Below, piece by piece: positions 1 to 64,000 of a stretch of 64,000 nucleotides of DNA. Numbering within the stretch: position 1 is the first letter of the stretch; every line of letters starts with the position of its first letter. The position numbers and the translations under genes were made by a program. The notes below the pieces were generated by a model. That model was not told where the DNA came from and did not search any database. It saw nothing but the letters and a program-made list of their open reading frames with translations. Origin of the DNA: Patescibacteria group bacterium (lineage in GTDB: Bacteria > Patescibacteriota > Patescibacteriia > UBA10025 > JAHIVO01); assembly GCA_041650915.1 (NCBI GenBank), contig JBAZKE010000001.1:119770-183769 (forward strand), in the 5' to 3' direction.

Positions 1-528
1 CAGGGAGTGGTTTTGAGCGCAGCGGACATGTCAGCGGAGGAACGGGCAATTATTGCGGATTTGCACCTGCTCACTATCAAACCCATGCTGTACGTACTGA
101 ATGTAGATGAGGACGCGGCTGCCACCGAGGTGCCCGGGCGCATCGTCATCTGCGCCAAGGTAGAGTCAGAGCTCGCTGAAATGCCGGAAAAAGAAGCAGC
201 GGAGTACCTTCAGACGCTCGGCCTGCAGTTGTCCGGGCTCGACAGGCTTATTGCGGCAGCGTACGAACGTCTCGGGCTCATCACCTTCTTTACCGCCGGT
301 CCGACTGAGGTGCACGCGTGGGCGGTTGAGCGCGGATCTACCGCTCCCCAGGCAGGGGGGAAGATACACTCGGATTTTGAAGAAAAGTTCATACGTGCCG
401 AGGTAATCAGCTGGGAGGACATCGTGCGGTACCGTGGGGAACAGGGTGCAAAAGAGAATGGCAAGATGCGCATTGAAGGCCGTGAGTACGTGATGCAGGA
501 CGGCGATGTCGTGTATATCCGCATTTGA
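1..528 (+). CDS. ychF: Ribosome-binding ATPase YchF, C-terminal part (5' truncated by window edge)
   Basis: Translation ends ...TAPQAGGKIHSDFEEKFIRAEVISWEDIV...DGDVVYIRI, typical TGS/C-terminal domain of YchF/Ola1; frame open to position 1. Confidence 0.85.
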   Translation, partial: QGVVLSAADMSAEERAIIADLHLLTIKPMLYVLNVDEDAAATEVPGRIVICAKVESELAEMPEKEAAEYLQTLGLQLSGLDRLIAAAYERLGLITFFTAGPTEVHAWAVERGSTAPQAGGKIHSDFEEKFIRAEVISWEDIVRYRGEQGAKENGKMRIEGREYVMQDGDVVYIRI

Positions 529-960
529 GAAAGCTGCCCGGCTGTAGTATACTGGAAGAGGAGGGAGCCGCTCTTTCAAAAATATTTTTCAGCGAGCTCC
601 CGTAACCTTTCTGTGCAGAAAGGAGGCTTATATTAGTATATATTCAGGGCGGCGCCTGGACAACCACCTGCTCAGGCGGGCCATGTGGTACGCGCGGATG
701 AAGCTGCGCGCGGTTGCAGGATCCATTGTTTATCCGAAAGGAGGCAACCGTATGATTGCATTGTGTAACCGTCCTCAGCACGGGAGATGAGAGGAGGTGA
801 TCCATTTTTTTGATCCTTGCCGAGCTCCCGGCCTTCCAGGGCATAGGGTAGGGACCCCTAAATACAGAACCCTGGTCGAATGCGATTGGAGGTGATTATC
901 TTCCTCACGAAAGGTATTTTTGCAAAGAATACTGGGGTGCCATTGGCGCCCCAGGTTTTT

Positions 961-2199
961 TCACGTTTTTTTGAAGATAAAGATTTCCCGCTGTACCTTT
1001 TGGTCGGGGCGTTGGTATATGATGGAGCCGCGTGCGGTCGGGCCTGCCTTTGCGAACAGGGACATTTTTTCAGGAAAGGGGTTGGCCCGGCAGAAGCCCA
1101 TGGCGTGCAGCTGCTCGAGAATTTTAAGGGTGTACACTCCGTGTTCGAGCGTGAAAAGGGGGAACACGATGACGGCCGCTCCACGGGGCTTGAGAATGCT
1201 CGCAAAGGAAGTGAACGCGCTCAGGTATAGCGACTCGAGCTCAGCAATGATTCCGAGCATCTGCTGAGCATCGGCATTTTTGGCATTCGGAGGCCCGAGG
1301 TAGGGCTCGGTTACGATAAGGTCGATTGATCCAGGCGCCAGCTTGCCGGCCAGGTTTTTGACGTCGCACTCGTACAGTTCCGCGCGCGTCGATGCTGCGG
1401 CACCGTATTGGGTCGCGAGCCACGCCAGATTTTTTTTCGTATCCAGCATTGCTTTGCTGCTGATATCGCTCCCGGTAATGTGCCGTACGCCCCGGAGCAG
1501 CGCTTCCTGCAGGATAGTGCCTGAGCCGCAGAACGGGTCGAGCAGACGGCTGTCGCTCCGTACACCGCCCAGGTTGAGCATAATCTTCGCGAGCTTGGGG
1601 GGGAGCATGCCTGAGCGGGCATCTCGGTTTGGCCTGCCGTAGTCCCTGCGCGAGTACTCCTCAAAATCTTGGATCGTGAGCGTCGTCCCGAGGTAGGATG
1701 CGTGGATACCGTTAATGACGAGGATATCGGCACCGCGGTCAAGCACTTTGTTCTTTTCGATCTGAACGCTCGTCAGTGCGCCGTCTTCCGCGGCGATGAA
1801 CCGGCCGGGCAAGCCGCTCCTGCGGATCTGGCGTTTCAGGTCGAGGCCGACGGACTTCAGCTTCGTGCGGTACTGTTTGGATACTTCTCCGTACAACGAG
1901 AACCCGAAAATAACCTTGCGCTCCCCCTGGGCGAGGAGCTGCTTGATGTTTGGCAGGGACAGACCCTCAATGAGCGCATCGAGGTCTTGGTACTGGGAGG
2001 TGACGGAGCCGATCTTTATGCAGCCGCCGAGGGCGTGCTGCCATGCATCGGCATCGATGCCGCCTGAACTGTCGACGATGAGGGCATTGCTTGTCAGGTC
2101 CACTATGGTGAGCCGGACGCCGCAAACAGCCTCGTAGCTGAAAATTTCAGCGAGGGATAGCTGGGGATTTTTGCCTAAGATAAAGCCGTACCGTGCCAT
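961..2199 (-). CDS. THUMP-domain SAM-dependent RNA (tRNA guanine-N2-like) methyltransferase
   Basis: SAM-binding motif DPFCGSGTILQEA, catalytic-like TEPYLGPP, N-terminal THUMP-like region; start chosen at MARYGFILGK (ATG 2199) rather than the upstream in-frame Met. Confidence 0.7.
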   Translation of the reverse strand: MARYGFILGKNPQLSLAEIFSYEAVCGVRLTIVDLTSNALIVDSSGGIDADAWQHALGGCIKIGSVTSQYQDLDALIEGLSLPNIKQLLAQGERKVIFGFSLYGEVSKQYRTKLKSVGLDLKRQIRRSGLPGRFIAAEDGALTSVQIEKNKVLDRGADILVINGIHASYLGTTLTIQDFEEYSRRDYGRPNRDARSGMLPPKLAKIMLNLGGVRSDSRLLDPFCGSGTILQEALLRGVRHITGSDISSKAMLDTKKNLAWLATQYGAAASTRAELYECDVKNLAGKLAPGSIDLIVTEPYLGPPNAKNADAQQMLGIIAELESLYLSAFTSFASILKPRGAAVIVFPLFTLEHGVYTLKILEQLHAMGFCRANPFPEKMSLFAKAGPTARGSIIYQRPDQKVQREIFIFKKT

Positions 2200-2379
2200 A
2201 GTGCTCTTTACCAGTATAGCAGGAGACAGCACGGGAGCGCTATACTTGCACATTTTTTTACGCCATGGTACACTCCACAGTACTAAAAAATGGTACCCTG
2301 CTCATATGCGCTTTCGGCACATGAGGGCAGCTCAACTAACCCTGTACCAGCAGGGCAGTAGGTACTAACCGAAAGAACA

Positions 2380-2898
2380 ATGGCACAACACTACGAGATT
2401 CTCTTTATTGTCTCTTCGAAGGTTGACGATGCGCAGCTCGAAGGGGTTGTTAAGGGTGTCAGAGAAGAAGTAACGAAGCTCGGCGGACAGATCACTAAAT
2501 CTGAATCGCTCGGCAAACAGAAGCTCGCGTACGAGATCAAGCACCAGCAGTTCGGCACGTACGTTCTGATGGAGTTCGATGCGGAGGGTGGCGCCTACCG
2601 AAAGCTCAATGGCAGCTTGCGCCTGAAGCCGGAAATCATCCGGCACCTCATCGTCCGGAAGCGGGTCAAGACCGCCAGCGAGGTGGCAAAAGAGCAGCGT
2701 ATCCAGGAGAAAGCGGCGGAACGGCGCGCTGCGGAAGCGAGAGAAGTTGAGGAGCAAGATCGCGCTGCGGCACTGCCTGCAGAAAAGAAAGAGCCTATCG
2801 CGCAGCGGAAAGCCGCTGACCGGGCAAAAGAAGAGAAGAAGATAAGCCTCGAAGACCTCGATAAAAAGCTCGACGATATCCTCAAAGAGGAAATTTAA
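2380..2898 (+). CDS. rpsF: 30S ribosomal protein S6 with Lys/Glu-rich C-terminal extension
   Basis: MAQHYEILFIV...KQKLAYEIKHQQFGTYVLMEF is S6 signature; rpsF-ssb-rpsR conserved order. Confidence 0.9.
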   Translation: MAQHYEILFIVSSKVDDAQLEGVVKGVREEVTKLGGQITKSESLGKQKLAYEIKHQQFGTYVLMEFDAEGGAYRKLNGSLRLKPEIIRHLIVRKRVKTASEVAKEQRIQEKAAERRAAEAREVEEQDRAAALPAEKKEPIAQRKAADRAKEEKKISLEDLDKKLDDILKEEI

Positions 2899-2925
2899 CC
2901 GGCTGCAGCCGCAGGGAACGAACCT

Positions 2926-3363
2926 ATGAATCTCAATAGAGCAATGATCATCGGTAACGTCACGCGTGATCCTGAAGTGAGGTCTACTCCTTCAGGCCAA
3001 AACGTTGTATCGCTCGGCGTGGCGACGAACCGCCGGTGGACCGACCAGTCGGGCCAGAAAAAGGAGCAGGTTGAGTACCACAACGTCGTTGCGTGGCGGA
3101 AATTGGCTGACATCATCGGCCAGTATGTGAAGAAAGGCAGCAAAATATATATAGAAGGGCGGCTGCAAACCCGTTCGTGGGACGACCAGAGCGGAACGAA
3201 GCGGTACCGGACGGAGATTGTAGCGGAGAATATGATTATGCTCGACCGGGCGGGCTCAGTTCCGAGCGGGAGCAACCCGAAGCCGGCATCAAGCAGCGAT
3301 GGTTCCCAGCCGGCGCCTGCGGGGGGAGAACCCGAGATTAACGTTGAAGATATTCCATTCTAA
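2926..3363 (+). CDS. ssb: Single-stranded DNA-binding protein
   Basis: OB-fold SSB N-terminus MNLNRAMIIGNVTRDPEVR, Gly/Ser/Pro-rich tail, acidic C-terminal DIPF. Confidence 0.9.
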   Translation: MNLNRAMIIGNVTRDPEVRSTPSGQNVVSLGVATNRRWTDQSGQKKEQVEYHNVVAWRKLADIIGQYVKKGSKIYIEGRLQTRSWDDQSGTKRYRTEIVAENMIMLDRAGSVPSGSNPKPASSSDGSQPAPAGGEPEINVEDIPF

Positions 3364-3620
3364 TGAGAAACCGAAACAACAATATGAGATCGAATGCCCA
3401 AAAGGCCGGCATGCTGCGCCAGAAAGAGTGCCACTTCTGCACGAACGGCATGACTGAGATTGACTATAAGGACGCCAAAATGCTCCAGCGTTTCACGTCA
3501 TCATACGCGAAGATACTGCCGCGCAAGAAGACCGGGGTTTGTGCAAAGCACCAGCGGAAGCTCGCCCATGCGATCAAGCGTGCCCGTGTCATGGCAATCA
3601 TCCCATTCACGACACGGTAG
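3363..3620 (+). CDS. rpsR: 30S ribosomal protein S18
   Basis: KECHFCTNGMTEIDYKD...ILPRKKTGVCAKHQRKLAHAIKRAR matches S18; TAATG overlap with ssb stop. Confidence 0.9.
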   Translation: MRNRNNNMRSNAQKAGMLRQKECHFCTNGMTEIDYKDAKMLQRFTSSYAKILPRKKTGVCAKHQRKLAHAIKRARVMAIIPFTTR

Positions 3621-3621
3621 C

Positions 3622-4188
3622 ATGCTCGCCATCAATGATTTAAAAGCAGGAACGTACGTGGTCCTCAACGGTGACCCGTTTGTTATCATGAAGCACAGTT
3701 TCGTAAAGATGGGGCGCGGACAGGGAGTCATGCGCACGACGGTCAGAAATCTGAAGACTGGCAAGACCCTCGAGCAGACATTCAAGGGACAGGATAAGGT
3801 TGAGCAGGCTGACATCAGCAGGTCAAAGGCGAATTATCTGTACGAGGATGGCGGCCAGTTTTTTTTCATGGATGCGGGAACGTATGACCAGTTTTTCATA
3901 ACGAAGGAGCAGCTCGGGGAGGGCCTGGCGCAGTTCCTCAAGGAGAACCTCGAGGTTGACGTCCTCAACTTCAACAAGGTGCCGATCACCGTTGAGCTGC
4001 CGAAAAAAATGACGTACGAGGTTACTTCATCGCCGCCCGGCATACGGGGAGATACGGCGCAGGGCTCAGTCACCAAAAAGGTGACGCTCGAGACTGGCTA
4101 TGTGCTTGATGCGCCGCTCTTCATCGAGCAGGGCGATGTCGTTGAGATCAACACGGAAACAGGCAAATACGTCGGCAAGGCGAACTAA
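3622..4188 (+). CDS. efp: Elongation factor P
   Basis: MLAINDLKAGTYVVLNGDPFVI...KMGRGQGVMRTTVRNLKTGK; full three-domain EF-P; ATG at 3622 right after rpsR stop. Confidence 0.9.
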   Translation: MLAINDLKAGTYVVLNGDPFVIMKHSFVKMGRGQGVMRTTVRNLKTGKTLEQTFKGQDKVEQADISRSKANYLYEDGGQFFFMDAGTYDQFFITKEQLGEGLAQFLKENLEVDVLNFNKVPITVELPKKMTYEVTSSPPGIRGDTAQGSVTKKVTLETGYVLDAPLFIEQGDVVEINTETGKYVGKAN

Positions 4189-4207
4189 CTTACCGGCACA
4201 GTCTGTA

Positions 4208-4242
4208 CAAAAAAGAGAGAGCCCACCTCGGGAGGCGGGCTC
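4208..4242 (-). terminator. Rho-independent terminator for minus-strand GalT-like gene
   Basis: Hairpin gagcccacctc/gaggcgggctc (perfect with one G.U on the minus-strand RNA, A.C mismatch on plus) followed on minus strand by UCUCUUUUUUG. Confidence 0.55.
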
Positions 4243-4264
4243 ATTGTTAGGGATGTTCGAAATG

Positions 4265-5416
4265 TTACTGTTCGACCCACTGCCTGATTTGGTCCGGAGG
4301 CTGCTTCAGTATCTGAGCCGCAAATTCGGGCGGGACGGGGTTAATGCTCGTCTGAATGAACTCCTCAATTTCAGACGGGAGCTCCGGGAATTGCGGCACG
4401 ATCGTGATCGAGTAGTGGTACATTGATTCGATCATTGATCGTGAGAGCGGTTGGCTCAGGAACCCTGCATCGAGCGTGAAGCGCTCCGGTCCATTCCTGA
4501 GGATGAGGTAATACGGGAATCGGTCACCCAGCAGCGCCCCGAGTTTTGCGACAGAGTCCTGGATGAGCGCCCCGAGCTCCCCGAAGAGTTCAGGAGGAGT
4601 TGCCTCATACTGCGAGTAGTGATCGAGCGGTGTAATGCAGATCGTGAACGGTGACTGGCTCGCGTACGGTACCAACGCGAGAAAATGTTCGGTAGAGCCA
4701 ACGGTGAGCGTTCCTTCCCGTTCAATCCGGATGATATCGCATACCGGACAGCGTTCGTGCTGCATGTAGAAGCGGTAGAGCTGGGGCATTTCGAGCCGCA
4801 GCGCGATCGAGACGTGCGATACGCCTACAATCTGTACGTGCGTGTGGCTCAAGCCGCGCTCACTGACGACACTGTTTCCTCCGATTCCAATGATGAGTTC
4901 GGGGAGCATTATGATGTCGCTCTGATCGTGAATGTGCTTGAGCGAGAGAATCCGTTCTCTGCAGATTCTGAGCGCTGCGGCAAATACTGCGGGAGGAATT
5001 TCGGGCAGCGTGCTCCCGTGATCGGGAAACAGCACGCGTTCGCGCACGCCGAATGGGCTTTTGATGTTGTAGAGCCCCCGGACCCCTTCCCTGATGAGAG
5101 TTTGCGTGACGAGGAAGCTGAGGCCTCGCAATGTGGTAACCCGTATGCCGTCGCGATTCATGATGTCGGGATTGACCGCACCGCAATTCGGAATGCAGAA
5201 GTTGCACCATTCCTCCGGCGGCTGGTGTACCGAAATGCCACCGTGGTTTGCACGGAAAGCAAGGGCGAAGGTACGTACCTTTTCGAGCTGTTCTCCGGCA
5301 TCAGCGCCATCCGGTGGACGTATTGCTGTCCACGTGCCATTGAGCAGGCTCTGCCGCATATGAGATCCATGCAGGCCAACGGCACCGACCGTTGCTGCGA
5401 TATGCGAAGGGCACAT
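4265..5416 (-). CDS. GalT/HIT-family nucleotidyltransferase (galactose-1-phosphate uridylyltransferase-like)
   Basis: Zn-site-like CNFCIPNCG and active-site-like HTHVQIVG (HxHxQ) in first half, second CPVC in second half; two-HIT-half architecture. Confidence 0.5.
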   Translation of the reverse strand: MCPSHIAATVGAVGLHGSHMRQSLLNGTWTAIRPPDGADAGEQLEKVRTFALAFRANHGGISVHQPPEEWCNFCIPNCGAVNPDIMNRDGIRVTTLRGLSFLVTQTLIREGVRGLYNIKSPFGVRERVLFPDHGSTLPEIPPAVFAAALRICRERILSLKHIHDQSDIIMLPELIIGIGGNSVVSERGLSHTHVQIVGVSHVSIALRLEMPQLYRFYMQHERCPVCDIIRIEREGTLTVGSTEHFLALVPYASQSPFTICITPLDHYSQYEATPPELFGELGALIQDSVAKLGALLGDRFPYYLILRNGPERFTLDAGFLSQPLSRSMIESMYHYSITIVPQFPELPSEIEEFIQTSINPVPPEFAAQILKQPPDQIRQWVEQ

Positions 5417-5519
5417 ATGGGCCCCCTTTCTATGATAAAATGTTCCCTGTTTATTTCTGTATACAAAAAAGTTTAGCCCTCCGCCGGGACATTTCAGCGT
5501 TTGTGAAATGATCTACGGA

Positions 5520-6653
5520 CTATGCTAAACCAACTTTTTTCTTTATCTGTACCATATTCGCCTGCGCCCGCCTCCTTGCCTTCCTGCTGCCGGCCCTGAG
5601 GATTGATTCGATGCTCTTCGGATTCTTGACGAGTTCAGCGCGTTTTTTCCTGAATTCGACGAATTCAGGAAAGTGGGCAATCTGGTCGGCGAGCAGCTTC
5701 TTGTACACGGAAAACTGGATTGACCCGCCGGTGAGGTCTTTGATGAACCGCCTGCGGTCTACCTTGCTGCCGAAGATGTATAGCAACATGTAGAAATTGA
5801 ACAGAGCCATGAACGTGGCGTACTGCTTGCGGCCGAGCCGTTTTTGAATTGTTGAGAGATCCGCCTCCGAGTGAATTTCCCGGTCCGGCGGGTATTTCTT
5901 TGTGATGTCTTTGAATTCGTCCTTGATTTCTTGGGTATTTTTAAGCAGCGCGCGGATGACGGCATGCTCGCTGCCGGTTGCCGTGGGCATCGCCTTCACC
6001 TTTTTTTCAATGATGTCAGGAGTATCAGCGAGTGCAATATACGACCGGGGGCCGAGGCTCTTCGACATTTTCTTGGTCGGGTCAATGAGGCTCATGATTT
6101 TCGGCGTCGGGGTAACCTTTTCTTTTGGTTCTATGAGCACGTTGCCGTACCTCGCGTTGAAGCTCCGTGCAATTTCACGGGTGAGCTCGAGGTGCGGGAG
6201 CTGGTCGAGGCCCACCGGGACCGTATCCGCTTTATAGATGAGAATATCGGCTGCCATAAGAACGGGATACTCGAGCAATCCGACATTGAGGTTGTGTTTG
6301 AACTGGGCAGCCTTGTCCTTGTACGTCGGGACGCGCTCAAGCCACGCGAGCGGAGTCGTACAGTTGAGAATCCACGCAAGGTCGGTGTGCTCAGGCACAA
6401 GCGACTGGAGCATGATCGTGCTCCGCTTCGGATCGAGCCCGGACGCGAGGAAGTCAACGGCCGTATCGAAGACGCGCTGTTCGAGGTCTTTCGGATCCGG
6501 TCCTTCGGTCAGCGCGTGGTAGTCGACGATGGAAAAGATGCAGGCGTGATTCGTGCTCTTCTGGAGCTTGAGCCACATCTGCATCGCCCCGAAATAGTTG
6601 CCTACATGGAGCTGTCCCGAGGGTTGTATGCCTGAGAAAACGATGTGCTTCAT
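5520..6653 (-). CDS. trpS: Tryptophanyl-tRNA synthetase with C-terminal extension
   Basis: SGIQPSGQLHVGNY (HIGH-type motif of TrpRS) and KMSKSLG; start taken at MKHIVFSG. Confidence 0.88.
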   Translation of the reverse strand: MKHIVFSGIQPSGQLHVGNYFGAMQMWLKLQKSTNHACIFSIVDYHALTEGPDPKDLEQRVFDTAVDFLASGLDPKRSTIMLQSLVPEHTDLAWILNCTTPLAWLERVPTYKDKAAQFKHNLNVGLLEYPVLMAADILIYKADTVPVGLDQLPHLELTREIARSFNARYGNVLIEPKEKVTPTPKIMSLIDPTKKMSKSLGPRSYIALADTPDIIEKKVKAMPTATGSEHAVIRALLKNTQEIKDEFKDITKKYPPDREIHSEADLSTIQKRLGRKQYATFMALFNFYMLLYIFGSKVDRRRFIKDLTGGSIQFSVYKKLLADQIAHFPEFVEFRKKRAELVKNPKSIESILRAGSRKARRRAQANMVQIKKKVGLA

Positions 6654-6671
6654 GCCTTTATGGTAGCACAA

Positions 6672-8402
6672 TTATATCTCGATGACCATCGGCATGACCA
6701 TCGGCCGGCGCTCTGTTTTGGTGAACAAGAATTGGCCGATCTGGTCGCGGATTTTATTCTTGATGTATACGTCGTCTGCCTGGGCGCGCGGCTCCTTGTC
6801 GATGCAAATCTTCTTGACCTTTGCACGGACCTGCTTGAGAAGCTCTCTGCTCTCCTTCATGTAGATGAAACCGCGCGAGATAATGTCCGGTTCGCCGATA
6901 AGGCTGCCGGTTTTCCCGTCGATGGTTACGACGATCATGAAAATGCCGTCCGCCGCGAGCATCTGCCGGTCGCGCAGTACGACGTTCGAGACGTCGCCGA
7001 CGCCGAGGCCATCCACAAACACGTAGTCCGTCGGCACCTTCTTCGGGAGCACCCGCGCTTTTTTATTCTGCAGCTCGAGCGTGCTGCCGTTGTCGAGCAC
7101 GAAAATGCCATTGCGCGGAAATCTGTTTTTCCGTTCGACGAGCTTCGCAGCCTCCCGGAGCATGTAGTGGTTTGCGTATACGGGCAGGAAAAAGGATGGT
7201 CGGATTTGCCGCACGATCTCCACGATATCTTCCGCATTGCTGTGCCCGCCTGAGTGCACGTCCATGATTTCTGTATGGATGACGTTATCGCAGAGCCGGT
7301 ACAGGTTGTCTTTGAGCCGTTGGATGGTTCGTTCATTGCCGGGGATGACGGAAGATGAAAATACGACCGTATCCTGGCGTTTGAGCTTGATAAAGCGGTG
7401 GTCGCCGGTTACGATACGCGAGAGCACGGCATTGCCTTCTCCCTGGGCGCCCGTGCAGAGGATGATGAGGTTCCTGTCGGGGATGGAGTTTGCTTGCCGT
7501 ATATCGATGAGGGTCTTTTTTCCTACCTTAATATAGCCGAGTTCTTTTGCGATATCGACATTCATTTTCATGCTGAAGCCATCGAGCGCGACCTTCTTAT
7601 TGATTTTTTTTGCGTACTCAATCACCTGGCGGATTCGCTCGAGCTGGGAAGAGAACGTGCCGATGATAATCCTGCCCGGGGCCTCCCGCATGAGCTTCTC
7701 GAGGTTGCCGTACATGATGTGTTCCGGCGTGCGGAGCGTCCGCGATGTCGCACCGAGGCTCTCGAGCATGAGTATGGTCGGCCGGGGAAGCTTGGCGAGG
7801 TGGTGGTACGTGACTGCGGCCCTTCCGACCGGCTTTTTCTCGTACGTCCAGTCGCCGGGATGGATGACCGTGCCCTGCGGCGTGAGGATTGAGACGCCGA
7901 CCGCGTCCATGATCGAGTGGTCAACCTGGAAGAATTTTACCGAGAACTTGCCGAGCTTGACCGTATCCTGAATGGATTTGACCACGATTGTTTTCAGTTT
8001 TTTTGATGAACCTTTCGCGTGGTCTTCGAGCCTGCGTTTGATGAGGGCAAGCGTCAGGGGGCGGCCGATGATTACCGGGTAGCCGAGCTTCTCGAGCAGC
8101 AGTGGCGCCGCGCCGATATGGTCGAGGTGCCCGTGCGAGAAGATGATGCCACGCACTTTGCTTTCTCTGCCTTTCAGTGAGCTGATATTCGGGATGATGT
8201 AGTCGATGCCCGGCATATCTTCTTCGGGAAACTGTATGCCCATGTCCAGTATGACAATATCGCCGTCGTACTCGTACACGGTCATGTTCCGCCCGACTTC
8301 TTCCTGGCCCCCGAGGGGTGTTATGCGGAGCGGCTGCCTGGGATTGCCCCCTCCCCTGTGTTTTTTCATAGGATGATTTTGTTTTTTTTGTTTGATATCC
8401 AT
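6672..8402 (-). CDS. rnj: Ribonuclease J (metallo-beta-lactamase/beta-CASP RNase)
   Basis: HGHLDHIG metallo-beta-lactamase motif, beta-CASP region, RNase J C-terminal domain; 576 aa. Confidence 0.88.
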   Translation of the reverse strand: MDIKQKKQNHPMKKHRGGGNPRQPLRITPLGGQEEVGRNMTVYEYDGDIVILDMGIQFPEEDMPGIDYIIPNISSLKGRESKVRGIIFSHGHLDHIGAAPLLLEKLGYPVIIGRPLTLALIKRRLEDHAKGSSKKLKTIVVKSIQDTVKLGKFSVKFFQVDHSIMDAVGVSILTPQGTVIHPGDWTYEKKPVGRAAVTYHHLAKLPRPTILMLESLGATSRTLRTPEHIMYGNLEKLMREAPGRIIIGTFSSQLERIRQVIEYAKKINKKVALDGFSMKMNVDIAKELGYIKVGKKTLIDIRQANSIPDRNLIILCTGAQGEGNAVLSRIVTGDHRFIKLKRQDTVVFSSSVIPGNERTIQRLKDNLYRLCDNVIHTEIMDVHSGGHSNAEDIVEIVRQIRPSFFLPVYANHYMLREAAKLVERKNRFPRNGIFVLDNGSTLELQNKKARVLPKKVPTDYVFVDGLGVGDVSNVVLRDRQMLAADGIFMIVVTIDGKTGSLIGEPDIISRGFIYMKESRELLKQVRAKVKKICIDKEPRAQADDVYIKNKIRDQIGQFLFTKTERRPMVMPMVIEI

Positions 8403-8479
8403 AGAGTGTTTATATGTTTCATTGTTACAGAATAATGGTTAATAGTGAGAAATCGTGCTGTTCTGCCTGCCTGCGCCCA

Positions 8480-8563
8480 TGCCGAGAGGGAGACTTGAAC
8501 TCCCATGGGATTGCTCCCACACGGCCCTGAACCGTGCGCGTCTACCAGTTCCGCCATCTCGGC
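8480..8563 (-). tRNA. tRNA-Leu (anticodon CAG)
   Basis: Reverse complement folds as cloverleaf: acceptor GCCGAGA/TCTCGGC, anticodon stem CACGG/CCGTG with loop TTCAGGG (CAG), long variable arm GGGA-GCAA-TCCC, T-arm GGGAG-TTCAAGT-CTCCC; no encoded CCA. Confidence 0.85.
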
Positions 8564-8614
8564 GCATGCATCGGCAGGCAGCACTGCCTGTTCTCTTGTT
8601 TCAGTTAAAGAGAG

Positions 8615-10498
8615 CTAGTCCCATCCGAGCCTGGTTTTAATGTACCAGCTGGTGATGCCGTTAAATCTGTCAGATGGGATGGTAATTCTCGTCGTTGCTA
8701 CCCCCTTGATCTCCCGAGCTATCGCATGGTCATACGTCGGGCTGTACAAGAAGAGTGCGGGCACCTCATCGGCGATGATTTTTTGGAAATCGATGTACTT
8801 GCTTGCGCGCTCATCCGCATTCTCGATTTTTCGCGCCTCCTCGAGGAGCTTGTCGACATCTTTGTTGTAGTAGTTTGAGAGGTTGAGACCGCCGTCGAGG
8901 CTCTGCGAGGAGTGCCAGAACGGATACGGATCCGGATCAGAGCCTAGTATTTCTCCATACAGGAACGCTTCGTAATCTCGCGGCTTGATCACTTCCTTGT
9001 CGACCCGGAGCGGATTCATTATTTTCAGCTCGATGCCGACGCCGATTGCCTCCCAATTCTCACGGAGAATATCGGCTGTTTTCAGGTATTCAGGCTGGTC
9101 GACCGTCGTGAGCGAGAACTTGAGCTCCGCACCGTCTTTGGTTCGGAGGCCCCCTCCCTCGGGGATTGTCCACTCGAGCTCATCGAGCTCGGCAGCGGCC
9201 TGTGCCGGATTGTATGCATACCCTCCGATTTCAGAGCTGAATCCGAGAAAACCCTCGAGGATCGGTGCGCTGATAACCTTGCCCTGCCCCTGCAGCGCCT
9301 CTTCGAGAATTCGGCTGCGATCAACGGCATTCGCGAGCGCTTTCTTGAGCTCTTGGTCTTTGAGCAGCTCATTTTTTTGGTTGAAGAATACCGCGGTGTA
9401 CTGTGGCAGCTGGAGCGGGTATAGGGTGATGCCCTTCTTCTCGGCCAGCGTTTCGCGGTATTCCTTCGGTACGTAGCTCATGCCGTCGACGGTTCCGCTC
9501 TTGAGCGCTTCCGTCGCTGAGGCAAAATCCGGGTACAGCTTCATGATAATCGTATCGATATACGGGAGCTGGCCATAGTAGCGCTCATTGCGTTCAAGCG
9601 TATAGGATTTAATTATGCCGGAGTGGTCTTTCACGAGCTCTTTGAAGGCGTAAGGCCCCGATCCGATCGGTTTCGTGTTGTACTCTGCGAGCTTGAAGTT
9701 CGCGGGTGCGACATCGCTCCAGATGTGCCCCGGCAGAATTCCGATTGTCAGATTTGAGAGGAAGGGCGCGAACGGTTCGTTGAGCGTGAAGGTTACCGTA
9801 TGGTCGTCGATGCGTTCGGTCGCAACCCCATTGAAGTTACTGTAAAAGGGGCTGTTGTAATCCGGATCCTGGACGGTTTCGATCGTGTAGAGGATATCGT
9901 CCGCCAAGAGTTCATTCCCGTTGTGCCATTTGACCCCCTTGCGCAAGTGTATGGTATAGGTTTTTTTGTCTTCCGAAAGTTCGTAGCTAGCGGCGAGGTC
10001 CGGCACGAGCTGGAGCTGCTCATCGTAGCGGAACAAGCCAGAGTAGATGAGCACGGTAATATCGCGGTCGACGTCGCCCTGCGCCAGCACTGGATTGACG
10101 TAGGACGGCTGCCCGACAATCGCCTCCGTATAGCTTCCGCCCTGCTGCGGTAGGTACTCGACGTGGCGCTGGCAAAACCGTACGAGCAAGAAGCCGAGGC
10201 AGATGATTGTTGCCCCAATGAGTAACCGAACGATGAGCTTCTCACGTTGCGTGAGGTACTCAGGCAGGTACTGCAGCTGTTTCCACGTCGGGAAGCGCTG
10301 TTTTGCGAGTGACAGCACGAGCTTCTTATCGAGGTCGAGATTGCCGTTAAATGTCGGGGGGACTTTTACAGGTTTACTTTCGTCTGATGCTTTTCCTCGA
10401 TTGCTGAGCGCTCGTTGGAAGATGTTGCGTACGTTGAATTTCACAAACAGGTGTGTCGGACTAGGTAAGCTACTTGATGAGCACGTTCGCGAGTGCAA
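8615..10498 (-). CDS. ABC transporter substrate-binding protein, family 5 (Opp/Dpp-like), orphan, N-terminal TM anchor
   Basis: Family-5 SBP-like sequence over ~520 aa with a hydrophobic anchor (LLIGATIICLGFLLV) near residue 100; no permease/ATPase genes adjacent; start uncertain (5' end overlaps secG by 29 nt). Confidence 0.7.
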   Translation of the reverse strand: MHSRTCSSSSLPSPTHLFVKFNVRNIFQRALSNRGKASDESKPVKVPPTFNGNLDLDKKLVLSLAKQRFPTWKQLQYLPEYLTQREKLIVRLLIGATIICLGFLLVRFCQRHVEYLPQQGGSYTEAIVGQPSYVNPVLAQGDVDRDITVLIYSGLFRYDEQLQLVPDLAASYELSEDKKTYTIHLRKGVKWHNGNELLADDILYTIETVQDPDYNSPFYSNFNGVATERIDDHTVTFTLNEPFAPFLSNLTIGILPGHIWSDVAPANFKLAEYNTKPIGSGPYAFKELVKDHSGIIKSYTLERNERYYGQLPYIDTIIMKLYPDFASATEALKSGTVDGMSYVPKEYRETLAEKKGITLYPLQLPQYTAVFFNQKNELLKDQELKKALANAVDRSRILEEALQGQGKVISAPILEGFLGFSSEIGGYAYNPAQAAAELDELEWTIPEGGGLRTKDGAELKFSLTTVDQPEYLKTADILRENWEAIGVGIELKIMNPLRVDKEVIKPRDYEAFLYGEILGSDPDPYPFWHSSQSLDGGLNLSNYYNKDVDKLLEEARKIENADERASKYIDFQKIIADEVPALFLYSPTYDHAIAREIKGVATTRITIPSDRFNGITSWYIKTRLGWD

Positions 10499-10691
10499 CG
10501 CCGAAAAATGCGACGCTCAGAACGATAGTTGAAAAAAATAAGATTTTCTCAAAGCCGCGTTTCGTCCGGTAAACGTTGCCCTCTCCTCCGAATACGCCGC
10601 CGAGACCCGCACCGCGGTTCTGGAACAGGATTGCGGTGATGAGCGCCACGGCGAGTACGATCTGTGCGATGTTGAGTATGTTTTCCATCAA
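10470..10691 (-). CDS. secG: Preprotein translocase subunit SecG
   Basis: Two-TM small protein MENILNIAQIVLAVALITAILFQ...GAGLGGVFGG typical of SecG. Confidence 0.8.
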   Translation of the reverse strand: MMENILNIAQIVLAVALITAILFQNRGAGLGGVFGGEGNVYRTKRGFEKILFFSTIVLSVAFFGVALANVLIK

Positions 10692-10912
10692 TGTATTTCA
10701 GGGTATATAAAAAAAGGTGTTTGTAGAGCAACCCCTACAGTATCAAATTCAGCGCTCTCTGTCAAGCTGCTGCACCTTTCGTCCCTTCTCCACGATAATT
10801 CGCTGCAGTTCCCGCACACTCCGGCCGGAGCTCTTTATCTTCGGCGTGCGCTTTTTTTCGCGGATGCGTGCGCGCCGTTCAATTTCCGCTTGGGTTTGTT
10901 CGTGGTCATTGG

Positions 10913-12691
10913 TCATAGTCGTTCTCTGAGCTGCCCGGCGAGCTTCTCGCCGACAGCCGATTTGAGCTGTTCTCGAGAAGCCGCACGGACGCCCTGTACC
11001 GAGCCGAACCGCGCGAGCAGCTTTTTTCTGGTCGCTGGCCCGATGCCTGGCACCTCATCGAACCATGACTTCCGGGCGGCCTTTCGATGCGTCGAGCGGA
11101 AGAATGAGATTGCGAACCGGTGCGCCTCGTCCCGCATGAGCTGCAGTAGGCGGAGTTCCGGTGAATTGGCAGCCATGCGCACCGGGATTTTTCGGCCGGG
11201 GAGGTAGATGTCTTCATTTTGCTTGGCGAGCGCGACGATCGGTATGTTCGCCGGAATGTTTTTCAGGGCCGCGCTGAGCTGTCCTTTTCCGCCGTCGAGG
11301 ATGAGGAGATCTGGCTGAGGCCAGCCCGGTTGCAGACCTGGGGATGCAGGCTCGTGGGCGGTGTGCCGAAAGCGCCGCCCAAGCACCTCGGCGAGCATAG
11401 CGGGATCGTTAATCCCGCTGACCGTCTTGATTTTAAATTTCCTATACCATTTTTTATCGGGTTTGCCGTCCGTGAAGACGATCATCGAGCCGACCGCGTC
11501 GGCTCCCTGTACGTTCGAGATATCGTATACTTCAATCCGCCGCGGGATCGCCGGCAGCTTGAGCACGCGCCGGAGCTGCCCGAGCGCTTCACCCGTCCGT
11601 TCCGCATCGCGCTGCCATGATGCTCGCTGCAGTTCGAGGTAGGACTCCGCATTTTCCGTGCCGAGGTTGAGGTATTGGCGTTTTATGCCGCGTTGCGGTA
11701 CGTGGATTTTTGTTTTGAATGCCCGCTCGATTATGGATTGGGATTGCGGTTTTGCGGGGAGGATAATCATTGTCGGCACGTCCGTCGCCTGCGCGTAGTA
11801 CTGTTCGATGAACGCTTGCAGCACCTCGCCGTCCGTTTGCGCCCTCGTATTCGCGAGGGTGAGGTTTTGTTTTTCTGTAAGCTTGCCGCTCCGGATTCTG
11901 AACAGGTTGATGGCGCTCATGTCGTGCGCGCGTGCAATGCTGACGATATCGAAATTTTCACGCTTGGGCGATACGACCTTCTGCTTTTCTATAATCTTTT
12001 CGATCGAGCTGAGCTTATCTCTCAGTGATGCGGCGCGTTCGTATTCCCTCCGCCGGGAAGCCCCGTTCATCTGGTTCTGCAGATCGCGGCCGATCTCGCG
12101 GTATTGTCCGCTGAGAAACTGGATGATCTTGCCGATAGTCTGGCGGTACTCTTCTTTCGTTGCGGGGCCGAGCAGCTGCGGATACCGTCTCGTCAGGTGT
12201 TCGAGCTGGCTCGTTGACGGCGCCTTTTGGAAGCTGCGGTGCGGGAACAGCTTCCGGAGCAGGTTCAGGGTCTGGCGCACCGAGCCGCCCGATACGAACG
12301 GCCCAAAGTATTTTGCCCCGTCGCTGAGCACGCGGCGCGTGGAAAAAACACGGGGGAAGTCCTCCTTGACCGTGATCTTGATGTACGAAAACGTTTTACC
12401 GTCCTTGAGGTCGATGTTGAAGGGCGGCTGGCGCTTCTTGATCAGATTTGCCTCAAGCAGCAGCGCTTCTGTTTCTGAGGAGGTAATGATGTACTCGATT
12501 TTTTTAATCTTCCCGACCATAAGCCGCTTGTGCGGCGTGAGCTGTGAGGAGCGGTGGAAGTATGACTGGACCCTGCTGCGTAAGCGGCGCGCTTTTCCGA
12601 TGTACAAAACCAGCCCTTCGTTATCCAGGAACTGGTATATTCCGGGCTTTTGTGGGAGGTATTGCACGTTGATGGTTTGTGGTGCATTCAT
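10913..12691 (-). CDS. uvrC: Excinuclease ABC subunit C
   Basis: GIY-YIG motif KPGIYQFLDNEGLVLYIGKARRLRSRV near N-terminus, UvrBC-interacting and RNase H-like/HhH C-terminus; start set at MNAPQTINV (ATG at 12691), the upstream 131-codon in-frame extension is not UvrC-like. Confidence 0.88.
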   Translation of the reverse strand: MNAPQTINVQYLPQKPGIYQFLDNEGLVLYIGKARRLRSRVQSYFHRSSQLTPHKRLMVGKIKKIEYIITSSETEALLLEANLIKKRQPPFNIDLKDGKTFSYIKITVKEDFPRVFSTRRVLSDGAKYFGPFVSGGSVRQTLNLLRKLFPHRSFQKAPSTSQLEHLTRRYPQLLGPATKEEYRQTIGKIIQFLSGQYREIGRDLQNQMNGASRRREYERAASLRDKLSSIEKIIEKQKVVSPKRENFDIVSIARAHDMSAINLFRIRSGKLTEKQNLTLANTRAQTDGEVLQAFIEQYYAQATDVPTMIILPAKPQSQSIIERAFKTKIHVPQRGIKRQYLNLGTENAESYLELQRASWQRDAERTGEALGQLRRVLKLPAIPRRIEVYDISNVQGADAVGSMIVFTDGKPDKKWYRKFKIKTVSGINDPAMLAEVLGRRFRHTAHEPASPGLQPGWPQPDLLILDGGKGQLSAALKNIPANIPIVALAKQNEDIYLPGRKIPVRMAANSPELRLLQLMRDEAHRFAISFFRSTHRKAARKSWFDEVPGIGPATRKKLLARFGSVQGVRAASREQLKSAVGEKLAGQLRERL

Positions 12692-12916
12692 ACGGGGTAA
12701 GTATAGCATGGGTGGTTTTGGCGCCACCCCAGGTTTAATTTGTTTACTCCGAGCGCACCCAGAGACGGGTGCGCTCCGCTGTTTACCATGCATTTTGTCA
12801 CCATCTGCAAAGCGCAGGCAGAGACGCCCGCGCTTTAAAGCCACGGAACTGACCAGATGCGGATCCTTTTTGTTAATATTAGCGAAATATTGGTAATGAT
12901 ATCCACAGCACGGGGC

Positions 12917-12945
12917 TTGACAAACTGGAGGCATGGGTGTATGAT
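12917..12945 (+). promoter_or_regulatory. Consensus sigma70-type promoter (TTGACA-17 nt-TATGAT) upstream of hypothetical secreted protein gene
   Basis: TTGACA at 12917-12922, 17-nt spacer, TATGAT at 12940-12945; ~230 nt leader before ATG at 13174. Confidence 0.6.
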
Positions 12946-13173
12946 AGCCGATTACAATCAAATACTCTTTGAGGAGAGAGTACACGATTAAAGCGGCGTT
13001 TTGTTTGAGCACTGAATCCTCATTGTTTAAACAAAAGGCCGTTTTCTTTAAAACTGAGAGTTTTAAAGGGAACACCTCGCTCATTACAATCCATTGTGCA
13101 AATTAGAGAAGTTAACTGATAGAAATGGCAGAATGGGAATTTTGCCGCAACCCTGTTGAAGGAGGGTCAAAAA

Positions 13174-14271
13174 ATGACTCGGAATTTGTCCGTAACTCTG
13201 ATGGCGGTCTTCGTGATCGCCCTGTCAACCGTCAGCTTTGCCGGCGTCGATCTTTCAAATACTCCGCAAGTACAAAAAATACTCGCTGGAGTATGCGATT
13301 TCAACCAGCCAGTCGGTTTCAAAAGCCTATACGGCAATTATATCTTTGAATGGCAGATGACCGATTCGGTGGCAACGGTTGATATGTATGGAGATTCGAC
13401 GTATGAGTATACTGACTCAGCGCGAGTTCCGGTCGACTCTGCTGTCGTCGCGGTGGACACCACGTTCCACTGTGAGGATATGCTCGTCGACACCACGACG
13501 CTCTACAAACTGGCGCTTGATACCGTAGGCGATTGGGTTCCATCGACCGAGTACTTGGAGCTCTTCGCTGAAAACTTCAAGGATTTCGATCTTTCGAAGC
13601 TGGAACAAAGGGCAGCTGCCTGGCAGAAGCAGCAGATTGAGTTGCAGAAAGCCGCCGATGAACGGGCGAAGTTTGTAGCCGACAGCATGGCTATCGAGAT
13701 GGAGAAATCGTTCTTCATCGGAGTGGACTCCCTTATCAAGGAAGTTCCAAACGAGATCGAGACACTGAATGAGTGGATGGATCCGTTTGACTCGGCGGAG
13801 AAGTTCGCCGCCGCGTTGCTCAAACTCGGCTTTGACAAACGGTCCGCGTACGTATACGCAAACCGGATCGAACCGGACCTGAGGCAGCAAGTGCTCTTCA
13901 ACGCATTTACCAATGCGGTTCAACTGAAGGGTTACGCTGCCGGTGTAAAGCGAAACTTCGTGGAGGTCAATGGACCGGCCATGAAGAAACTGCTCGCTGC
14001 CGACAGCACGCAGCAGGCGCTCATCGTCCAGAACGGCGAGTTCATCGCCTGTCTGGATTCCACTGTCACCGATTTGCAGGAAAACTTCGACGGCTACAAG
14101 TCGAGTACCGATCAGCGGATCGGAGCAGTCGAACGGCAGGTTACTGAAGTCCAGGAGCAGCTTTCAGCGGACCAGGCGTGGAAGCGCAAAATGGAAGGCC
14201 TTGCTGCCAAGGCCAAGTACAATGGTTCTGCGAAGAACCAGAAGCTCGTTGACGAAGCGCTCGGCAAGTAG
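13174..14271 (+). CDS. Hypothetical signal-anchored/secreted coiled-coil protein
   Basis: GGAGGG RBS 8 nt before ATG 13174; N-terminal hydrophobic signal/anchor MTRNLSVTLMAVFVIALSTVSFA; coiled-coil-like middle; no recognisable domain. Confidence 0.65.
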   Translation: MTRNLSVTLMAVFVIALSTVSFAGVDLSNTPQVQKILAGVCDFNQPVGFKSLYGNYIFEWQMTDSVATVDMYGDSTYEYTDSARVPVDSAVVAVDTTFHCEDMLVDTTTLYKLALDTVGDWVPSTEYLELFAENFKDFDLSKLEQRAAAWQKQQIELQKAADERAKFVADSMAIEMEKSFFIGVDSLIKEVPNEIETLNEWMDPFDSAEKFAAALLKLGFDKRSAYVYANRIEPDLRQQVLFNAFTNAVQLKGYAAGVKRNFVEVNGPAMKKLLAADSTQQALIVQNGEFIACLDSTVTDLQENFDGYKSSTDQRIGAVERQVTEVQEQLSADQAWKRKMEGLAAKAKYNGSAKNQKLVDEALGK

Positions 14272-14292
14272 CGTTTCGACACAATGGATAAA

Positions 14293-14340
14293 GGCCGGCG
14301 GAGATACTCAACAGAGTATTTCCCCCGGCCTATTTTTTTT
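14293..14340 (+). terminator. Rho-independent terminator
   Basis: ggccgg...ccggcc stem with internal structure followed by T8 run immediately after the 13174-14271 gene. Confidence 0.6.
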
Positions 14341-14422
14341 ACTTTTTGCGTGAGCAGGCGGCAAGCAGCCGAAGCCTTAGCCCACATTGAAAGGCGGAAT
14401 TACACGATCCTTTCTAAGGGGA

Positions 14423-14451
14423 TTGACCGCCCTTGACATGGGGTGTATAAT
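14423..14451 (+). promoter_or_regulatory. Sigma70-type promoter for uvrA (TTGACC-17 nt-TATAAT)
   Basis: TTGACC 14423-14428, 17-nt spacer, TATAAT 14446-14451, ~80 nt upstream of uvrA ATG. Confidence 0.55.
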
Positions 14452-14533
14452 GGATTCCAACTATTTACCCCGTTTTTTTTATACTGTGAGCGCAACGAGA
14501 GCACAATCAAATGCCAGGAGCACCGAAGAGCCC

Positions 14534-17362
14534 ATGATCACGATCCGCGGAGCGCGGGTGCACAACCTGAAAAATATCAACGTGGATATCCCGCGCGACA
14601 AGCTCGTCGTGATTACCGGCATTTCCGGTTCTGGCAAATCGTCGCTCGCGTTCGATACGATCTACGCGGAGGGGCAGCGCCGGTACGTCGAGTCGCTGTC
14701 TGCGTACGCACGGCAGTTTTTGGGCCTCATGGACAAGCCGGACGTTGACCAGATTGACGGGCTCTCCCCGGCAATTTCGATAGACCAGCGCGCGACGTCC
14801 CACAATCCGCGCTCGACCGTCGGCACCGTTACTGAGATATATGACTACCTTCGGCTGCTCTTTTCGCGCGTCGGCAAGCCGCACTGCCCGTCCTGCGGCA
14901 GGGAGGTTTCGCGGCAGACCATTGACCAGATTGCGGACAGGGTGCGCAAGCTGCCGGCGGACGCGGAATTCATGATCCTCGCCCCGGTCATCCGCGACCA
15001 GAAGGGCGAGCACAAGAACGTGATTATCGAAGTCCGGAAAGCCGGGTACGTGCGGGTCCGCATCGACGGGATCGTGTACCCGATTGAAGAAGCTGAGGAC
15101 CTGAACGTCGACAAGAAAAAGAAGCACACGGTTGACGTCGTCGTTGACCGGCTGACTAACGGCACGCAGCTCGACCGCGGACGGCTCGTTGAATCCCTCG
15201 AAGCCGCGCTCAAGCTCGGCGACGGCCTCGTAATCGTCCAGGAGGCGGAGTCGGGCAAGGACATGCTCTTCTCGCAGCACTTTTCCTGCCCCAGCTGCGG
15301 CATTAACCTGCCGCCGATTGAGCCGCGGAATTTTTCATTCAACAGCCCCCACGGCGCATGCCCCGACTGCACGGGCCTCGGCACCCGCCTCGAGATTGAT
15401 CCCGACCTCATTATCCCGAACCCGAAGCTCACCATCGCGCAGGGCGCGATCCGGCCGTGGGCGCGCACCTCTTCGAACCAGGCGTGGTACATCCGTTTCC
15501 TCGAGCAGGTCGCGGATGCGCACGGCTTTTCGCTCGACGTGCCGGTGAAAGACCTGTCAAAAGGCCACCTTGATATCATCCTGCACGGCTCAGGGAACAA
15601 GGAGTACACCATGGAGTATTCAAGCGACCGCTTTGAAGGTGAGTTCACGAGGAATTTTGAGGGTGTGATACCGAATCTGATGCGCCGGTACAAGGAGACG
15701 CAGTCCGACTACATCCGCGCAGAAATAGAGAAATACATGCGGGTGCTGCTGTGCCCGACGTGCGGAGGAAAGCGCCTCAGGCCGGAGGTGCTCGCAGTAA
15801 CCGTTGCTGACGTATCAATCTCTGATGTCGCAAATATGACGGTCGAGGAGTGCCGGAAGTTTTTCAGTAACCTCAAATTTAAGACCAACAAGGAGCGGAC
15901 GATCGCCAAGCAAATCCTGAAAGAGATCAGCGCGCGCCTGCAGTTCCTGCACAATGTCGGCCTTGACTACCTGACGATTGACCGTGCGGCCTCGACGCTT
16001 GCCGGCGGCGAGGCGCAGCGCATCCGGCTCGCGACGCAGATCGGTTCATCGCTCGTCGGCGTGGTGTACATTCTCGACGAGCCTTCCATCGGGCTCCACC
16101 AGCGTGATAATGAGAAGCTCATTACGACACTCGAGGTACTGCGGGATCTCGGCAATACAGTCATTGTCGTTGAGCACGATGAGGGGACTATCCTGTCGGC
16201 TGACTATGTTCTCGATATCGGCCCCGGCGCAGGGGAGCATGGCGGCAAGGTTGTTGCAGCCGGAACGCCCGCTGAGATTACTAAGAATAAAAATTCGCTC
16301 ACCGGAAAGTATATTTCCGGAAAGCTCTCGATCCCTGTCCCGGAGGAGTACCGCCCGGGGAACGGCAAGGAGCTCGTGATACGGAAAGCGGCGGAGTTTA
16401 ACCTGCAAAATATAGACGTGCACATACCGCTCGGAAAGTTCGTGTGCATCACGGGGGTGTCCGGCTCGGGAAAGTCGACCCTCATGACGGAGATACTCGC
16501 CAAGGCGCTTGCCCAGAAATTCTATGGGGCGAAAGATGCGCCCGGAAAGCACGAAGGCCTCGACGGCACGGAGAACCTCGACAAGGTCATCAATATCGAC
16601 CAGTCGCCGATCGGGCGAACTCCGCGGTCAAACCCCGCAACGTACACCGGCGTTTTTACGTACATCCGTGACCTGTTTACGCAGGTGCCTGAGGCAAAGA
16701 TACGCGGGTACGGACCGGGGCGTTTCAGCTTCAACGTCGCGGGCGGCCGGTGTGAAGCCTGCCAGGGTGACGGCCTCGTCAAGATTGAGATGCAGTTCCT
16801 CCCTGACGTGTACGTTGAGTGTGAAGAATGCAAGGGTAAGCGATATAACCAGCAGACGCTCGAAATCCAGTATAAGAATAAAACGATTTCAGACGTGCTC
16901 GAAATGACCGTGGAAGAGGCGCTCTCATTTTTCCGGAGCATCCCGCCGATCTACAGCAAGCTGAAGACCCTCAATGAGGTCGGCCTCGGGTATATCCACC
17001 TCGGCCAGTCTGCCACCACGCTCTCCGGCGGTGAAGCGCAGCGCGTCAAGCTCGCGACCGAGCTCTCGCGCCGTGCGACCGGCAAGACGCTCTACATCCT
17101 CGACGAGCCGACGACCGGCCTCCACTTTGATGACGTCAGGCGCCTATTGCTCGTGCTCAACCAGCTCGTGGATAAGGGGAATACGGTGCTCGTCATCGAG
17201 CACAATCTCGACATTATCAAGTCAGCCGATTGGGTCATCGACCTCGGGCCCGAGGGGGGGAGCAAGGGCGGTGAAATTGTTGCCGTTGGGACGCCGCGTG
17301 AAGTTGCGGAAGCAAAGAGGAGCTACACGGGCAAGTTCTTGAAGCAGATGCTGAGCAAGTAG
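14534..17362 (+). CDS. uvrA: Excinuclease ABC subunit A
   Basis: Two ABC ATPase modules ([20 protein letters not shown]), zinc-finger CxxC pairs, LSGGEAQR signatures; start at [15 protein letters not shown]. Confidence 0.92.
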
Positions 17363-17448
17363 CGCCGCCGCATGCCGGGTGAACCGCGCCGTACTGTCCG
17401 TACGGCGGCACTTTCGTATACCCTGCGTCCGCGATATAATGACGCCGT

Positions 17449-18375
17449 ATGGATCCACTGGAAAAAGCAATCATCGCGACGCTCAGCTATTTTGACGTGT
17501 TTGACTACCCGTTGACTGCCGTCGAGATTTGGAAGTGGCTGTACGTCAGCAGCGCGGATGGCGTGCCGGTACAGGCTGCTGTCGGTGACGTAGTCGGAGC
17601 GCTCGAGGAGCGTGAAAAAATCCGCCAGCGTGTTGATTTCAAGGATGGTTTCTACTTTCTGAAGGGGAGGGGGGAAACGGTGGAGAAGAGAATGGACCGC
17701 TACCGGCTCGCCGAGCGGAAGTTTCACCGGGCGCTGCGGGTGGTCTCCTTGCTGCGGCGGATGCCGTTCGTGAAGATGATCGGCATCTGCAATACGCTTG
17801 CGTACAGCAACAGCAGGCGGGAGGGGGACATCGATCTCCTCATCGTGACAAAACGGCGGCGGGTATGGCAGGTGCGTTTTTGGGTTACGGGTTTTCTAAA
17901 GCTCTCCAATATGCGGCCGCGCCCCGGCAGGACCGAGGATACCATTTGCCCGTCCTTCTTTGTCGATGAAGATCACCTCGACCTCAGCGGGCTCGCTCTC
18001 GAGAATGACATCTATCTTCCGTACTGGGTTTCGCAGGTCGTGCCGGTGTACGATGAGGGCATCTACCGTACCTTCATTGCGTCGAATGCATGGATTCACC
18101 GGGCTATTCCGAACGTGCTTCCATACGTTCCAACAGCACGGCGTCGGCGGAAGCGCGTGAAGCTCTGGAAGTATTTTATTTCGGCTGCCTGTGCCCCCCT
18201 GCCTGAGCAGCTCTTCAAGCGGTACCAGCTGCGCGTGATGCCGAAACGCCTCCGGGAGCTCGCGAACAGGGACAGCAGGGTTGTGGTGCAGGATTACATG
18301 CTTAAGTTCCACGATAATGACAGGCGCGCGTATTTCTACGATCAGTGGAAACAGCGCCTCGCACGGTCCGTATGA
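17449..18375 (+). CDS. Hypothetical protein with putative minimal nucleotidyltransferase-like motif
   Basis: GICNTLAYSNSRREGDIDLLIV resembles Pol-beta-superfamily GS...DxD motif; 4-nt ATGA overlap with downstream membrane protein gene. Confidence 0.45.
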   Translation: MDPLEKAIIATLSYFDVFDYPLTAVEIWKWLYVSSADGVPVQAAVGDVVGALEEREKIRQRVDFKDGFYFLKGRGETVEKRMDRYRLAERKFHRALRVVSLLRRMPFVKMIGICNTLAYSNSRREGDIDLLIVTKRRRVWQVRFWVTGFLKLSNMRPRPGRTEDTICPSFFVDEDHLDLSGLALENDIYLPYWVSQVVPVYDEGIYRTFIASNAWIHRAIPNVLPYVPTARRRRKRVKLWKYFISAACAPLPEQLFKRYQLRVMPKRLRELANRDSRVVVQDYMLKFHDNDRRAYFYDQWKQRLARSV

Positions 18376-19700
18376 AACAATTTTGCCAAAAAGTCCAATC
18401 GTATGCGCTGTATCTGCTCATCTTTCTCTTGCCGTGGCAGACGCGCTGGATATGGCACCAAGGTTCCCTTAACGGCGGCGTGTGGGAGTACGGCACCTTC
18501 AGCCTGTACGCAACGGATATCCTGGCGGCAATCATCATCCTTTCCGGCATCGCACTCCACGCACGGACACGCGTCCGTTCCCTGGGCAGGATTGGCGGTA
18601 CGGTCGCGGCTTTCTTCCTCATCTGCTTCGTGACCGTTTTGTGGTCGGTGAACAAGGAGGTGTCGTGGTATGCTGCACTGAAGCTCCTCGAGTACGTCGC
18701 CCTGTTCTGGGCTGTTTCCCGTATGCAATTCAGGTGGCGCGGAGTTGCAGCGGCTTTCATTTCGAGCGGGTTTGTACAGGCGATCCTGGGAATCTACCAG
18801 TTTTTTTCCCAGCAGATCATCGAGAGCACGTGGTTCGGGCTCGCAGCGCACAGCCCGGACGTACTCGGCGATTTTGTCGTGGAAACCGCCGGAGGTAGGT
18901 TCCTGCGCGCGTACGGTTCCCTGCCGCATCCGAACATGCTCGCCGGTTTTCTCGTCGTCTGCCTCATCGTGATAATCGGTTACCTGTTCAAGGCGTATCG
19001 CAACCGGTCGGAAAACTTGCCGGCTATCATTCTCGCAGTTACCTCGTTCGTGGTCATGTACTACGGTCTCATACTTACCTTCTCCCGGAGTGCGTGGCTT
19101 GCCTTCGGGCTGGCGATCCTTGCACTCTTTGCGCTCGGGCTCTGGCACCGCGACGAGTACCGGCTCCGCATCCTCGTGCCGGTAACGCTGTGGATTGTCC
19201 TCGTGACAGCGTTCAGCGTGTATCTGCTGCCCGACCTGTGGGAGACGAGGATTACCGGTGGGAGGCTTGAACAGCAGTCGAGTGCAGAGCGCGTGTACTC
19301 GTATGGAGATGCAATCGAAATGATCCGCGGCAACTGGTATCAGGGGGTTGGCATCGGCAGTTATACGCAGGCGCTGTACGATGCTGACCATTCGCTTGAG
19401 TCGTGGGCGTACCAGCCTGCCCATAATGTATACTTGCTCGTCAGCGCTGAGTCGGGCGTTTTCGGCGGTGCGGTATTCCTCCTCCTGGTCGGCGAGGTCG
19501 GCGCGGCGATGCTCTGGAGGCGGAGGCGTGAACTCCGTACGGCGAGCTGGTATACCGTATACAGCCTGTCGTTTATTGTGCTGCTCATTGTCGGGCTGCT
19601 CGACCACTACCTGTGGTCACTCGCATTCGGCGGCATGCTCATGTGGCTGGTATTCGGGTTATGGGCGAAGCGGTATAGTGATTTTTCTGTGGATAACTAA
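18372..19700 (+). CDS. O-antigen ligase/polymerase-like (Wzy_C family) polytopic membrane protein
   Basis: ~10-12 hydrophobic segments; Wzy_C-like motif YQPAHNVYLLVSAESGVFGG in a large periplasmic-type loop. Confidence 0.65.
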   Translation: MKQFCQKVQSYALYLLIFLLPWQTRWIWHQGSLNGGVWEYGTFSLYATDILAAIIILSGIALHARTRVRSLGRIGGTVAAFFLICFVTVLWSVNKEVSWYAALKLLEYVALFWAVSRMQFRWRGVAAAFISSGFVQAILGIYQFFSQQIIESTWFGLAAHSPDVLGDFVVETAGGRFLRAYGSLPHPNMLAGFLVVCLIVIIGYLFKAYRNRSENLPAIILAVTSFVVMYYGLILTFSRSAWLAFGLAILALFALGLWHRDEYRLRILVPVTLWIVLVTAFSVYLLPDLWETRITGGRLEQQSSAERVYSYGDAIEMIRGNWYQGVGIGSYTQALYDADHSLESWAYQPAHNVYLLVSAESGVFGGAVFLLLVGEVGAAMLWRRRRELRTASWYTVYSLSFIVLLIVGLLDHYLWSLAFGGMLMWLVFGLWAKRYSDFSVDN

Positions 19701-19757
19701 GGGAAGCAATGTATTGAATCCTGTTTCTGATTAGAAAAAAGGCGATTTTATTGGGCA

Positions 19758-19786
19758 TTGACGAGTATTTTCTTATGCTATATTAT
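19758..19786 (+). promoter_or_regulatory. groESL promoter (TTGACG-17 nt-TATTAT)
   Basis: -35 TTGACG 19758-19763, 17-nt spacer, -10 TATTAT 19781-19786, directly upstream of CIRCE. Confidence 0.6.
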
Positions 19787-19798
19787 AGATACTGCACA

Positions 19799-19825
19799 TT
19801 AGCACTCTTAATATTTGAGTGCTAA
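19799..19825 (+). promoter_or_regulatory. CIRCE operator (HrcA binding site)
   Basis: Perfect TTAGCACTC-N9-GAGTGCTAA inverted repeat between promoter and groES. Confidence 0.85.
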
Positions 19826-19877
19826 TTTCAGCCAAAAAGTATTGAATCTAAGCTAAAAAATAATTAAGTAAGGCACT

Positions 19878-20153
19878 ATGAAACTAAAACCACTAGGCGA
19901 CCGTGTGATCGTAAAACCGGTAACCGACGAAGAGGTTACGAAATCAGGGATCGTACTTCCCGACACCGTTGAGAAGGAGAAGAAAGAGGAGGGCGAAGTG
20001 ATCGCAGTCGGCGACGGTGAAAAAATTTCCAAGCTCAAGCTGAAAAAAGGCGATAAGGTCATCTTTGGCAAGTACTCCGGAGAAGAGGTAACGCTGGACG
20101 ACGTAGAGTACAAGGTGCTGAAGGAGGATGACGTCCTCGCCAAGATTGAGTAG
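19878..20153 (+). CDS. groES: Co-chaperonin GroES
   Basis: MKLKPLGDRVIVKP...GIVLPDT...GDKVIFGKYSG canonical GroES. Confidence 0.93.
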   Translation: MKLKPLGDRVIVKPVTDEEVTKSGIVLPDTVEKEKKEEGEVIAVGDGEKISKLKLKKGDKVIFGKYSGEEVTLDDVEYKVLKEDDVLAKIE

Positions 20154-20161
20154 TTTTTTAA

Positions 20162-21829
<1,668 letters not shown>

Positions 21830-21852
21830 CATTTCATTCATTGGATATGGAA

Positions 21853-21878
21853 AGCCCCCGAACGATCGGGGGCTTTTT
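21853..21878 (+). terminator. Rho-independent terminator after groEL
   Basis: agcccccga-acga-tcgggggct hairpin followed by TTTTT. Confidence 0.75.
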
Positions 21879-21955
21879 GGCATGATTGCGGTAATGACGT
21901 TTGTCAACGGTGCCCAAATTTACTATACTTTAGGTAATGTAGCGAGAATATTTCT

Positions 21956-22447
21956 ATGGTTGATTACTCAACGCATACGAGTGCAGTCGAAGCTGGAGAT
22001 GAGGCAGATTCGCTGATTGCCGGTAAGAGCTTGGCGTTCTACTGGCGGGCGAGCAGGTTTTTTATCGTCGTACTCGCAGCCGCGACGGCCGCCTGTGAAA
22101 TCTATGAAGTGTCACGGTACATCAGGTGGGGATCGCTCGCGGTTATCTGCGTGCTGTTCTGTTCGTGGCTCATCGTCCGGTTCAACCTCAAGCTCGCAAC
22201 GGTACTCGCTGCCGCTGTTTACCTCGGCGCAATCACCGGCCTGGTGGTGGCGCTTTTTGATATTGTTTGGTACCATCAGTGGTGGTACCTGCTCAATATA
22301 ATTCGTAAACCGTTTATACTCGGTGGGATCAGCGTTGTTGCCGGTTTCGTTACATACCTGGTGCTGCAGAGCATCCGCACACGGGGCAACGCCGCAACAC
22401 CGAAAGGAGGTGGCACGTATGGAAGAACAAAAAAGCCAATCCGCTAG
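21956..22447 (+). CDS. Hypothetical 4-TM membrane protein
   Basis: ORF with four hydrophobic segments; start uncertain; overlaps next gene start by 29 nt. Confidence 0.4.
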   Translation: MVDYSTHTSAVEAGDEADSLIAGKSLAFYWRASRFFIVVLAAATAACEIYEVSRYIRWGSLAVICVLFCSWLIVRFNLKLATVLAAAVYLGAITGLVVALFDIVWYHQWWYLLNIIRKPFILGGISVVAGFVTYLVLQSIRTRGNAATPKGGGTYGRTKKPIR

Positions 22448-22736
22448 TACAGACAGCAACCTCATGGCAGCGCTGTCCTATGTCTGGGTTTTGAGCATCG
22501 TGATGCTGATCGTGAAGAAGGACGATGAGTTCGTCAAATTTCACGCCAAGCAGGGGACGGTGCTGTTTGTAGCGTCGATTATTGGCATGTCCCTTTCGAC
22601 CTTTGTCCTGTTTGTCGGGCCGCTGATCGGCATCGTGGTGGTTGTGCTTGAAATTTTCGGTTTCATCAAGGCGCTGTCCGGCGAGCGGTACAAGGTGCCG
22701 GTGGTAGGTGATCTCGCAGAAAAAATTAAGCTATAA
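22419..22736 (+). CDS. Small 2-TM membrane protein, DUF4870-like (FHAKQ motif)
   Basis: AGGAGG RBS before ATG 22419; SNLMAALSYVWVLSIVMLIVKKDDEFVKFHAKQG motif; tandem paralog follows. Confidence 0.6.
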   Translation: MEEQKSQSASTDSNLMAALSYVWVLSIVMLIVKKDDEFVKFHAKQGTVLFVASIIGMSLSTFVLFVGPLIGIVVVVLEIFGFIKALSGERYKVPVVGDLAEKIKL

Positions 22737-22795
22737 AAAATGTGCCGGGTTTATGGCCGGCGCATTCCTGCATTAAAATACTAACAGAGAAAGCA

Positions 22796-23119
22796 ATGGA
22801 AGAAAAGAAAGAAGAAAAGAAGCCTGAGGGCGCGCAGCCCGCTTCAAAAAATTCCGACAGCAACCTCATGGCAGCGCTGTCCTATGTCTGGGTTTTGAGC
22901 GTCGTGATGCTCGTCATTAAAAAGGACGATGAGTTCGTCAAATTTCACGCCAAGCAGGGGCTCGTGCTGTTCCTCGCGTCGTGGCTTGCCTGGATCCCCG
23001 CCATCGGGTGGGCGCTCGGGCTCGTCATCGTCGTGCTGGTCATCATCGGCTTCCTCAAGGCGCAGTCCGGCGAGCGATATAAGATGCCAGTGGTCGGTGA
23101 CATCGCAGAAAAATTTTAG
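22796..23119 (+). CDS. Small 2-TM membrane protein, DUF4870-like, tandem paralog
   Basis: ~80% identical core to the upstream gene including a 42-nt identical DNA stretch (22457-22498 vs 22857-22898). Confidence 0.6.
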   Translation: MEEKKEEKKPEGAQPASKNSDSNLMAALSYVWVLSVVMLVIKKDDEFVKFHAKQGLVLFLASWLAWIPAIGWALGLVIVVLVIIGFLKAQSGERYKMPVVGDIAEKF

Positions 23120-23223
23120 CAGATTCCGAACATCACAACCGATACAGGAGCTTACACTTCAGCTGTTAAGCTCCTTGTGGTATAATGAGAGCCATCGAGT
23201 TAATACGTAACAAATTTTATCGT

Positions 23224-25641
23224 ATGGCAACAGCACGGTCCAAGAAGCTCATCCTTTGGTTCAATGAGTTGGGGATCAAGGATGTTCCGCTCGTCGGCGG
23301 CAAGAACGCTTCGCTCGGCGAGATGTACCGCAACCTTACGAAAAAAGGCGTGAGCATTCCCAATGGCTATGCAGTGACCGCAGCAGCCTATTTTTATATA
23401 TTGGATAAAGCAGGCATCCGTGATGATGTAAAGCGGGTATTGAAAGATCTCAATACCCATAACCTCCGCAATTTGCAGGAGCGGGGCCGCAAGGTACGCC
23501 ATCTTATTTTAACAGCAAAATTCCCTGCTGATTTGGAGCAGGAAATAATCGCCAACTACCGGAAACTTGAGCGGCAGTACGGAAAAAACGTGGATGTGGC
23601 GGTCCGCTCGTCCGCCACGGCCGAAGACCTTCCGGATGCGTCATTTGCAGGCCAGCAGGAAACGTATCTGAATATCCGCGGCCCGAAAGCCTTGATTGCG
23701 GCGTGCCATCGGTGTTTTGCGTCGTTGTTTACCGATCGCGCGATTTCATACCGCGAGGATAAGCATTTTGACCATTTTTCGATCGGCTTGTCGATCGCAG
23801 TCCAGAAGATGGTGCGCTCGGATAAAGCCGCGTCGGGCGTCATGTTTTCGATCGACACCGAATCCGGGCACAAGGACATGGTGCTGATCAATGCAGCGTA
23901 CGGCCTCGGTGAAAACGTGGTGCAGGGCGCGGTCAGCCCGGATGAGTTTTACGTGCACAAGCCTACGCTGAAAAAAGGGTTTCGGCCGATCGTATCCAAA
24001 ACATTGGGCACCAAGCGCATCAAGATGGTGTATGCGACGGGCGCCAGACCCACGAAGAATATTCCGGTTCCGAATCGCGATCGCATGCGCTATTGCATCA
24101 CTGATAATGAGATTTTGACCCTTGCGCGGTGGGCTGCAATTATTGAAGACCATTATTCAAAAGAGGCCGGCCATTTCAAGCCGATGGACATGGAATGGGC
24201 AAAGGACGGACAGACCGGCAAGCTGTTTATCGTCCAGGCGCGGCCAGAGACGGTCGTTTCACAGCGCAATGCGAACGTATTGGAGGAATACACTTTGGTT
24301 AAGCCGGGCAAGATATTGGTTTCCGGGTCTCCGGTCGGCCAGAAGATCGGAGCCGGCCGCGCGAACGTGATCAAGGACGTGGGCGGCATCCATTCGTTCC
24401 AAAAAGGCGATGTGCTCGTTACCCACATGACAGACCCTGACTGGGAGCCGATCATGAAGATCGCGTCCGCGATCGTTACCAACGAGGGCGGCCGCACGTC
24501 GCACGCGGCAATCGTTTCCCGCGAGCTCGGGATTCCCGCGATCGTCGGTTCGGAAAACGCGACCCGGAAAATTAAAACCAACCAGCACGTGACCGTCAGC
24601 TGCGCGGAAGGGGATGTCGGCCATGTGTACGCGGGCAAGCTGCCGTTCAAGGTAAAGCGCACGAACCTGTCGAAGATGGGCCGGCCGAAATATACGAAGG
24701 TTAAAATGATTTTCGGTACGCCGGAAATGGCGTTTCGGACTGCGCAGGTGCCGAATGACGGCGTCGGTTTGGCCCGGCAGGAATTCATCATCAATTCGTA
24801 CATCAAGATACACCCGATGGCCCTGATCAATTTCAAGAGTTTAAAGGATGCGAAAGCAAGGAAAACCATCGAAGCGCTGACAATCGGATACGCCGACAAA
24901 AAGCAGTACTACATCGATAAACTGGGATACGGCATCGCGACCATCGCGGCAGCGTTTTATCCCAATGAGGTTATTGTCCGGCTGTCCGATTTCCGGTCCA
25001 ATGAATACGCTGATTTGGTCGGCGGCCATGAATTCGAACCGGTCGAGCGCAACCCGATGATCGGCTGGCGCGGGGCGTCCCGGTACTATGATCCTGACTA
25101 CCGTCCGGCGTTTGACCTGGAGTGCAAAGCCCTCAAATACGTGCGGGATGTCATGGGATTGACGAACGTCAAGGTCATGATTCCGTTTTGCCGCACTATT
25201 GAGGAAGCGGTCAAGGTAAAGAAAGCAATGGCAGACAACGGCCTCAAGCAGCACGTGAACGGGCTTGAGCTGTATGTGATGTGCGAGATTCCGTCCAATG
25301 TCGTTCTCGCGGACCAGTTTTCAAAGATTGTCGACGGCTTCTCAATCGGCTCCAATGACCTCACCCAGCTCACGCTCGGGCTTGACCGCGATGCGGGCAT
25401 GCTGACCCACGTCGGCGATGAAACAAATGAGGCGGTGAAGCGCCTTATTGCCCAGGTTATCCATACTGCGCGCACGTACAAGCGGGATATCGGCATCTGC
25501 GGCCAGGCGCCGTCCGACCATCCTGGGTACGCAGAGTTTCTGGCAAAAGAAGGCATCAACAGCGTTTCGGTGACGCCGGACCGGGTGATTAAAACGACGA
25601 TGAATATCCTGAAGCTCGAGAAGAAAAAGAGGAAGCGGTAG
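23224..25641 (+). CDS. ppsA: Phosphoenolpyruvate synthase (pyruvate, water dikinase)
   Basis: N-terminal PEP/pyruvate-binding ATP-grasp (LGIKDVPLVGGKNASLGEM), phosphohistidine domain GGRTSHAAIVSRELGIPAIVG, C-terminal PEP-utilizing TIM barrel; ~800 aa. Confidence 0.88.
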   Translation: MATARSKKLILWFNELGIKDVPLVGGKNASLGEMYRNLTKKGVSIPNGYAVTAAAYFYILDKAGIRDDVKRVLKDLNTHNLRNLQERGRKVRHLILTAKFPADLEQEIIANYRKLERQYGKNVDVAVRSSATAEDLPDASFAGQQETYLNIRGPKALIAACHRCFASLFTDRAISYREDKHFDHFSIGLSIAVQKMVRSDKAASGVMFSIDTESGHKDMVLINAAYGLGENVVQGAVSPDEFYVHKPTLKKGFRPIVSKTLGTKRIKMVYATGARPTKNIPVPNRDRMRYCITDNEILTLARWAAIIEDHYSKEAGHFKPMDMEWAKDGQTGKLFIVQARPETVVSQRNANVLEEYTLVKPGKILVSGSPVGQKIGAGRANVIKDVGGIHSFQKGDVLVTHMTDPDWEPIMKIASAIVTNEGGRTSHAAIVSRELGIPAIVGSENATRKIKTNQHVTVSCAEGDVGHVYAGKLPFKVKRTNLSKMGRPKYTKVKMIFGTPEMAFRTAQVPNDGVGLARQEFIINSYIKIHPMALINFKSLKDAKARKTIEALTIGYADKKQYYIDKLGYGIATIAAAFYPNEVIVRLSDFRSNEYADLVGGHEFEPVERNPMIGWRGASRYYDPDYRPAFDLECKALKYVRDVMGLTNVKVMIPFCRTIEEAVKVKKAMADNGLKQHVNGLELYVMCEIPSNVVLADQFSKIVDGFSIGSNDLTQLTLGLDRDAGMLTHVGDETNEAVKRLIAQVIHTARTYKRDIGICGQAPSDHPGYAEFLAKEGINSVSVTPDRVIKTTMNILKLEKKKRKR

Positions 25642-25833
25642 CCATGATGCGACATATTAAAAAAAAGAGGGGCAGTGGCATGAACACTGTCCCTTTTCGC
25701 ATTGCTAAATTTCACAGTACTTTACCGCTTGTCAGCGCGCGAGATGCATCCCGGACGTCACGAGACGTTAATCGCACAACGCACGATTGTGAGGAAACGG
25801 ATCTCTTTGCTGAGAAGCTCATGCTGGCTTTTA

Positions 25834-26094
25834 TTAAAGTACTGTGCCGCGCATGCCAGGTCCAGCCAACGCCGAAGCATTGACCGACGATTCTCCACCG
25901 ATGAAGATCGTTCGACCGGACGTTGCCCCCGTCATGGCAGGTGAATAGGCATCCACCGCCTGAATAGTGAGAGCATCATCCGGATGCCTTACAGTTTGAT
26001 CACACCAAGGCAACCATACTGTAAGTATACCTGCGTCTATGCACGGAAGAGCTATCATTCCTAACACGCAGAGCGTGTCAATGAATGGGGACAT
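25834..26094 (-). CDS. Hypothetical small protein (hydrophobic N-terminus)
   Basis: GGAGGTG RBS 5 nt upstream of ATG at 26094 (minus strand); lower-GC region; no homology recognised. Confidence 0.3.
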   Translation of the reverse strand: MSPFIDTLCVLGMIALPCIDAGILTVWLPWCDQTVRHPDDALTIQAVDAYSPAMTGATSGRTIFIGGESSVNASALAGPGMRGTVL

Positions 26095-26339
26095 ACTTGC
26101 ACCTCCGTACCTGTCGGCATATTAGCTAAACTGGGTAATTTGTCAATAGTTACGCGAAGATTGAATTGTTGACAGACTGTTAATACCGTTGCGTACTTGC
26201 ACGCTCAGTGCTATGGTATACTGGCTTTAGGCACTTTTTTGCCTGCAGCAGGCACATTCGGGGAGGTTGTCCTTCGGCCGCTGCGGTCTCAGGATAAATT
26301 CCGTGGCTGGGTTGTTTTTTAAAAAAGTGTTGTGCGCCT

Positions 26340-26426
26340 GGAGGCGTGCCAGAGTGGTTGAATGGGCGTCCCTGGAAAGGACGTATACCTTCACGGGTAT
26401 CAGGGGTTCGAATCCTCTCGCCTCCG
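26340..26426 (+). tRNA. tRNA-Ser (anticodon GGA)
   Basis: Acceptor GGAGGCG/CGCCTCC, 3-bp D stem, anticodon stem CGTCC/GGACG loop CTGGAAA (GGA), long variable arm ATACC-TTCACG-GGTAT, T-arm AGGGG-TTCGAAT-CCTCT. Confidence 0.85.
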
Positions 26427-26606
26427 AATCCACGCCCTGACGAATGTCAGGGCCCCTCTGTCATCAAATATCCAGTTTTTCAGAAGGTACAATTAATTCG
26501 CAACGCTGATACCTTTGCTCCATTCATCCTGAATCAAATCTGATTTCTCCATGCGCATCGGAGTAAAAAGCGGGCTGCAGCCAGCCCGTAGCGCTATAGC
26601 ATATCC

Positions 26607-28403
26607 ATGCCAGACAATATCGAGGAAATTAAATCAAAGGTCGACGTTGTCGACCTCATACAGGAGTACATACAGCTCAAACCGGCGGGGACAAACAGCT
26701 TCAAGGCAAATTGCCCCTTCCACAATGAGAAGACGCCGTCGTTTGTCGTATCGCGCGATAAGCAGATATGGCACTGCTTCGGGTGCGGCGAAGGCGGTGA
26801 TATTTTTACTTTTGTCCAGCAGATGGAGGGCCTCGAATTTCCCGAAGCGCTCCGCATGCTCGCCAGAAAAGCGGGCGTCCAGCTCCAGTACCAGGATCCG
26901 GCGATCAGCAGCCGGAAAACGAAGCTCTACGATATCTGCAAAGCGGCTGCCGATTTTTACCACAAGTTGCTGCTCGACCACCCGAAGGCGCAGTTCGTGA
27001 GGGAGTATCTCGGGAAGCGGGGCGTGTCTGGCGAAACGGTTAGCCGGTGGCAGCTCGGGTACGCGCCCGATGCGTGGGATGTTCTCTCTGCGTACCTCAA
27101 AAAGAAGTATCCGGAGGACGACATCTTCCAGGCTGGCCTCACGCTCAAGAAGGATCGGGGAGTCGGGTTCAATGACCGGTTCCGCAACCGCCTCATGTTT
27201 CCGATCTGGGATACGAACGGCAATACCGTCGGATTCGGCGGCCGGTGGCTCGGGAAGGAGGAGAACATCGCAAAGTACATCAATACCCCGCAGACCATCA
27301 TCTACAATAAGAGCAACGTACTGTACGGCATCGATAAGGCAAAGACTGACATTAAGAAGTCTAAGCTTGCGGTCGTCGTTGAAGGCTATATGGACTGCAT
27401 CGCATCGCACCAGGCGGGCGTTACGAACGTTGTTGCTTCATCGGGCACGGCGCTGACGCCGGACCAGGTGCGGCTCCTCAAGCGATTCACGTCGCATATC
27501 GCGTTCGCTTTTGACCAGGATCTCGCGGGGGACACCGCAGCGAAGCGGGGAATTGAGGTCGCATGGCAGGAAGAGATGAGCACGAAGGTTATCCTGCTGC
27601 CGGGCGCATCCAAGGATCCCGATGAGCTCATCAAAGAGCAGGGCGTCGGCGTGTGGAAGCGGGCGATACAAGAGGCGCAATCGGTCATGGATTACTACTT
27701 TGAGTCGACACTCAAGAATGTCGACGCGACTGACGTTGAGGTGAAGAAGAGCGCAGCAAAAACGCTGCTGCCGGTAATTGCAAAGCTCGTCGACCAGATA
27801 GAGCAAACGCACTATCTGCAGAAGCTTGCGACGACGCTCCGTGTCGACGAGCGCGTGCTCCGCGATAAGCTCGGCCAGCTCAGGGCGAAAGCCTTGCGTC
27901 CCTCAGCGCCCGCAGCAAACCTCCATGAAAAAAAGAATATCGACCGTTTTCACACGCTCGCGGAGAGCGTGGTCGGCATAGCGCTTAATTATCCCGATCT
28001 CGTTCCGCGCATCAGCGAGACGTTGCCTCCTGACTATATCCAGGATGAACAGCTGCGCCGACTTTACAAACAGGCGATAGTTTATTATACTGAAAAGCAC
28101 ATTTTTGATTACCGGGCTTTTCTCAAAATGCTCGGATCGGCGGATGGTGGCGCAAGCCTCAGAACGTACGCTGAGGTACTCTCGCTCCGCGTGGAGCATG
28201 AGTATGCAAGCCTCGATGAAAGGTCTCTTGAGCAGCTCGTTACGCACGGTATACGAGAGCTCAAGGCGCAGCACGTACGCTCCGCGCTCCGCGATGTTGA
28301 GGCGCAGCTACGCGAGGCTGAGGCGAATCGCAATTCAGCAGCGGTAGATCAGCTGAGCGCCCGGTTTACCGAGCTTACCGCCGAGCTTAAGCAGTCGGAG
28401 TAG
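26607..28403 (+). CDS. dnaG: DNA primase
   Basis: CHC2 zinc finger CPFHNEKTPSF...HCFGCGEGGD, TOPRIM domain (VVVEGYMDCIA), DnaB-binding C-terminus. Confidence 0.9.
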   Translation: MPDNIEEIKSKVDVVDLIQEYIQLKPAGTNSFKANCPFHNEKTPSFVVSRDKQIWHCFGCGEGGDIFTFVQQMEGLEFPEALRMLARKAGVQLQYQDPAISSRKTKLYDICKAAADFYHKLLLDHPKAQFVREYLGKRGVSGETVSRWQLGYAPDAWDVLSAYLKKKYPEDDIFQAGLTLKKDRGVGFNDRFRNRLMFPIWDTNGNTVGFGGRWLGKEENIAKYINTPQTIIYNKSNVLYGIDKAKTDIKKSKLAVVVEGYMDCIASHQAGVTNVVASSGTALTPDQVRLLKRFTSHIAFAFDQDLAGDTAAKRGIEVAWQEEMSTKVILLPGASKDPDELIKEQGVGVWKRAIQEAQSVMDYYFESTLKNVDATDVEVKKSAAKTLLPVIAKLVDQIEQTHYLQKLATTLRVDERVLRDKLGQLRAKALRPSAPAANLHEKKNIDRFHTLAESVVGIALNYPDLVPRISETLPPDYIQDEQLRRLYKQAIVYYTEKHIFDYRAFLKMLGSADGGASLRTYAEVLSLRVEHEYASLDERSLEQLVTHGIRELKAQHVRSALRDVEAQLREAEANRNSAAVDQLSARFTELTAELKQSE

Positions 28404-28432
28404 CCCCTTTTTCTTTATTGTAATGATCTGAT

Positions 28433-29704
28433 ATGCCAATTAAGGCGAAAACGAAAGCAAAAAAGACAATCAAGCATACAACGAAGGCGAATAAAAAAAC
28501 TCGGGCAGCTCGCGCACCGGCACAGAAAAAAACAACCCACCGTAAGGCATCGGTAAAAAGGGGAGGGACACAGGGGACTAGCCGAACAGCCCTCAAGAAA
28601 AGAGCATCCGCGAAAAAGGTTGTGCTCGATCTTAGGAAGCTCGAAAAGCTGTATGCAAAGGGGCATTCGCGCGGTTTCGTTACCGAGACGGAGATCCTCT
28701 ATACGTTTCCCGAGCTAGAAGAGTACGTTGCTCAGTACGAGGATTTTTTGGAACAGCTCGAAACAGGCGGCGTCCAGGTTGTGGAGAATACCGGCAATAT
28801 TCTCGATGATCGGCAGTCGATCCTGGACGAGAAGCCGAAGAAAGAGGTCGACCGCCGCCGGCTCGATCTTTCTGATATTTCAAACGATTCTATCCAGATG
28901 TACCTGCGGGAGATCGGTAAGGTACCGTTGCTCAAACAGGAGGAGGAGCTCCAGCTCGCCAAGCGGAAGGAGAAGGGAGACGTGGAAGCGCAGCGCAAGC
29001 TCGTTGAAGCAAACCTCCGGCTCGTTGTCTCGATCGGCAAGAAGTTTACCGGCCGCTCCCTCTCGCTCCTCGATCTGATCCAGGAGGGCAACATCGGCCT
29101 CTTCCGTGCGGTGGAGAAGTTTGATTACCGCAAGGGGTATAAATTTTCTACCTACGCGACGTGGTGGATCCGCCAGGCGATCACGAGAGCGCTCGCCGAC
29201 CAATCACGCACTATCCGCATCCCCGTGCATATGGTTGAAACGATCAACCGCTTCCAGCAGGTTGAGCGCCAGCTAATCCAGGATCTCGGCCGGGAGCCGC
29301 TTCCGGAGGAGATTGCGGCCGAGATGGGCGAACCGGTTGACAAGATACACCATATTATGAAAATATCCCAGGACACGGTCTCGCTCGAGACATCGGTTGG
29401 CGACAGCGACGACGAGGATTCAGTGCTCGGTGACTTTATTGAGGATGTGAAGACGATCACGCCGGACCGTGTCGCTGCGATGCAGCTGCTCAAAGACCAC
29501 GTCCGCGAGATCATCAGGGAGCTCTCAGCCCGTGAACAGAAGATCCTCGAGATGCGGTTTGGGCTGCAGGACGGCGTTTCACACACGCTTGAAGAGGTTG
29601 GCCAAGAGTTCGGCGTTACCCGCGAGCGCATCCGCCAGATTGAAGCAAAGGCGCTCGAAAAGATTGAGGAGCACAAAGGCATGAAGAAACTGCGCGATTA
29701 TTAA
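28433..29704 (+). CDS. rpoD: RNA polymerase sigma factor RpoD (sigma-70) with basic N-terminal extension
   Basis: Regions 1.2-4 present: region 2 ([20 protein letters not shown]), region 4 ([24 protein letters not shown]); immediately downstream of dnaG. Confidence 0.92.
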
Positions 29705-29725
29705 AAAAGAGTTTTTCACGATCAT

Positions 29726-29766
29726 CCCTGCACCACTCCGCGATAGCTCCCCGTCATTCGACGGGG
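29726..29766 (+). repeat. Partial duplicate of tRNA-Asn 5' end fused to a 7-bp-stem hairpin
   Basis: ccctgcaccactccgcgatagctcc (29726-29750) is 22/25 identical to the leader+5' end of tRNA-Asn at 29786-29810, followed by ccccgtc-attc-gacgggg hairpin. Confidence 0.6.
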
Positions 29767-29796
29767 CAGGCAATGGTCACATGATACCCGCACCAC

Positions 29797-29868
29797 TCCG
29801 CGATAGCTCAATGGTAGAGCAACCGGCTGTTAACCGGTAGGTTGTCGGTTCGAGCCCGACTCGCGGAG
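29797..29868 (+). tRNA. tRNA-Asn (anticodon GTT), copy 1
   Basis: Acceptor TCCGCGA/TCGCGGA, D-arm GCTC-AATGGTA-GAGC, anticodon stem ACCGG/CCGGT loop CTGTTAA, T-arm GTCGG-TTCGAGC-CCGAC; acceptor helix extended by flanking complementary cccgcaccac/gtggtgcggg. Confidence 0.85.
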
Positions 29869-30045
29869 TGGTGCGGGGATTTTAATGTCTAGATAGCGAA
29901 ATGGGCCGAGGCAACGAAGTAAACTGAACTGCTTCAGTTCACGAGTGCCGAGGCGGGCATGGCGATGCGGGAACCGCCGACGTGCCCAGGAAGAGCAACC
30001 CCCGCCAAAGGCGGGTCAGCCTCTGGCTGAGGCTGCCTGCCCCGC

Positions 30046-30128
30046 CGACTGGCGGGGTTAACCGGAAGGCATGCCCCGTAGGAGCGAAGAGACTTACGGG
30101 GTTGTCGGTTCGAATCCGACTCGCGGAG
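30046..30128 (+). repeat. tRNA-Asn-derived 3' fragment (anticodon-arm piece + T-arm + acceptor 3' strand) with 33-nt hairpin insertion
   Basis: ggggttaaccgg...ggggttgtcggttcgaatccgactcgcggag; last 25 nt 23/25 identical to tRNA-Asn 3' end; no matching 5' half, so not a functional tRNA. Confidence 0.65.
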
Positions 30129-30268
30129 GTGATTGTTTTTTTATTGCGGAAAACGCAAAGGCTGCCTGCCTCGCACTCTAAACGGAGTGAAGAGCTGCGG
30201 GGTTAACCGGTAGAGGCTGCCCTGAGCGCTGGGCCGTTGTTTGGCAGTTGGTTCCTATCTTATTTACC

Positions 30269-30667
30269 CTAATCGTGATGTTGCTCGTTTGACTTATTTT
30301 CCTTGCCAAGTTTTTTCATGACGTTTTGGTTCAGCGCATTGCGCCAATTTTCCGGGTATGTTTTGGCGCTCTTGAGTAGCTCGTCGCAGAATGATGCCAC
30401 ATCCTTACCCGTAATGCTGAGCACCGGCCTGCCGTTTGCCTCGCTTTCTTCAAACAGTCCCAGTAAATCTTTCAGAATGACGACCAGGTCCATGCCGCCG
30501 CCGGCAGAAAACCTAAACATGTACTTCTTTATTTCATTATAGACAACCCGATAGTCGTTGGGCAGCGCTTTTGCGCGCGCTTCCATCTTTCTCCATTCTT
30601 TTTTATCCCCGGTGACTTTTTTAAAAAAGTTATTTATTTCTTTAAAAAAGGTAGCCATATTATTCAT
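30269..30667 (-). CDS. DUF1048-family protein (PadR-associated)
   Basis: KKEWRKMEARAKALPNDYRVVYNEIKKYMF...LLGLFEESEANG...VASFCDELL matches DUF1048 pattern; 4-nt overlap with upstream PadR gene; low GC. Confidence 0.6.
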   Translation of the reverse strand: MNNMATFFKEINNFFKKVTGDKKEWRKMEARAKALPNDYRVVYNEIKKYMFRFSAGGGMDLVVILKDLLGLFEESEANGRPVLSITGKDVASFCDELLKSAKTYPENWRNALNQNVMKKLGKENKSNEQHHD

Positions 30668-30981
30668 CCTTTTAGTTTATTAATGCGTGATGATACAAAT
30701 TCCCATTTCGCCCAAAACATTGCGAGTTCCTTTTTCCCCGCGTTGTTGAGTGTGTAGAATTTGCGCGGCGGGCCAATGGTGGACGATTTTTTCTTGATGT
30801 TTACGAGAGCGTCTTTCTCGATGCGCAGGAGGATGGTATATACCGTACCCTCCACGACATCTGTAAATCCAAGTTCGCGCAGCGAGGACGCGATTTCATA
30901 GCCGTAGGTCTCGCCGCGGCTGATGATCTCGAGAACGCAGCCCTCGAGCACGCCTTTGAGCATCTCAGTTAAATTTTGCAT
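30664..30981 (-). CDS. PadR-family transcriptional regulator
   Basis: Winged HTH MLKGVLEGCVLEIISRGETYGYEIASSL...GTVYTILLRIEKDALV; start at MQNLTEML. Confidence 0.75.
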   Translation of the reverse strand: MQNLTEMLKGVLEGCVLEIISRGETYGYEIASSLRELGFTDVVEGTVYTILLRIEKDALVNIKKKSSTIGPPRKFYTLNNAGKKELAMFWAKWEFVSSRINKLKG

Positions 30982-31098
30982 GATATGCACCTCCTTTCTA
31001 TTGATTTTATTGGTGATATATAGTAACACTTAGTACTGCTATATCGTATCACATAGTAGTATGTGGTGTCAAGGAATACACCGTAAGGCGAGGCAGGC

Positions 31099-31112
31099 GG
31101 GTTGTCGGTTCG
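31099..31112 (+). repeat. Third tRNA-Asn T-arm-derived fragment (gggttgtcggttcg)
   Basis: Exact 13-mer ggttgtcggttcg shared with tRNA-Asn (29841-) and fragment at 30099-; followed by ggttcgc/gcgaacc hairpin; lies between the two PadR cassettes. Confidence 0.5.
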
Positions 31113-31381
31113 CCGCGAACCACTAAAAAGCTCACGGCACCCATGTACCCTTTCGTAGTACATGACGAATTTCGTCTTCGGAGTTGGAGATTTTTAATGG
31201 AGCAATTCCGCAGAGCGGGGTAGGTTGCCCCGGCGCATAGTCGGGGCTCGTGGAGTTCGCCTTTTTATTCGCGTTGAAATTGATAGTGAAAATCTCGACG
31301 CACCGCGAAAGCGGCGCGGAGATCCCACGCAGAGGCAGGAGTTTGGCTTGTCCCGACAGAAACCGCAGCATCAGGAGGGGC

Positions 31382-31409
31382 TTGACAGTACTATTCGGTG
31401 TATTATACT
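31382..31409 (+). promoter_or_regulatory. Promoter for second PadR operon (TTGACA-16 nt-TATACT)
   Basis: TTGACA 31382-31387, TATACT 31404-31409, ATG at 31431. Confidence 0.5.
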
Positions 31410-31430
31410 CAATATATCGCATTACGATAT

Positions 31431-31757
31431 ATGGACCAACAATTACTCAAAGGCCATTCCCGACTCCTCATTCTGGCGGCTTTGAATAAGCGGCCAATGC
31501 ACGGGTATGCATTATCGGAATTCCTCAAAGAGGAAATGGCCGAAACTTTTAAATTTGGTGTCGGTATGTTATACCCGCTTCTCCATAAACTCGAGAAAGA
31601 TACATATATTGTCGGACGCTGGGAAGAATCTGGTGGATTGCCGAAACGGGTGTATCGGCTTACCAAACAAGGGGAAAAAGAGTTCAAGAAAAAAAAGCAA
31701 GAATGGAACAATTTGTCTCTGCTGGTGCGAAACATTATTAGCCACTCAACGATATGA
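31431..31757 (+). CDS. PadR-family transcriptional regulator
   Basis: LLKGHSRLLILAALNKRPMHGYALSEFL...GMLYPLLHKLEKDTYIVGRWEE winged HTH PadR signature. Confidence 0.75.
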   Translation: MDQQLLKGHSRLLILAALNKRPMHGYALSEFLKEEMAETFKFGVGMLYPLLHKLEKDTYIVGRWEESGGLPKRVYRLTKQGEKEFKKKKQEWNNLSLLVRNIISHSTI

Positions 31758-32590
31758 CCAATGGGCAATTTTTAAAGGATTTTCAACATCACCTCGAGGT
31801 TGGCGGCCCTCAGCGTAATGAGATCGTCAGTGAGGTGAGGAGCCATTTGCAGGAACAGCCAGCTGGTCAGCTTGGTAACCCGGCGGTAGTAGCGAAAAAA
31901 ATGAACCGCGTGCATTTGGGATTGTTTGCTTCATTTTTTTCTTTGGCGATGGCAGCTACGCTAGTAACATTACTCTTTGATGTAGTTGTCCCTTATGTCG
32001 GACTCATTTATCACGGAAGTCCAGTGTGGAAAAATGTTTCATGGATATCCTCAATACTCTGGCAATGCATCCCGTTTATTTCCCCAATCCTGTTTATTTA
32101 TGGCGCGCATGCCATCAGCCGCATGCGGAATCGGTGGGTTTACGTGGCGATACTTGTAGCAATTTTTACGGCGGGATTTTCCATGCAACAGGAGCTGATG
32201 CAGGCAACGGGTTATTTATTAATCTCGACGGTTAGCGGCAGTACGTCATTGTGGTCGATACATATTCAGCCAATTGTTACTTTTTTCTTTACCTACGCCA
32301 TCATCGGGTATGCGGTGATGGCCATCACGGCGGGCCGACAACTGATCATTTCTCGTCATCCGGTTATTGACATTACGCTTGCTTTTATTCTTGGAGGCGG
32401 GGCCGCCCGCTTCTTGCTACCGATGGTTTGGAACGCCATCACGTCGTTTCATTATACGATGGCCATGTCCGAATGGTCAGCCTCCGCCTTTCAATATCTC
32501 ACGGTGGCTAGTATCGGCATCGGTCTGTTATGCGCGGGCATTGAATGGCTCCGTATACGGTCTGTAAAAAAACTCGCCACCATCAAATAG
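31754..32590 (+). CDS. DUF1700/HAAS-like polytopic membrane protein (PadR-associated)
   Basis: N-terminus MTNGQFLKDFQHHLEVGGPQRNEIVSEVRSHLQEQ matches DUF1700 N-terminal pattern; followed by ~6 TM helices; ATGA overlap with PadR. Confidence 0.55.
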   Translation: MTNGQFLKDFQHHLEVGGPQRNEIVSEVRSHLQEQPAGQLGNPAVVAKKMNRVHLGLFASFFSLAMAATLVTLLFDVVVPYVGLIYHGSPVWKNVSWISSILWQCIPFISPILFIYGAHAISRMRNRWVYVAILVAIFTAGFSMQQELMQATGYLLISTVSGSTSLWSIHIQPIVTFFFTYAIIGYAVMAITAGRQLIISRHPVIDITLAFILGGGAARFLLPMVWNAITSFHYTMAMSEWSASAFQYLTVASIGIGLLCAGIEWLRIRSVKKLATIK

Positions 32591-32749
32591 CTCTTAAGCA
32601 GTATCTCAAATGTCATTTATTCCACGAATGGTGCGAGATTAGCCGGAAGGCTCCTATAGGTTCCAGACCGTAGTGGGGAGCTTTAGTTTTTTTAGTTGCG
32701 CATGGTGATGAATATTGACTGTCGGGGGCACACACATTACAATTGATAT

Positions 32750-34237
32750 ATGAAAACATTTTTTTTCCTAGGCCTCGTAAGTGCAGGTATTTTGTTTTTT
32801 TGGGTTTCGCCTGCAAGCGCTGATCTTGGCCCGCCGCCCGTCTTTACCCAGGGTGGCATGTTGCAAACCGATGCCGAGGCGACGAATGTGGCTATGGTGA
32901 ACGAGGAGGTTGTATTGAAATATAGCCAACCCCATAGTGATGATTTGTTCGGTACGGTGATGCCAGTTCATGTAACTGCCACATTTACCATGCGAAATAC
33001 CGGCACGGAAGCAGAAACTCTGCAGGTTTATTTTCCCTCAAACGATAGTGTTTTTATCGGCGGCTATGAGGGGGAGTATGGGACGGTGAGTAATTTTACC
33101 GTTAACGGCCGGGTAATCGGTGATGAGGGCCTCGGCCACATTGCTGCGAATATCAATAGCGAGGACCAGTCTATCCTGGTCTACCAATGGGAAGAAACTT
33201 TTTTACCGGGAGAAGATACCGATCTTGTTATTTCATATGATGCCAAGAGCGGTAAGGATTACGAAGTGTACTACCTCACGTATGTGCTCGGCACTGGCCG
33301 GGGCTGGAAAGGGCCGATCGCAAACGGCACGGTGTCCTTTGAACTGCCTGAAACTCTGACAGATTATAGCGTGGTCGATGAAGCCCCCTTGGTGGCGGAA
33401 AACGCTTTGCCGTATACGGTGGCAGGCAATACGATAACCGTGGCACTGAAGGACTACGAGCCAGAATCCGATGCAGTCATCGTTCTTGGTGTCTATAATT
33501 TTGATTTGGTGCAGCAGGTTGAAAACCTCAAACGGAATGCAACGAGCTTTGAAAATACGCTTAAGCTTGCCGGTGCCCTCCACGCTCTCTCGAGCGGTCC
33601 GCACTGCGTTTTCTGTACGGGGAAAGCTTCGGATATGGCTCTATCGTATTATTTGGAAAGTTTGGAACAGGCGGCTGCGGGAAGCGATTTAGACCGTGTG
33701 CTTGCCTCGTTTATGTTCGGGGATACAGGATTGTATGAAGACTGGACACCACCTAGCCCGTCAGAGGCAAAAGCATTGTTTTCTTTCCCGGCTTGCGGAG
33801 TTGATGATACAAACTGCCGTTATAGCGCGTATTTCGACCGCGGAGGGCTTGGCGAAACACCATTCAGCTTTGATTATACTACCCACGCCTTGAAGCATAC
33901 GGATTTCTTGGAGCTGTATGTTTCAAAAATACGTTCGTATGATTCGGTAACCGCTGATGCTATTGAGCGCTATATCCAGGATGCACCAAAAGCCTACGAA
34001 TGGCAGAATGGGCAGTATGCCCTCCCAGAGGCCGCGGACGAAGGGGCCAATGTGAATAGCACTGTGGTAAATACAAATGCCACGATTACGAATACATCGT
34101 CAGAAAATAAAAACTCATCAGCCGCGTCGGTTTCTGCTCGCCATGATGACACGCAACGCAACTGGCAATTGGTCGGTTTAGGCGTTTTGGTGGTTGCGCT
34201 GGCTCTCGGCTATTTGGCAGTTAAAGGAAAAATCTAA
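32750..34237 (+). CDS. Hypothetical exported protein with C-terminal TM anchor
   Basis: Signal peptide MKTFFFLGLVSAGILFFWVSPASA, C-terminal LVGLGVLVVALALGYLAVKGKI anchor; no recognisable domain. Confidence 0.6.
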   Translation: MKTFFFLGLVSAGILFFWVSPASADLGPPPVFTQGGMLQTDAEATNVAMVNEEVVLKYSQPHSDDLFGTVMPVHVTATFTMRNTGTEAETLQVYFPSNDSVFIGGYEGEYGTVSNFTVNGRVIGDEGLGHIAANINSEDQSILVYQWEETFLPGEDTDLVISYDAKSGKDYEVYYLTYVLGTGRGWKGPIANGTVSFELPETLTDYSVVDEAPLVAENALPYTVAGNTITVALKDYEPESDAVIVLGVYNFDLVQQVENLKRNATSFENTLKLAGALHALSSGPHCVFCTGKASDMALSYYLESLEQAAAGSDLDRVLASFMFGDTGLYEDWTPPSPSEAKALFSFPACGVDDTNCRYSAYFDRGGLGETPFSFDYTTHALKHTDFLELYVSKIRSYDSVTADAIERYIQDAPKAYEWQNGQYALPEAADEGANVNSTVVNTNATITNTSSENKNSSAASVSARHDDTQRNWQLVGLGVLVVALALGYLAVKGKI

Positions 34238-34277
34238 ATCCGAACGCCCAGGGATGAGCAACCCTGCTATGCGGAAT

Positions 34278-34309
34278 GGGTTGTCCTGCCGTGTGACGGG
34301 CTCACGGAG
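34278..34309 (+). repeat. Degenerate tRNA-Asn 3'-end-like fragment
   Basis: gggttgtcctgccgtgtgacgggctcacggag aligns with gggttgtcggttcgaatccgactcgcggag (shared gggttgtc...ctc(a/g)cggag). Confidence 0.35.
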
Positions 34310-34432
34310 TTGGGCATGAGTGCGGGGGATAGGGGCGTCGCAAATCGTCTTTTTGGGTTGATTATTTGCTTGAATAAAGCTAGTAATTGAGGGATAATCA
34401 ATATATTCTTATCCCTACAAGAATCATGGACT

Positions 34433-35494
34433 ATGCATATCCACGAAGTATTTGGCTCAATAAAGAACAACAAGAAATTTGCAGTACCTATAATTGTTGC
34501 AGTTGTTTTGGTTATCGTGATTGCCGTTATCTATTTCTTCGCATTCAGCGCTCCGGAGAGGCAAGCCGGGTTGGGGCAATTTCTTGTTAACACAAACCGT
34601 ACCGATAGCGGCGAAGTGGTAGATAATTTAGTTTTAAAAGATTTTATTAAAAGCCCGGTTGCGTTTAAGATTGTTTATTTACTGCACGGTAGTCCTGACA
34701 TTCAACCGGGTGCCTATCAGATTTCTAAATCCATGTCAGTCTGGGAAATCGCTGATATTTTGAGCCAAGAGCCAAACATGAAGTGGGTGACCGTTCCCGA
34801 GGGTTTACGCAAGGAGCAAATCGCCAACATTCTGGCGGACAAGCTCCATTGGAGTGACGAACAAACCGCTAAATGGGTAACTACCTACACGGCTATGAAG
34901 TTTGATTACGTGGAAGGCGTGTATTTCCCTGATACCTATCTTATTCCCGTTGACGAGGCACCGCTGGCTGTGGCTGAACGAATGCAGAGGCGCTTTGAAG
35001 AGCAATTCACTCCATACTCAAAAGAAGCTCTTGAACAGAACATCCAGTGGACAAGCGTCATCAAGCTCGCTTCCGTAATTCAGCGAGAAGCCGCAGGTAG
35101 TGAAGATATGCCCTTGATAGCCGGGATATTATGGAACCGTCTGAACCAGAAGATGAAGCTTGAAGTTGACGCCACCATTCAATACGTTCGGGACAGTTTA
35201 GCGCATTACGGCACGGCACCCGATTTGTATCAAGATAAGAGCTACACGGCAGAGGGAACGTGGTGGAAGCCGATTTTGGTGGCGGACAAGCAGATCGATT
35301 CGTTGTTCAATACGTATCTTTATGCGGGCCTACCGCCGCGACCTATATCTAATCCTGGTTTGGATGCTATTCAAGCTGTCTTACATCCTGAAGAAACCGA
35401 CTGTTTGTATTACCTGCACGATAATACCCGGACCATTCACTGCGCCAAGACTTTGGCTGAGCATGAGCAGAATATTGAGGAGTATCTTCGCTAA
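34433..35494 (+). CDS. mltG: Endolytic murein transglycosylase MltG (YceG-like)
   Basis: N-terminal TM, YceG-like domain with WNRLNQKMKLEVDATIQY and PPRPISNPG motifs. Confidence 0.8.
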   Translation: MHIHEVFGSIKNNKKFAVPIIVAVVLVIVIAVIYFFAFSAPERQAGLGQFLVNTNRTDSGEVVDNLVLKDFIKSPVAFKIVYLLHGSPDIQPGAYQISKSMSVWEIADILSQEPNMKWVTVPEGLRKEQIANILADKLHWSDEQTAKWVTTYTAMKFDYVEGVYFPDTYLIPVDEAPLAVAERMQRRFEEQFTPYSKEALEQNIQWTSVIKLASVIQREAAGSEDMPLIAGILWNRLNQKMKLEVDATIQYVRDSLAHYGTAPDLYQDKSYTAEGTWWKPILVADKQIDSLFNTYLYAGLPPRPISNPGLDAIQAVLHPEETDCLYYLHDNTRTIHCAKTLAEHEQNIEEYLR

Positions 35495-35714
35495 ATATTA
35501 CGCCGAACCAAGCCAAATGGGTCTCCGCCTACAATGTTAATTTTCAAGATGACTGGCGGATCCGTCTCTGGCGGAAAGAATGAGACACCCCTGTGTACTG
35601 TTTTATTTGTCTCATTCGTACCCCGAAAGACCCCCTGAGATTCCTTGAAAAAGACCCCCAAAGGCTATAGACTGTAGCGGTGAGTTCTGCAATAATTTTC
35701 CTATCTATCGCACG

Positions 35715-36710
35715 ATGGACACGCGCCAGCTGGAAAAAATTATGGAGCATGAGAAACCGTACCGACTGCGACAGGCGCGGCGTGCGGTGTTTCACGATTT
35801 TATCGGCGATTGGAATGAGGCGACCATGCTGGCGACCGATCTGCGGCAGGAGCTGAATAGCGGATGCCCGCTCGGAATGGACAAAAAGCTGTATGCCTCG
35901 GCTGACGGACAAACAGTTAAGGCGCTCCTGAAGCTTGGTGACGGGAAAAAGGTTGAAACGGTGCTGATGCGGCACGGAGACGGCCGCAATACGGTTTGCG
36001 TCTCTTCCCAGGTTGGGTGCCCCATCGGCTGCGTATTCTGTGCCACTGGCCAGATGGGATTCCAGAGGAACCTGGCGCTCGGTGAAATCATCGACCAGGT
36101 GCTTATTTTCAGCAGGCTGCTGAAGGGGGATTCAGCCCGGATTACCAACGTTGTATTCATGGGCATGGGCGAGCCGTTCCTCAACTACGATACGGTCACG
36201 GCAGCTTTACGGCTGCTCAATTCGCCGGATTACTTCGGTTTGGGCTCGAGAAAGCTGGCCGTCTCGACTGCCGGCATTGTGCCCGGAATCGAGAAATTCA
36301 GCCGGGAGGATTGGCAGGTCAACTTGGCGGTCTCACTGCACGCGCCCGACAATGCCCTCCGTACCAGGCTGATGCCCATCAACAAAGCGTACCCGATCGA
36401 AAAGGTGCTGGCGGCGGTTGATGCCTACATCGCCAAGAAAAACAGGCGGGTCATGTTTGAGTACCTGATGATCAGGGGAGTCAATGATTCCACGGAGCAT
36501 GCCCGGCGGCTCGCGAAACTCTTGAACAAACCGCTCTACATGGTGAATGTAATTAGGTACAACCAGACCGGCTCGTACCAGCCGTCCGACGGCGATACGA
36601 TCTCAAAATTTATGCAGGTGCTGCTCAACGCCGGCCTGACAGCCACCCAGCGCTACAGCTACGGCAACGACATCAAGGCAGCGTGCGGCCAGCTGGCGGC
36701 CCTGCCGTGA
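35715..36710 (+). CDS. rlmN: 23S rRNA/tRNA m2A methyltransferase RlmN (radical SAM)
   Basis: Radical SAM CPIGCVFCATG, RlmN-specific C-terminal Cys (GNDIKAACGQLA). Confidence 0.88.
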   Translation: MDTRQLEKIMEHEKPYRLRQARRAVFHDFIGDWNEATMLATDLRQELNSGCPLGMDKKLYASADGQTVKALLKLGDGKKVETVLMRHGDGRNTVCVSSQVGCPIGCVFCATGQMGFQRNLALGEIIDQVLIFSRLLKGDSARITNVVFMGMGEPFLNYDTVTAALRLLNSPDYFGLGSRKLAVSTAGIVPGIEKFSREDWQVNLAVSLHAPDNALRTRLMPINKAYPIEKVLAAVDAYIAKKNRRVMFEYLMIRGVNDSTEHARRLAKLLNKPLYMVNVIRYNQTGSYQPSDGDTISKFMQVLLNAGLTATQRYSYGNDIKAACGQLAALP

Positions 36711-36805
36711 TCGGACTGGCATTCGTGCAGCTCATGGGACCGCTGATTCAGATTTCGGGAAGTGAGCATCGTCTGTTCCCCCATAGCTCGTAGTCCTTTT
36801 AATGT

Positions 36806-36859
36806 TTGACACGATTTTTGAGGTTTGGTAGACTTCATTATGGGTATATACCCATAATG
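36806..36859 (+). promoter_or_regulatory. Promoter (TTGACA-17 nt-TAGACT) followed by 24-bp perfect palindromic operator
   Basis: TTGACA 36806-36811; TAGACT 36829-36834; CATTATGGGTATATACCCATAATG (36836-36859) is exactly self-complementary; RBS GGGAGGTG follows. Confidence 0.6.
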
Positions 36860-36875
36860 AAGGGAGGTGAGAAAT

Positions 36876-37130
36876 ATGCCAAATTATAATGGGCAAGGGC
36901 CTTATTGGGGCGGCGGTCCGGCAGCCGGCTGGGGCATGGGTTCGTGCGGAGGCGGGCAAGGTTTTGGTCCTCGCTACGGACGTGGACGCGGGTTTGGACG
37001 CCGTTTTCCAGTGCGGTGGACTCGCAAGGATGAAGAGAAAGCGCTGGCCGACGAGGAAGCGATGCTCAAAGAAGAGCTCGAAGCGGTGCAGACAGCACGG
37101 AAAGAGCTCGGGTCTGAGCCAACAAAGTAG
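36876..37130 (+). CDS. DUF5320-like small Gly-rich protein with C-terminal coiled coil
   Basis: MPNYNGQGPYWGGGPAAGWGMGSCGGGQGFGPRYGRGRGFGRR followed by DEEKALADEEAMLKEELEAVQTARKEL; strong RBS. Confidence 0.55.
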   Translation: MPNYNGQGPYWGGGPAAGWGMGSCGGGQGFGPRYGRGRGFGRRFPVRWTRKDEEKALADEEAMLKEELEAVQTARKELGSEPTK

Positions 37131-37212
37131 TTGCACTGCTATTTGAATGGTACTAAAATGTACGTTATACTGCGTACACGGGTGTATTTATTCACTAAGG
37201 ATGCAGCAGGAT

Positions 37213-37491
37213 ATGCCGCGACCGCGACTGTGCAGACGGGTCCGTTTCAGGCCTGGCGTTACCTTTTTTAAACCGCAGGGCATACCGATGCGGGCACTCG
37301 AAGTAATCGAGCTCGCACGGGAAGAGGTCGAAGCGCTTCGCCTCAAAAACGTCGCCGGTCACGATCAGGCAGTATGCGCAAAGATGATGAACACTTCACC
37401 GAGTACGTTTCAGCGGATTCTGACGTCAGCCGAGGCCAAGGTAAGCCAGGCGATCGTATACGGCAAAGCGATTGCAATTGAACAGCAATGA
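37213..37491 (+). CDS. DUF134 (UPF0251) family putative DNA-binding protein
   Basis: MPRPRLCRRVRFRPGVTFFKPQGIP...LEVIELAREEVEALRLKNVAGHDQAVCAKMMNTSPSTFQRILTSAEAKVSQAIVYGKAIAIE matches DUF134 signature. Confidence 0.65.
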   Translation: MPRPRLCRRVRFRPGVTFFKPQGIPMRALEVIELAREEVEALRLKNVAGHDQAVCAKMMNTSPSTFQRILTSAEAKVSQAIVYGKAIAIEQQ

Positions 37492-38714
37492 TTTTTTTTA
37501 AACGCAAACTGCGAATATCGATTGTTATAGCGGTTGTCCTGCTGCTTGTCTGCGTGACTGCCGTGCAGGCCGCTGTGCCTGTACCGGTTTACTTTTTCTA
37601 TAGCGATACCTGCCCGCACTGCCACAAGGAAAGTACGTTCCTGACACAGCTCGAACAGGAGTACGGCAGCAGCATTGACGTGCGCCGGTACGAGGTAACC
37701 GGCGATAGCTCCGCCCAGCAGCTCTTTAGGGCGTTTGCGCAGACGGCGAGCCAGCCTATTACGGGCGTACCCGCGACCTTTATCGGCAACCAATTCCTGG
37801 TCGGGTTCGGATCGGCGGATACGACGGGTGCGGAGATCAGGAACCTCATCGACCGCTGCATTGCTGCGCCATGCCCTGACATCGGCGCACAACTGGCTGG
37901 CGAGGCGGCCGTGCCGGAATCAGCCGATGAGCCGGATTCGATCATTACAGAGTCGGCAGGCAGCGGATTGACCATCGACGTGCCCCTCTTTGGAACGCTC
38001 GATTTATCAGATTCGTCGCTATTAAGCCTGACGGTGATTATCGCGGCGGTTGACGGTTTCAATCCGTGCGCGATGTGGGCCCTCGCGTTCCTTATCCTCG
38101 TACTCCTCGGGATGCAGGACAGGAAGCGGATGTGGATCCTCGGCACCGTGTTCATCCTTACATCGGGAGCGGTGTACTTTCTGTTCATGACGGCATGGCT
38201 CGAGTTTTTTAATGCGGTCGGGCACGTGGTGTGGATCCGGAGCACCATCGGCATCGCCGCGATAGCAATCGGCGCCTACTACTTTCGACGGTTTTTTAAG
38301 ATGAAGCCGGGTGTGTGCGAGGTCACGAATCCGGAGCAGCGGACTAAGATCATGAATCGCATTAAAGCCGTTGTCCAGCGTCACTCGCTCTGGCTCGCGG
38401 TCGCCGGTATCGTAAGCGTCGCGGCGCTCGTGAACCTCGTTGAGTTTTTCTGCTCGTTTGGGCTCCCCGCGGTGTACACTGAGGCGCTCGCGCTCTCGGG
38501 CATTGAGGGTGTCGGTAAATACCTCTACCTGCTGCTGTACGTCTTTATATTCATGCTGGACGATATGGTTATTTTTGCTATCGCGATGGCCACCATGAAA
38601 GCAGTCGGGACGACCGGCAGGTACTCACGGTATGCGACGCTGATCGGCGGCGTGGTGATTGTGCTGCTCGGGCTGTTGCTCGTGTTCAAGCCCGAGTGGA
38701 TCATGTTCGGTTAA
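37488..38714 (+). CDS. Thioredoxin-fold domain fused to cytochrome c-biogenesis CcdA/DsbD-like membrane domain (thiol:disulfide interchange protein)
   Basis: N-terminal signal + CPHC motif (FFYSDTCPHCHKE), then polytopic domain with DGFNPCAMW (CcdA-like NPC Cys) ; ATGA overlap with DUF134 gene. Confidence 0.7.
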   Translation: MIFFKRKLRISIVIAVVLLLVCVTAVQAAVPVPVYFFYSDTCPHCHKESTFLTQLEQEYGSSIDVRRYEVTGDSSAQQLFRAFAQTASQPITGVPATFIGNQFLVGFGSADTTGAEIRNLIDRCIAAPCPDIGAQLAGEAAVPESADEPDSIITESAGSGLTIDVPLFGTLDLSDSSLLSLTVIIAAVDGFNPCAMWALAFLILVLLGMQDRKRMWILGTVFILTSGAVYFLFMTAWLEFFNAVGHVVWIRSTIGIAAIAIGAYYFRRFFKMKPGVCEVTNPEQRTKIMNRIKAVVQRHSLWLAVAGIVSVAALVNLVEFFCSFGLPAVYTEALALSGIEGVGKYLYLLLYVFIFMLDDMVIFAIAMATMKAVGTTGRYSRYATLIGGVVIVLLGLLLVFKPEWIMFG

Positions 38715-38736
38715 TTCATAAACCGTGTCTGCTAAC

Positions 38737-38766
38737 GGCCGATGCACGATCGGCCTTTTTTGTTTT
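38737..38766 (+). terminator. Rho-independent terminator
   Basis: ggccgat-gcacg-atcggcc hairpin followed by TTTTTTGTTTT. Confidence 0.7.
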
Positions 38767-38794
38767 CTTTATAAAAGTACTATAAGATGTATGC

Positions 38795-39484
38795 ATGAAC
38801 GAGGTATCACAAAAAATATCCAGTTTTCTGCACCAGCGGAAGATCAGCTGGAAAACGGACGCGCTCTGGCTTGCGGTGATTGTGCTTATTATCCTCGTCT
38901 TTACGTACTTCGATACGATCATACCGGAACCTGAGGTCATTGAATCGTGGACCAATCAGTTCGGCGCGTGGGGTCCGCTTGTCATAATCGGCATCATTAT
39001 CGCTGAGACAGTATTCGCACCGGTGCCTGGTACGTTTATCCCGATCGCCATCGGCGCGCTCTATGGCGTATGGCCGGGCGTGCTGATCGGGTGGGTGGGA
39101 AATGTTATCGGCTCGGTCATCGCCTTCTGGATAGCGCGGAAGCTTGGGCGCCCGGTGGTCCGGAGGATCATTTCCGAAGAAAAGCTGCAGAAGTACGACC
39201 ACTACCTGCACCGCCGCAAGATGATGATCTGGGTCGCGTACTTCATTCCGCTCTTGCCGCTTGATGTTATCAGTTTCGTGGTCGGCCTGTCGCAGATCAG
39301 GTTCAGCTTCTTTTTCAAGATTATCGCAATCGGATTCGCGGGCAACCAGCTCTTGCTGACCCTGTTCGGGGAGCGCCTCGTCGGGGCTGCTGGCTGGGAA
39401 AAGGCACTGTGGATAGCGCTGACGGTCGTGTTCCTCGCAGCGGCGATGTTGTTCGAGCGCTCGTCGGAGCGGCAAAAAAAATAA
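38795..39484 (+). CDS. DedA/TVP38/TMEM64-family membrane protein
   Basis: VTP38/DedA core (GPLVIIGIIIAETVFAPVPGTFIPIAIGALYG...RKLGRPVV) with flanking TM helices. Confidence 0.75.
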   Translation: MNEVSQKISSFLHQRKISWKTDALWLAVIVLIILVFTYFDTIIPEPEVIESWTNQFGAWGPLVIIGIIIAETVFAPVPGTFIPIAIGALYGVWPGVLIGWVGNVIGSVIAFWIARKLGRPVVRRIISEEKLQKYDHYLHRRKMMIWVAYFIPLLPLDVISFVVGLSQIRFSFFFKIIAIGFAGNQLLLTLFGERLVGAAGWEKALWIALTVVFLAAAMLFERSSERQKK

Positions 39485-39496
39485 TCCCACCCGAAG

Positions 39497-41038
39497 ATGG
39501 AGAAAAAAAGCATTGCTACCGTTTTGCTCGTCGCGATCCTCGTACTCGGAGGCATACTGCGCTTTGTGACGCTGGACCGCGAACTCATTTTCGATGACGT
39601 CTTCAGCATCCACTACGCCTCCCTCCCCGCCGGTGATATCATGCACTACTCCGCGAGCGAGGTATCCGAGGTGCCGCTCTATTACCTCATGCTCCACGGC
39701 TGGATAGGAATGTTCGGATCCGGAGCGGTTGCAGCCAAGATGTTCTCACTGCTCATGAGCCTCGGCTCAATACTCGCGATGTACTTTTTGGGCAGGCTGC
39801 TGTTCAGCAAAACGGTTGGATTGGTAGCGAGCTTGCTCCTGAGCGTGAGTTCGATTGATATCCTGCTGTCCGGGGATGTCCGTGCATACACGCTGCTCAT
39901 ATTCTTGACGATCGCCTGTGTGTACCATTTTTGGCAGTACGTACGGAGCAGGAAGCTATCGGTACTCGTGTTGTTTTCAGCGTGCTCGGTTCTGGCGGTC
40001 TATACGCACTACCAAGCGTGGCTTGTCGTGCTGGCGCTTAATCTATTTATTTTCGTTTTTTATAAGCACCATAGCATCCCAGTCAGGCAGTGGCTGCTCG
40101 CCCAGGTAGCAGTCGTACTCTCGTTCGTGCCGTGGATCCTGTACAGCGTCATCCCAAACTTGCGGGATGGCATCTTCGGTACGAGTTGGACCAACCTCAT
40201 ACAGCAGCAGTATAGCAGGCTGATGGTATTCGACATGCCGCTCAACTTCATGCTCATGCCGCGCTTCACCGATAATGCCGCGTTTCAGCTCGGCATCCTG
40301 TGGTATACGCTTTTTTTCATCGCCATTGTTTTTGCCGCCGTCTCGTTCCGCCGCGGGCATTTTACGATTGACAAACAGCACGTGCCGGAGCGGATTCTGC
40401 TGCTCGTGCTCTTGCTGATCCCACTGTGCGCATTCTTCGTTTTTGTAGTTCCCGTGCCGAAATACTACGTCGTAGCAGCGATACCGCTCTATGTGATCGC
40501 TGCGTACGGCGCCTCGTCGGCGGTAAAAAAACCTGCGGTACTGTTTGGGATCGGCGCCACAGCGCTCGGGAGTACGTTGCTCTTTATGCCCCAGCTCATA
40601 CAGCTCGCCGCAGCTACGGGCGCCCAGGAGCAGGCAATCGCGTACATCCAGTCGCAGGAACAGGACGAGGATGTCATCCTCGTGCACCACTACCGCGCGC
40701 GGCTCTTCTTTGACCAGCACTACACCGGCACCGCGCGGGTAGCGGGCATTTACCCGAAAGACGATTTTACCGATCTCGACTATGAGATCGCGCGCTTCAA
40801 TTCGCTGCAGGAGCCGGTCATCACCCGGGATACTGTCGATGTATTGCAGAATATGATTTGCAGCAGCAACAGGATTTGGCTATACGCGAGCGAGCTGACT
40901 GCCGCTGAGAAAGAGAGCGGATTGCGGATCAGGGAGTGGCTTGATGATAACGGATGGAGAGCCGTGGAGCCGGAGAACAGCCCGTATGATTTCATTACGC
41001 TGTATGAGAGGGGCAGGCAGGTTGACGTAATCCGGTAG
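39497..41038 (+). CDS. Glycosyltransferase family 39/83-like (ArnT/PMT_2-like) polytopic membrane protein
   Basis: ~11 TM helices, early loop with DDVFS acidic motif, soluble C-terminal domain ~180 aa; RBS-less 12-nt gap after DedA gene. Confidence 0.6.
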   Translation: MEKKSIATVLLVAILVLGGILRFVTLDRELIFDDVFSIHYASLPAGDIMHYSASEVSEVPLYYLMLHGWIGMFGSGAVAAKMFSLLMSLGSILAMYFLGRLLFSKTVGLVASLLLSVSSIDILLSGDVRAYTLLIFLTIACVYHFWQYVRSRKLSVLVLFSACSVLAVYTHYQAWLVVLALNLFIFVFYKHHSIPVRQWLLAQVAVVLSFVPWILYSVIPNLRDGIFGTSWTNLIQQQYSRLMVFDMPLNFMLMPRFTDNAAFQLGILWYTLFFIAIVFAAVSFRRGHFTIDKQHVPERILLLVLLLIPLCAFFVFVVPVPKYYVVAAIPLYVIAAYGASSAVKKPAVLFGIGATALGSTLLFMPQLIQLAAATGAQEQAIAYIQSQEQDEDVILVHHYRARLFFDQHYTGTARVAGIYPKDDFTDLDYEIARFNSLQEPVITRDTVDVLQNMICSSNRIWLYASELTAAEKESGLRIREWLDDNGWRAVEPENSPYDFITLYERGRQVDVIR

Positions 41039-41146
41039 GTGCGCTATGCTCTATGCGCTATGGGATACGGCACAGCACAAACCAATAACAATAATAACCG
41101 CTTCGCCTCGGCGTGATTTTCATTGTGTAATTCAATTGAAGGAAAT

Positions 41147-41171
41147 CCCGCCGATGAGCGGGTCTTTTTTT
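41147..41171 (+). terminator. Rho-independent terminator immediately upstream of tRNA-Asn copy 2
   Basis: cccgc-cgatga-gcggg hairpin followed by TCTTTTTTT. Confidence 0.7.
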
Positions 41172-41173
41172 AT

Positions 41174-41249
41174 TCCGGGGTAGTTGAGTTGGTACAACGC
41201 CGCACTGTTAATGCGGATATCGCTGGTTCGAATCCAGCCCCCGGAGCCA
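41174..41249 (+). tRNA. tRNA-Asn (anticodon GTT), copy 2, CCA encoded
   Basis: Acceptor TCCGGGG/CCCCGGA, anticodon stem CCGCA/TGCGG loop CTGTTAA, T-arm GCTGG-TTCGAAT-CCAGC, 3' GCCA; sequence clearly different from copy 1. Confidence 0.85.
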
Positions 41250-41280
41250 GATCGGCTTGGCAGCTTACGGCGCATCTTAG

Positions 41281-41580
41281 TATGGCATCTGGGGATTTAT
41301 TGAGGATTTTGCCCTAAAACTCGGCAAGCAGGGGGTGCGGGTTAACGCCATCGCCCCGGGCGGCGTGGTCACTGAAGGTGTGGCTAAGATGGGCGAAGCG
41401 GCAGCTACTACTGGTATTGACATGAAGGAGATGACCAAGCAATTCATGGCTTAGATACTGCTCGGACGCATGGGCGAACCTGATGGGATTGGCGCGGCAG
41501 TATTATTGCTTGCAAGCGATGCTTCCGCGTACATGACCGGTTCAATGATTGTCGTTGACGGCGGAGCACTGTTGGCATAA
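41281..41580 (+). pseudogene. Short-chain dehydrogenase/reductase (SDR) C-terminal fragment with in-frame stop
   Basis: Frame translates ...ALKLGKQGVRVNAIAPGGVVTEG...[48 protein letters not shown]: typical SDR C-terminus lacking N-terminal Rossmann part and interrupted by TAG at 41452. Confidence 0.65.
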
Positions 41581-41730
41581 GAGGAAAGAATAGAGGATTA
41601 CTCATAGTCCATTGGACTGAAACCACAACCCTCGCATCATGCCATCCGACAGGCGCGGGTGTATTAATGGCGAGCAAAACCGCCCGTCGGAATTTCATTC
41701 AGTTTATAGACAACCTTTCATTCTGTCCGC

Positions 41731-41771
41731 TTGACAGTATACAATATCGTATGATATCATGATGATATCAT
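41731..41771 (+). promoter_or_regulatory. Promoter (TTGACA ... TATCAT) with tandem 10-bp palindromes ATGATATCAT-G-ATGATATCAT
   Basis: TTGACA 41731-41736, -10-like TATCAT 41755-41760; palindromes at 41751-41760 and 41762-41771, 11-bp spacing, just upstream of SPFH ATG 41793. Confidence 0.55.
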
Positions 41772-41792
41772 TAACATTAACTCACAAATCCT

Positions 41793-42662
41793 ATGATTTC
41801 CGAACGTACAGTCCTGCATCAGAAAGGTATTCCCGTGGTCGTTATTCTGCTTGTATTGCTTATCGCTTGGGTAGCGTTATCTATCTGGGCTGGCTCCGAA
41901 GAGAACGAGATCGGCGTCACCGTTGCGGTTTTCCTGTTGACCGTGACGATATTTTGCTGCCGTGGACTCATCATCGTGAACCCGAACCAGGCTACGGTCG
42001 TGCAGCTGTTTGGGAAGTACTCAGGCTCGGTCAAACAGGCCGGCTTTTGGTGGGTCAACCCGTTCACGACCAGAAAAACGGTTTCCTTGCGGATCCACAA
42101 CTTCGAGACCGGCAAGCTCAAAGTCAATGACCAGGATGGCAATCCGATAGAAATTGCCGCCGTCGTGGTATGGAATGTCGTCGATACGGCTGAAGCCGCG
42201 TTCAACGTGGAAGACTACAAGGATTTTGTTCACGTGCAGAGTGAGGCCGCAGTTCGCAACTTGGCAACCTCATTCCCCTACGATGCGCACGAAGAGGGAA
42301 AGCAGTCTTTGCGCGGCAATACCAATGAGATAGCGGTCGAGCTGCAGAAAGAAATCCAGGACCGCCTCGCCAAGGCCGGAATCACGGTCATTGAGGCGCG
42401 CATCAGCCACCTGGCGTACGCGCCGGAAATTGCCAGTGCCATGCTCCGGCGGCAGCAGGCGAACGCCATTATCGCCGCGCGCCAGCGCATTGTCGAGGGT
42501 GCGGTCAGCATGGTCCAGATGGCGCTGACGCAACTGGAGGAAAGCCATACGGTGAAGCTCGATGAGGAACGGAAAGCTGCAATGGTATCAAATTTACTGG
42601 TGGTTTTAACCAGTGATCGCGATGCGCAGCCGGTTGTGAACACCGGTACGCTCTATCAATAA
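41793..42662 (+). CDS. SPFH/band-7 (stomatin/prohibitin-like) domain membrane protein
   Basis: N-terminal TM then SPFH core (LIIVNPNQATVVQLFGKYSG...FETGKLKVNDQDGNPIEIAAVVVWNVVD) and C-terminal coiled coil. Confidence 0.75.
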   Translation: MISERTVLHQKGIPVVVILLVLLIAWVALSIWAGSEENEIGVTVAVFLLTVTIFCCRGLIIVNPNQATVVQLFGKYSGSVKQAGFWWVNPFTTRKTVSLRIHNFETGKLKVNDQDGNPIEIAAVVVWNVVDTAEAAFNVEDYKDFVHVQSEAAVRNLATSFPYDAHEEGKQSLRGNTNEIAVELQKEIQDRLAKAGITVIEARISHLAYAPEIASAMLRRQQANAIIAARQRIVEGAVSMVQMALTQLEESHTVKLDEERKAAMVSNLLVVLTSDRDAQPVVNTGTLYQ

Positions 42663-42841
42663 TGGCGAACGCGAACGGGCAAAAGCGGTTTTTACTGCGC
42701 GTAGAGTCCGGTTTGTACGATGCGCTCCAGCGGCTGGCGCGGGACGAATACCGGAGCGTCAATGGGTTGATCGAGTGGATGCTTGCTGACGCGCTGCGCA
42801 AGCGGGGCCGGCTCCCGCAGAGCCGTGTGCCGAAGGGATAG
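42662..42841 (+). CDS. Small ribbon-helix-helix (CopG/Arc-like) putative DNA-binding protein, 59 aa
   Basis: MANANGQKRFLLRVESGLYDALQRLARDEYRSVNGLIEWMLADAL fits RHH beta-strand+two-helix pattern; TAATG overlap with SPFH stop; below 60-aa ORF-track cutoff. Confidence 0.45.
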   Translation: MANANGQKRFLLRVESGLYDALQRLARDEYRSVNGLIEWMLADALRKRGRLPQSRVPKG

Positions 42842-43116
42842 TGCCTGAGGCATGAATTCTGTTTGAGGAGCGCCGCTGCGAAGTTTGCCATTGGCAGCGG
42901 CGTGCCGCTGGCATCAGCGGGCAATATTAGAAAAAACGGTTACCATCGGGCAACCGTTTTTCGTTGAAAGAGCATTGATGCGCAAGATTGGATGAGCGCC
43001 TAACAGGACGTTGTTCCGGCGCTCGGCGGCAGGGCCATCTGGTTCAGGCTCCTGATTTCCCGCAGGACCAACAGCGGGCCGCGGCCATTTTCAGCATTCA
43101 TGGCAAACCTCTTCAC

Positions 43117-43398
43117 TCAATTCCAGACCTGCCCAACGCGGGCGCGCTGATCAGGGTCCAGTTCCCGAGCTGCGAGCTCCTTGAGCGCGAATCGGTACAG
43201 TTCTGGCCGCAGGGTTGGGAAATGGTGTGGGCTGGCCAATGTGATCAGCTGGCCGAATGTCAGAGCACTCACGGCTTCCTGTACTGCGGTTCCTGATTCA
43301 AGCGCATTCATGGAGTTTTCCCAGCCTGCGTAGACTTCCATGAATTTTTCCGGCAATCCATGGGGAAAGCTGGAGCCCAGTTGCAACTGCTTGTCCAT
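43117..43398 (-). CDS. Hypothetical protein, 93 aa
   Basis: Strong AGGAGG RBS 7 nt upstream of ATG (minus strand, 43398); no recognisable domain. Confidence 0.55.
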   Translation of the reverse strand: MDKQLQLGSSFPHGLPEKFMEVYAGWENSMNALESGTAVQEAVSALTFGQLITLASPHHFPTLRPELYRFALKELAARELDPDQRARVGQVWN

Positions 43399-43615
43399 GT
43401 GAGGACCTCCTTCTGTTTTTGGTGTTGAAAAAAGAACATAAAAAAACCGGCCTCGTTGGCCGGAATTCTGGAACGGTAGCTCTATTCGTTAAAAAATATT
43501 ATGCAGCACCAAGTGGCCAAGAGGATAAGGATTCCTTGTGGCGTGGCGGGATGTGGCTATAGAGAGTTGCGTGTTGCATACGAAGGCATATTATCATAAT
43601 GTATTGTCATGTCAA
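43399..43615 (-). promoter_or_regulatory. Putative cis-regulatory leader (attenuator/riboswitch-like): promoter, ~120-nt leader, intrinsic terminator, then RBS of 43117-43398
   Basis: Minus-strand promoter TTGACA (plus 43610-43615) -16 nt- TAATAT (plus 43588-43593); terminator hairpin ccggcc-aacga-ggccgg + U7 (plus 43440-43463); leader segment cuuggcc can pair with terminator 5' arm ggccaa (antiterminator). Confidence 0.4.
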
Positions 43616-43695
43616 TGGGTGCGCGCCTGAGGAACAATCCACGCGGAGCATAGCACCCGTGACCTCCTTTTTCCTATACGCACAGTGGCCTGCGG

Positions 43696-43704
43696 TGGTA
43701 TAAT
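43696..43704 (+). promoter_or_regulatory. Extended -10 promoter (TGgTATAAT) for 43739-44137 gene
   Basis: TGNTATAAT at 43696-43704, 35 nt upstream of ATG 43739. Confidence 0.45.
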
Positions 43705-43738
43705 AACCCTATCTTATTCATCATTATCAAATCATAGT

Positions 43739-44137
43739 ATGGCAGACCAAGAAAAAGAGAAAGGAAGTTGCCCTGAGTGCGGGTATCCTGCCGAAGCAGG
43801 GCATAGTCCGGCTTGCCCGGCAGGGGCGGGAAAAAGTGAAAATCAAGTGCCGGAAGCTGGCGAAAAAGAGGCCGATTCTCAGGAGCAGTATGCTGATTTT
43901 AGTGAAGTCGCCGACCTGTTTGCTGCAATGAGTACAGGCGATACACAGCGCGTGACTCTAGCGAATGGGCGTGAAGTGTTATTGGTTGTCGAAAAAAAAC
44001 TCGTCAGTATCGTTGAGGAAGTAGGCGGTGAAAAAATAGTGAGCCGTTTTTATCCTAATGGTACGGAGTTTGACCGGAAGTCCTTTCAGACGAGTGACGA
44101 GCTCCGGTGGGCACGGTTGAAACGGCGGGAGCGCTAG
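43739..44137 (+). CDS. Hypothetical protein with N-terminal zinc-ribbon-like CPECG...ACP motif
   Basis: MADQEKEKGSCPECGYPAEAGHSPACPAG then acidic linker and small C-terminal domain; start at ATG 43739 (upstream part of ORF is GTG-initiated and unlikely). Confidence 0.5.
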   Translation: MADQEKEKGSCPECGYPAEAGHSPACPAGAGKSENQVPEAGEKEADSQEQYADFSEVADLFAAMSTGDTQRVTLANGREVLLVVEKKLVSIVEEVGGEKIVSRFYPNGTEFDRKSFQTSDELRWARLKRRER

Positions 44138-44245
44138 GTTATTTTCACTCGCAGTTGGGATAGTCTTGCTGCCTGGGCGTTAGGCAAAGGTATCCCGTGA
44201 GCCGGCACTCTTTTTTATTAGCGGCAGATGCGGTAGAATAGGGGC

Positions 44246-45028
44246 ATGCCTGAGACGGGTATCCGTATAATGAGCGCCCAAAATCCGAGCGTCAAAGCCC
44301 TCAAGAAGCTCCAGCATAAGAAGTACCGTGACGAGCGAGGCCTTTTTGTCATTGAGAATCCACTGACGGTGAGGGATGGCATCGCGCGCGGTGCAGTGGC
44401 CGAGGAGCTGTACCTCACCCCGGCATTCGAAGAGCGGTACGGGGAAGCGTATCGTAAAATCATATCGGCCGTTCCCGCGGAGAAGGTGTACCGGGTCACG
44501 GATGCCGTGCTGGCATCGTGCGTTTCTCTCGAGCAACCGCAGGGCATCGCGGCGGTGTATGCGAAGCCGGCTGAACGCGTTGATACGGAGCGGTCAGTCG
44601 TTTTTTTAAATGGAATTGCAGATCCGGGCAACGTCGGCGCGATCGTGCGATCGTGCGCTGCGTTTGGGATCGCTTCAGTCGTTGGCGACCAGGAGAGCGC
44701 GGATTTTTTCAATCCGAAGGCCGTCAGCGCCGCGAAGGAGTCGATTTTTTCCGTCGGGCTGTCGCGGAGCAGTGCTGGTTTTCTACGGCGAATACAGAAA
44801 AATATGCCCGTGTACGGCCTCGAAGCACACGGCGATTCTTTCCTTGCTGGCGTGCCGTTGAAGCACCCGCTCTGCCTCGTCTTCGGGAGCGAGGCGCACG
44901 GGCTGGGCGACGACGTACGTTCATACGTCGATAAAACCGTAACGATCCCGATTGATACGTCCCGGGTCGAGTCGCTCAACGTTGCAGCTGCCGCGGCAAT
45001 TGTACTGCAACTCATGCGCCCATCTTAA
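44246..45028 (+). CDS. TrmH/SpoU-family RNA 2'-O-methyltransferase
   Basis: SpoU_sub_bind N-terminus and SPOUT motifs (VFLNGIADPGNVGAIVRSCAAFG, LVFGSEAHGL, IPIDTSRVESLNVAAAAAIVL); true start may be MSAQNP at 44270. Confidence 0.8.
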   Translation: MPETGIRIMSAQNPSVKALKKLQHKKYRDERGLFVIENPLTVRDGIARGAVAEELYLTPAFEERYGEAYRKIISAVPAEKVYRVTDAVLASCVSLEQPQGIAAVYAKPAERVDTERSVVFLNGIADPGNVGAIVRSCAAFGIASVVGDQESADFFNPKAVSAAKESIFSVGLSRSSAGFLRRIQKNMPVYGLEAHGDSFLAGVPLKHPLCLVFGSEAHGLGDDVRSYVDKTVTIPIDTSRVESLNVAAAAAIVLQLMRPS

Positions 45029-45039
45029 CCGTAGCAGCT

Positions 45040-45588
45040 ATGTTCAACGAACTTCTCGACATTGTCGATGATCGCGGGCAGCTTACCGGCGAACGGAAAG
45101 CCCGGTCGGACGTGCACGCGCAGGGGCTGTGGCACCGGGTGGTCCACGCGTACCTGTACCGTGCCCGCGGCGGCACAATCGAGCTGCTCGTCCACAAGCG
45201 GTTTGCCGGGGCCGACTCTGATCCGAATGCGTGGGATACCCGTTTCGGCGGGCACTGCATCGCTGGCCAGGACTACGATGAAACGGTTTTGGAGGAACTG
45301 AAAGAGGAGGCCGGCATCGAGGTACCGCTTGCGAAGCTCACCCGGGGCCCGGTACTGAAGCGGCACAAGGGCAATAATAAAGAGTTTACCGCCACCTACT
45401 TTTTAGAATATGCTGGTGGTGCGGCTGCGCTTTCGTTTCCAGACGGGGAAGTCACAGACGCCCGGTGGATGCCGATTGAGGAGATTGAGCGCGCGCTCAA
45501 GACAGAACCAGCTGGGTGGGCGCCTCGCGCAACCGGATTCCATGAGATCAAGGATTTTTTGCGGCGCGCCGCGAGCAAATCGGCATAG
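45040..45588 (+). CDS. NUDIX hydrolase
   Basis: Nudix box GGHCIAGQDYDETVLEELKEEAGIE. Confidence 0.75.
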   Translation: MFNELLDIVDDRGQLTGERKARSDVHAQGLWHRVVHAYLYRARGGTIELLVHKRFAGADSDPNAWDTRFGGHCIAGQDYDETVLEELKEEAGIEVPLAKLTRGPVLKRHKGNNKEFTATYFLEYAGGAAALSFPDGEVTDARWMPIEEIERALKTEPAGWAPRATGFHEIKDFLRRAASKSA

Positions 45589-45644
45589 TCTTGGAGGATT
45601 CGTATGCACATGCCAATAATTACTAAGCTGTAACCATAATACGT

Positions 45645-48179
45645 ATGAAAACGATTCGGATGGGGTATCTGCTCTTTGCGTTCCTTGCCGTCGGCGGATT
45701 GCTCATCGGCGCACAGGCCGCACGAGCAGCGGAAAATATCACGTGGGCGCAAGCTAACGAGGACGGCTTTGGCGATCCCGATCGTATGGTTGTGTATGAT
45801 TTTCAGGAATTCGACGGGATGCTCTATGCCTGCGTGGTTCATGGAGTGGCCGATTATAGCATCATGGCATACGATGGAACTGAATGGACATTAGCATCGA
45901 TAACCGGATTCGGGGACTTCAATAACAGCGATTGCTATCATATGGCCGTATTTAATGGCAACCTGTATGTGGGTACCCGGAACGACGTAACGGGCGCTGA
46001 GGTCTGGGCGTACGATGGTACCGACTGGTCCCAGGTGAATACGGACGGTTTTGGGGACGCTGCTAATTCATCCATTTGGGGCATGTATGGGGATAACGAT
46101 TATTTATATGCGACAACACTGAACCTGACAACGGGAGCGCAAATATGGGCGTATGACGGCACTGACTGGACGCAAATTGTTGCTGACGGATTCGGGACAA
46201 CCTTCACCCTATACGCAGTCCCCATGGTTACGTTTCAGGATAAGCTGTTTACAGGAACGTACAATGGGAACGGCAGCCAGCTGTGGGCGTATGACGGCAC
46301 TGACTGGACGCAAATCGGCACTGACGGATTTGGAACAACGAACATCGGGATTATCAGCCTCGCCGTGTACGAGGATCGGCTGTTTATCGGCACATACAAT
46401 CCAATAACTGGCGCTGAAATTTGGACCTATGACGGCACGAATCTGGATTCCCTGATGACGGGAGGGTTCGGGAGCGCGGACAACTGGACCGTTCTTTCGC
46501 TTGCTGAGTACCACGACCTGTTATACGCGAGCACCACGAACGAAGCGAGTGGCACTGAAGTGTGGGTGTACGAGCTTGACGAGTGGACCCAGATAAACGA
46601 TGACGGCTTCGGAAATGCATTGAATTTTCGGTGCCGCGATCTCGCGGTGTGGGAGTACGCGCTGTATGGTAGTGCAGATAATTTAGTAACCGGAGTTGAG
46701 GTATGGGTTGGCAGCGTGGATGACAGCGGCGGCCCAGTTGTATTGTCTCCATCACCGGCAGCAAATGAAATCAGCGTCGCCTCTGACGCCGATGTTTCAT
46801 TTGAAATTACCGACGCTGTTTGGGACGTTGATCTCGGGACGCTGAGCGTGGTATTTGGCGATACGGATGTGATTCTCGGAGGCGTTTTCCAAGCTGGATA
46901 CAGCGGCACGATCGAGCACAACGGCGAGAACGGGTATGTCGTAACGATTAATCCTGCTGATAGTTTTATACCCGGAGAGCTTATCAGCGTTGGTGTTGCC
47001 GCGGATGATGTCGTGGGAAATGCGATGGCCGGTGCATGGACGTTCACCATTGATCGCATCCGGCCCTCCCTCGGCATCGTCGTTACCCCCGCCTCAGCAG
47101 GCGGCCCCAACGTCCGGGTTGTGGATGATGCTGGCACCCAGATTTCCTCCTTTTTTGCCTATGACCAGTCTCTCCGCATGGGCCTGGAAGTGGAGCAGGC
47201 GGACATTGACGCGGACGGGGTGAACGAGATCGTGATTACGCCCGGTGCAGGCGTCGAATCCCGCATCAAGGCGTTTGAATTGGACGGCACGGAAATGGCA
47301 AACACACTCGCGTTCAACGAGGGCTTCACCGGCGGGGTGAACGTCGCGACCGGGGACTTTGACGGCGACCACGCGGAAGACATCGCGGTAACCCCGATCG
47401 GCGCCGGCGGCCCCAATATCCGCATCTATACGTACGATGCAACCGAAGAAGCATTTGAGCTTCTGGACTGGTTTTTTGGGTACGGCGAGGAATTCCGCGG
47501 TGGCGTGAATGTGGCAGCCGGCGACCTTGACAATGACGGTATTGACGAGCTCATCGTGACCCCCCGGGGCGCCATGTCGCCGGAGGTGAAGGTATTCCGG
47601 TACAATGCCGGCACTCAGGCATTTGACCTCGTCGACAGCGTGACCGCGTACCAGGATACGTTTTTCGGCGGGGTGCAGGTAGCCACGGGTGACGTGGATT
47701 CTGACGGCAGTGACGACATTATTGTCGCCCCGTTCCTGAATGGCGGCCCCAATATCCGCATTTACTCGCTCAACGGCTCGGATGAGCTCGAGCTGCTGGA
47801 CTGGCTCATGGCGTACGATAACAGCTACCGCGGCACGCTTTCCATGCAGGTCGGGGACACGGACGGCGATGGTTACAACGAAGTCGTCGTCGCTCCCAAG
47901 ACCTTGGGTGATTCCACGGTCAAGGTGCTGCGCTATGACGGCACTGATTTCGAAGAAGTCGATTCATTCATGGCGTATGACGAGCATTTCACGGGCGGGG
48001 TAAACCTGTTTGTGCACGACACTGACGCTGACGGTTTTGACGAGGTCATGGCGTCGCCGGCCTCCCATGGCGGCCCGAACCTGCGCGTGTACGATTACGA
48101 TTCCGATGTCGAGGTGCTCAAAGACTGGTTTTGGGTATTTCCCGAGGGTTTCCGGGGCGGAGTGAATTTTGGGAAGTAA
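45645..48179 (+). CDS. Large secreted repeat protein: N-terminal ~48-aa propeller-like repeats (WAYDGTDWTQ...DGFG) plus C-terminal FG-GAP/VCBS-like repeats
   Basis: Signal peptide MKTIRMGYLLFAFLAVGGLLIGAQAARA; seven or more N-terminal repeats; C-terminal repeats with GGPN(I/V)R(I/V)...F.AYD..FRGGVNVA.GD.D.DG.DE(I/L)(I/V)V.P. Confidence 0.7.
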   Translation: MKTIRMGYLLFAFLAVGGLLIGAQAARAAENITWAQANEDGFGDPDRMVVYDFQEFDGMLYACVVHGVADYSIMAYDGTEWTLASITGFGDFNNSDCYHMAVFNGNLYVGTRNDVTGAEVWAYDGTDWSQVNTDGFGDAANSSIWGMYGDNDYLYATTLNLTTGAQIWAYDGTDWTQIVADGFGTTFTLYAVPMVTFQDKLFTGTYNGNGSQLWAYDGTDWTQIGTDGFGTTNIGIISLAVYEDRLFIGTYNPITGAEIWTYDGTNLDSLMTGGFGSADNWTVLSLAEYHDLLYASTTNEASGTEVWVYELDEWTQINDDGFGNALNFRCRDLAVWEYALYGSADNLVTGVEVWVGSVDDSGGPVVLSPSPAANEISVASDADVSFEITDAVWDVDLGTLSVVFGDTDVILGGVFQAGYSGTIEHNGENGYVVTINPADSFIPGELISVGVAADDVVGNAMAGAWTFTIDRIRPSLGIVVTPASAGGPNVRVVDDAGTQISSFFAYDQSLRMGLEVEQADIDADGVNEIVITPGAGVESRIKAFELDGTEMANTLAFNEGFTGGVNVATGDFDGDHAEDIAVTPIGAGGPNIRIYTYDATEEAFELLDWFFGYGEEFRGGVNVAAGDLDNDGIDELIVTPRGAMSPEVKVFRYNAGTQAFDLVDSVTAYQDTFFGGVQVATGDVDSDGSDDIIVAPFLNGGPNIRIYSLNGSDELELLDWLMAYDNSYRGTLSMQVGDTDGDGYNEVVVAPKTLGDSTVKVLRYDGTDFEEVDSFMAYDEHFTGGVNLFVHDTDADGFDEVMASPASHGGPNLRVYDYDSDVEVLKDWFWVFPEGFRGGVNFGK

Positions 48180-48244
48180 ATTGGTTCAAATGAAAAAGAG
48201 GACGTCCGGAATGGGGCGCCCTCTTGATAAGATGCTTCTTCAAT

Positions 48245-48769
48245 CTATCGCGGCCACTTCGCCGTGAAGTAGTCAATCGCGAGCCTGAGGGCAGGCAGCT
48301 GATGGGGAATGAGATTCGGCGGGAGATTATCCACGTCGTAGAATGCGCCGACCGTTGGTTCCCTGTCAGCCGTGCAGAGATAGATAATCTCCACGGTCTT
48401 GCCACGAGGGGTATCAATGAGCAGCGGCGGTTCATTGCCGTATCCCACGTAGTGGGCGTCAACGAGTTTCGCGTTAAGCTCATTATTGAAGATGCGTTGT
48501 ATTGCATCCTCAAAAGTGCTGTCGGTTTCCCTGACAACGCTGCCGGTAAAGTGCAGCTGGCCCCTGAAGTCGGGATCGGTGGCGTCCCGTTCAATCAGAT
48601 GGACCAGGATGTTGCCATCCACACGCTTGAGGAGGATCACCTCCACCGAAGCGTATGGGATTTTTGTTACCATGGCTCGAAACACGGAATAGGGCCACGG
48701 CTGTGGCAGGCGTTCGAGCAGTTCGACGAGCGTGCGCTCGTCATCAGGCGTCCAGGAAGTAGTGGTCAT
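48245..48769 (-). CDS. Hypothetical protein (possible degenerate NUDIX-like fold)
   Basis: GGAGGG RBS 8 nt upstream of ATG; GQLHFTGSVVRETDSTFEDAIQRIFNNELN loosely Nudix-box-like but lacking RE-EE core. Confidence 0.5.
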   Translation of the reverse strand: MTTTSWTPDDERTLVELLERLPQPWPYSVFRAMVTKIPYASVEVILLKRVDGNILVHLIERDATDPDFRGQLHFTGSVVRETDSTFEDAIQRIFNNELNAKLVDAHYVGYGNEPPLLIDTPRGKTVEIIYLCTADREPTVGAFYDVDNLPPNLIPHQLPALRLAIDYFTAKWPR

Positions 48770-48972
48770 GAAGTTGACCCTCCATAGGCGCTTCCTTCCC
48801 CTGGAAAGAGGTCGCGGGTTGCGTAACTCTAGCCTCGAATAGAAGGAGGTATTAATAGAGTGTTCTTATAAAAAAGAACTAGGCATGATAGCTTATGCGG
48901 GGCGGTTTGTCAAGCCCAGGCGAAACACGGGACGTGGTATACTGAAGAAAAGATTTTTTAACCATGCTCACT

Positions 48973-49221
48973 ATGGCAGGAAAAGAGTATCTCAAAACAA
49001 TGCTGCAGCTCGCGACAACGGCGTTCGGGCTCGTCGCGGCACTCGCCTGGAACGAAGCAATTAAGGCGCTGTTCCAGGAAGTATTCGGCTCAACGTCGAA
49101 TATTATCGGTTTATTCGTCTATGCGATTGCCGTCACGGTAATCGTTGTGGCTGTTACAACGAGGCTCGCAAAACTAGCGGAAAAAGCGGGCATTCAAGAG
49201 CAAAAAAACAGCAGCAAGTAA
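48973..49221 (+). CDS. Hypothetical small 2-TM membrane protein
   Basis: MAGKEYLKTMLQLATTAFGLVAALAWNEAIKALF...IGLFVYAIAVTVIVVAVTT; extended -10 TGgTATACT promoter at 48938-48946. Confidence 0.5.
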   Translation: MAGKEYLKTMLQLATTAFGLVAALAWNEAIKALFQEVFGSTSNIIGLFVYAIAVTVIVVAVTTRLAKLAEKAGIQEQKNSSK

Positions 49222-49345
49222 TTCTTGGGGAATTTCATTATTCTCTCTTGACAGAGATGCCTTTGTAGTGTACGATGCGGAGCTCGTTCGTATTACTGTT
49301 CTTTGTGAAAACTGCGTTATACGCAATAGCACAAGAGGTGTTGAG

Positions 49346-50266
49346 ATGGGGTTAATGCAGATTGTAGTCAAGGGAGAGCCCATCGTTCTTGACTTAGGCG
49401 AACCGATCCATGTTGGCGCGTTAGATCGCGCTCATCGTATTCTCGATGAACGCATGCCCGAGCTTTTTAATCGTTTACCTGCGGACCACATGTGGCGCAA
49501 GAAGCTGCAGCATGTGGTCGTGACGCCGGAGCTCGTCCATCCAATAATCGCCAGTTTTCGAGGCGAATTGAGCAATGAGCTGTTTCAGCTGTTGGTCTTC
49601 ATCTACCGGGCCCATGATATCGGGAGAGCGATTGAAGCGCTGAAAAAACTCGGCTCGCTGCCCGGTGATTATCGGCAATTCGAGCACCACGGTGAAGAAT
49701 CAGTGAATCTATTGCAGGAGTGGGGAGTGATTGATGGGACCCTTTCGGCGGGAGCATGGGAAGTCGCCCAGTACGCGATTCTCCACCACTTCGGCGCATG
49801 GACACCGACCCTTCCGGAGTCGCCTGAGTACCTCGATAACGTAAAGTACTTCGTGACGGTCTTGCTCCGCGATATCGACAAGTTGAGCACGTTCAAGGAG
49901 ACTACGGCGCAGTATCTCTACCTGCGCTGGAAGAAGGAGCGGGAGATTGCGATGCACGGGATACCCGAGCGTCATGCGGTCATCCCCGCCTCGTTTCTGT
50001 CGACGTTTGAGCGACGGGAAGTTCCGGACTTCCATGGTGTGAAACGGCGCAATGAGGAGCGTTCATATGAGGGGTACATGCTGTACTTCTTAGCATGGCT
50101 CTTCGATGTGAATCTGGCGCGCGTCATGGCAGAGATTGTCGAATCGAATGCGATACGGTGGCTGCTGCAGTACTTCAGTGAGCAGCTGCCGGAAACGGAC
50201 TTCGGGCGAATCAAGAGGACGGTCAGGGAGTACCTTTCCGGATATGGAATTGCGGTCGACGAGTAG
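49346..50266 (+). CDS. Hypothetical protein, 306 aa, no recognisable domain
   Basis: GAGGTG RBS before ATG 49346; ORF with uniform coding character; upstream 26 codons of the tracked ORF lack RBS. Confidence 0.55.
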   Translation: MGLMQIVVKGEPIVLDLGEPIHVGALDRAHRILDERMPELFNRLPADHMWRKKLQHVVVTPELVHPIIASFRGELSNELFQLLVFIYRAHDIGRAIEALKKLGSLPGDYRQFEHHGEESVNLLQEWGVIDGTLSAGAWEVAQYAILHHFGAWTPTLPESPEYLDNVKYFVTVLLRDIDKLSTFKETTAQYLYLRWKKEREIAMHGIPERHAVIPASFLSTFERREVPDFHGVKRRNEERSYEGYMLYFLAWLFDVNLARVMAEIVESNAIRWLLQYFSEQLPETDFGRIKRTVREYLSGYGIAVDE

Positions 50267-50295
50267 TTGAACGCAGTCCAACGAGGAGTAGCGTT

Positions 50296-50330
50296 AGCGG
50301 CTGAGGTTTTTTGCTCCAGCCGCTTTTTTA
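50296..50330 (+). terminator. Rho-independent terminator
   Basis: agcggctg / cagccgct 8-bp stem with 13-nt loop followed by TTTTTT. Confidence 0.6.
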
Positions 50331-50389
50331 TTGTGGAGAAGTTTGTTATACTGGAATTAGCAATAATAAACTAACTAGGGGAGCAGGTT

Positions 50390-50878
50390 ATGCGTATGAA
50401 AAAAGCATTACTCATCGCTGCGGTTTTCGTGCTCGCCGTTACGCTGAGTGCGTGCGGTGAAAAAGCTGCCGAGACGCTCATTGAAAGCTCGACGAACGAA
50501 AGCGCGGACGTTGATATTGACGATGACAGCCTTTCGATCAACACGAACGGCAGCTCGATGCAGTTCGGGGATGCGGCGAGTGTACCTGATAATTTTCCGT
50601 CAGATGTTTACGTGATAAGCGGAACGGTGCTGTCATCGCTCACGATCGATGAGACGGACGGGTTCCAGGTGGGAATTGAAACGGACGATTCAGTTGCGGA
50701 CGTGAAAGCTGAGTACCAGTCGCAGCTCACCGATGACGGCTGGGAGATCACTGCTACTCTCGACGTCGGGGACGGCATGACCATGACCGGCGAGAAGGAA
50801 AACCGTTATGTGACCGTTTCGGCGAATGTCGTCGATGACAAGACGAACGTCACTATCATTACCGGTTCAAACGAGTAG
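50390..50878 (+). CDS. Hypothetical lipoprotein
   Basis: Signal peptide with lipobox LSAC (MRMKKALLIAAVFVLAVTLSACGEK); acidic Asp/Thr-rich mature region. Confidence 0.6.
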   Translation: MRMKKALLIAAVFVLAVTLSACGEKAAETLIESSTNESADVDIDDDSLSINTNGSSMQFGDAASVPDNFPSDVYVISGTVLSSLTIDETDGFQVGIETDDSVADVKAEYQSQLTDDGWEITATLDVGDGMTMTGEKENRYVTVSANVVDDKTNVTIITGSNE

Positions 50879-50999
50879 GTTTTCCAAAAACAGGAAAGAA
50901 TATACTCTACCCCCGAATTTTTTCGGGGGTAGTTTTCTATTGAAAGAACGTTCAATTTATGCTATAATGTAGATACAAATCAAAATAAAAAACAAAAAA

Positions 51000-51230
51000 A
51001 TGAAAGAAAAGTTTATATCCGCCGGGATTGTAAGCTTACTGATTGGAGTAGGAGCTTTTTTGATTAGCATTTCCGGATCAGCCGCACAGGGTGAGGTACA
51101 GGCTGCCGCTGATTTTACCATTACCGTTACTGGCAGAGTGATGCTGTCGGACGGCGAAGACGAAGTGCTCGTCATGCCCCGTTCAGGTGGCGGCCCCAAC
51201 GTCAGGATCATTGAGCCGGGGGATATTTAG
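51000..51230 (+). CDS. Small ORF: signal peptide + C-terminal FG-GAP fragment duplicated from end of downstream gene
   Basis: Last 22 aa (DGEDEVLVMPRSGGGPNVRIIE) and 66 nt (51150-51215) nearly identical to 3' end of 51246-53978 gene. Confidence 0.4.
   Translation: MKEKFISAGIVSLLIGVGAFLISISGSAAQGEVQAAADFTITVTGRVMLSDGEDEVLVMPRSGGGPNVRIIEPGDI
51150..51215 (+). repeat. Direct repeat copy 1 (66 nt, 61/66 identical to 53899-53964)
   Basis: gacggcgaagacgaagtgctcgtcatgccccgttcaggtggcggccccaacgtcaggatcattgag. Confidence 0.8.
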
Positions 51231-51245
51231 AAATAACATAAAAAT

Positions 51246-53978
51246 ATGAGTAAACATTTTGCATCCTCTTTGATTGTTATTTTTTCTTGCACGATTGTCA
51301 TACTCTTTTTTTCCACATTAGCAATTGATGTGGAAGCAGTGACTGAATCAACGCTACCTATTATTACAGTTACGGGGACATTATACGGGTATGATGATAC
51401 CCCTGTAAATAGGGGCGTAACAGTGATGCTCTATGTTGGACGAGATAATAGTCCTTATAATGAACAATTTCAAATAGGGCAGGGAGATACGGTAAGTAAT
51501 GAGGGTGATTTTTCGGTTACCTCGTGGGATTGGGGATCGTTGGGGGGTTACTTTGAGGGTGGCACCGATCCGTACACTCCAGAGCAGCTCGCAGCATACG
51601 ATCCAGAGACATACCACGTGTACGTTACTTTCATTGGTGAGAGTAAGCAGATGATTCGTGATGTAAATGGTGATTTTAAAAAGCAGCATCGGCCTGATCG
51701 AATTGATCTTGGGATCGTAACCAGCAATAAAACATTTAAACTTGGGGATATTAGTTTTCGAGAACCAAACGTGTATGGGCGAATTCTGACGGATGATGGA
51801 ATCTACACTGCTGAGACGAGAATGTTGATCACTCCAAAGGGAGAAGAAGCAACATATGATGACCAGATGATTAGTGATATCATGGGTTTTTGGATGTATC
51901 GTGAGCCAGGTGAGTACACGGTGAAGCTCTATGATGAGTATGATGAGTGGGCAGGAGGATTTCAGCCCGCAATAACGGAATCAAATTTAATGCGCACCTT
52001 TGACATAACTATAGGTCAAAATGGTATTCAGTCTGCAGATTTTTTTGAAAATGATAATCACCTTGATGAAGAAGGATACATCGCAATACCGCAAGGTGTT
52101 GTTTCGCCATCAATTGATTCTCTGCTAGCAGAAATAAATACAACTACACTTTCAAAAGACACTGTCGGCCTCAACGTTCACCTCGCCATCACGAGCGGAG
52201 CAGGCTATGACGCCTCAATGATTGAAGCGTTGACGGAGTCTGAAACGCGGTGGGTCCGGGAACGTTTTGACATCGAATCATACGCTCAGCCGTCGGTACC
52301 AGAGCGCTATGAAGAGGTGCGCAATTTGTACCGGGACAACGGGATGAATATTGTTGGAATGATCGCCGGAGGCGTTGACCAGCTTCCAAGCATTGATGGC
52401 TGGAAAGAGTTTGTAACCGAAGTAGTTACCGCCCACAAAGACTACATCAAGGTGTGGGAAATGTGGAATGAGCCGGATCTGGAAAAGTATTTTTTACCGA
52501 ATACTGTTGCCGCCTACATTCCATATCTCAAGGCCGGATACGAGGCGGTTAAAGCGGTCGATCCTGATGCGCTTGTCTTGCATGCGCCGCTTTCATGGCC
52601 AAACGCCTCATTCCTCGAGGGTTTGTACCAGCAGGCAGGGGATTATTTTGACGAACCGTCTTTCCATGTGTACTACTGTGATCGATATAAAGCAGACGGT
52701 AACCTGGATTCGCTGCAGCGCGACTTCGCAAGCGCACTTGCCGTCGTGAACAAGTACCGCTCGTCGGATAAAATCTGGATTACCGAGCTTGGGTGCTCGA
52801 CCTATAGTGATTACTCGGAAGATTTTCAGAATCAGTACCTACAAGCAGCGGTACCATATTTACTCTCGACAAACGAAGTTGAAAAAGTATTATTGTTTAA
52901 TGTTATTGATAGAAACACTGGCGATGCATATGAGGATGATTTTGGTTTACTGAAAACAGATTTTTCTGCAAAACCTGCGTGGGAATGGTATATGACTTTT
53001 CAGGCAGGGACTTCAGTTTCAAATCAATACACCGCCCCCGTCGCCTCCGGCACATCCTTTTTCGCGTACGCCCAATCCCTCCGGGGCGGGTACCAGCTCA
53101 CGTCAGGGAACGTCTTGGGTTCCGATGCTGCCGAGATCATCACCGGCACGGGCGACGGCATGGGCCCCCACGTACAGGTATTTGACGCAAACGGCAACAA
53201 GAAAGCCCAGTTTTTCGCGTACGACCAGTCCCTTCGCAATGGCGTCACGGTCTCAGCCTGCGACGTGAACGGTGACGGCTACGACGAGATCGTCACTGCC
53301 CAGGGCACGGGAGGCTGGCCTGTAGTAAGGATCTTTGATTCAGGCGGCACCCAGGTAGCCGATGAGTTCTACGTTCTGGACGGCAAATACACGGGCGGCG
53401 TCCACCTCTCGTGCGGCGATACGGACGGCGACGGTACCTCCGAGATCGTGGTTGCTGCCCGCCAGGGCGGCGGCCCCCACGTACTGGTGTACAGCATGGA
53501 AGGCAAAATCCTCACCAATTTCATGGCATACGACCCCAACTTCAGAGGGGGCATCAACATCACCACCATTGACATGGACGGGGACGGCAAGGATGAGATC
53601 GTGACCGGACCCCAGTGGGGCGCCCCCCATGTCCAGATATTCCAAATCAGGCCCAATGAGCTCAAACGGCTCTCCCCCGGGTTCTACGCGTTCAACACCG
53701 ACTACCGCGGCGGGGTGCAGGTTGCCGGGCTTGATACGGACGGCGACGGCACCAAGGAGCTCATTGTCGGTGTCGGCGACAACGCCACGCCTTTAGTCCG
53801 CCGCTACAACATCCGCGAAGAACTCCAGCAGGAATTCTTCGCCTTCGGCACCAATTACCTTGGCGGCGTCATGGTCGCAGGCGGCGATATTGATGCTGAC
53901 GGCAAAGACGAAGTGCTCGTCATGCCCCGTTCAGGTGGCGGGCCCAATGTCCGGATCATTGAAACATCCGAAATATGA
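51246..53978 (+). CDS. Secreted clan GH-A (GH5/GH39-like) glycoside hydrolase domain fused to C-terminal FG-GAP repeats
   Basis: Signal peptide; WEMWNEPD (acid/base NEP motif) and ITELGCST (nucleophile TELG motif) of clan GH-A TIM barrels; C-terminal repeats FFAYDQSLRNGV...GGPHV... homologous to 45645-48179 C-terminus. Confidence 0.65.
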   Translation: MSKHFASSLIVIFSCTIVILFFSTLAIDVEAVTESTLPIITVTGTLYGYDDTPVNRGVTVMLYVGRDNSPYNEQFQIGQGDTVSNEGDFSVTSWDWGSLGGYFEGGTDPYTPEQLAAYDPETYHVYVTFIGESKQMIRDVNGDFKKQHRPDRIDLGIVTSNKTFKLGDISFREPNVYGRILTDDGIYTAETRMLITPKGEEATYDDQMISDIMGFWMYREPGEYTVKLYDEYDEWAGGFQPAITESNLMRTFDITIGQNGIQSADFFENDNHLDEEGYIAIPQGVVSPSIDSLLAEINTTTLSKDTVGLNVHLAITSGAGYDASMIEALTESETRWVRERFDIESYAQPSVPERYEEVRNLYRDNGMNIVGMIAGGVDQLPSIDGWKEFVTEVVTAHKDYIKVWEMWNEPDLEKYFLPNTVAAYIPYLKAGYEAVKAVDPDALVLHAPLSWPNASFLEGLYQQAGDYFDEPSFHVYYCDRYKADGNLDSLQRDFASALAVVNKYRSSDKIWITELGCSTYSDYSEDFQNQYLQAAVPYLLSTNEVEKVLLFNVIDRNTGDAYEDDFGLLKTDFSAKPAWEWYMTFQAGTSVSNQYTAPVASGTSFFAYAQSLRGGYQLTSGNVLGSDAAEIITGTGDGMGPHVQVFDANGNKKAQFFAYDQSLRNGVTVSACDVNGDGYDEIVTAQGTGGWPVVRIFDSGGTQVADEFYVLDGKYTGGVHLSCGDTDGDGTSEIVVAARQGGGPHVLVYSMEGKILTNFMAYDPNFRGGINITTIDMDGDGKDEIVTGPQWGAPHVQIFQIRPNELKRLSPGFYAFNTDYRGGVQVAGLDTDGDGTKELIVGVGDNATPLVRRYNIREELQQEFFAFGTNYLGGVMVAGGDIDADGKDEVLVMPRSGGGPNVRIIETSEI
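53899..53964 (+). repeat. Direct repeat copy 2 (66 nt)
   Basis: gacggcaaagacgaagtgctcgtcatgccccgttcaggtggcgggcccaatgtccggatcattgaa. Confidence 0.8.
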
Positions 53979-54769
53979 TTGAAGGCGTGCCATACGGTCC
54001 AATCCTCGCTCTCGCGTTTATATCCGGAATCACGACAATAATCGGCGTGGCGTTCGCGTACCTGTGCAGGCGGAGCTCCACTATCATCGTGGCGGGCATC
54101 GGTTTTTCAACTGGCATTATGGTGCTTATTTCAGTTTTTGAGCTCCTTCCGGAGGCGGCCAGCGAATCGGGCATTGCCGCAACGTTGTTTGCTGTAGCTC
54201 TTGGGGTTGGGCTTGCGATTCTGCTTAACCATATTATTCCGCATACCCACCTCATACGCGAGGGACGCCGTCCACACAGCGGGATGGGCCGGTGCCATGA
54301 ACCGCCCGGGAGGGGCCGCCACCGGATGGTCGTCGCCGCGTATATGATTGCACTCGGGCTCGTGCTGCACGATGTGCCTGAGGGATTTGCAATGGCTAAC
54401 TCGTATATCCACGCTCCCAACCTGGGAATCCTCGTCGCGATTGCGATAGCGCTCCACAATATTCCGGAAGAATTTGCCATGGCGATACCGCTCATCGCTG
54501 CGGGGAAGAGCCGGTCATCGGTTTTTAAAATCGGTTTTATATCAGGATTAGCCGAACCCGCCGGGGCGCTGCTCGGGCTCGTCGCTGTTCAATTAATGAG
54601 TGGCATCAATGCATACCTGCTCGGAGCGACAGCCGGAATCATGATCTACATATCTCTCCATGAACTGTGGCCAATGGCACATAGCTATAAAAAACCAGGG
54701 CTCCTCGCGATGGGCATGCTCGGAAGCGTGGCTGTGTTTGTTGCCCTAACCCTGCTCCTGCCGGAGTAG
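53975..54769 (+). CDS. zupT: ZIP-family zinc/metal transporter (ZupT-like)
   Basis: HDVPEGFAMA and HNIPEEFAMA motifs, 8 TM, His-rich loop; ATGA overlap with upstream gene. Confidence 0.8.
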   Translation: MIEGVPYGPILALAFISGITTIIGVAFAYLCRRSSTIIVAGIGFSTGIMVLISVFELLPEAASESGIAATLFAVALGVGLAILLNHIIPHTHLIREGRRPHSGMGRCHEPPGRGRHRMVVAAYMIALGLVLHDVPEGFAMANSYIHAPNLGILVAIAIALHNIPEEFAMAIPLIAAGKSRSSVFKIGFISGLAEPAGALLGLVAVQLMSGINAYLLGATAGIMIYISLHELWPMAHSYKKPGLLAMGMLGSVAVFVALTLLLPE

Positions 54770-54772
54770 TGT

Positions 54773-55648
54773 TTATGCTGCCTTTCGGCGGTAGGTTTTC
54801 AGGAAGTTGCTGAATTCCGCCAGTGCCGGGAAAAACCGCGCGCATTTTTTTGATTTCCACGGGGCGTACGTGAATTTTTTCCCCCACGCGCCGCCTCCGA
54901 AAGCGAGGCAGATGCCGTTTTTATCAGCAAATGCAAAGAGCTTCTTGTAGTATGCGGGCGATTCCTTTGTCGCATACGTCTTTGAGCTGATGATGACCCG
55001 CGGCTTGATTTTTTTCGCGGCCTTGATGAGCTCTTGGATGCTGATGTTTACGCCGAGCGTGTGGGTATTCCATCCGTTGATTTTAAAGACGAGCTCAAGC
55101 AGCTGCAGCGGAAGTTCGTGGTACTCGCCGGGCGCGCAGGTGAGAATAGCCGAGGGTGACCGTTTGGTGACCGTTGACGGCACGTACTGTGAGAGCTTCA
55201 TGAGGTGCGTACGGATCGTGAAGCTCATTCGGTGCTCTTCATACACCGAGATTGTATCATCGGACCAGTCAGCGCTCATCTGCCGCATCGTCGGCGTGAT
55301 CACCTTGCTGAGGATTCCCAGGATCGGGGAGCCCGCGAGGTACTCTTTGTCAATGATTTCAGCTGCCCGGTCTCCCTCATTATTCTTGAGGAGCCGGTAG
55401 TATGCCTTCCAGCAGTGGACGTCCGGACAGTGCTCTTTCTTGAGCAGCCGGCGCAAGACGTATGAATTTTTAGCATACCGCGGGTACTTTTTGATAAAAA
55501 ACTCGAGCTGCTCCCTGGATATTCTGCGGTGGCCTCCGGCGGTGAGGTCTGTTTCGAGGTAGCCGTTATCAGCCCACCGTTTGATCGTGGAGACGTTTAC
55601 CCCGAAGAGCGGGGCGAGCTGCGGTGGCGTAAAATGCACGTTTTGCAT
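54773..55648 (-). CDS. MerR-family regulator with C-terminal cobalamin-binding domain (CarH/LitR-like)
   Basis: N-terminal MerR HTH (FTPPQLAPLFGVNVSTIKRWADNGYL), C-terminal B12-binding Rossmann-like region (ILTCAPGEYHELPLQLLELVFKINGWNTHTLGVNISIQELIKAAKKIKPRVIISS). Confidence 0.55.
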   Translation of the reverse strand: MQNVHFTPPQLAPLFGVNVSTIKRWADNGYLETDLTAGGHRRISREQLEFFIKKYPRYAKNSYVLRRLLKKEHCPDVHCWKAYYRLLKNNEGDRAAEIIDKEYLAGSPILGILSKVITPTMRQMSADWSDDTISVYEEHRMSFTIRTHLMKLSQYVPSTVTKRSPSAILTCAPGEYHELPLQLLELVFKINGWNTHTLGVNISIQELIKAAKKIKPRVIISSKTYATKESPAYYKKLFAFADKNGICLAFGGGAWGKKFTYAPWKSKKCARFFPALAEFSNFLKTYRRKAA

Positions 55649-55757
55649 ACCCCTACTGTACCAGAAATCCGCCCAGAGTCAACCGGTGGCTCCTTGACGA
55701 GATTGTTCAGGCCGTGTACGATGATCCGTACAGTAACCTGTCGGGTGTCTGCCTACT

Positions 55758-56045
55758 ATGAAAATTCAACGGAAAAAAAAGAAGGGAACGGTACCGGGTA
55801 CGAGCAGGAACAAGGCCACTGTGCAAAAGGATATTCTCATCGGAGAACTTTTACATAAGTACCCCGAAGCGGCCTCCGTACTTATGCGCCACGGCTTTCA
55901 CTGTATCGGATGCGCCGTATCGCCGTACGAGTCTCTCGAAGCCGGTGCAGCGGTACACGGCATACCCCTCGAACCGCTCATGAAAGAGCTTAATGCCGTG
56001 CTGGCCGAGCGTAATGGGCCGAGCGGCACGAGTTATCCTCGATAG
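55758..56045 (+). CDS. DUF1858-domain protein (hybrid-cluster-protein-associated redox/disulfide domain)
   Basis: IGELLHKYPEAASVLMRHGFHCIGCAVSPYESLEAGAAVHGIPLEPLMKELN matches DUF1858 CxxC core. Confidence 0.55.
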   Translation: MKIQRKKKKGTVPGTSRNKATVQKDILIGELLHKYPEAASVLMRHGFHCIGCAVSPYESLEAGAAVHGIPLEPLMKELNAVLAERNGPSGTSYPR

Positions 56046-56164
56046 GATCGGGCGTGGATTGATGGGGGTTTGACTGCAGTGATGCAGGTGTCTTTGTTTT
56101 TTCAAAAAAGGTACGCTATACTGTATGTACCGTATGAATGGTTACGCATTGAGGAGCATGGGTT

Positions 56165-57088
56165 ATGCCAATTAAGTTTAACAAAATTTACAACCTCAGG
56201 TGGGTCCACATTACCGATATCACTGACGAAGATATCGAGTACCTTGAGGAGAATTTCAAATTTCACCCCCTCGATATCAAGGACTGCCGGGAAGGAGTGC
56301 AGCGGCCAAAGCTCGACATCTATTCCGGGTATCTGTTTATGATTTACCATTTTCCGATCTATGATGAGCGGACGCGCCGCGTGCACGTTTCATCGCTGAA
56401 TGTTTTCCTCGGCATAGACTACCTTATCACGCTCACGACCGAGCCGGATAAATCGCTCAATGACTATTTCGCGCGCATGCAGAAGAAGGTGAAGCGCGGT
56501 TTCAAATTTGATGAGCTAAAAAATAATCCCGCATACCTCCTCTATAAGATTATCGACATGCGCTACCGCCAGAGCTTTTCGGTCATTAACGTTGTTGCCG
56601 AGCAGCTGTCTGTGGTCGAGGAGGAAGTGTACTCGAGCAGGAATAAAGCCGCCACGACGAATCTCGCGATCATCAGGAGGAATATCCTCAATCTCCGCCG
56701 GTTGCTCGAACCGCAGATTAAAATGATTGACCGCCTCGTCCATCTTAAAGGGCAGCTGATCCCCGACAGGCTCTCTGTGTACTATGATGATGTGCATGAC
56801 TACATCGAGAATACCTGGGCAGCGTTCGAAGGCTACCGCGATACGGTCGATGGCTTGTACTCGACGAACGAGTCGATGATCAACCAGAAGACGAACGAGG
56901 TCATCAAGACACTGACGCTCATTTCAGTTGCACTGCTGCCGATGACGCTCGTTGCGAGCATCTACGGCATGAACGTCGAGGGGCTTCCGTTCGCAGACCA
57001 TCCGATCGGTCTCTGGGTAGTCTTCGTGCTCATGGGTTGTATCGTACTCACGAGCATTTATTTTGCCCGTCGGAATAACATGATTTAA
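56165..57088 (+). CDS. corA: CorA-family Mg2+/Co2+ transporter
   Basis: YGMNVEG (GMN motif) before two C-terminal TM helices; CorA cytoplasmic domain. Confidence 0.85.
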   Translation: MPIKFNKIYNLRWVHITDITDEDIEYLEENFKFHPLDIKDCREGVQRPKLDIYSGYLFMIYHFPIYDERTRRVHVSSLNVFLGIDYLITLTTEPDKSLNDYFARMQKKVKRGFKFDELKNNPAYLLYKIIDMRYRQSFSVINVVAEQLSVVEEEVYSSRNKAATTNLAIIRRNILNLRRLLEPQIKMIDRLVHLKGQLIPDRLSVYYDDVHDYIENTWAAFEGYRDTVDGLYSTNESMINQKTNEVIKTLTLISVALLPMTLVASIYGMNVEGLPFADHPIGLWVVFVLMGCIVLTSIYFARRNNMI

Positions 57089-57110
57089 TACATAAGACAG
57101 GCTGGCGGCT

Positions 57111-58640
57111 ATGCCATTTTTTTTACGCGCACGCAAGCTCGACTTCGCATCCGGCGGACAGCCGTGGGTTGTCGTGCTTCAGCAGGAAGAGGCGAAGACC
57201 TTCGGAATTGTCATGGGTGACCTCATTGAGATCCGCTGGAAACACAACCGTGCAACGGCGGTTGCGTACTACACCCGCAGCAAGGTTCAGAAGGGCGAGA
57301 TCGGTTTTTTTCGGGAAATTTGGAAGTACCGTTCAGTCAAGCTCAACGAACCCGTTTCGTTGCGTGTTTTGTCGCGCCCGCACTCTATCGAGGCAATCCG
57401 GAAGAAGCTTTTGGGCGGTGAGCTCTCGTACGATGAGATGCATTCGATCATCGACGATATCGTGCACCACAAGCTTTCAAAAGTAGAGACGACATACTTC
57501 GTCGCGTCGAGCTTCATTAAACCGTTCACCAACGAGGAGCTGTACTACATGACGAAGGCAATGGCTGAGACCGGGGAGGTGCTTAAGCTGCCGTCAAAGA
57601 TTATTGCCGATAAGCACTCAATCGGCGGCGTTGCCGGCAACAGGACAACAATGGTAGTCATCCCGATTGTTGCTTCCTATGGCGTCGTCATACCGAAAAC
57701 TTCGTCGAGGGCCATTACCTCTCCTGCCGGCACGGCTGATACGATGGAGGTACTCGCGCCGGTTTCAATCCCCTTCAATAAGGTGCAGCAGATTATTAAG
57801 AAAATTCAGTGTTGCTTGATATGGGGCGGCAGTTTTCGCCTGGCTCCGGCTGATGACTATATCATTCGCGTACAGCACTCGCTCCGGCTCGAGCCGCTCG
57901 ATAAGATGGTCGTCAGCATCATGGCCAAGAAGGTTGCGATGGGCGTTACCCACCTCGTCGTTGACTTGCCGTACGGTCCGCATGTCAAGGTGACAACAAA
58001 GGAACAGGCAATCGGTGTCAAGAAGGACTTTGAGTACGTAGCAAAGCGTTTTGGGATCAAGATTAATGTCGTACTGACTGAAACGATGGAGCCGGTAGGC
58101 CGTGGCATCGGCCCTGCGCTCGAGGCGCGCGATGTGCTGCGGGTGCTGCAACAGAAGGACTACCGGCCGTCAGATCTGCAGAAGAAAAGCGTCCGATTGG
58201 CCGGTAAACTGCTCGAGCTGACCGGAAAGGCAAAACCAGGCCAGGGTCACATGCTCGCGGCGGAAGCGCTCTCGTCAGGCAAAGCATGGAAGAAAATGCA
58301 GCAAATCATTAAAGAACAGGGAGGAAATCCGAATGTGGATTCAGAAGATGTGACTATGGCAGCATCGCGGTGCCGCCAGCACGCCGCCTTCAGCGGTATC
58401 GTTGTCGATGTTGATGATGAGATGATTGATCAGGTTGCGAGAATCCTCGGCGCCCCGCATGAGAAACTCGCCGGCATCTATATCAATAAGCACCTCGGCC
58501 AGACAGTGCGGAAAGGAGAGCGCCTGTTTACCCTGTATGGCCAGAGCGATGACCGCATCAGCCTGGCGCTCGAGGCGCTCAAGAAACGGAGAATTTTTGA
58601 GATCGAGCGGCATAATATCACTGAGGGAGTAAGCGGTTAA
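57111..58640 (+). CDS. AMP phosphorylase-like (thymidine/pyrimidine-nucleoside phosphorylase family with N-terminal extension)
   Basis: KHSIGGVAGNRTTM and TSSRAITSPAGTADTMEVL glycosyl-transferase family 3 motifs; 509 aa with extra N-terminal ~80-aa domain as in archaeal-type AMP phosphorylase. Confidence 0.75.
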   Translation: MPFFLRARKLDFASGGQPWVVVLQQEEAKTFGIVMGDLIEIRWKHNRATAVAYYTRSKVQKGEIGFFREIWKYRSVKLNEPVSLRVLSRPHSIEAIRKKLLGGELSYDEMHSIIDDIVHHKLSKVETTYFVASSFIKPFTNEELYYMTKAMAETGEVLKLPSKIIADKHSIGGVAGNRTTMVVIPIVASYGVVIPKTSSRAITSPAGTADTMEVLAPVSIPFNKVQQIIKKIQCCLIWGGSFRLAPADDYIIRVQHSLRLEPLDKMVVSIMAKKVAMGVTHLVVDLPYGPHVKVTTKEQAIGVKKDFEYVAKRFGIKINVVLTETMEPVGRGIGPALEARDVLRVLQQKDYRPSDLQKKSVRLAGKLLELTGKAKPGQGHMLAAEALSSGKAWKKMQQIIKEQGGNPNVDSEDVTMAASRCRQHAAFSGIVVDVDDEMIDQVARILGAPHEKLAGIYINKHLGQTVRKGERLFTLYGQSDDRISLALEALKKRRIFEIERHNITEGVSG

Positions 58641-58867
58641 TGTTTTTGAAATGAAAGGTCAGGCAGCGCGCTGCCCTTCAGCGAGCGTATAAAATGGGCA
58701 GGGTGTTTTTTCTTGCCCATCGCTGCACAGGCAGAATCCAGAGTTGAGCGCTTGAGGGGGCATTACGTTTTTTTAACAACGACGCTTAGATCCCATATTC
58801 TCTCAGTTTAATGGATGAACGGATTCGTTCGAGTTGAAAAAACTGCCGGTACGTATAGAATAACAGC

Positions 58868-59248
58868 ATGAAGCTCGAACAGTTTGAACAGTATGTCCGC
58901 GAAGCGATCGCGGAAGTGCCCGTTGCGGTTCGCGGACAAATGAGTAATGTCGCGTTCGTGGTAGAAAATTCGGTTCGCGCAGCCCGGCAAACAGAGCGGC
59001 AAATCAGGTCGCGCGGCTTGCTCCTTGGGCTGTATGAGGGAGTGCCGTTGCCTGGGCGGAGTGCGTACTATTCGGGCGTTCTGCCAGATAAAATTACGCT
59101 TTTCAAGCGCTCGATCGAGCAAATCGCCGGTTCGGATCCGTCTTCGGTCCGGCAGCTTATACGCGAGGTCGTACATCATGAGATCGGACACTACCTCGGG
59201 ATGAATGAGCGGGAGGTGCGTGCGTGGGAGCGAAGGCGGAGGCGGTGA
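58868..59248 (+). CDS. Zincin-like metallopeptidase-family protein (HExxH; DUF1025/Zincin_1-like)
   Basis: VVHHEIGHYLGMNEREV with preceding DP..V pattern. Confidence 0.55.
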   Translation: MKLEQFEQYVREAIAEVPVAVRGQMSNVAFVVENSVRAARQTERQIRSRGLLLGLYEGVPLPGRSAYYSGVLPDKITLFKRSIEQIAGSDPSSVRQLIREVVHHEIGHYLGMNEREVRAWERRRRR

Positions 59249-59313
59249 ATTGACATCATAATGAACAGGGGGTATAATACTTATTGATAATTATTCTCAA
59301 TAAGTTTTTTGCA

Positions 59314-59877
59314 ATGCCCCGGCAGAAGGCCCCAGCGACGAAGAAAAGCGATTGGCGCTTGACCAAACAGCGCCTCGTTATCTTGGATTACGTGCGGCGG
59401 GATCATTCGCACCCTACTGCAGAAGCGATTTTTTCCGGCGTCAAGAAGGTGCTCCCTCGGATCAGCATCGGCACCGTATACCGGAACTTGGGCTTTCTGC
59501 GTGAACACGGCTACCTGAAGGAGTTTGCCATCGATAAGGTTACTCGATTTGAGGGCAGGGTCGACAGTCACGTGCACTTTGTGTGCGAGCAGTGCCATGG
59601 GATTGAAGACCTCCGGGGCAGTACGGATGCCAGGCTCATGCGGGAGATGAAAAAGCTCGCCCGGAGTAACCATTTTATGGTTCGGTCGGAGAACTACGAG
59701 ATTCGGGGCGTGTGCAGAAAGTGCCAGCGTACGCATTCGCCGCAAGAGCTCACCCCCGAACTTTTCTGCATGGCATGCGGCGACCTGCTCGAAGATTTAA
59801 AAAAAGACACGCCTGTATGTAAAGCGTGCAGTTTCAGTGCTAACTGCGATTACTATGCCTCTGCAAAATCGCGATAG
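59314..59877 (+). CDS. Fur-family transcriptional regulator (Fur/Zur/PerR-like) with Cys-rich C-terminal extension
   Basis: LTKQRLVILDYVRRDHSHPTAEAIF...RISIGTVYRNLGFLREHGYL winged helix; HFVCEQCH metal site; extra tail with CRKC, CMAC, CKAC, C. Confidence 0.75.
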   Translation: MPRQKAPATKKSDWRLTKQRLVILDYVRRDHSHPTAEAIFSGVKKVLPRISIGTVYRNLGFLREHGYLKEFAIDKVTRFEGRVDSHVHFVCEQCHGIEDLRGSTDARLMREMKKLARSNHFMVRSENYEIRGVCRKCQRTHSPQELTPELFCMACGDLLEDLKKDTPVCKACSFSANCDYYASAKSR

Positions 59878-59995
59878 GTATTACGGCGACCATACGCAGG
59901 ACTGCCCGGTCTGCGGTGCGATGATGTGCTCGCTCAGCGGCGGCAAGTCGTCGGTATGCGAAAACTGCGGGTATAAGGAGAGCTGCTGCTACTGA
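59855..59995 (+). CDS. Putative Cys-rich micro-protein (46 aa, 7 Cys) in +1 frame overlapping Fur-gene 3' end
   Basis: MPLQNRDRYYGDHTQDCPVCGAMMCSLSGGKSSVCENCGYKESCCY; ends 6 nt before sufC ATG; no SD; could reflect a frameshifted continuation of the Cys-rich Fur tail. Confidence 0.25.
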   Translation: MPLQNRDRYYGDHTQDCPVCGAMMCSLSGGKSSVCENCGYKESCCY

Positions 59996-60001
59996 CGCCG
60001 T

Positions 60002-60748
60002 ATGGAGAACCTTGCCGTTAAAAAGCTCCATGTCGTTGCAGGGGGCAGGAAGATCCTCAAAGGCCTCAGCCTCTCCGTGAAGCCCGGAGAGATCCATGCG
60101 CTTATGGGCCCGAACGGTTCGGGCAAATCAACGCTCGCATCCGCTATTATGGGCCATCCCGGATACCGTGTGACGAACGGATCAATCTGGCTGAAAGGGA
60201 AGCGCATCACGGCGAAAAAACCAGATGAGCGGGCTCGGCTCGGCCTCTTTCTGTCGTTTCAGTATCCCGTTGAAGTGCCCGGCTTGTCGATCGAACATTT
60301 CTTGAGGTCAGCGTACCGTGCGGTCCATCCGGACAGGGCAATGCCGCCTCTCGAATTCAGAAAACACTTTGAACACAAGCTCAAGCTCCTCGGTATTAGG
60401 CGGAAATTAACCGACCGTTCGCTCAACGAGGGATTTTCTGGTGGAGAAAAGAAAAAAATGGAAATACTCCAGCTCGCCGTACTGGAGCCCACCGTCGCGA
60501 TACTCGATGAAACTGATTCGGGGCTCGACATCGATGCACTGCGGGCAGTCACGCAGGGCATCAACAGGGTGATGAATCCGCAGATGAGCATCCTCGTGAT
60601 CACCCACTACTGCCGGATACTGAAGTACCTTAAGCCGGACCACGTGCACGTCGTACGTGACGGCAAGCTCGTGCGGTCAGGTGCCCGCTCGCTTGCAACG
60701 CAGATCGAGAGGCGGGGGTACGATTGGCTTTGGAAGAAGGGCATATGA
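60002..60748 (+). CDS. sufC: Fe-S cluster assembly ATPase SufC
   Basis: Walker A GPNGSGKSTL, ABC signature FSGGEKKK, Walker B/D-loop ILDETDSGLD, H-loop ITHY. Confidence 0.92.
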   Translation: MENLAVKKLHVVAGGRKILKGLSLSVKPGEIHALMGPNGSGKSTLASAIMGHPGYRVTNGSIWLKGKRITAKKPDERARLGLFLSFQYPVEVPGLSIEHFLRSAYRAVHPDRAMPPLEFRKHFEHKLKLLGIRRKLTDRSLNEGFSGGEKKKMEILQLAVLEPTVAILDETDSGLDIDALRAVTQGINRVMNPQMSILVITHYCRILKYLKPDHVHVVRDGKLVRSGARSLATQIERRGYDWLWKKGI

Positions 60749-62145
60749 GGAAAACGCTTCCCAGTATCGGCACTGAAGCGGCGGCCGAGCGGCCCGACGA
60801 GGTCGCGTATTCGTACTCGAGCGGAAAGGGGCTGTCAGAAAAGATCGTCGAAGAGATTTCACACGTTAAATCCGAGCCTGACTGGATGCGCCGCAAACGC
60901 CTGCACGGGTACCGCACCTTCATGAGAAAGCCGATGCAGCGGTGGGGGCCGGATGTATCACCCATTGATTTCGGCGAACTATACTACTACCTCAAGCCAA
61001 CAGAACGCGTCGCAGAGAGTTGGAATGACGTGCCGCCAGCGATAAAGTCAACATACGATCGCCTCGGCATCCCCGCAGCGGAGCGGAAGCATCTCACCGG
61101 AGTAATGGCACAGTATGAGTCAGAGGCGGTATACCATTCCATACAGGAGAAGATGGAAAAAATCGGGGTGATCTTTACCGATATGGATACGGGTCTCAGG
61201 AAACACCCGGAACTCATTGAACGGTACTTCGGTACGGTCGTTCCCGCCGGCGACAATAAATTTTCGGCACTCAATACGGCGGTGTGGTCAGGCGGCAGCC
61301 TCGTGTACATTCCCGAGGGAGTGTCGGTTGATTTTCCGCTGCAGTCCTACTTCAGGATCAATGCAGAACGGGCAGGGCAATTCGAACGCACGCTCATCAT
61401 TGCAGAACCCGGCAGCTTCGTGCACTATATGGAAGGCTGTACGGCTCCCGTGTACTCCTCGGCTTCCCTCCACTCAGCGGTCGTGGAAATCATCGTCAAG
61501 CCCGGTGCGCGCGTCCGGTATACGACCGTGCAGAACTGGTCCCGTAACGTGTATAACCTCGTCACCAAGCGTTCATTCGTGTATGAGGAGGGGACCGTCG
61601 AGTGGGTCGATGGGAACCTCGGCAGCCGGGTGACCATGAAGTACCCGTCCGTCTACCTGCTCGGCAGGAAGGCGCGCGGTGACCTGCTCTCGATCGCGCT
61701 CGCCGGCCGGGGCCAGCACCAGGATGCCGGCGCCAAGGCGATTCACGGCGCCCCCGAAACATCTTCAAATATCATTTCCAAGTCGATTTCAAAGGAGGGG
61801 GGGCGGACATCGTACCGAGGCCTCGTTCGGGTTGCACGGGGGATGGAGGGCGTGCGTTCGAACGTTGTCTGCGATGCGCTTTTGCTCGATGAGCATTCGC
61901 GGTCGGACACGTACCCGAGGATGGAGATACGTGAGCCGCGCTCGCGCATCGGCCATGAAGCGTCCGTCGGCCGCATCGGCGAGGACCAGCTCTTCTACCT
62001 CATGAGCCGCGGGCTTACTGAGGCGCAGGCAATGAGCATGATCGTATCGGGCTTTATTGAGCCGATCGTGAAGGAGCTTCCGCTCGAATACGCAGCGGAG
62101 CTCGACCGCCTCATTGAACTCGAGATGGAAGGATCAGTAGGATAA
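60745..62145 (+). CDS. sufB: Fe-S cluster assembly scaffold SufB
   Basis: SufB/D beta-helix core; ATGA-type overlap with sufC; 466 aa. Confidence 0.9.
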   Translation: MRKTLPSIGTEAAAERPDEVAYSYSSGKGLSEKIVEEISHVKSEPDWMRRKRLHGYRTFMRKPMQRWGPDVSPIDFGELYYYLKPTERVAESWNDVPPAIKSTYDRLGIPAAERKHLTGVMAQYESEAVYHSIQEKMEKIGVIFTDMDTGLRKHPELIERYFGTVVPAGDNKFSALNTAVWSGGSLVYIPEGVSVDFPLQSYFRINAERAGQFERTLIIAEPGSFVHYMEGCTAPVYSSASLHSAVVEIIVKPGARVRYTTVQNWSRNVYNLVTKRSFVYEEGTVEWVDGNLGSRVTMKYPSVYLLGRKARGDLLSIALAGRGQHQDAGAKAIHGAPETSSNIISKSISKEGGRTSYRGLVRVARGMEGVRSNVVCDALLLDEHSRSDTYPRMEIREPRSRIGHEASVGRIGEDQLFYLMSRGLTEAQAMSMIVSGFIEPIVKELPLEYAAELDRLIELEMEGSVG

Positions 62146-62155
62146 GGCGCACATT

Positions 62156-62776
62156 ATGCCACTCGCTCAAATGGATATAAAGGTAAGCGGCTCGGCAGCC
62201 ATTTCCAGACCTACGCGCTGTGTCATCCGGGCAGGCGTGCATGCCACCGTTGATCTGGCGGGTACGCAGACCGCTTTGTTTATCCTGGAGCGGGAGAGCT
62301 TGTTGCAGCTCGTGAATGTGGTACGGAACCACGGCACCATTGAGCAGGTTGTCGGGATTGAACTCTGCGGAACGGGCGCCCGGGCCGAGGTGCTCGCGGG
62401 ATTTCACGGAAAGGGGAGAGCCCGGCACTCGTTTGATATAACCATGCACCATCGGGCGCCAAAAACAAAAGGTGGTATACTGATACATGGGGTATTCGAA
62501 GGGCGGTCGGCGGGAGCGTTCACTGGAATGATTAAGATAGATCCGGGAGCGCAGCAGGCACAGTCGCACTTCACCGACAATGTGCTCCTGCTTGATGGAG
62601 CCACGGCGACATCAGTGCCGAAACTCGAGATTTTAGCTGATGACGTGCGCGCTTCACACGCTTCGACGACGAGCGGAATTGACGAGCGGCAGCTCTTCTA
62701 TCTGATGTCACGGGGAATCGCCGATGCCGAAGCGAGGAGCATGATCGTGGAAAGTTTTTTACATCCGGTCATCTGA
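62156..62776 (+). CDS. sufD: SufD-like protein (short SufBD-domain protein)
   Basis: SufBD C-terminal beta-helix pattern with ...DERQLFYLMSRGI...ARSMIV, paralogous to SufB C-terminus; only 206 aa. Confidence 0.7.
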   Translation: MPLAQMDIKVSGSAAISRPTRCVIRAGVHATVDLAGTQTALFILERESLLQLVNVVRNHGTIEQVVGIELCGTGARAEVLAGFHGKGRARHSFDITMHHRAPKTKGGILIHGVFEGRSAGAFTGMIKIDPGAQQAQSHFTDNVLLLDGATATSVPKLEILADDVRASHASTTSGIDERQLFYLMSRGIADAEARSMIVESFLHPVI

Positions 62777-62789
62777 TAGAGCAGCAACT

Positions 62790-64000
62790 ATGGGCAGAAA
62801 ACTAGGAGAGAAAATCCGCAAGGAGTTCCCGATTTTTCATAACAATCCAGACCTTGTCTTCCTCGATTCCGCAGCTTCGACACAGAAACCTCGGGCAGTC
62901 ATCGATGCAGTGAGCGAATGCTATGATCGTTACTACGCGAATGTGCACCGAGGAATATATTCCCTCTCAGAGCGGTCGTCGGAGGCGTATGAGGCGGTGC
63001 GGGAAAAGGTGCGTTCGTTCATCAACGCAGGTTCCGTCAGGGAAGTCATTTTTACCCGCAATGCGACCGAGAGCATCAACCTCGTCGCGTATTCGTGGGG
63101 CAGGCATACACTTCAGAAGGGGGATGAGATCCTCATAACCATCATGGAGCACCATGCGAATATGGTGCCGTGGCAGGAGCTTGCACGCGAACGTGGCGCT
63201 GTGCTGAAGTACGCGCCGATCACGCCTGAGGGAAGGATTGACCTCAGAGCATTCGCGCGGCTCCTCAGCGAGAAGACGAAGCTCGTGGCATTCACCCACA
63301 TGTCGAACGTGCTCGGCACGATTAATCCGGTCACAGAGATGGTACGCATGATCCGTAAGCATACGGGCGCGGTCATTCTGGTTGACGGGGCGCAGAGCGT
63401 GCCGCATTTTCCGGTTGACGTGCAAGCCCTCGGAGTTGATTTCTACGCATTTTCGTCGCACAAGATGCTCGGCCCATCCGGGGTTGGGGTACTGTTTGGA
63501 AAGCAGGAGCTGCTCGAATCAATGCCGCCTTTCCTGACGGGCGGAGATATGATCTCCCGCGTACGAATCGGGGGCGCGGAGTGGAACGAACTCCCGTGGA
63601 AGTTTGAGGCCGGTACGCCGAGCATCGCCGACGTGATCGGTTTCGGTGCGGCAATCGACTTTCTGCAGTCGATCGGCATGGGAAATGTTTTTCAGCACGA
63701 GCTCGAGCTGACGGCCGAGGCTCTCGATGTGCTTAAAAAGATTGGCGGCATATCAATCGTAGGACCTGGCGAAGCAAAAGAGCGGGGGAGCGCTATAGCC
63801 TTTACCGTCGCGGACGTCCATCCGCACGACCTTGCTTCAATTTTTGATGAGGAGGGCGTTGCGGTGCGGGCAGGAAACCACTGTACGCAGCCGCTCCACG
63901 AGCATATTGGAATACCGGCGACGGCCCGTGCGAGCTTTTACCTCTATAATACGAGTCAAGATATCCATGCACTCGTAGATGCAATTAATAAAGTCAAAAA
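62790..64000 (+). CDS. sufS: Cysteine desulfurase SufS (3' end beyond window)
   Basis: Class V aminotransferase; PLP-Lys motif FSSHKMLGPSGVG; active-site Cys region RAGNHCTQPL; ORF open to window end. Confidence 0.88.
   Translation, partial: MGRKLGEKIRKEFPIFHNNPDLVFLDSAASTQKPRAVIDAVSECYDRYYANVHRGIYSLSERSSEAYEAVREKVRSFINAGSVREVIFTRNATESINLVAYSWGRHTLQKGDEILITIMEHHANMVPWQELARERGAVLKYAPITPEGRIDLRAFARLLSEKTKLVAFTHMSNVLGTINPVTEMVRMIRKHTGAVILVDGAQSVPHFPVDVQALGVDFYAFSSHKMLGPSGVGVLFGKQELLESMPPFLTGGDMISRVRIGGAEWNELPWKFEAGTPSIADVIGFGAAIDFLQSIGMGNVFQHELELTAEALDVLKKIGGISIVGPGEAKERGSAIAFTVADVHPHDLASIFDEEGVAVRAGNHCTQPLHEHIGIPATARASFYLYNTSQDIHALVDAINKVK

What the first reader, a model, noticed from the sequence alone, without database searches (positions are those of the whole stretch)
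51246..53978. Unusual domain architecture: clan GH-A glycoside hydrolase fused to integrin-like FG-GAP repeats
The motifs WEMWNEPD (catalytic acid/base) and ITELG (nucleophile) place the central domain in the GH-A clan (GH5/GH39/GH30-like). The C-terminus carries 6 or more FG-GAP/VCBS-type repeats. For an organism with minimal metabolism, a secreted polysaccharide hydrolase tethered by adhesion-type repeats may mediate attachment to, or feeding on, a host or partner cell surface.
Basis: partly seen in the sequence, partly recalled or inferred. Interest (0 to 1): 0.5.

Follow-up and report, generated by a model that had tools for sequence, protein, structure and literature searches.

The report
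PslG-like glycanase with six-bladed FG-GAP propeller
This gene from a tiny, reduced-genome bacterium (Patescibacteria) encodes an exported sugar-chain-cutting enzyme of a known family (GH39, PslG-like) joined to a six-bladed propeller that these bacteria also attach to many cell-wall enzymes, so it is a rare domain combination built from familiar parts.

Summary
ORF 51246-53978 (+) encodes a 910-aa protein with a clan GH-A (beta/alpha)8 barrel and exactly six C-terminal FG-GAP repeats.

The barrel can be placed more precisely than "GH5/39/30-like". A family profile hits PslG at 1.5e-41 and BcGH39 at 8e-36, and both fold searches rank the same proteins first. E409 and E514 align with PslG Glu165 and Glu276 and are invariant.

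The fusion is rare for this GH lineage: 3 of the 150 best 50%-identity clusters, and 2 loci among the 80 best of 397 confirmed in GTDB species genomes. The propeller module itself is common, with at least 1,521 relatives. In Patescibacteria it is fused mostly to L,D-transpeptidases and M23 peptidases, and also to S8 and NAGPA domains.

The module is therefore best read as an envelope- or glycan-targeting cassette. That weakens, but does not exclude, the host-feeding idea. The gene is not in an EPS operon. Substrate and binding target remain unknown.

Verdict: a new modular variant of a known enzyme kind, of moderate interest.

The parts
51246..53978 (+). Complete ORF, 910 aa: GH39-like glycanase fused to an FG-GAP propeller
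51246..51338 (+). N-terminal export signal (aa 1-31): hydrophobic helix at aa 5-21, with a possible signal-peptidase site VEA|VTES. Cleavage versus membrane anchoring was not resolved.
   Evidence: hydrophobic N-termini are present in all family members
51357..51755 (+). Beta-rich domain 1 (aa ~38-170). No Pfam match. Inferred to be a stalk or spacer.
   Evidence: strands, pLDDT mostly 70-90; no Pfam hit; relatives P0031 and P0040 carry CarboxypepD_reg domains in front of the barrel
51771..52085 (+). Beta-rich domain 2 (aa ~176-280). No Pfam match.
52143..53000 (+). (beta/alpha)8 catalytic barrel, clan GH-A, GH39/PslG-like (aa ~300-585)
52470..52472 (+). E409, predicted general acid/base (WNEPD), aligned to PslG Glu165
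   Evidence: PMC11912335
52785..52787 (+). E514, predicted nucleophile (ITELG), aligned to PslG Glu276
   Evidence: PMC11912335
53052..53975 (+). Six FG-GAP repeats (aa 603-910), predicted to form a six-bladed beta-propeller. Five blades carry DxDxDGxxE calcium loops. Mean blade-to-blade identity is 35%.
45645..48179 (+). Paralogous FG-GAP-tailed exported protein (844 aa; weak Big_5 match, below Pfam's cut-off, plus about seven repeats). It shows that the module is reused within this genome.
51000..51230 (+). 76-aa mini-ORF directly upstream: a signal-like N-terminus fused to a copy of the last ~36 aa of the propeller. Probably a remnant of a paralogue.

Best explanation
The gene encodes an exported, multi-domain, retaining glycanase of the PslG-like branch of CAZy family GH39.

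**Domain order.** A signal or anchor sequence comes first, then two beta-rich spacer domains, then a compact (beta/alpha)8 barrel. The barrel cleaves a beta-linked glycan by the double-displacement mechanism, with E409 as acid/base and E514 as nucleophile. A C-terminal, calcium-loop-bearing, six-bladed FG-GAP propeller follows.

**Role of the propeller.** It is a reusable targeting cassette that Patescibacteria attach to many extracytoplasmic envelope enzymes. It holds the enzyme on a glycan-rich surface, most likely the bacterium's own wall or envelope polymers and possibly a partner cell's. There the barrel trims or degrades a surface or matrix polysaccharide.

**Shown:** the fold, the catalytic residues, the family placement, the export signal, the blade number in the model, and the partner spectrum of the module.

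**Inferred:** endo-acting mode, calcium binding, lectin or anchoring function, and which cell's glycan is cut.
For: **GH39/PslG placement**
- Family profile versus PDB: PslG 1.5e-41, 5jvk (BcGH39) 8e-36, GH39 xylosidases about 1e-20. All other GH-A families score 1e-9 or weaker.
- Foldseek on the domain model (pLDDT 91): PslG first at E 8e-15, TMq 0.72.

**Catalytic residues**
- E409 and E514 align to PslG Glu165 and Glu276 (alignment; residue roles from PMC11912335).
- They are invariant in 20 relatives, together with R338, N408, H474 and Y476.
- They sit right after beta4 and at the end of beta7.

**Export**
- All family members have a hydrophobic N-terminus, as do 70 of 103 complete-looking module relatives.

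**Propeller**
- Six repeats, 24 strands.
- Foldseek also hits integrin alpha propellers (about 1e-9) and UmbA4 (9oee, deposited as a teichuronic-acid-bound complex, 3e-8). PMC13274773 describes UmbA4's C-terminal domain as a six-bladed propeller lectin that binds teichuronic acid.

**Cassette**
- The module alone has at least 1,521 relatives at E<=1e-10.
- By my count of the 120 best listed, about 50 carry YkuD L,D-transpeptidase, about 12 M23, 3 S8 and 2 NAGPA. Most named sources are Patescibacteria. Domain order was verified.
- The module is reused next to the gene in the window (844-aa protein) and in the syntenic loci (NAGPA+FG-GAP, NHL+FG-GAP).
Against: - No substrate information exists. 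Identity to any characterised GH39 is 20% or less.
- Pfam's GH39 model scores below its cut-off (19.7 versus 26 bits).
- After the barrel comes a short linker and then the propeller, so the beta-sandwich that I recall accompanying GH39 barrels is not evident there.
- The full-length model has pTM 0.42, and in that model aa 552-595 are low-confidence. Domain packing is therefore unknown.
- The 'own wall' inference rests only on guilt by association with L,D-transpeptidase fusions. M23 and S8 partners could equally be weapons against a host.
Confidence: 0.6

Rival explanations
1. Host-directed enzyme. The propeller is an adhesin or lectin for glycans on the surface of a host or partner cell. The GH39 barrel digests the host's capsule, EPS or wall glycopolymer to gain access or to harvest sugars.
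For: - The organism is a Patescibacterium. All cultivated members of the group are episymbionts (abstract of PMC11623550, listed).
- Wang et al. 2023 speculate that essential envelope proteins with lectin-like VCBS domains in a Saccharibacterium target host glycans, for adhesion or for degradation (PMC10633639).
- The propeller model resembles UmbA4, whose six-bladed propeller binds a target cell's teichuronic acid.
- PslG-type enzymes degrade matrix polysaccharide.
- The gene lies outside any EPS-synthesis operon.
Against: - The same module is most often fused to L,D-transpeptidases, sometimes with PG_binding_1. That enzyme class cross-links the producer's own peptidoglycan, so the module is not specific to host attack.
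- There is no evidence about any host, and no linked uptake or catabolic genes next to the gene.
Confidence: 0.25
2. A PslG-like housekeeping role in the organism's own exopolysaccharide pathway: a biosynthesis-associated hydrolase that trims or releases a self-made polymer as part of a synthase machinery.
For: - PslG is the closest characterised relative. It is one of the Psl proteins of the exopolysaccharide biosynthesis machinery (abstract of PMC6813494, listed).
- A Wzy_C protein (18345-19700) and a PMT_2 glycosyltransferase (39497-41038) exist elsewhere in the window.
Against: - The neighbours are a lipoprotein-like ORF, HD, DUF5654, ZIP, MerR/B12, CorA and a nucleoside phosphorylase. None is a glycosyltransferase, flippase or polymerase. 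The same non-EPS synteny is conserved in the 71%-identical homologue's locus.
- The nearest glycan-synthesis genes are 10-30 kb away.
Confidence: 0.1
3. A non-catalytic surface adhesin: the barrel is a degenerate carbohydrate-binding scaffold and the protein only binds glycans.
For: Pfam's GH39 model scores below its cut-off. The protein has multiple binding-type domains.
Against: All GH-A catalytic and substrate-positioning residues (R338, N408, E409, H474, Y476, E514) are invariant across relatives that share only 22-79% identity. That pattern is typical of active enzymes.
Confidence: 0.03

Closest known systems
PslG of Pseudomonas aeruginosa (CAZy GH39; PDB 4zn2, 5bx9, 9g17)
   Same: - Best sequence-profile hit (1.5e-41 over the whole barrel) and best Foldseek hit.
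- Same NEP acid/base and TE nucleophile positions: Glu165/Glu276 correspond to E409/E514.
- Exported enzyme with a compact barrel.
   Different: - Identity is about 20% or less.
- PslG is a 442-aa protein (size recalled, not checked here) and belongs to the Psl exopolysaccharide biosynthesis machinery. This protein has 910 aa, about 250 aa of N-terminal beta-rich domains and a 300-aa C-terminal propeller, and it is not in an EPS operon.
- The substrate here is unknown.
BcGH39 from Bacteroides cellulosilyticus WH2 (PDB 5jvk) and the GH39 beta-xylosidases and glucosidase (1w91, 4ekj, 5z3k)
   Different: No FG-GAP module. The xylosidases score far lower (about 1e-20 by profile).
Patescibacterial FG-GAP/VCBS-tailed envelope enzymes (L,D-transpeptidase, M23, S8 and NAGPA fusions, e.g. 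P0199, P0214, P0191, P0177)
   Same: The six-repeat propeller cassette is homologous at 35-65% identity over about 85-98% of its length. These proteins have export signals and come from the same phylum.
   Different: The catalytic head differs. A GH39-like head is a rare partner. In the L,D-transpeptidase fusions the propeller is N-terminal.
Integrin alpha-subunit FG-GAP beta-propeller
   Same: FG-GAP repeat signature and DxDxDGxxE/D calcium loops. Foldseek E about 1e-9.
UmbA4 six-bladed propeller lectin of Streptomyces umbrella toxins (PDB 9oee)
   Same: A six-bladed propeller with calcium-loop-type repeats that recognises a cell-wall glycopolymer, teichuronic acid. It is a functional precedent for a targeting role.
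   Different: The similarity is structural only (E 3e-8). UmbA4 delivers a toxin particle rather than a glycosidase. Glycan binding by the present propeller is untested.

Membership tests
Clan GH-A (4/7 superfamily) glycoside hydrolases | (beta/alpha)8 TIM-barrel catalytic domain | tested here: met
   AF2 model with pLDDT 91.1 and pTM 0.91, showing eight alternating strand/helix units. 519 PDB matches at E<=1e-3, and the listed top 50 are almost all GH-A barrels.
Clan GH-A (4/7 superfamily) glycoside hydrolases | General acid/base Glu in an N-E-P motif after strand beta4, and nucleophile Glu at the end of strand beta7 | tested here: met
   N408-E409-P410 follow strand 401-406, and E514 ends strand 510-515. 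Both are invariant in 20 relatives.
Clan GH-A (4/7 superfamily) glycoside hydrolases | The two Glu carboxylates about 5 A apart in the active site (retaining geometry) | not testable with these tools
This needs a distance measurement on the model or a solved structure.
CAZy GH39 (PslG-like branch) | Significant sequence similarity to characterised GH39 members, stronger than to other GH-A families | tested here: met
   Profile: PslG 1.5e-41, 5jvk 8e-36, XynB-type about 1e-20. GH1, GH5 and GH128 are at 1e-9 or weaker. Single sequence: 1.5e-8 and 2.9e-6.
CAZy GH39 (PslG-like branch) | Match to the family HMM above its curated threshold (Pfam PF01229; dbCAN GH39) | tested here: not met
   PF01229 scores 19.7 bits against a cut-off of 26, over aa 377-441 only. 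The dbCAN HMM is not available here. A formal CAZy assignment therefore remains open.
CAZy GH39 (PslG-like branch) | Accessory beta-sandwich domain packed on the barrel (a GH39 feature as I recall it; not checked in a source) | tested here: inconclusive
   After the barrel comes a short linker and then the propeller. The N-terminal beta-rich domain at aa 176-280 might substitute. Inter-domain confidence is low (pTM 0.42).
CAZy GH39 (PslG-like branch) | Retaining beta-glycosidase activity | not testable with these tools
   Needs enzymology.
Pfam Glyco_hydro_cc (PF11790) / GH128 | Closest structural and sequence relatives are the solved Glyco_hydro_cc-domain proteins (6uat, 6uax; GH128 by my recollection) | tested here: not met
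   The Pfam hit is above its cut-off (33.1 versus 21 bits) but partial (aa 388-564). 6uax and 6uat score only 3e-6 and 5e-4 against 1.5e-41 for PslG.
FG-GAP (integrin-alpha-type) beta-propeller | FG-GAP repeats above the Pfam threshold, with Ca-binding DxDxDGxxD/E loops | tested here: met
   FG-GAP_3 51 bits (cut-off 26.9) and FG-GAP 47.7 bits (cut-off 22.1). The motif is present in 5 of 6 repeats. Calcium binding itself was not tested.
FG-GAP (integrin-alpha-type) beta-propeller | Seven blades | tested here: not met
EPS-operon hydrolase (functional role of PslG) | Encoded inside a polysaccharide-biosynthesis gene cluster | tested here: not met
   The neighbours are unrelated to glycan synthesis in the window and in the syntenic homologue locus.

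The most novel reading that the evidence does not exclude
The six-bladed FG-GAP propeller is an uncharacterised, phylum-wide cell-wall or glycopolymer-binding module of Patescibacteria, functionally analogous to the SLH, LysM, SH3b and choline-binding modules of other monoderm bacteria. It positions a whole toolkit of envelope enzymes: L,D-transpeptidases, M23 and S8 peptidases, NAGPA phosphodiester glycosidases and this GH39 glycanase. The GH39 member would then be a dedicated remodelling or lytic enzyme for a still-unknown Patescibacterial (or host) secondary wall polysaccharide.
Probability: 0.35. Interest if true: 0.6.

Novelty: new variant of a known kind. Interest (0 to 1): 0.36.

Why it matters
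Patescibacteria make up a large share of bacterial diversity, yet how their envelope is built and how they engage other cells is mostly unknown.

- **What this protein offers.** It is a clear candidate for an extracellular polysaccharide-cleaving enzyme in such an organism. It has intact catalytic machinery and is close enough to PslG to guide assays, for example PslG-style activity-based probes.
- **The more useful by-product.** The attached propeller is a cassette shared by at least 1,500 exported proteins, dominated by peptidoglycan enzymes. If its ligand were identified, that would reveal a targeting system for the Patescibacterial envelope. It would also help decide whether enzymes like this one act on the bacterium itself or on a host.
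- **In itself.** A GH39 barrel plus an accessory binding module is ordinary CAZyme modularity.

Tried and rejected
- NCBIfam gave no hit for the whole protein.
- Pfam gave nothing for the N-terminal 289 aa. Those two beta-rich domains stay unassigned.
- The afdb50 fold library was unavailable, so I could not look for similarly built AFDB proteins.
- An exact-sequence lookup of the window's own protein (P0001) found no record, so the sample of origin is unknown.
- GH128/Glyco_hydro_cc was considered as the home family and rejected in favour of GH39.
- A seven-bladed integrin-type propeller was considered and rejected.
- An EPS-operon context was looked for and not found.
- Literature searches found no paper with both GH39 and FG-GAP, and none describing FG-GAP fusions with L,D-transpeptidases in Patescibacteria. 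There were only general remarks on VCBS/FG-GAP adhesion proteins.
- P0214 (M23 + FG-GAP) was checked against the window. It is not encoded there; only its repeats match.
Full report
**1.

The window carries an uninterrupted ORF at 51246..53978 (+) encoding 910 aa. It is a real, conserved gene. Four other metagenomic proteins of 896-938 aa align end to end at 53-71% identity. One of them is named by NCBI as a glycosyl hydrolase of a 'Patescibacteria group bacterium'.

WEMWNEPD is at aa 404-411 and ITELG at aa 512-516. Pfam finds Glyco_hydro_cc (5.6e-8), FG-GAP_3 (2.3e-13) and FG-GAP (1.4e-12), all above their curated cut-offs. The PDB sequence search finds 5jvk (1.5e-8) and PslG (2.9e-6).

**2. 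The catalytic domain is a GH39/PslG-like GH-A barrel.**

- **Conserved residues.** I aligned the domain (aa 285-595) with 19 relatives down to 22% identity. R338, E405, W407, N408, E409, D469, H474, Y476, E514 and G567 are invariant. This is the residue constellation I recall as typical of clan GH-A.
- **Sequence placement.** A profile of that alignment hits PslG at 1.5e-41 over the whole barrel, BcGH39 (5jvk) at 8e-36, and GH39 beta-xylosidases at about 1e-20. GH1, GH5, GH10, GH51 and the Glyco_hydro_cc-domain structures 6uax and 6uat are at 1e-9 or weaker.
- **Model.** AlphaFold2 on this alignment gives a confident model (pLDDT 91.1, pTM 0.91) with eight alternating strand/helix units. E409 follows beta4 and E514 ends beta7.
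- **Catalytic residues.** Counting through the alignment (chain index + 26), E409 falls on PslG Glu165 (acid/base) and E514 on Glu276 (nucleophile). Those roles, and the classification of PslG as a retaining GH39 endo-beta-glucanase, come from PMC11912335.
- **Caveats.** Pfam's own GH39 model is sub-threshold (19.7 versus 26 bits). No dbCAN scan was possible. Identity to any characterised enzyme is 20% or less.

**3. The rest of the protein.**

The full-length model (pLDDT 76.6; pTM 0.42, so domain packing is unreliable) shows:

- an N-terminal hydrophobic helix at aa 5-21;
- two beta-rich domains at about aa 38-170 and 176-280;
- the barrel;
- 24 strands in six groups of four at aa 603-905.

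The N-terminus looks like an export signal, with a possible VEA|VTES cleavage site. All family members have one. The two beta-rich domains have no Pfam match. More distant relatives of the barrel carry CarboxypepD_reg/SdrD_B-type domains in the same position.

**4. The propeller has six blades.**

A repeat HMM finds exactly six units. Five of them carry DxDxDGxxE loops. Mean blade-to-blade identity is 35%.

Foldseek also lists integrin alpha (about 1e-9) and UmbA4 (3e-8). UmbA4's six-bladed, calcium-loop-type propeller binds teichuronic acid on target cells (PMC13274773).

So 'integrin-like' is right for the repeat signature and wrong for the geometry.

**5. How unusual is the fusion?**

For this GH lineage it is rare.

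- An exhaustive HMMER search of 1.84 billion cluster representatives finds 5,506 relatives of the barrel, but only 21 at E<=1e-30.
- Among the 150 best, only three clusters carry the repeat: P0002, P0028 (46% identity in the barrel) and P0035 (38%, with no N-terminal domains and seven repeats).
- A scan of one genome per GTDB species confirmed 397 loci. Of the 80 best kept, only two hold the fusion (L003, L004). The other close relatives (36-42% identity) are mostly Kerfeldbacteria or Patescibacteria proteins without it.

The propeller module itself is far from rare.

- Searched alone, it has at least 1,521 relatives at E<=1e-10.
- By my count of the 120 best, about 50 are L,D-transpeptidases (YkuD, some with PG_binding_1), about 12 are M23 peptidases, 3 are S8 peptidases, 2 are NAGPA phosphodiester glycosidases and 4 are fn3 proteins.
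- Source names are mostly Patescibacteria, Kerfeldbacteria or Roizmanbacteria.
- I confirmed the domain order for eight of them. The propeller is C-terminal in the M23, S8, NAGPA and fn3 fusions and N-terminal in the L,D-transpeptidases.
- 70 of the 103 that start with Met have a hydrophobic N-terminus.

The module is also reused locally.

- An 844-aa exported protein with a weak Big_5 match and about seven repeats lies 3 kb upstream in the window.
- The syntenic locus of the 71% homologue has an NAGPA+FG-GAP gene two genes upstream.
- The 68% homologue's locus has an NHL+FG-GAP gene directly upstream.
- An M23+FG-GAP protein (P0214) lies on a contig of the same length (679,916 bp) as the contig carrying P0001, the database copy of this protein.

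**6. Context.**

The gene's neighbours are:

- a lipoprotein-like ORF, an HD-domain protein and DUF5654 upstream;
- a ZIP transporter, a MerR/B12-binding regulator, CorA and a nucleoside phosphorylase downstream.

The downstream set is conserved in the homologue's locus. No glycosyltransferase, flippase or polymerase is adjacent. The nearest are a PMT_2 protein 10 kb away and a Wzy_C protein 30 kb away. A PslG-like role inside an EPS operon is therefore not supported.

**7. Interpretation.**

- **Well supported:** this is an exported, catalytically competent, retaining GH39-type glycanase carrying a six-bladed FG-GAP propeller.
- **What the propeller does (inferred):** its dominant partners are enzymes that build or cut peptidoglycan, all exported. 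The simplest reading is a general envelope- or glycan-targeting cassette of Patescibacteria. The L,D-transpeptidase fusions point to the producer's own wall.
It gains no specific support here and is weakened by the partner spectrum. It remains a live rival at about 0.25.
- **Substrate:** unknown. Endo-action is inferred only from the closeness to PslG and the compactness of the barrel.

**8. Novelty and score.**

Both parts belong to known kinds, and accessory binding modules on CAZymes are ordinary. The specific GH39-like + FG-GAP architecture is rare. In the searchable literature no paper mentions both terms. The barrel is a divergent branch, largely restricted to Patescibacteria, next to PslG.

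I rate it a new variant of a known kind, with moderate interest (0.36). The most interesting lead is the cassette, not the hydrolase.

Noticed in passing
window 51000-51230 (+): A 76-aa ORF sits directly upstream of the gene. It lies behind a terminator-like hairpin (50907-50932) and an 11/12 promoter-like site (50940-50968). Its first ~30 aa look like a signal peptide. Its last 36 aa copy the final ~2/3 blade of the propeller: 67% aa identity to this protein's C-terminus, 69% to P0002's, and 89% DNA identity between 51139-51214 and 53891-53962. It is absent upstream of the homologues in L001 and L003. It is either an internally deleted remnant of an FG-GAP-tailed paralogue or a secreted single-blade peptide.
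   Followed up: partly
window 45645-48179 (+): A second exported FG-GAP-tailed protein (844 aa). It has a weak Big_5 Ig-like match (below Pfam's cut-off) and about seven repeats, 30-35% identical to the propeller of the finding. Its N-terminal ~360 aa have no Pfam match.
   Followed up: partly
proteins P0176-P0295; e.g. P0199, P0183, P0209, P0214: The six-repeat FG-GAP module is fused at large scale to L,D-transpeptidases (about 50 of the 120 best hits), M23 peptidases (about 12), S8 peptidases and NAGPA, mostly in Patescibacteria. In the literature I could search, I found no description of this cassette.
   Followed up: partly
P0013, P0014, P0017 (Kerfeldbacteria and other Patescibacteria relatives of the barrel), C-terminal ~170 aa: Instead of FG-GAP repeats, these relatives carry a two- to three-fold C-terminal repeat of the form 'NWxxLxNAYxYGGYPVxAIxxAxxYGGKTVH', with no Pfam match. 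It may be another wall-targeting module swapped onto the same catalytic core.
   Followed up: no
window 54773-55648 (-): A MerR/HTH_17 regulator with a weak B12-binding-domain match (below Pfam's cut-off), resembling light- or cobalamin-sensing regulators of the CarH/LitR type as I recall them. It is conserved next to the glycanase gene in the homologue's locus as well, which is unexpected in a reduced genome.
   Followed up: no
L004 1733-5080 (+) and L001 7413-9200 (+): In the homologous loci, the gene upstream of the glycanase is also FG-GAP-tailed but has a different head: NHL-repeat propellers in L004 (directly upstream) and an NAGPA phosphodiester glycosidase in L001 (two genes upstream). 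This suggests local head-swapping or tandem diversification of FG-GAP-tailed genes.
   Followed up: partly
loci L004, L010-L013, L018: Several contigs encoding Patescibacteria-type relatives of this protein are titled 'uncultured Gammaproteobacteria bacterium' in TPA co-assembly records. Given their closest relatives, these are probably taxonomic mislabels.
   Followed up: no

Follow-up and report, generated by a model that had tools for sequence, protein, structure and literature searches.

Layout of the locus and its control region

The window analysed here, a 64-kb stretch (64,000 nucleotides) of Patescibacteria DNA, ends in a series of closely spaced genes that all lie on the forward strand. 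The first of them, fur (59314-59877, from ATG 59314 to TAG 59877), encodes a predicted PerR-like repressor of the Fur family (PF01475) of 187 aa. It is followed, in the +1 frame relative to fur, by a microprotein gene (59855-59995, from ATG 59855 to TGA 59995), the product of which has 46 aa and 7 Cys: MPLQNRDRYYGDHTQDCPVCGAMMCSLSGGKSSVCENCGYKESCCY. The two genes overlap by 23 nt at 59855-59877 (7 sense codons and the stop), where the microprotein ATG is formed from the fur codons for Y-Y-A (TAC TAT GCC). The microprotein stop is separated by 6 nt from ATG 60002 of sufC (60002-60748), identified from its ORF and a Pfam scan as encoding an ABC ATPase of 248 aa. The end of sufC is overlapped by sufB (60745-62145), whose product has 466 aa if translation starts at ATG 60745 and 473 aa if it starts at TTG 60724. 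Next come a short sufD-like gene (62156-62776, 206 aa), in which the Pfam scan detected the C-terminal part of the SufBD core only, and the cysteine desulfurase gene sufS (62790-64000), recognised from the HKMLGP... and RAGNHC motifs in its translation and continuing past the window end. The original prediction had described the fur gene, a Cys-rich ORF in the +1 frame, their overlap and the 6-nt gap to sufC, and we verified all of these coordinates.

Upstream of fur, a sigma-70-type promoter (TTGACA-17 nt-TATAAT, 59250-59278, forward strand) matches the consensus at 12/12 positions. The -35 box TTGACA and a -10-like box at equal distance are found in all ten aligned loci, the window included. 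A 23-bp palindrome, TTATTGATAATTATTCTCAATAA (59281-59303), begins 3 nt past the -10 box and spans the inferred transcription start; inverted repeat I1 (59276-59308) underlies it. This palindrome is kept as TTATT[GA]A[GT]AAT-n-ATT[CA]T[TC]AATAA in 10/10 aligned loci, again counting the window, and its Fur-family 7-1-7 core, TGATAAT-T-ATTCTCA, is one position off the 7-1-7 consensus TGATAAT-n-ATTATCA. The palindrome occurred once in the 64 kb with up to three mismatches allowed (chance expectation 0). A search for a Fur box upstream of 59314, as the original prediction had proposed, has thus found a conserved palindrome with a 7-1-7 core, which we regard as a putative operator on the strength of its repeat structure and conservation. 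Together, the perfect promoter and the conserved palindrome over the transcription start indicate, at the level of sequence, autorepression of fur-(microprotein)-sufCBDS, and we infer that the repressor binds the palindrome at 59281-59303. In 12/12 distinct related loci examined, sufC lies directly after fur, the optional microprotein gene aside, and this synteny and the conserved promoter and operator support the earlier proposal of a dedicated suf regulator.

That sufC has no Shine-Dalgarno (SD) sequence of its own had been singled out in the original prediction. This is true, but it is not special to sufC: an SD-like motif precedes only 6 of the 45 long ORFs of the window. Since SD motifs are rare in this genome, we dismissed the missing SD as evidence for translational coupling. 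Coupling from fur through the microprotein gene to sufC is nevertheless plausible from the spacing, as a 23-nt overlap followed by a 6-nt gap suggests that ribosomes probably terminate and re-initiate from one gene to the next.

A PerR-like regulator with a Cys-rich tail

The fur product matched PF01475 with 77.8 bits (cut-off 23.1) over residues 12-124. FUR was the sole domain that Pfam detected in it, and no SufR- or IscR-type domain was found in the same scan. Its best NCBIfam models were both PerR models, NF047406 (95.5 bits against an equivalog cut-off of 200) and NF052545 (82.3 bits, cut-off 180), and its best relative in the PDB was Bacillus subtilis PerR (2fe3, 95.8 bits), with 6dk4 and 4i7h also among the matches. 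The regulator, which shares the fold family of PerR, is closer to PerR than to Fur; because it scores far under the NCBIfam cut-offs, the name PerR points to its nearest relative and does not amount to an assignment. The original description of a Fur-family regulator therefore holds for the family, with PerR rather than Fur as the nearest relative.

Both metal sites of PerR have counterparts at aligned positions. The Cys4 structural zinc site is represented by C91, C94, C134 and C137, which are invariant in 20 sequences and align to C96/C99 and C136/C139 of B. subtilis PerR. The predicted regulatory site consists of H33, E80, H86, H88 and D99, aligned to PerR positions 37, 85, 91, 93 and 104, where the B. 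subtilis ligands are H37, D85, H91, H93 and D104. Asp occupies the position of D104 in 17/20 sequences. At the position of D85 the window regulator has Glu, the residue found there in Fur proteins. An AlphaFold2 model of the regulator was uninformative, as its mean pLDDT was 64 and that of the tail was below 55. On the basis of these alignments, the regulator is a complete Fur-family protein in which both canonical metal sites are retained and to which a Cys tail specific to the clade has been added.

The alignment delimits this lineage-specific C-terminal tail to residues ~143-187 (59743-59874, forward strand), ~45 aa with five Cys (CMAC, CKAC and C178), and its motif PELFCxAC-x13-CxxC-x-F-x3-C-x-Y is invariant in 20/20 sequences. 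The original prediction of an extra Cys-rich tail was thus correct in substance, but its length of ~50 aa included CRKC (C134/C137). This motif belongs to the structural zinc site that is canonical for Fur and PerR, as the second of its CxxC pairs, and the true tail is therefore ~45 aa with five Cys. All solved Fur-family structures in the PDB end before the tail begins, and searches of Pfam and the PDB yielded no counterpart for it; the curated families gave only sub-threshold matches, to C1_1 and DmmA-like_C (18.3 bits, cut-off 27.4), and a literature search found no report of tail-bearing Fur proteins in Patescibacteria. Our best guess is that the tail most likely forms a further metal-binding ribbon of the Cys4(+1) type, serving either as a structural or as a second sensing site.

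An alternative that we consider unlikely is that the tail binds an Fe-S cluster, giving a Fur scaffold the logic of SufR or IscR, and that the microprotein acts as an Fe-S or sulfur carrier for SUF. By that logic the holo form would repress and the apo form derepress. Consistent with this reading, the regulator is encoded in the suf operon at every related locus examined, an autoregulatory first-gene layout like that of SufR and IscR, and five invariant Cys that could in principle hold a cluster have been added onto an otherwise complete Fur protein. Feedback from cluster occupancy would also be sensible were SUF the only Fe-S system of the organism, which is the usual situation in the phylum. 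Against it, CxxC-x13-CxxC is a classic zinc-ribbon spacing, and similarity to SufR, IscR, SufU, SufE or SufA is absent, the Pfam result of FUR only placing the regulator in a different protein family from SufR and IscR. The canonical regulatory metal site is moreover intact, and the protein therefore has no need of an additional sensor. We return to the microprotein side of this alternative below and retain the metal-binding ribbon as the favoured form of the tail.

The microprotein gene between fur and sufC

The Cys-rich ORF that overlaps fur could also be a continuation of the tail, reached through a programmed +1 frameshift or an indel near 59850-59880 and yielding tandem Cys modules, as the original prediction had allowed. 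The two reading frames do overlap, and the pattern CxxCG-x12/13-[VI]CxxC-x-[FY]-x3-C recurs in the tail and in the micro-ORF, its only two sites in the six-frame translation of the window; BLASTP aligned them with an E-value of 0.002. The homologues of the regulator speak against this. All 19 (52-78% identity, 180-201 aa) are encoded by single uninterrupted ORFs that end at the same alignment position without a second module. Their ends lie 1-10 residues past the invariant C-x-Y, with two exceptions that carry short Cys-free extensions, and the closest homologue terminates in ...AKSR, like the window regulator. At the 8 loci that lack the micro-ORF core, fur still ends normally. The microprotein ATG lies at the same site, inside the fur codons for C-x-Y-Y, in four distinct genomes, and members of the same peptide family are encoded by free-standing genes (40-70 aa) in other phyla. 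Inspection by eye revealed no slippery motif in the overlap. We therefore rejected a frameshifted or extended tail from the 20-sequence alignment and the 12 related loci; it is very improbable, and the comparison of orthologues by which the original prediction proposed to judge it went against it.

The other possibility raised originally, a real small protein, fared better. NCBI annotates the micro-ORF as a 46-aa hypothetical protein, and the overlap with fur is arranged identically in the window and in three related loci (L005, L007 and L009). In the microprotein frame, pN was 0.07-0.26 compared to a pS of 0.65-0.91, with synonymous sites near saturation, and 23 residues, six Cys among them, are invariant across the four suf-linked copies. 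Homologues were retrieved from a 5.8-billion-sequence database with E-values of 1e-10 to 1e-21. The remaining two frames of the stretch are interrupted by stops. No Rfam match was obtained for the fur-sufC spacer as a structured RNA or riboswitch at E<=1, and its predicted RNA folding was nothing unusual (z-score -0.08). These results, together with the same-site ATG and the widespread stand-alone family, show that the micro-ORF is a protein-coding gene in its own right, maintained by purifying selection. That it is instead unexpressed, a chance ORF or a decaying remnant between fur and sufC, might be supposed from its lack of an SD sequence and from its being missing in the closest relative and most related loci. 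With purifying selection of this strength, the invariant residues, family matches down to 1e-21 and stops in both other frames, and with SD-less genes the rule in this genome, such a reading is scarcely credible.

The gene is present in 4 of the 12 distinct suf-linked loci (the window, L005, L007 and L009) and absent from 8. Among those without it is the closest relative, L030, whose regulator is 78% identical to that of the window. A stretch of ~116 nt that holds the microprotein core (59881-59996, forward strand; approximate boundaries, set by eye from two sequences) is missing there, and the microprotein ATG survives in remnants in L030 and L006. As judged from this distribution, the microprotein gene is accessory. 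Within the clade, its gene was found only beside tail-bearing regulators.

The sequence of the microprotein combines a predicted zinc-ribbon (CPxCG ... CxxCG) with CC-Y at its C-terminus. It belongs to a large family, which we call 'CGYKxCC' and define as proteins of 40-100 aa ending in CPxCG-x14-CxxCG[YF]K[DE]xCC, the family consensus up to the C-terminal carboxylate. This family comprises 193 representative clusters at E<=1e-3, or at least 452 clusters at 90% identity, and is distributed over Chloroflexota, TA06, Patescibacteria and DPANN archaea; no homologue was found in the plasmid collection. Matches always lie at the C-terminus, with the CG[YF]K[DE]xCC signature usually at the very end. 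Against the family profile, built from 120 sequences of which the window protein is itself one, the window microprotein scored 64.3 bits (E 2.9e-18), and it has all ten invariant columns. C17, C20, C35, C38, C44 and C45 are invariant across the family, as are the two zinc-ribbon knuckles C17-x2-C20-G and C35-x2-C38-G in the 120 sequences. In 8 distinct contexts outside the fur-suf clade, we found neither a shared neighbour gene nor a link to suf or fur. As the gene is also missing in the closest relative and 7 other suf-linked loci, the case for a SUF-specific role is weak.

No Pfam or NCBIfam model reached threshold with the microprotein. Zn_Ribbon_1 matched below threshold (17.9 bits, cut-off 25), and RUBY_RBDX gave 17.4 bits (cut-off 26.5) over 7 residues, which does not identify a rubredoxin. 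In sequence, the microprotein resembles the zinc ribbon of L37Ae (E 0.002), the family consensus in this match reading CPnCGapmgairGskdAiCknCGFK. An AlphaFold2 model of modest quality (pLDDT 69) has two short strands in the ribbon region, at residues 14-16 and 23-25, and Foldseek searches of the PDB with this model returned generic zinc-ribbons only, all non-significant (E > 2, best 2.6). We found no solved or studied member of the family in the PDB or the literature. Two Cys knuckles (CPxCG ... CxxCG) and a length of 40-70 aa are shared with small CPxCG-type zinc-finger or zinc-ribbon microproteins, such as haloarchaeal Brz and HVO_2753, and with ribosomal zinc ribbons (L37Ae, bL32), to the first of which the match is weak. 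Unlike these known proteins, the family has its own invariant CG[YF]K[DE]xCC signature. From these features, the microprotein is predicted to be a C4 zinc-ribbon with an invariant C-terminal Cys-Cys, belonging to a large uncharacterised family. Our best guess is that it binds one Zn or Fe ion through the four ribbon Cys.

The carrier role that the Fe-S alternative assigns to the microprotein draws on its rubredoxin-like knuckles (CPxCG, CxxCG), on the weak matches to rubredoxin-like models and on a weak match of the microprotein profile to the rubredoxin domains of clostridial rubrerythrins. Pfam and NCBIfam showed no similarity of either the microprotein or the tail to SufA, SufE, SufU or SufT, and the dispensability of the microprotein and the missing suf link of its family elsewhere argue against this role.

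The resemblance between the two Cys modules suggests a further alternative, in which the microprotein is a free-standing copy of the tail that tunes repression by pairing or competing with it, as an operon-encoded feedback element. For example, the spare Cys could build a metal site shared between the two chains. The modules have a common Cys spacing, with G after the first CxxC, V or I before the second, and an aromatic residue, Cys and Tyr at +2, +6 and +8. The gene is nested in the fur 3' end and, in this clade, keeps company with tail-bearing regulators only, and hhalign aligned the modules over 31 columns with an E-value of 0.0025. The hhalign probability was, however, just 12%, and in a search of 5,101 sequences the 120-sequence microprotein profile gave the tails E-values no better than 0.64. 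Most family members also occur in contexts without a nearby tail-bearing Fur, and 8 of the 12 tail-bearing loci lack the microprotein. Homology of tail and microprotein is thus suggestive only and unproven, and we regard the feedback element as rather unlikely. More speculative still, and a long shot, is the idea that tail and microprotein are two forms of a single Cys module that act on one another, the tail being an anciently fused copy of the microprotein gene that lies in the fur 3' end, and the free microprotein still docking on it or competing with it through a shared metal or thiol site. If this were true, the microprotein would be a modulator, supplied by the suf operon itself, of a PerR-like sensor, and the CGYKxCC family would represent a novel class of small proteins that serve as thiol/metal switches. 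We favour the reading of an accessory zinc-ribbon protein in what follows.

Proposed control of the suf operon

Collectively, these results suggest, with a probability of about 0.75, that the region forms the leading, regulatory part of an operon conserved in Patescibacteria and made up of the promoter, the operator, the perR/fur-like repressor gene, the optional microprotein gene and sufC-sufB-sufD-sufS, and that it works by autorepression. A metal-loaded repressor dimer would occupy the 23-bp palindrome over the transcription start and so silence fur itself, the microprotein gene and, with SUF, the one system for Fe-S assembly seen in the window. The repressor would come off, and SUF expression would rise, when the regulatory metal is lost or when peroxide drives a metal-catalysed oxidation of the PerR type. 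The microprotein may then be a dispensable helper co-induced with SUF, its C-terminal Cys-Cys, once the ribbon Cys hold the metal, being available for thiol reactions or as another metal contact.

This scheme would parallel the control of sufCDSUB in Streptococcus mutans, where PerR represses the operon and SUF is the sole Fe-S system, which provides a precedent for such control (PMC11631912). In addition to the metal sites described above, the window system shares with PerR a candidate operator that overlies the promoter as an inverted repeat and has a 7-1-7 core. It differs from PerR in that the suf operon itself begins with the regulator gene, and in that the protein carries a 45-residue C-terminal Cys5 module absent from solved or curated Fur-family members. 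The operator half-site is also different, TTATT[GA]A[GT]AAT compared to TTATAAT in the B. subtilis PerR box. Another likeness is to Escherichia coli Fur acting on sufABCDSE, where a Fur-family repressor likewise meets a Fur-box-like palindrome at the suf promoter, although in the window binding is predicted. In E. coli, Fur acts globally and its gene lies elsewhere, with SUF serving as a stress back-up to ISC. The window regulator, in contrast, is operon-encoded with an extra tail, and its operator is present in a single copy in 64 kb.

The finding is an elaboration of the well-known control of suf by Fur and PerR and introduces no new principle. Patescibacteria (CPR) have tiny genomes with few recognisable regulators, and we found no study of the control of Fe-S assembly in this group in the literature. 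The microprotein family merits attention in its own right, being widespread and having an invariant C-terminal Cys-Cys, with no curated model, structure or literature found for it. Nature also provides same-site pairs with and without the microprotein gene (the window versus L030, and L007 and L009 versus L006), which make its contribution experimentally tractable. With its perfect promoter, its conserved candidate operator and a PerR-like repressor that is encoded in the operon and has a five-Cys tail without precedent, the locus is a complete regulatory unit that lends itself to testing.

A Cys-rich micro-ORF between fur and sufC

On the forward strand, the Fur-family gene fur (ATG 59314 to TAG 59877) encodes a 187-aa regulator whose sequence matches, at 100% identity, an NCBI protein annotated 'transcriptional repressor' from a Patescibacteria MAG. 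It overlaps by 23 nt a 46-codon micro-ORF in the +1 frame (ATG 59855 to TGA 59995, forward strand), and sufC (60002-60748, forward strand) starts six nucleotides past the latter. The observation behind the original prediction was confirmed, with agreeing coordinates for all three ORFs. Downstream of sufC are sufB, a short sufD and sufS, which extends past the window end. Two starts are possible for sufB (TTG 60724 or ATG 60745, within 60724-60748), and with each of them the gene overlaps the sufC end, so that the entire operon is closely packed. The sufD-like gene (62156-62776) encodes only 206 aa, roughly half of what is usual for SufD, and its match to the SufBD core is confined to the C-terminal two-thirds (profile positions 71-232). 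Upstream, 56165-59248 is syntenic with positions 1-2932 of the closest relative, L030; the common block encodes CorA (307 aa in both; Pfam assignment made in L030), a 509-aa thymidine/AMP-phosphorylase-like protein and, directly before the fur promoter, a 126-aa Zincin_1 metallopeptidase-like protein.

The same micro-ORF was found between fur and sufC in three other genomes (L005, L007 and L009; regulator 56% identical), where the product reads ...CPTCG..MPSLRGSK.SVC.QCGYKESCCY, the ATG is formed from the fur Tyr-Tyr codons after the last tail Cys and the stop lies 10-13 nt upstream of sufC. Two metagenome matches, L021 and L022, duplicate the L009 and L007 contigs and are not separate instances; the library protein P0029 may be a further instance. 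Across the four copies 23 residues are invariant, and the non-overlapping core has a pN of 0.07-0.26 versus a pS of 0.65-0.91. The remaining two frames of the stretch are interrupted by stops, and the 46-aa product is already present in the NCBI annotation, as a hypothetical protein. An RNA element in place of a gene was rejected, as the stretch has no Rfam family match and its RNA is no more stably folded than shuffled sequence (z -0.08). The proposal of a real small protein is borne out by the ORF and ATG in four genomes, by pN far below pS and by the NCBI annotation; on this comparative evidence, the micro-ORF is a real gene.

Twelve distinct suf-linked loci encode a tail-bearing regulator; four of them (the window, L005, L007 and L009) contain the microprotein gene and the other eight (L001-L004, L006, L008, L030 and L031) lack it. 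Judged from these loci, it is an accessory gene. L030 has a 78% identical regulator and the gene order of the window (CorA, AMP-phosphorylase-like, Zincin_1, fur, sufC) without a full micro-ORF. It matches the window as far as 59880 and again from shortly ahead of the sufC ATG; therefore ~116 nt of the window (59881-59996) have no counterpart in L030. L030 retains a 12-codon remnant (~3541-3579; MSLQNHDKYRKL, then a stop) and L006 one of 16 codons (~4527-4577; MDRYQKRKSDILKCKY, then a stop), both still beginning at an ATG within the fur Tyr-Tyr codons. Since two divergent branches have the ATG at exactly the same position, the microprotein gene was probably present ancestrally and lost repeatedly.

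A PerR-like regulator with a conserved Cys-rich tail

The regulator contains one FUR domain (Pfam, 77.8 bits, residues 12-124). Among NCBIfam models, two PerR equivalogs ranked first, at 95.5 and 82.3 bits, above Fur, Zur and Irr, with every one of these models scoring it far under its cut-off. The closest solved structure was B. subtilis PerR (2fe3, 95.8 bits), followed by 6dk4 (82.3 bits) and S. pyogenes PerR (4i7h, 80.7 bits). In a profile alignment to 2fe3, H33, E80, H86, H88 and D99 align to PerR positions 37, 85, 91, 93 and 104, and C91, C94, C134 and C137 to the four zinc cysteines, all of which we take to be PerR ligands. By sequence, the regulator is PerR-like. The CRKC motif had been counted as part of the extra tail; since C134 and C137 align with PerR zinc cysteines, it is simply the second CxxC that family members ordinarily have and lies outside the extension. 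Three Clostridia contigs (L010, L011 and L012) carry ordinary Fur/PerR homologues without the tail (27-31% identity), together with a gene beginning with a rubredoxin-like CPVCGY...CPLC motif. This gene is directly downstream of the regulator in L010 and L011, where the microprotein family profile weakly matches the motif (E 0.04-0.1); in L012 its full product resembles reverse rubrerythrin.

Similarity to solved structures ends at approximately residue 141-143, leaving a 45-residue tail. The tail is present in all 19 regulator homologues (52-78% identity, 180-201 aa, all from Patescibacteria-type sources), and its motif PELFCxAC-x13-CxxC-x-F-x3-C-x-Y is invariant across these and the regulator. 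The homologues end 1-10 residues past the motif Tyr, except two with short Cys-free extensions, and the closest one ends in ...AKSR, as does the window regulator. The original prediction had offered, as an alternative to a separate gene, a longer tail interrupted by a frameshift. This was rejected by the refuting outcome that the prediction itself had named: none of the 19 homologues has an in-frame fused second Cys module. The comparison indicates that the tail is conserved, not truncated. No counterpart of it was found in Pfam or the PDB, and the AlphaFold2 model was not confident here (pLDDT below 55); our best guess is an additional Cys4 metal ribbon. A terminator-like hairpin with a T-run on the minus strand (59807-59829), within the tail coding region, is probably a chance match of the consensus scan.

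The tail and microprotein have in common the pattern CxxCG-x12/13-[VI]CxxC-x-[FY]-x3-C, which appears nowhere else when the window is translated in all six frames, and, within the fur-suf clade, a Tyr at +8. Comparison of the two gave E 0.002 by BLASTP and E 0.0025 by hhalign (probability 12%). In a 5,101-sequence database the family HMM scored tails at E 0.64 or worse versus below 2e-5 for every true microprotein. The two may possibly be homologous, with weak statistical support.

Promoter, putative operator and translation signals

A sigma-70 promoter at 59250-59278 matches 12/12 consensus positions, and a putative operator, a 23-bp palindrome at 59281-59303, starts three nucleotides past the -10 box. 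The Fur-family 7-1-7 repeat TGATAAT-T-ATTCTCA forms its core. All ten aligned loci, window included, have the palindrome (consensus TTATT[GA]A[GT]AAT-n-ATT[CA]T[TC]AATAA) upstream of fur in an identical arrangement with TTGACA and a -10-like box. The palindrome occurs once within the window at up to 3 mismatches, with a chance expectation of none. In every related locus fur directly precedes sufC, apart from those in which the micro-ORF stands between the two. We infer an autorepressed operon with the operator over the transcription start. The proposed dedicated suf regulator is backed by this synteny and these cis elements, with its type corrected to PerR-like. Most likely, the regulator would repress fur-(microprotein)-sufCBDS, including its own gene, at the palindrome in a metal-dependent manner, and metal loss or peroxide would relieve repression. 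In Streptococcus mutans, whose sole Fe-S system is SUF, a PerR was shown to repress sufCDSUB (PMC11631912).

No well-placed SD precedes fur, the micro-ORF or sufC; ahead of sufC there is an AAGGAG at a distance of 20 nt. The missing SD of sufC, although correctly noted, is no argument for coupling because SD absence is the norm in the window: only 6 of 45 ORFs of at least 200 aa have an SD-like motif 4-20 nt before the start. Coupling of fur, micro-ORF and sufC by termination and re-initiation is plausible because of the 23-nt overlap and 6-nt gap. Many start codons in the window lie a few bases past a -10-like box, which in several cases is TATAAT-like (for example 17449, 23185, 26607, 38795 and 44246, and 6653 on the minus strand), which suggests that leaderless or SD-independent initiation is frequent in this genome.

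The microprotein family

Among 1.84 billion proteins, a three-sequence profile matched 193 representative clusters at E<=1e-3, nearly all of them 40-100 aa long and matching at their extreme C-terminus. A separate search with a 35-sequence profile gave matches in at least 452 clusters defined at 90% identity. Named members belong to Chloroflexota, candidate division TA06, Ca. Daviesbacteria and the DPANN archaeon Ca. Bilamarchaeum, and every one of them is annotated either as hypothetical or with a generic automatic zinc-ribbon label. The consensus is CPxCG-x2-M-x-A[IL]-x-G[SA][KR]-x-A[IV]C-x-NCG[YF]K[DE]xCC, with at most two residues after it, and six of the ten columns invariant in 120 family sequences are Cys. 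No Pfam or NCBIfam model scored the microprotein above threshold; the nearest solved sequence was the L37Ae zinc ribbon (E 0.002). An AlphaFold2 model with a pLDDT of 69 had two short strands in the ribbon region, and Foldseek returned only generic ribbons, all non-significant. Our best guess is that the microprotein, too, is an additional Cys4 metal ribbon, with the terminal Cys-Cys free for thiol or metal chemistry.

Eight distinct neighbourhoods outside the fur-suf clade had no common gene and no suf or fur. Four Chloroflexota contigs (L014-L017) encode a conserved 112-aa protein without a Pfam match (L014 5067-5405) 42 nt downstream of the microprotein homologue, with a PIN/VapB toxin-antitoxin pair and a DsbH-like thioredoxin protein nearby. 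P0045 (101 aa), a family member from the representative library, has the CPxCG...CGFKDSCCY module fused behind a different double-CxxC zinc-finger region. The profile also picks up a few Cys-rich repeat proteins of great length (349-1627 aa), probably through composition. The family is undescribed yet widespread, and the locus combines one of its members with a known regulatory theme in a new form.
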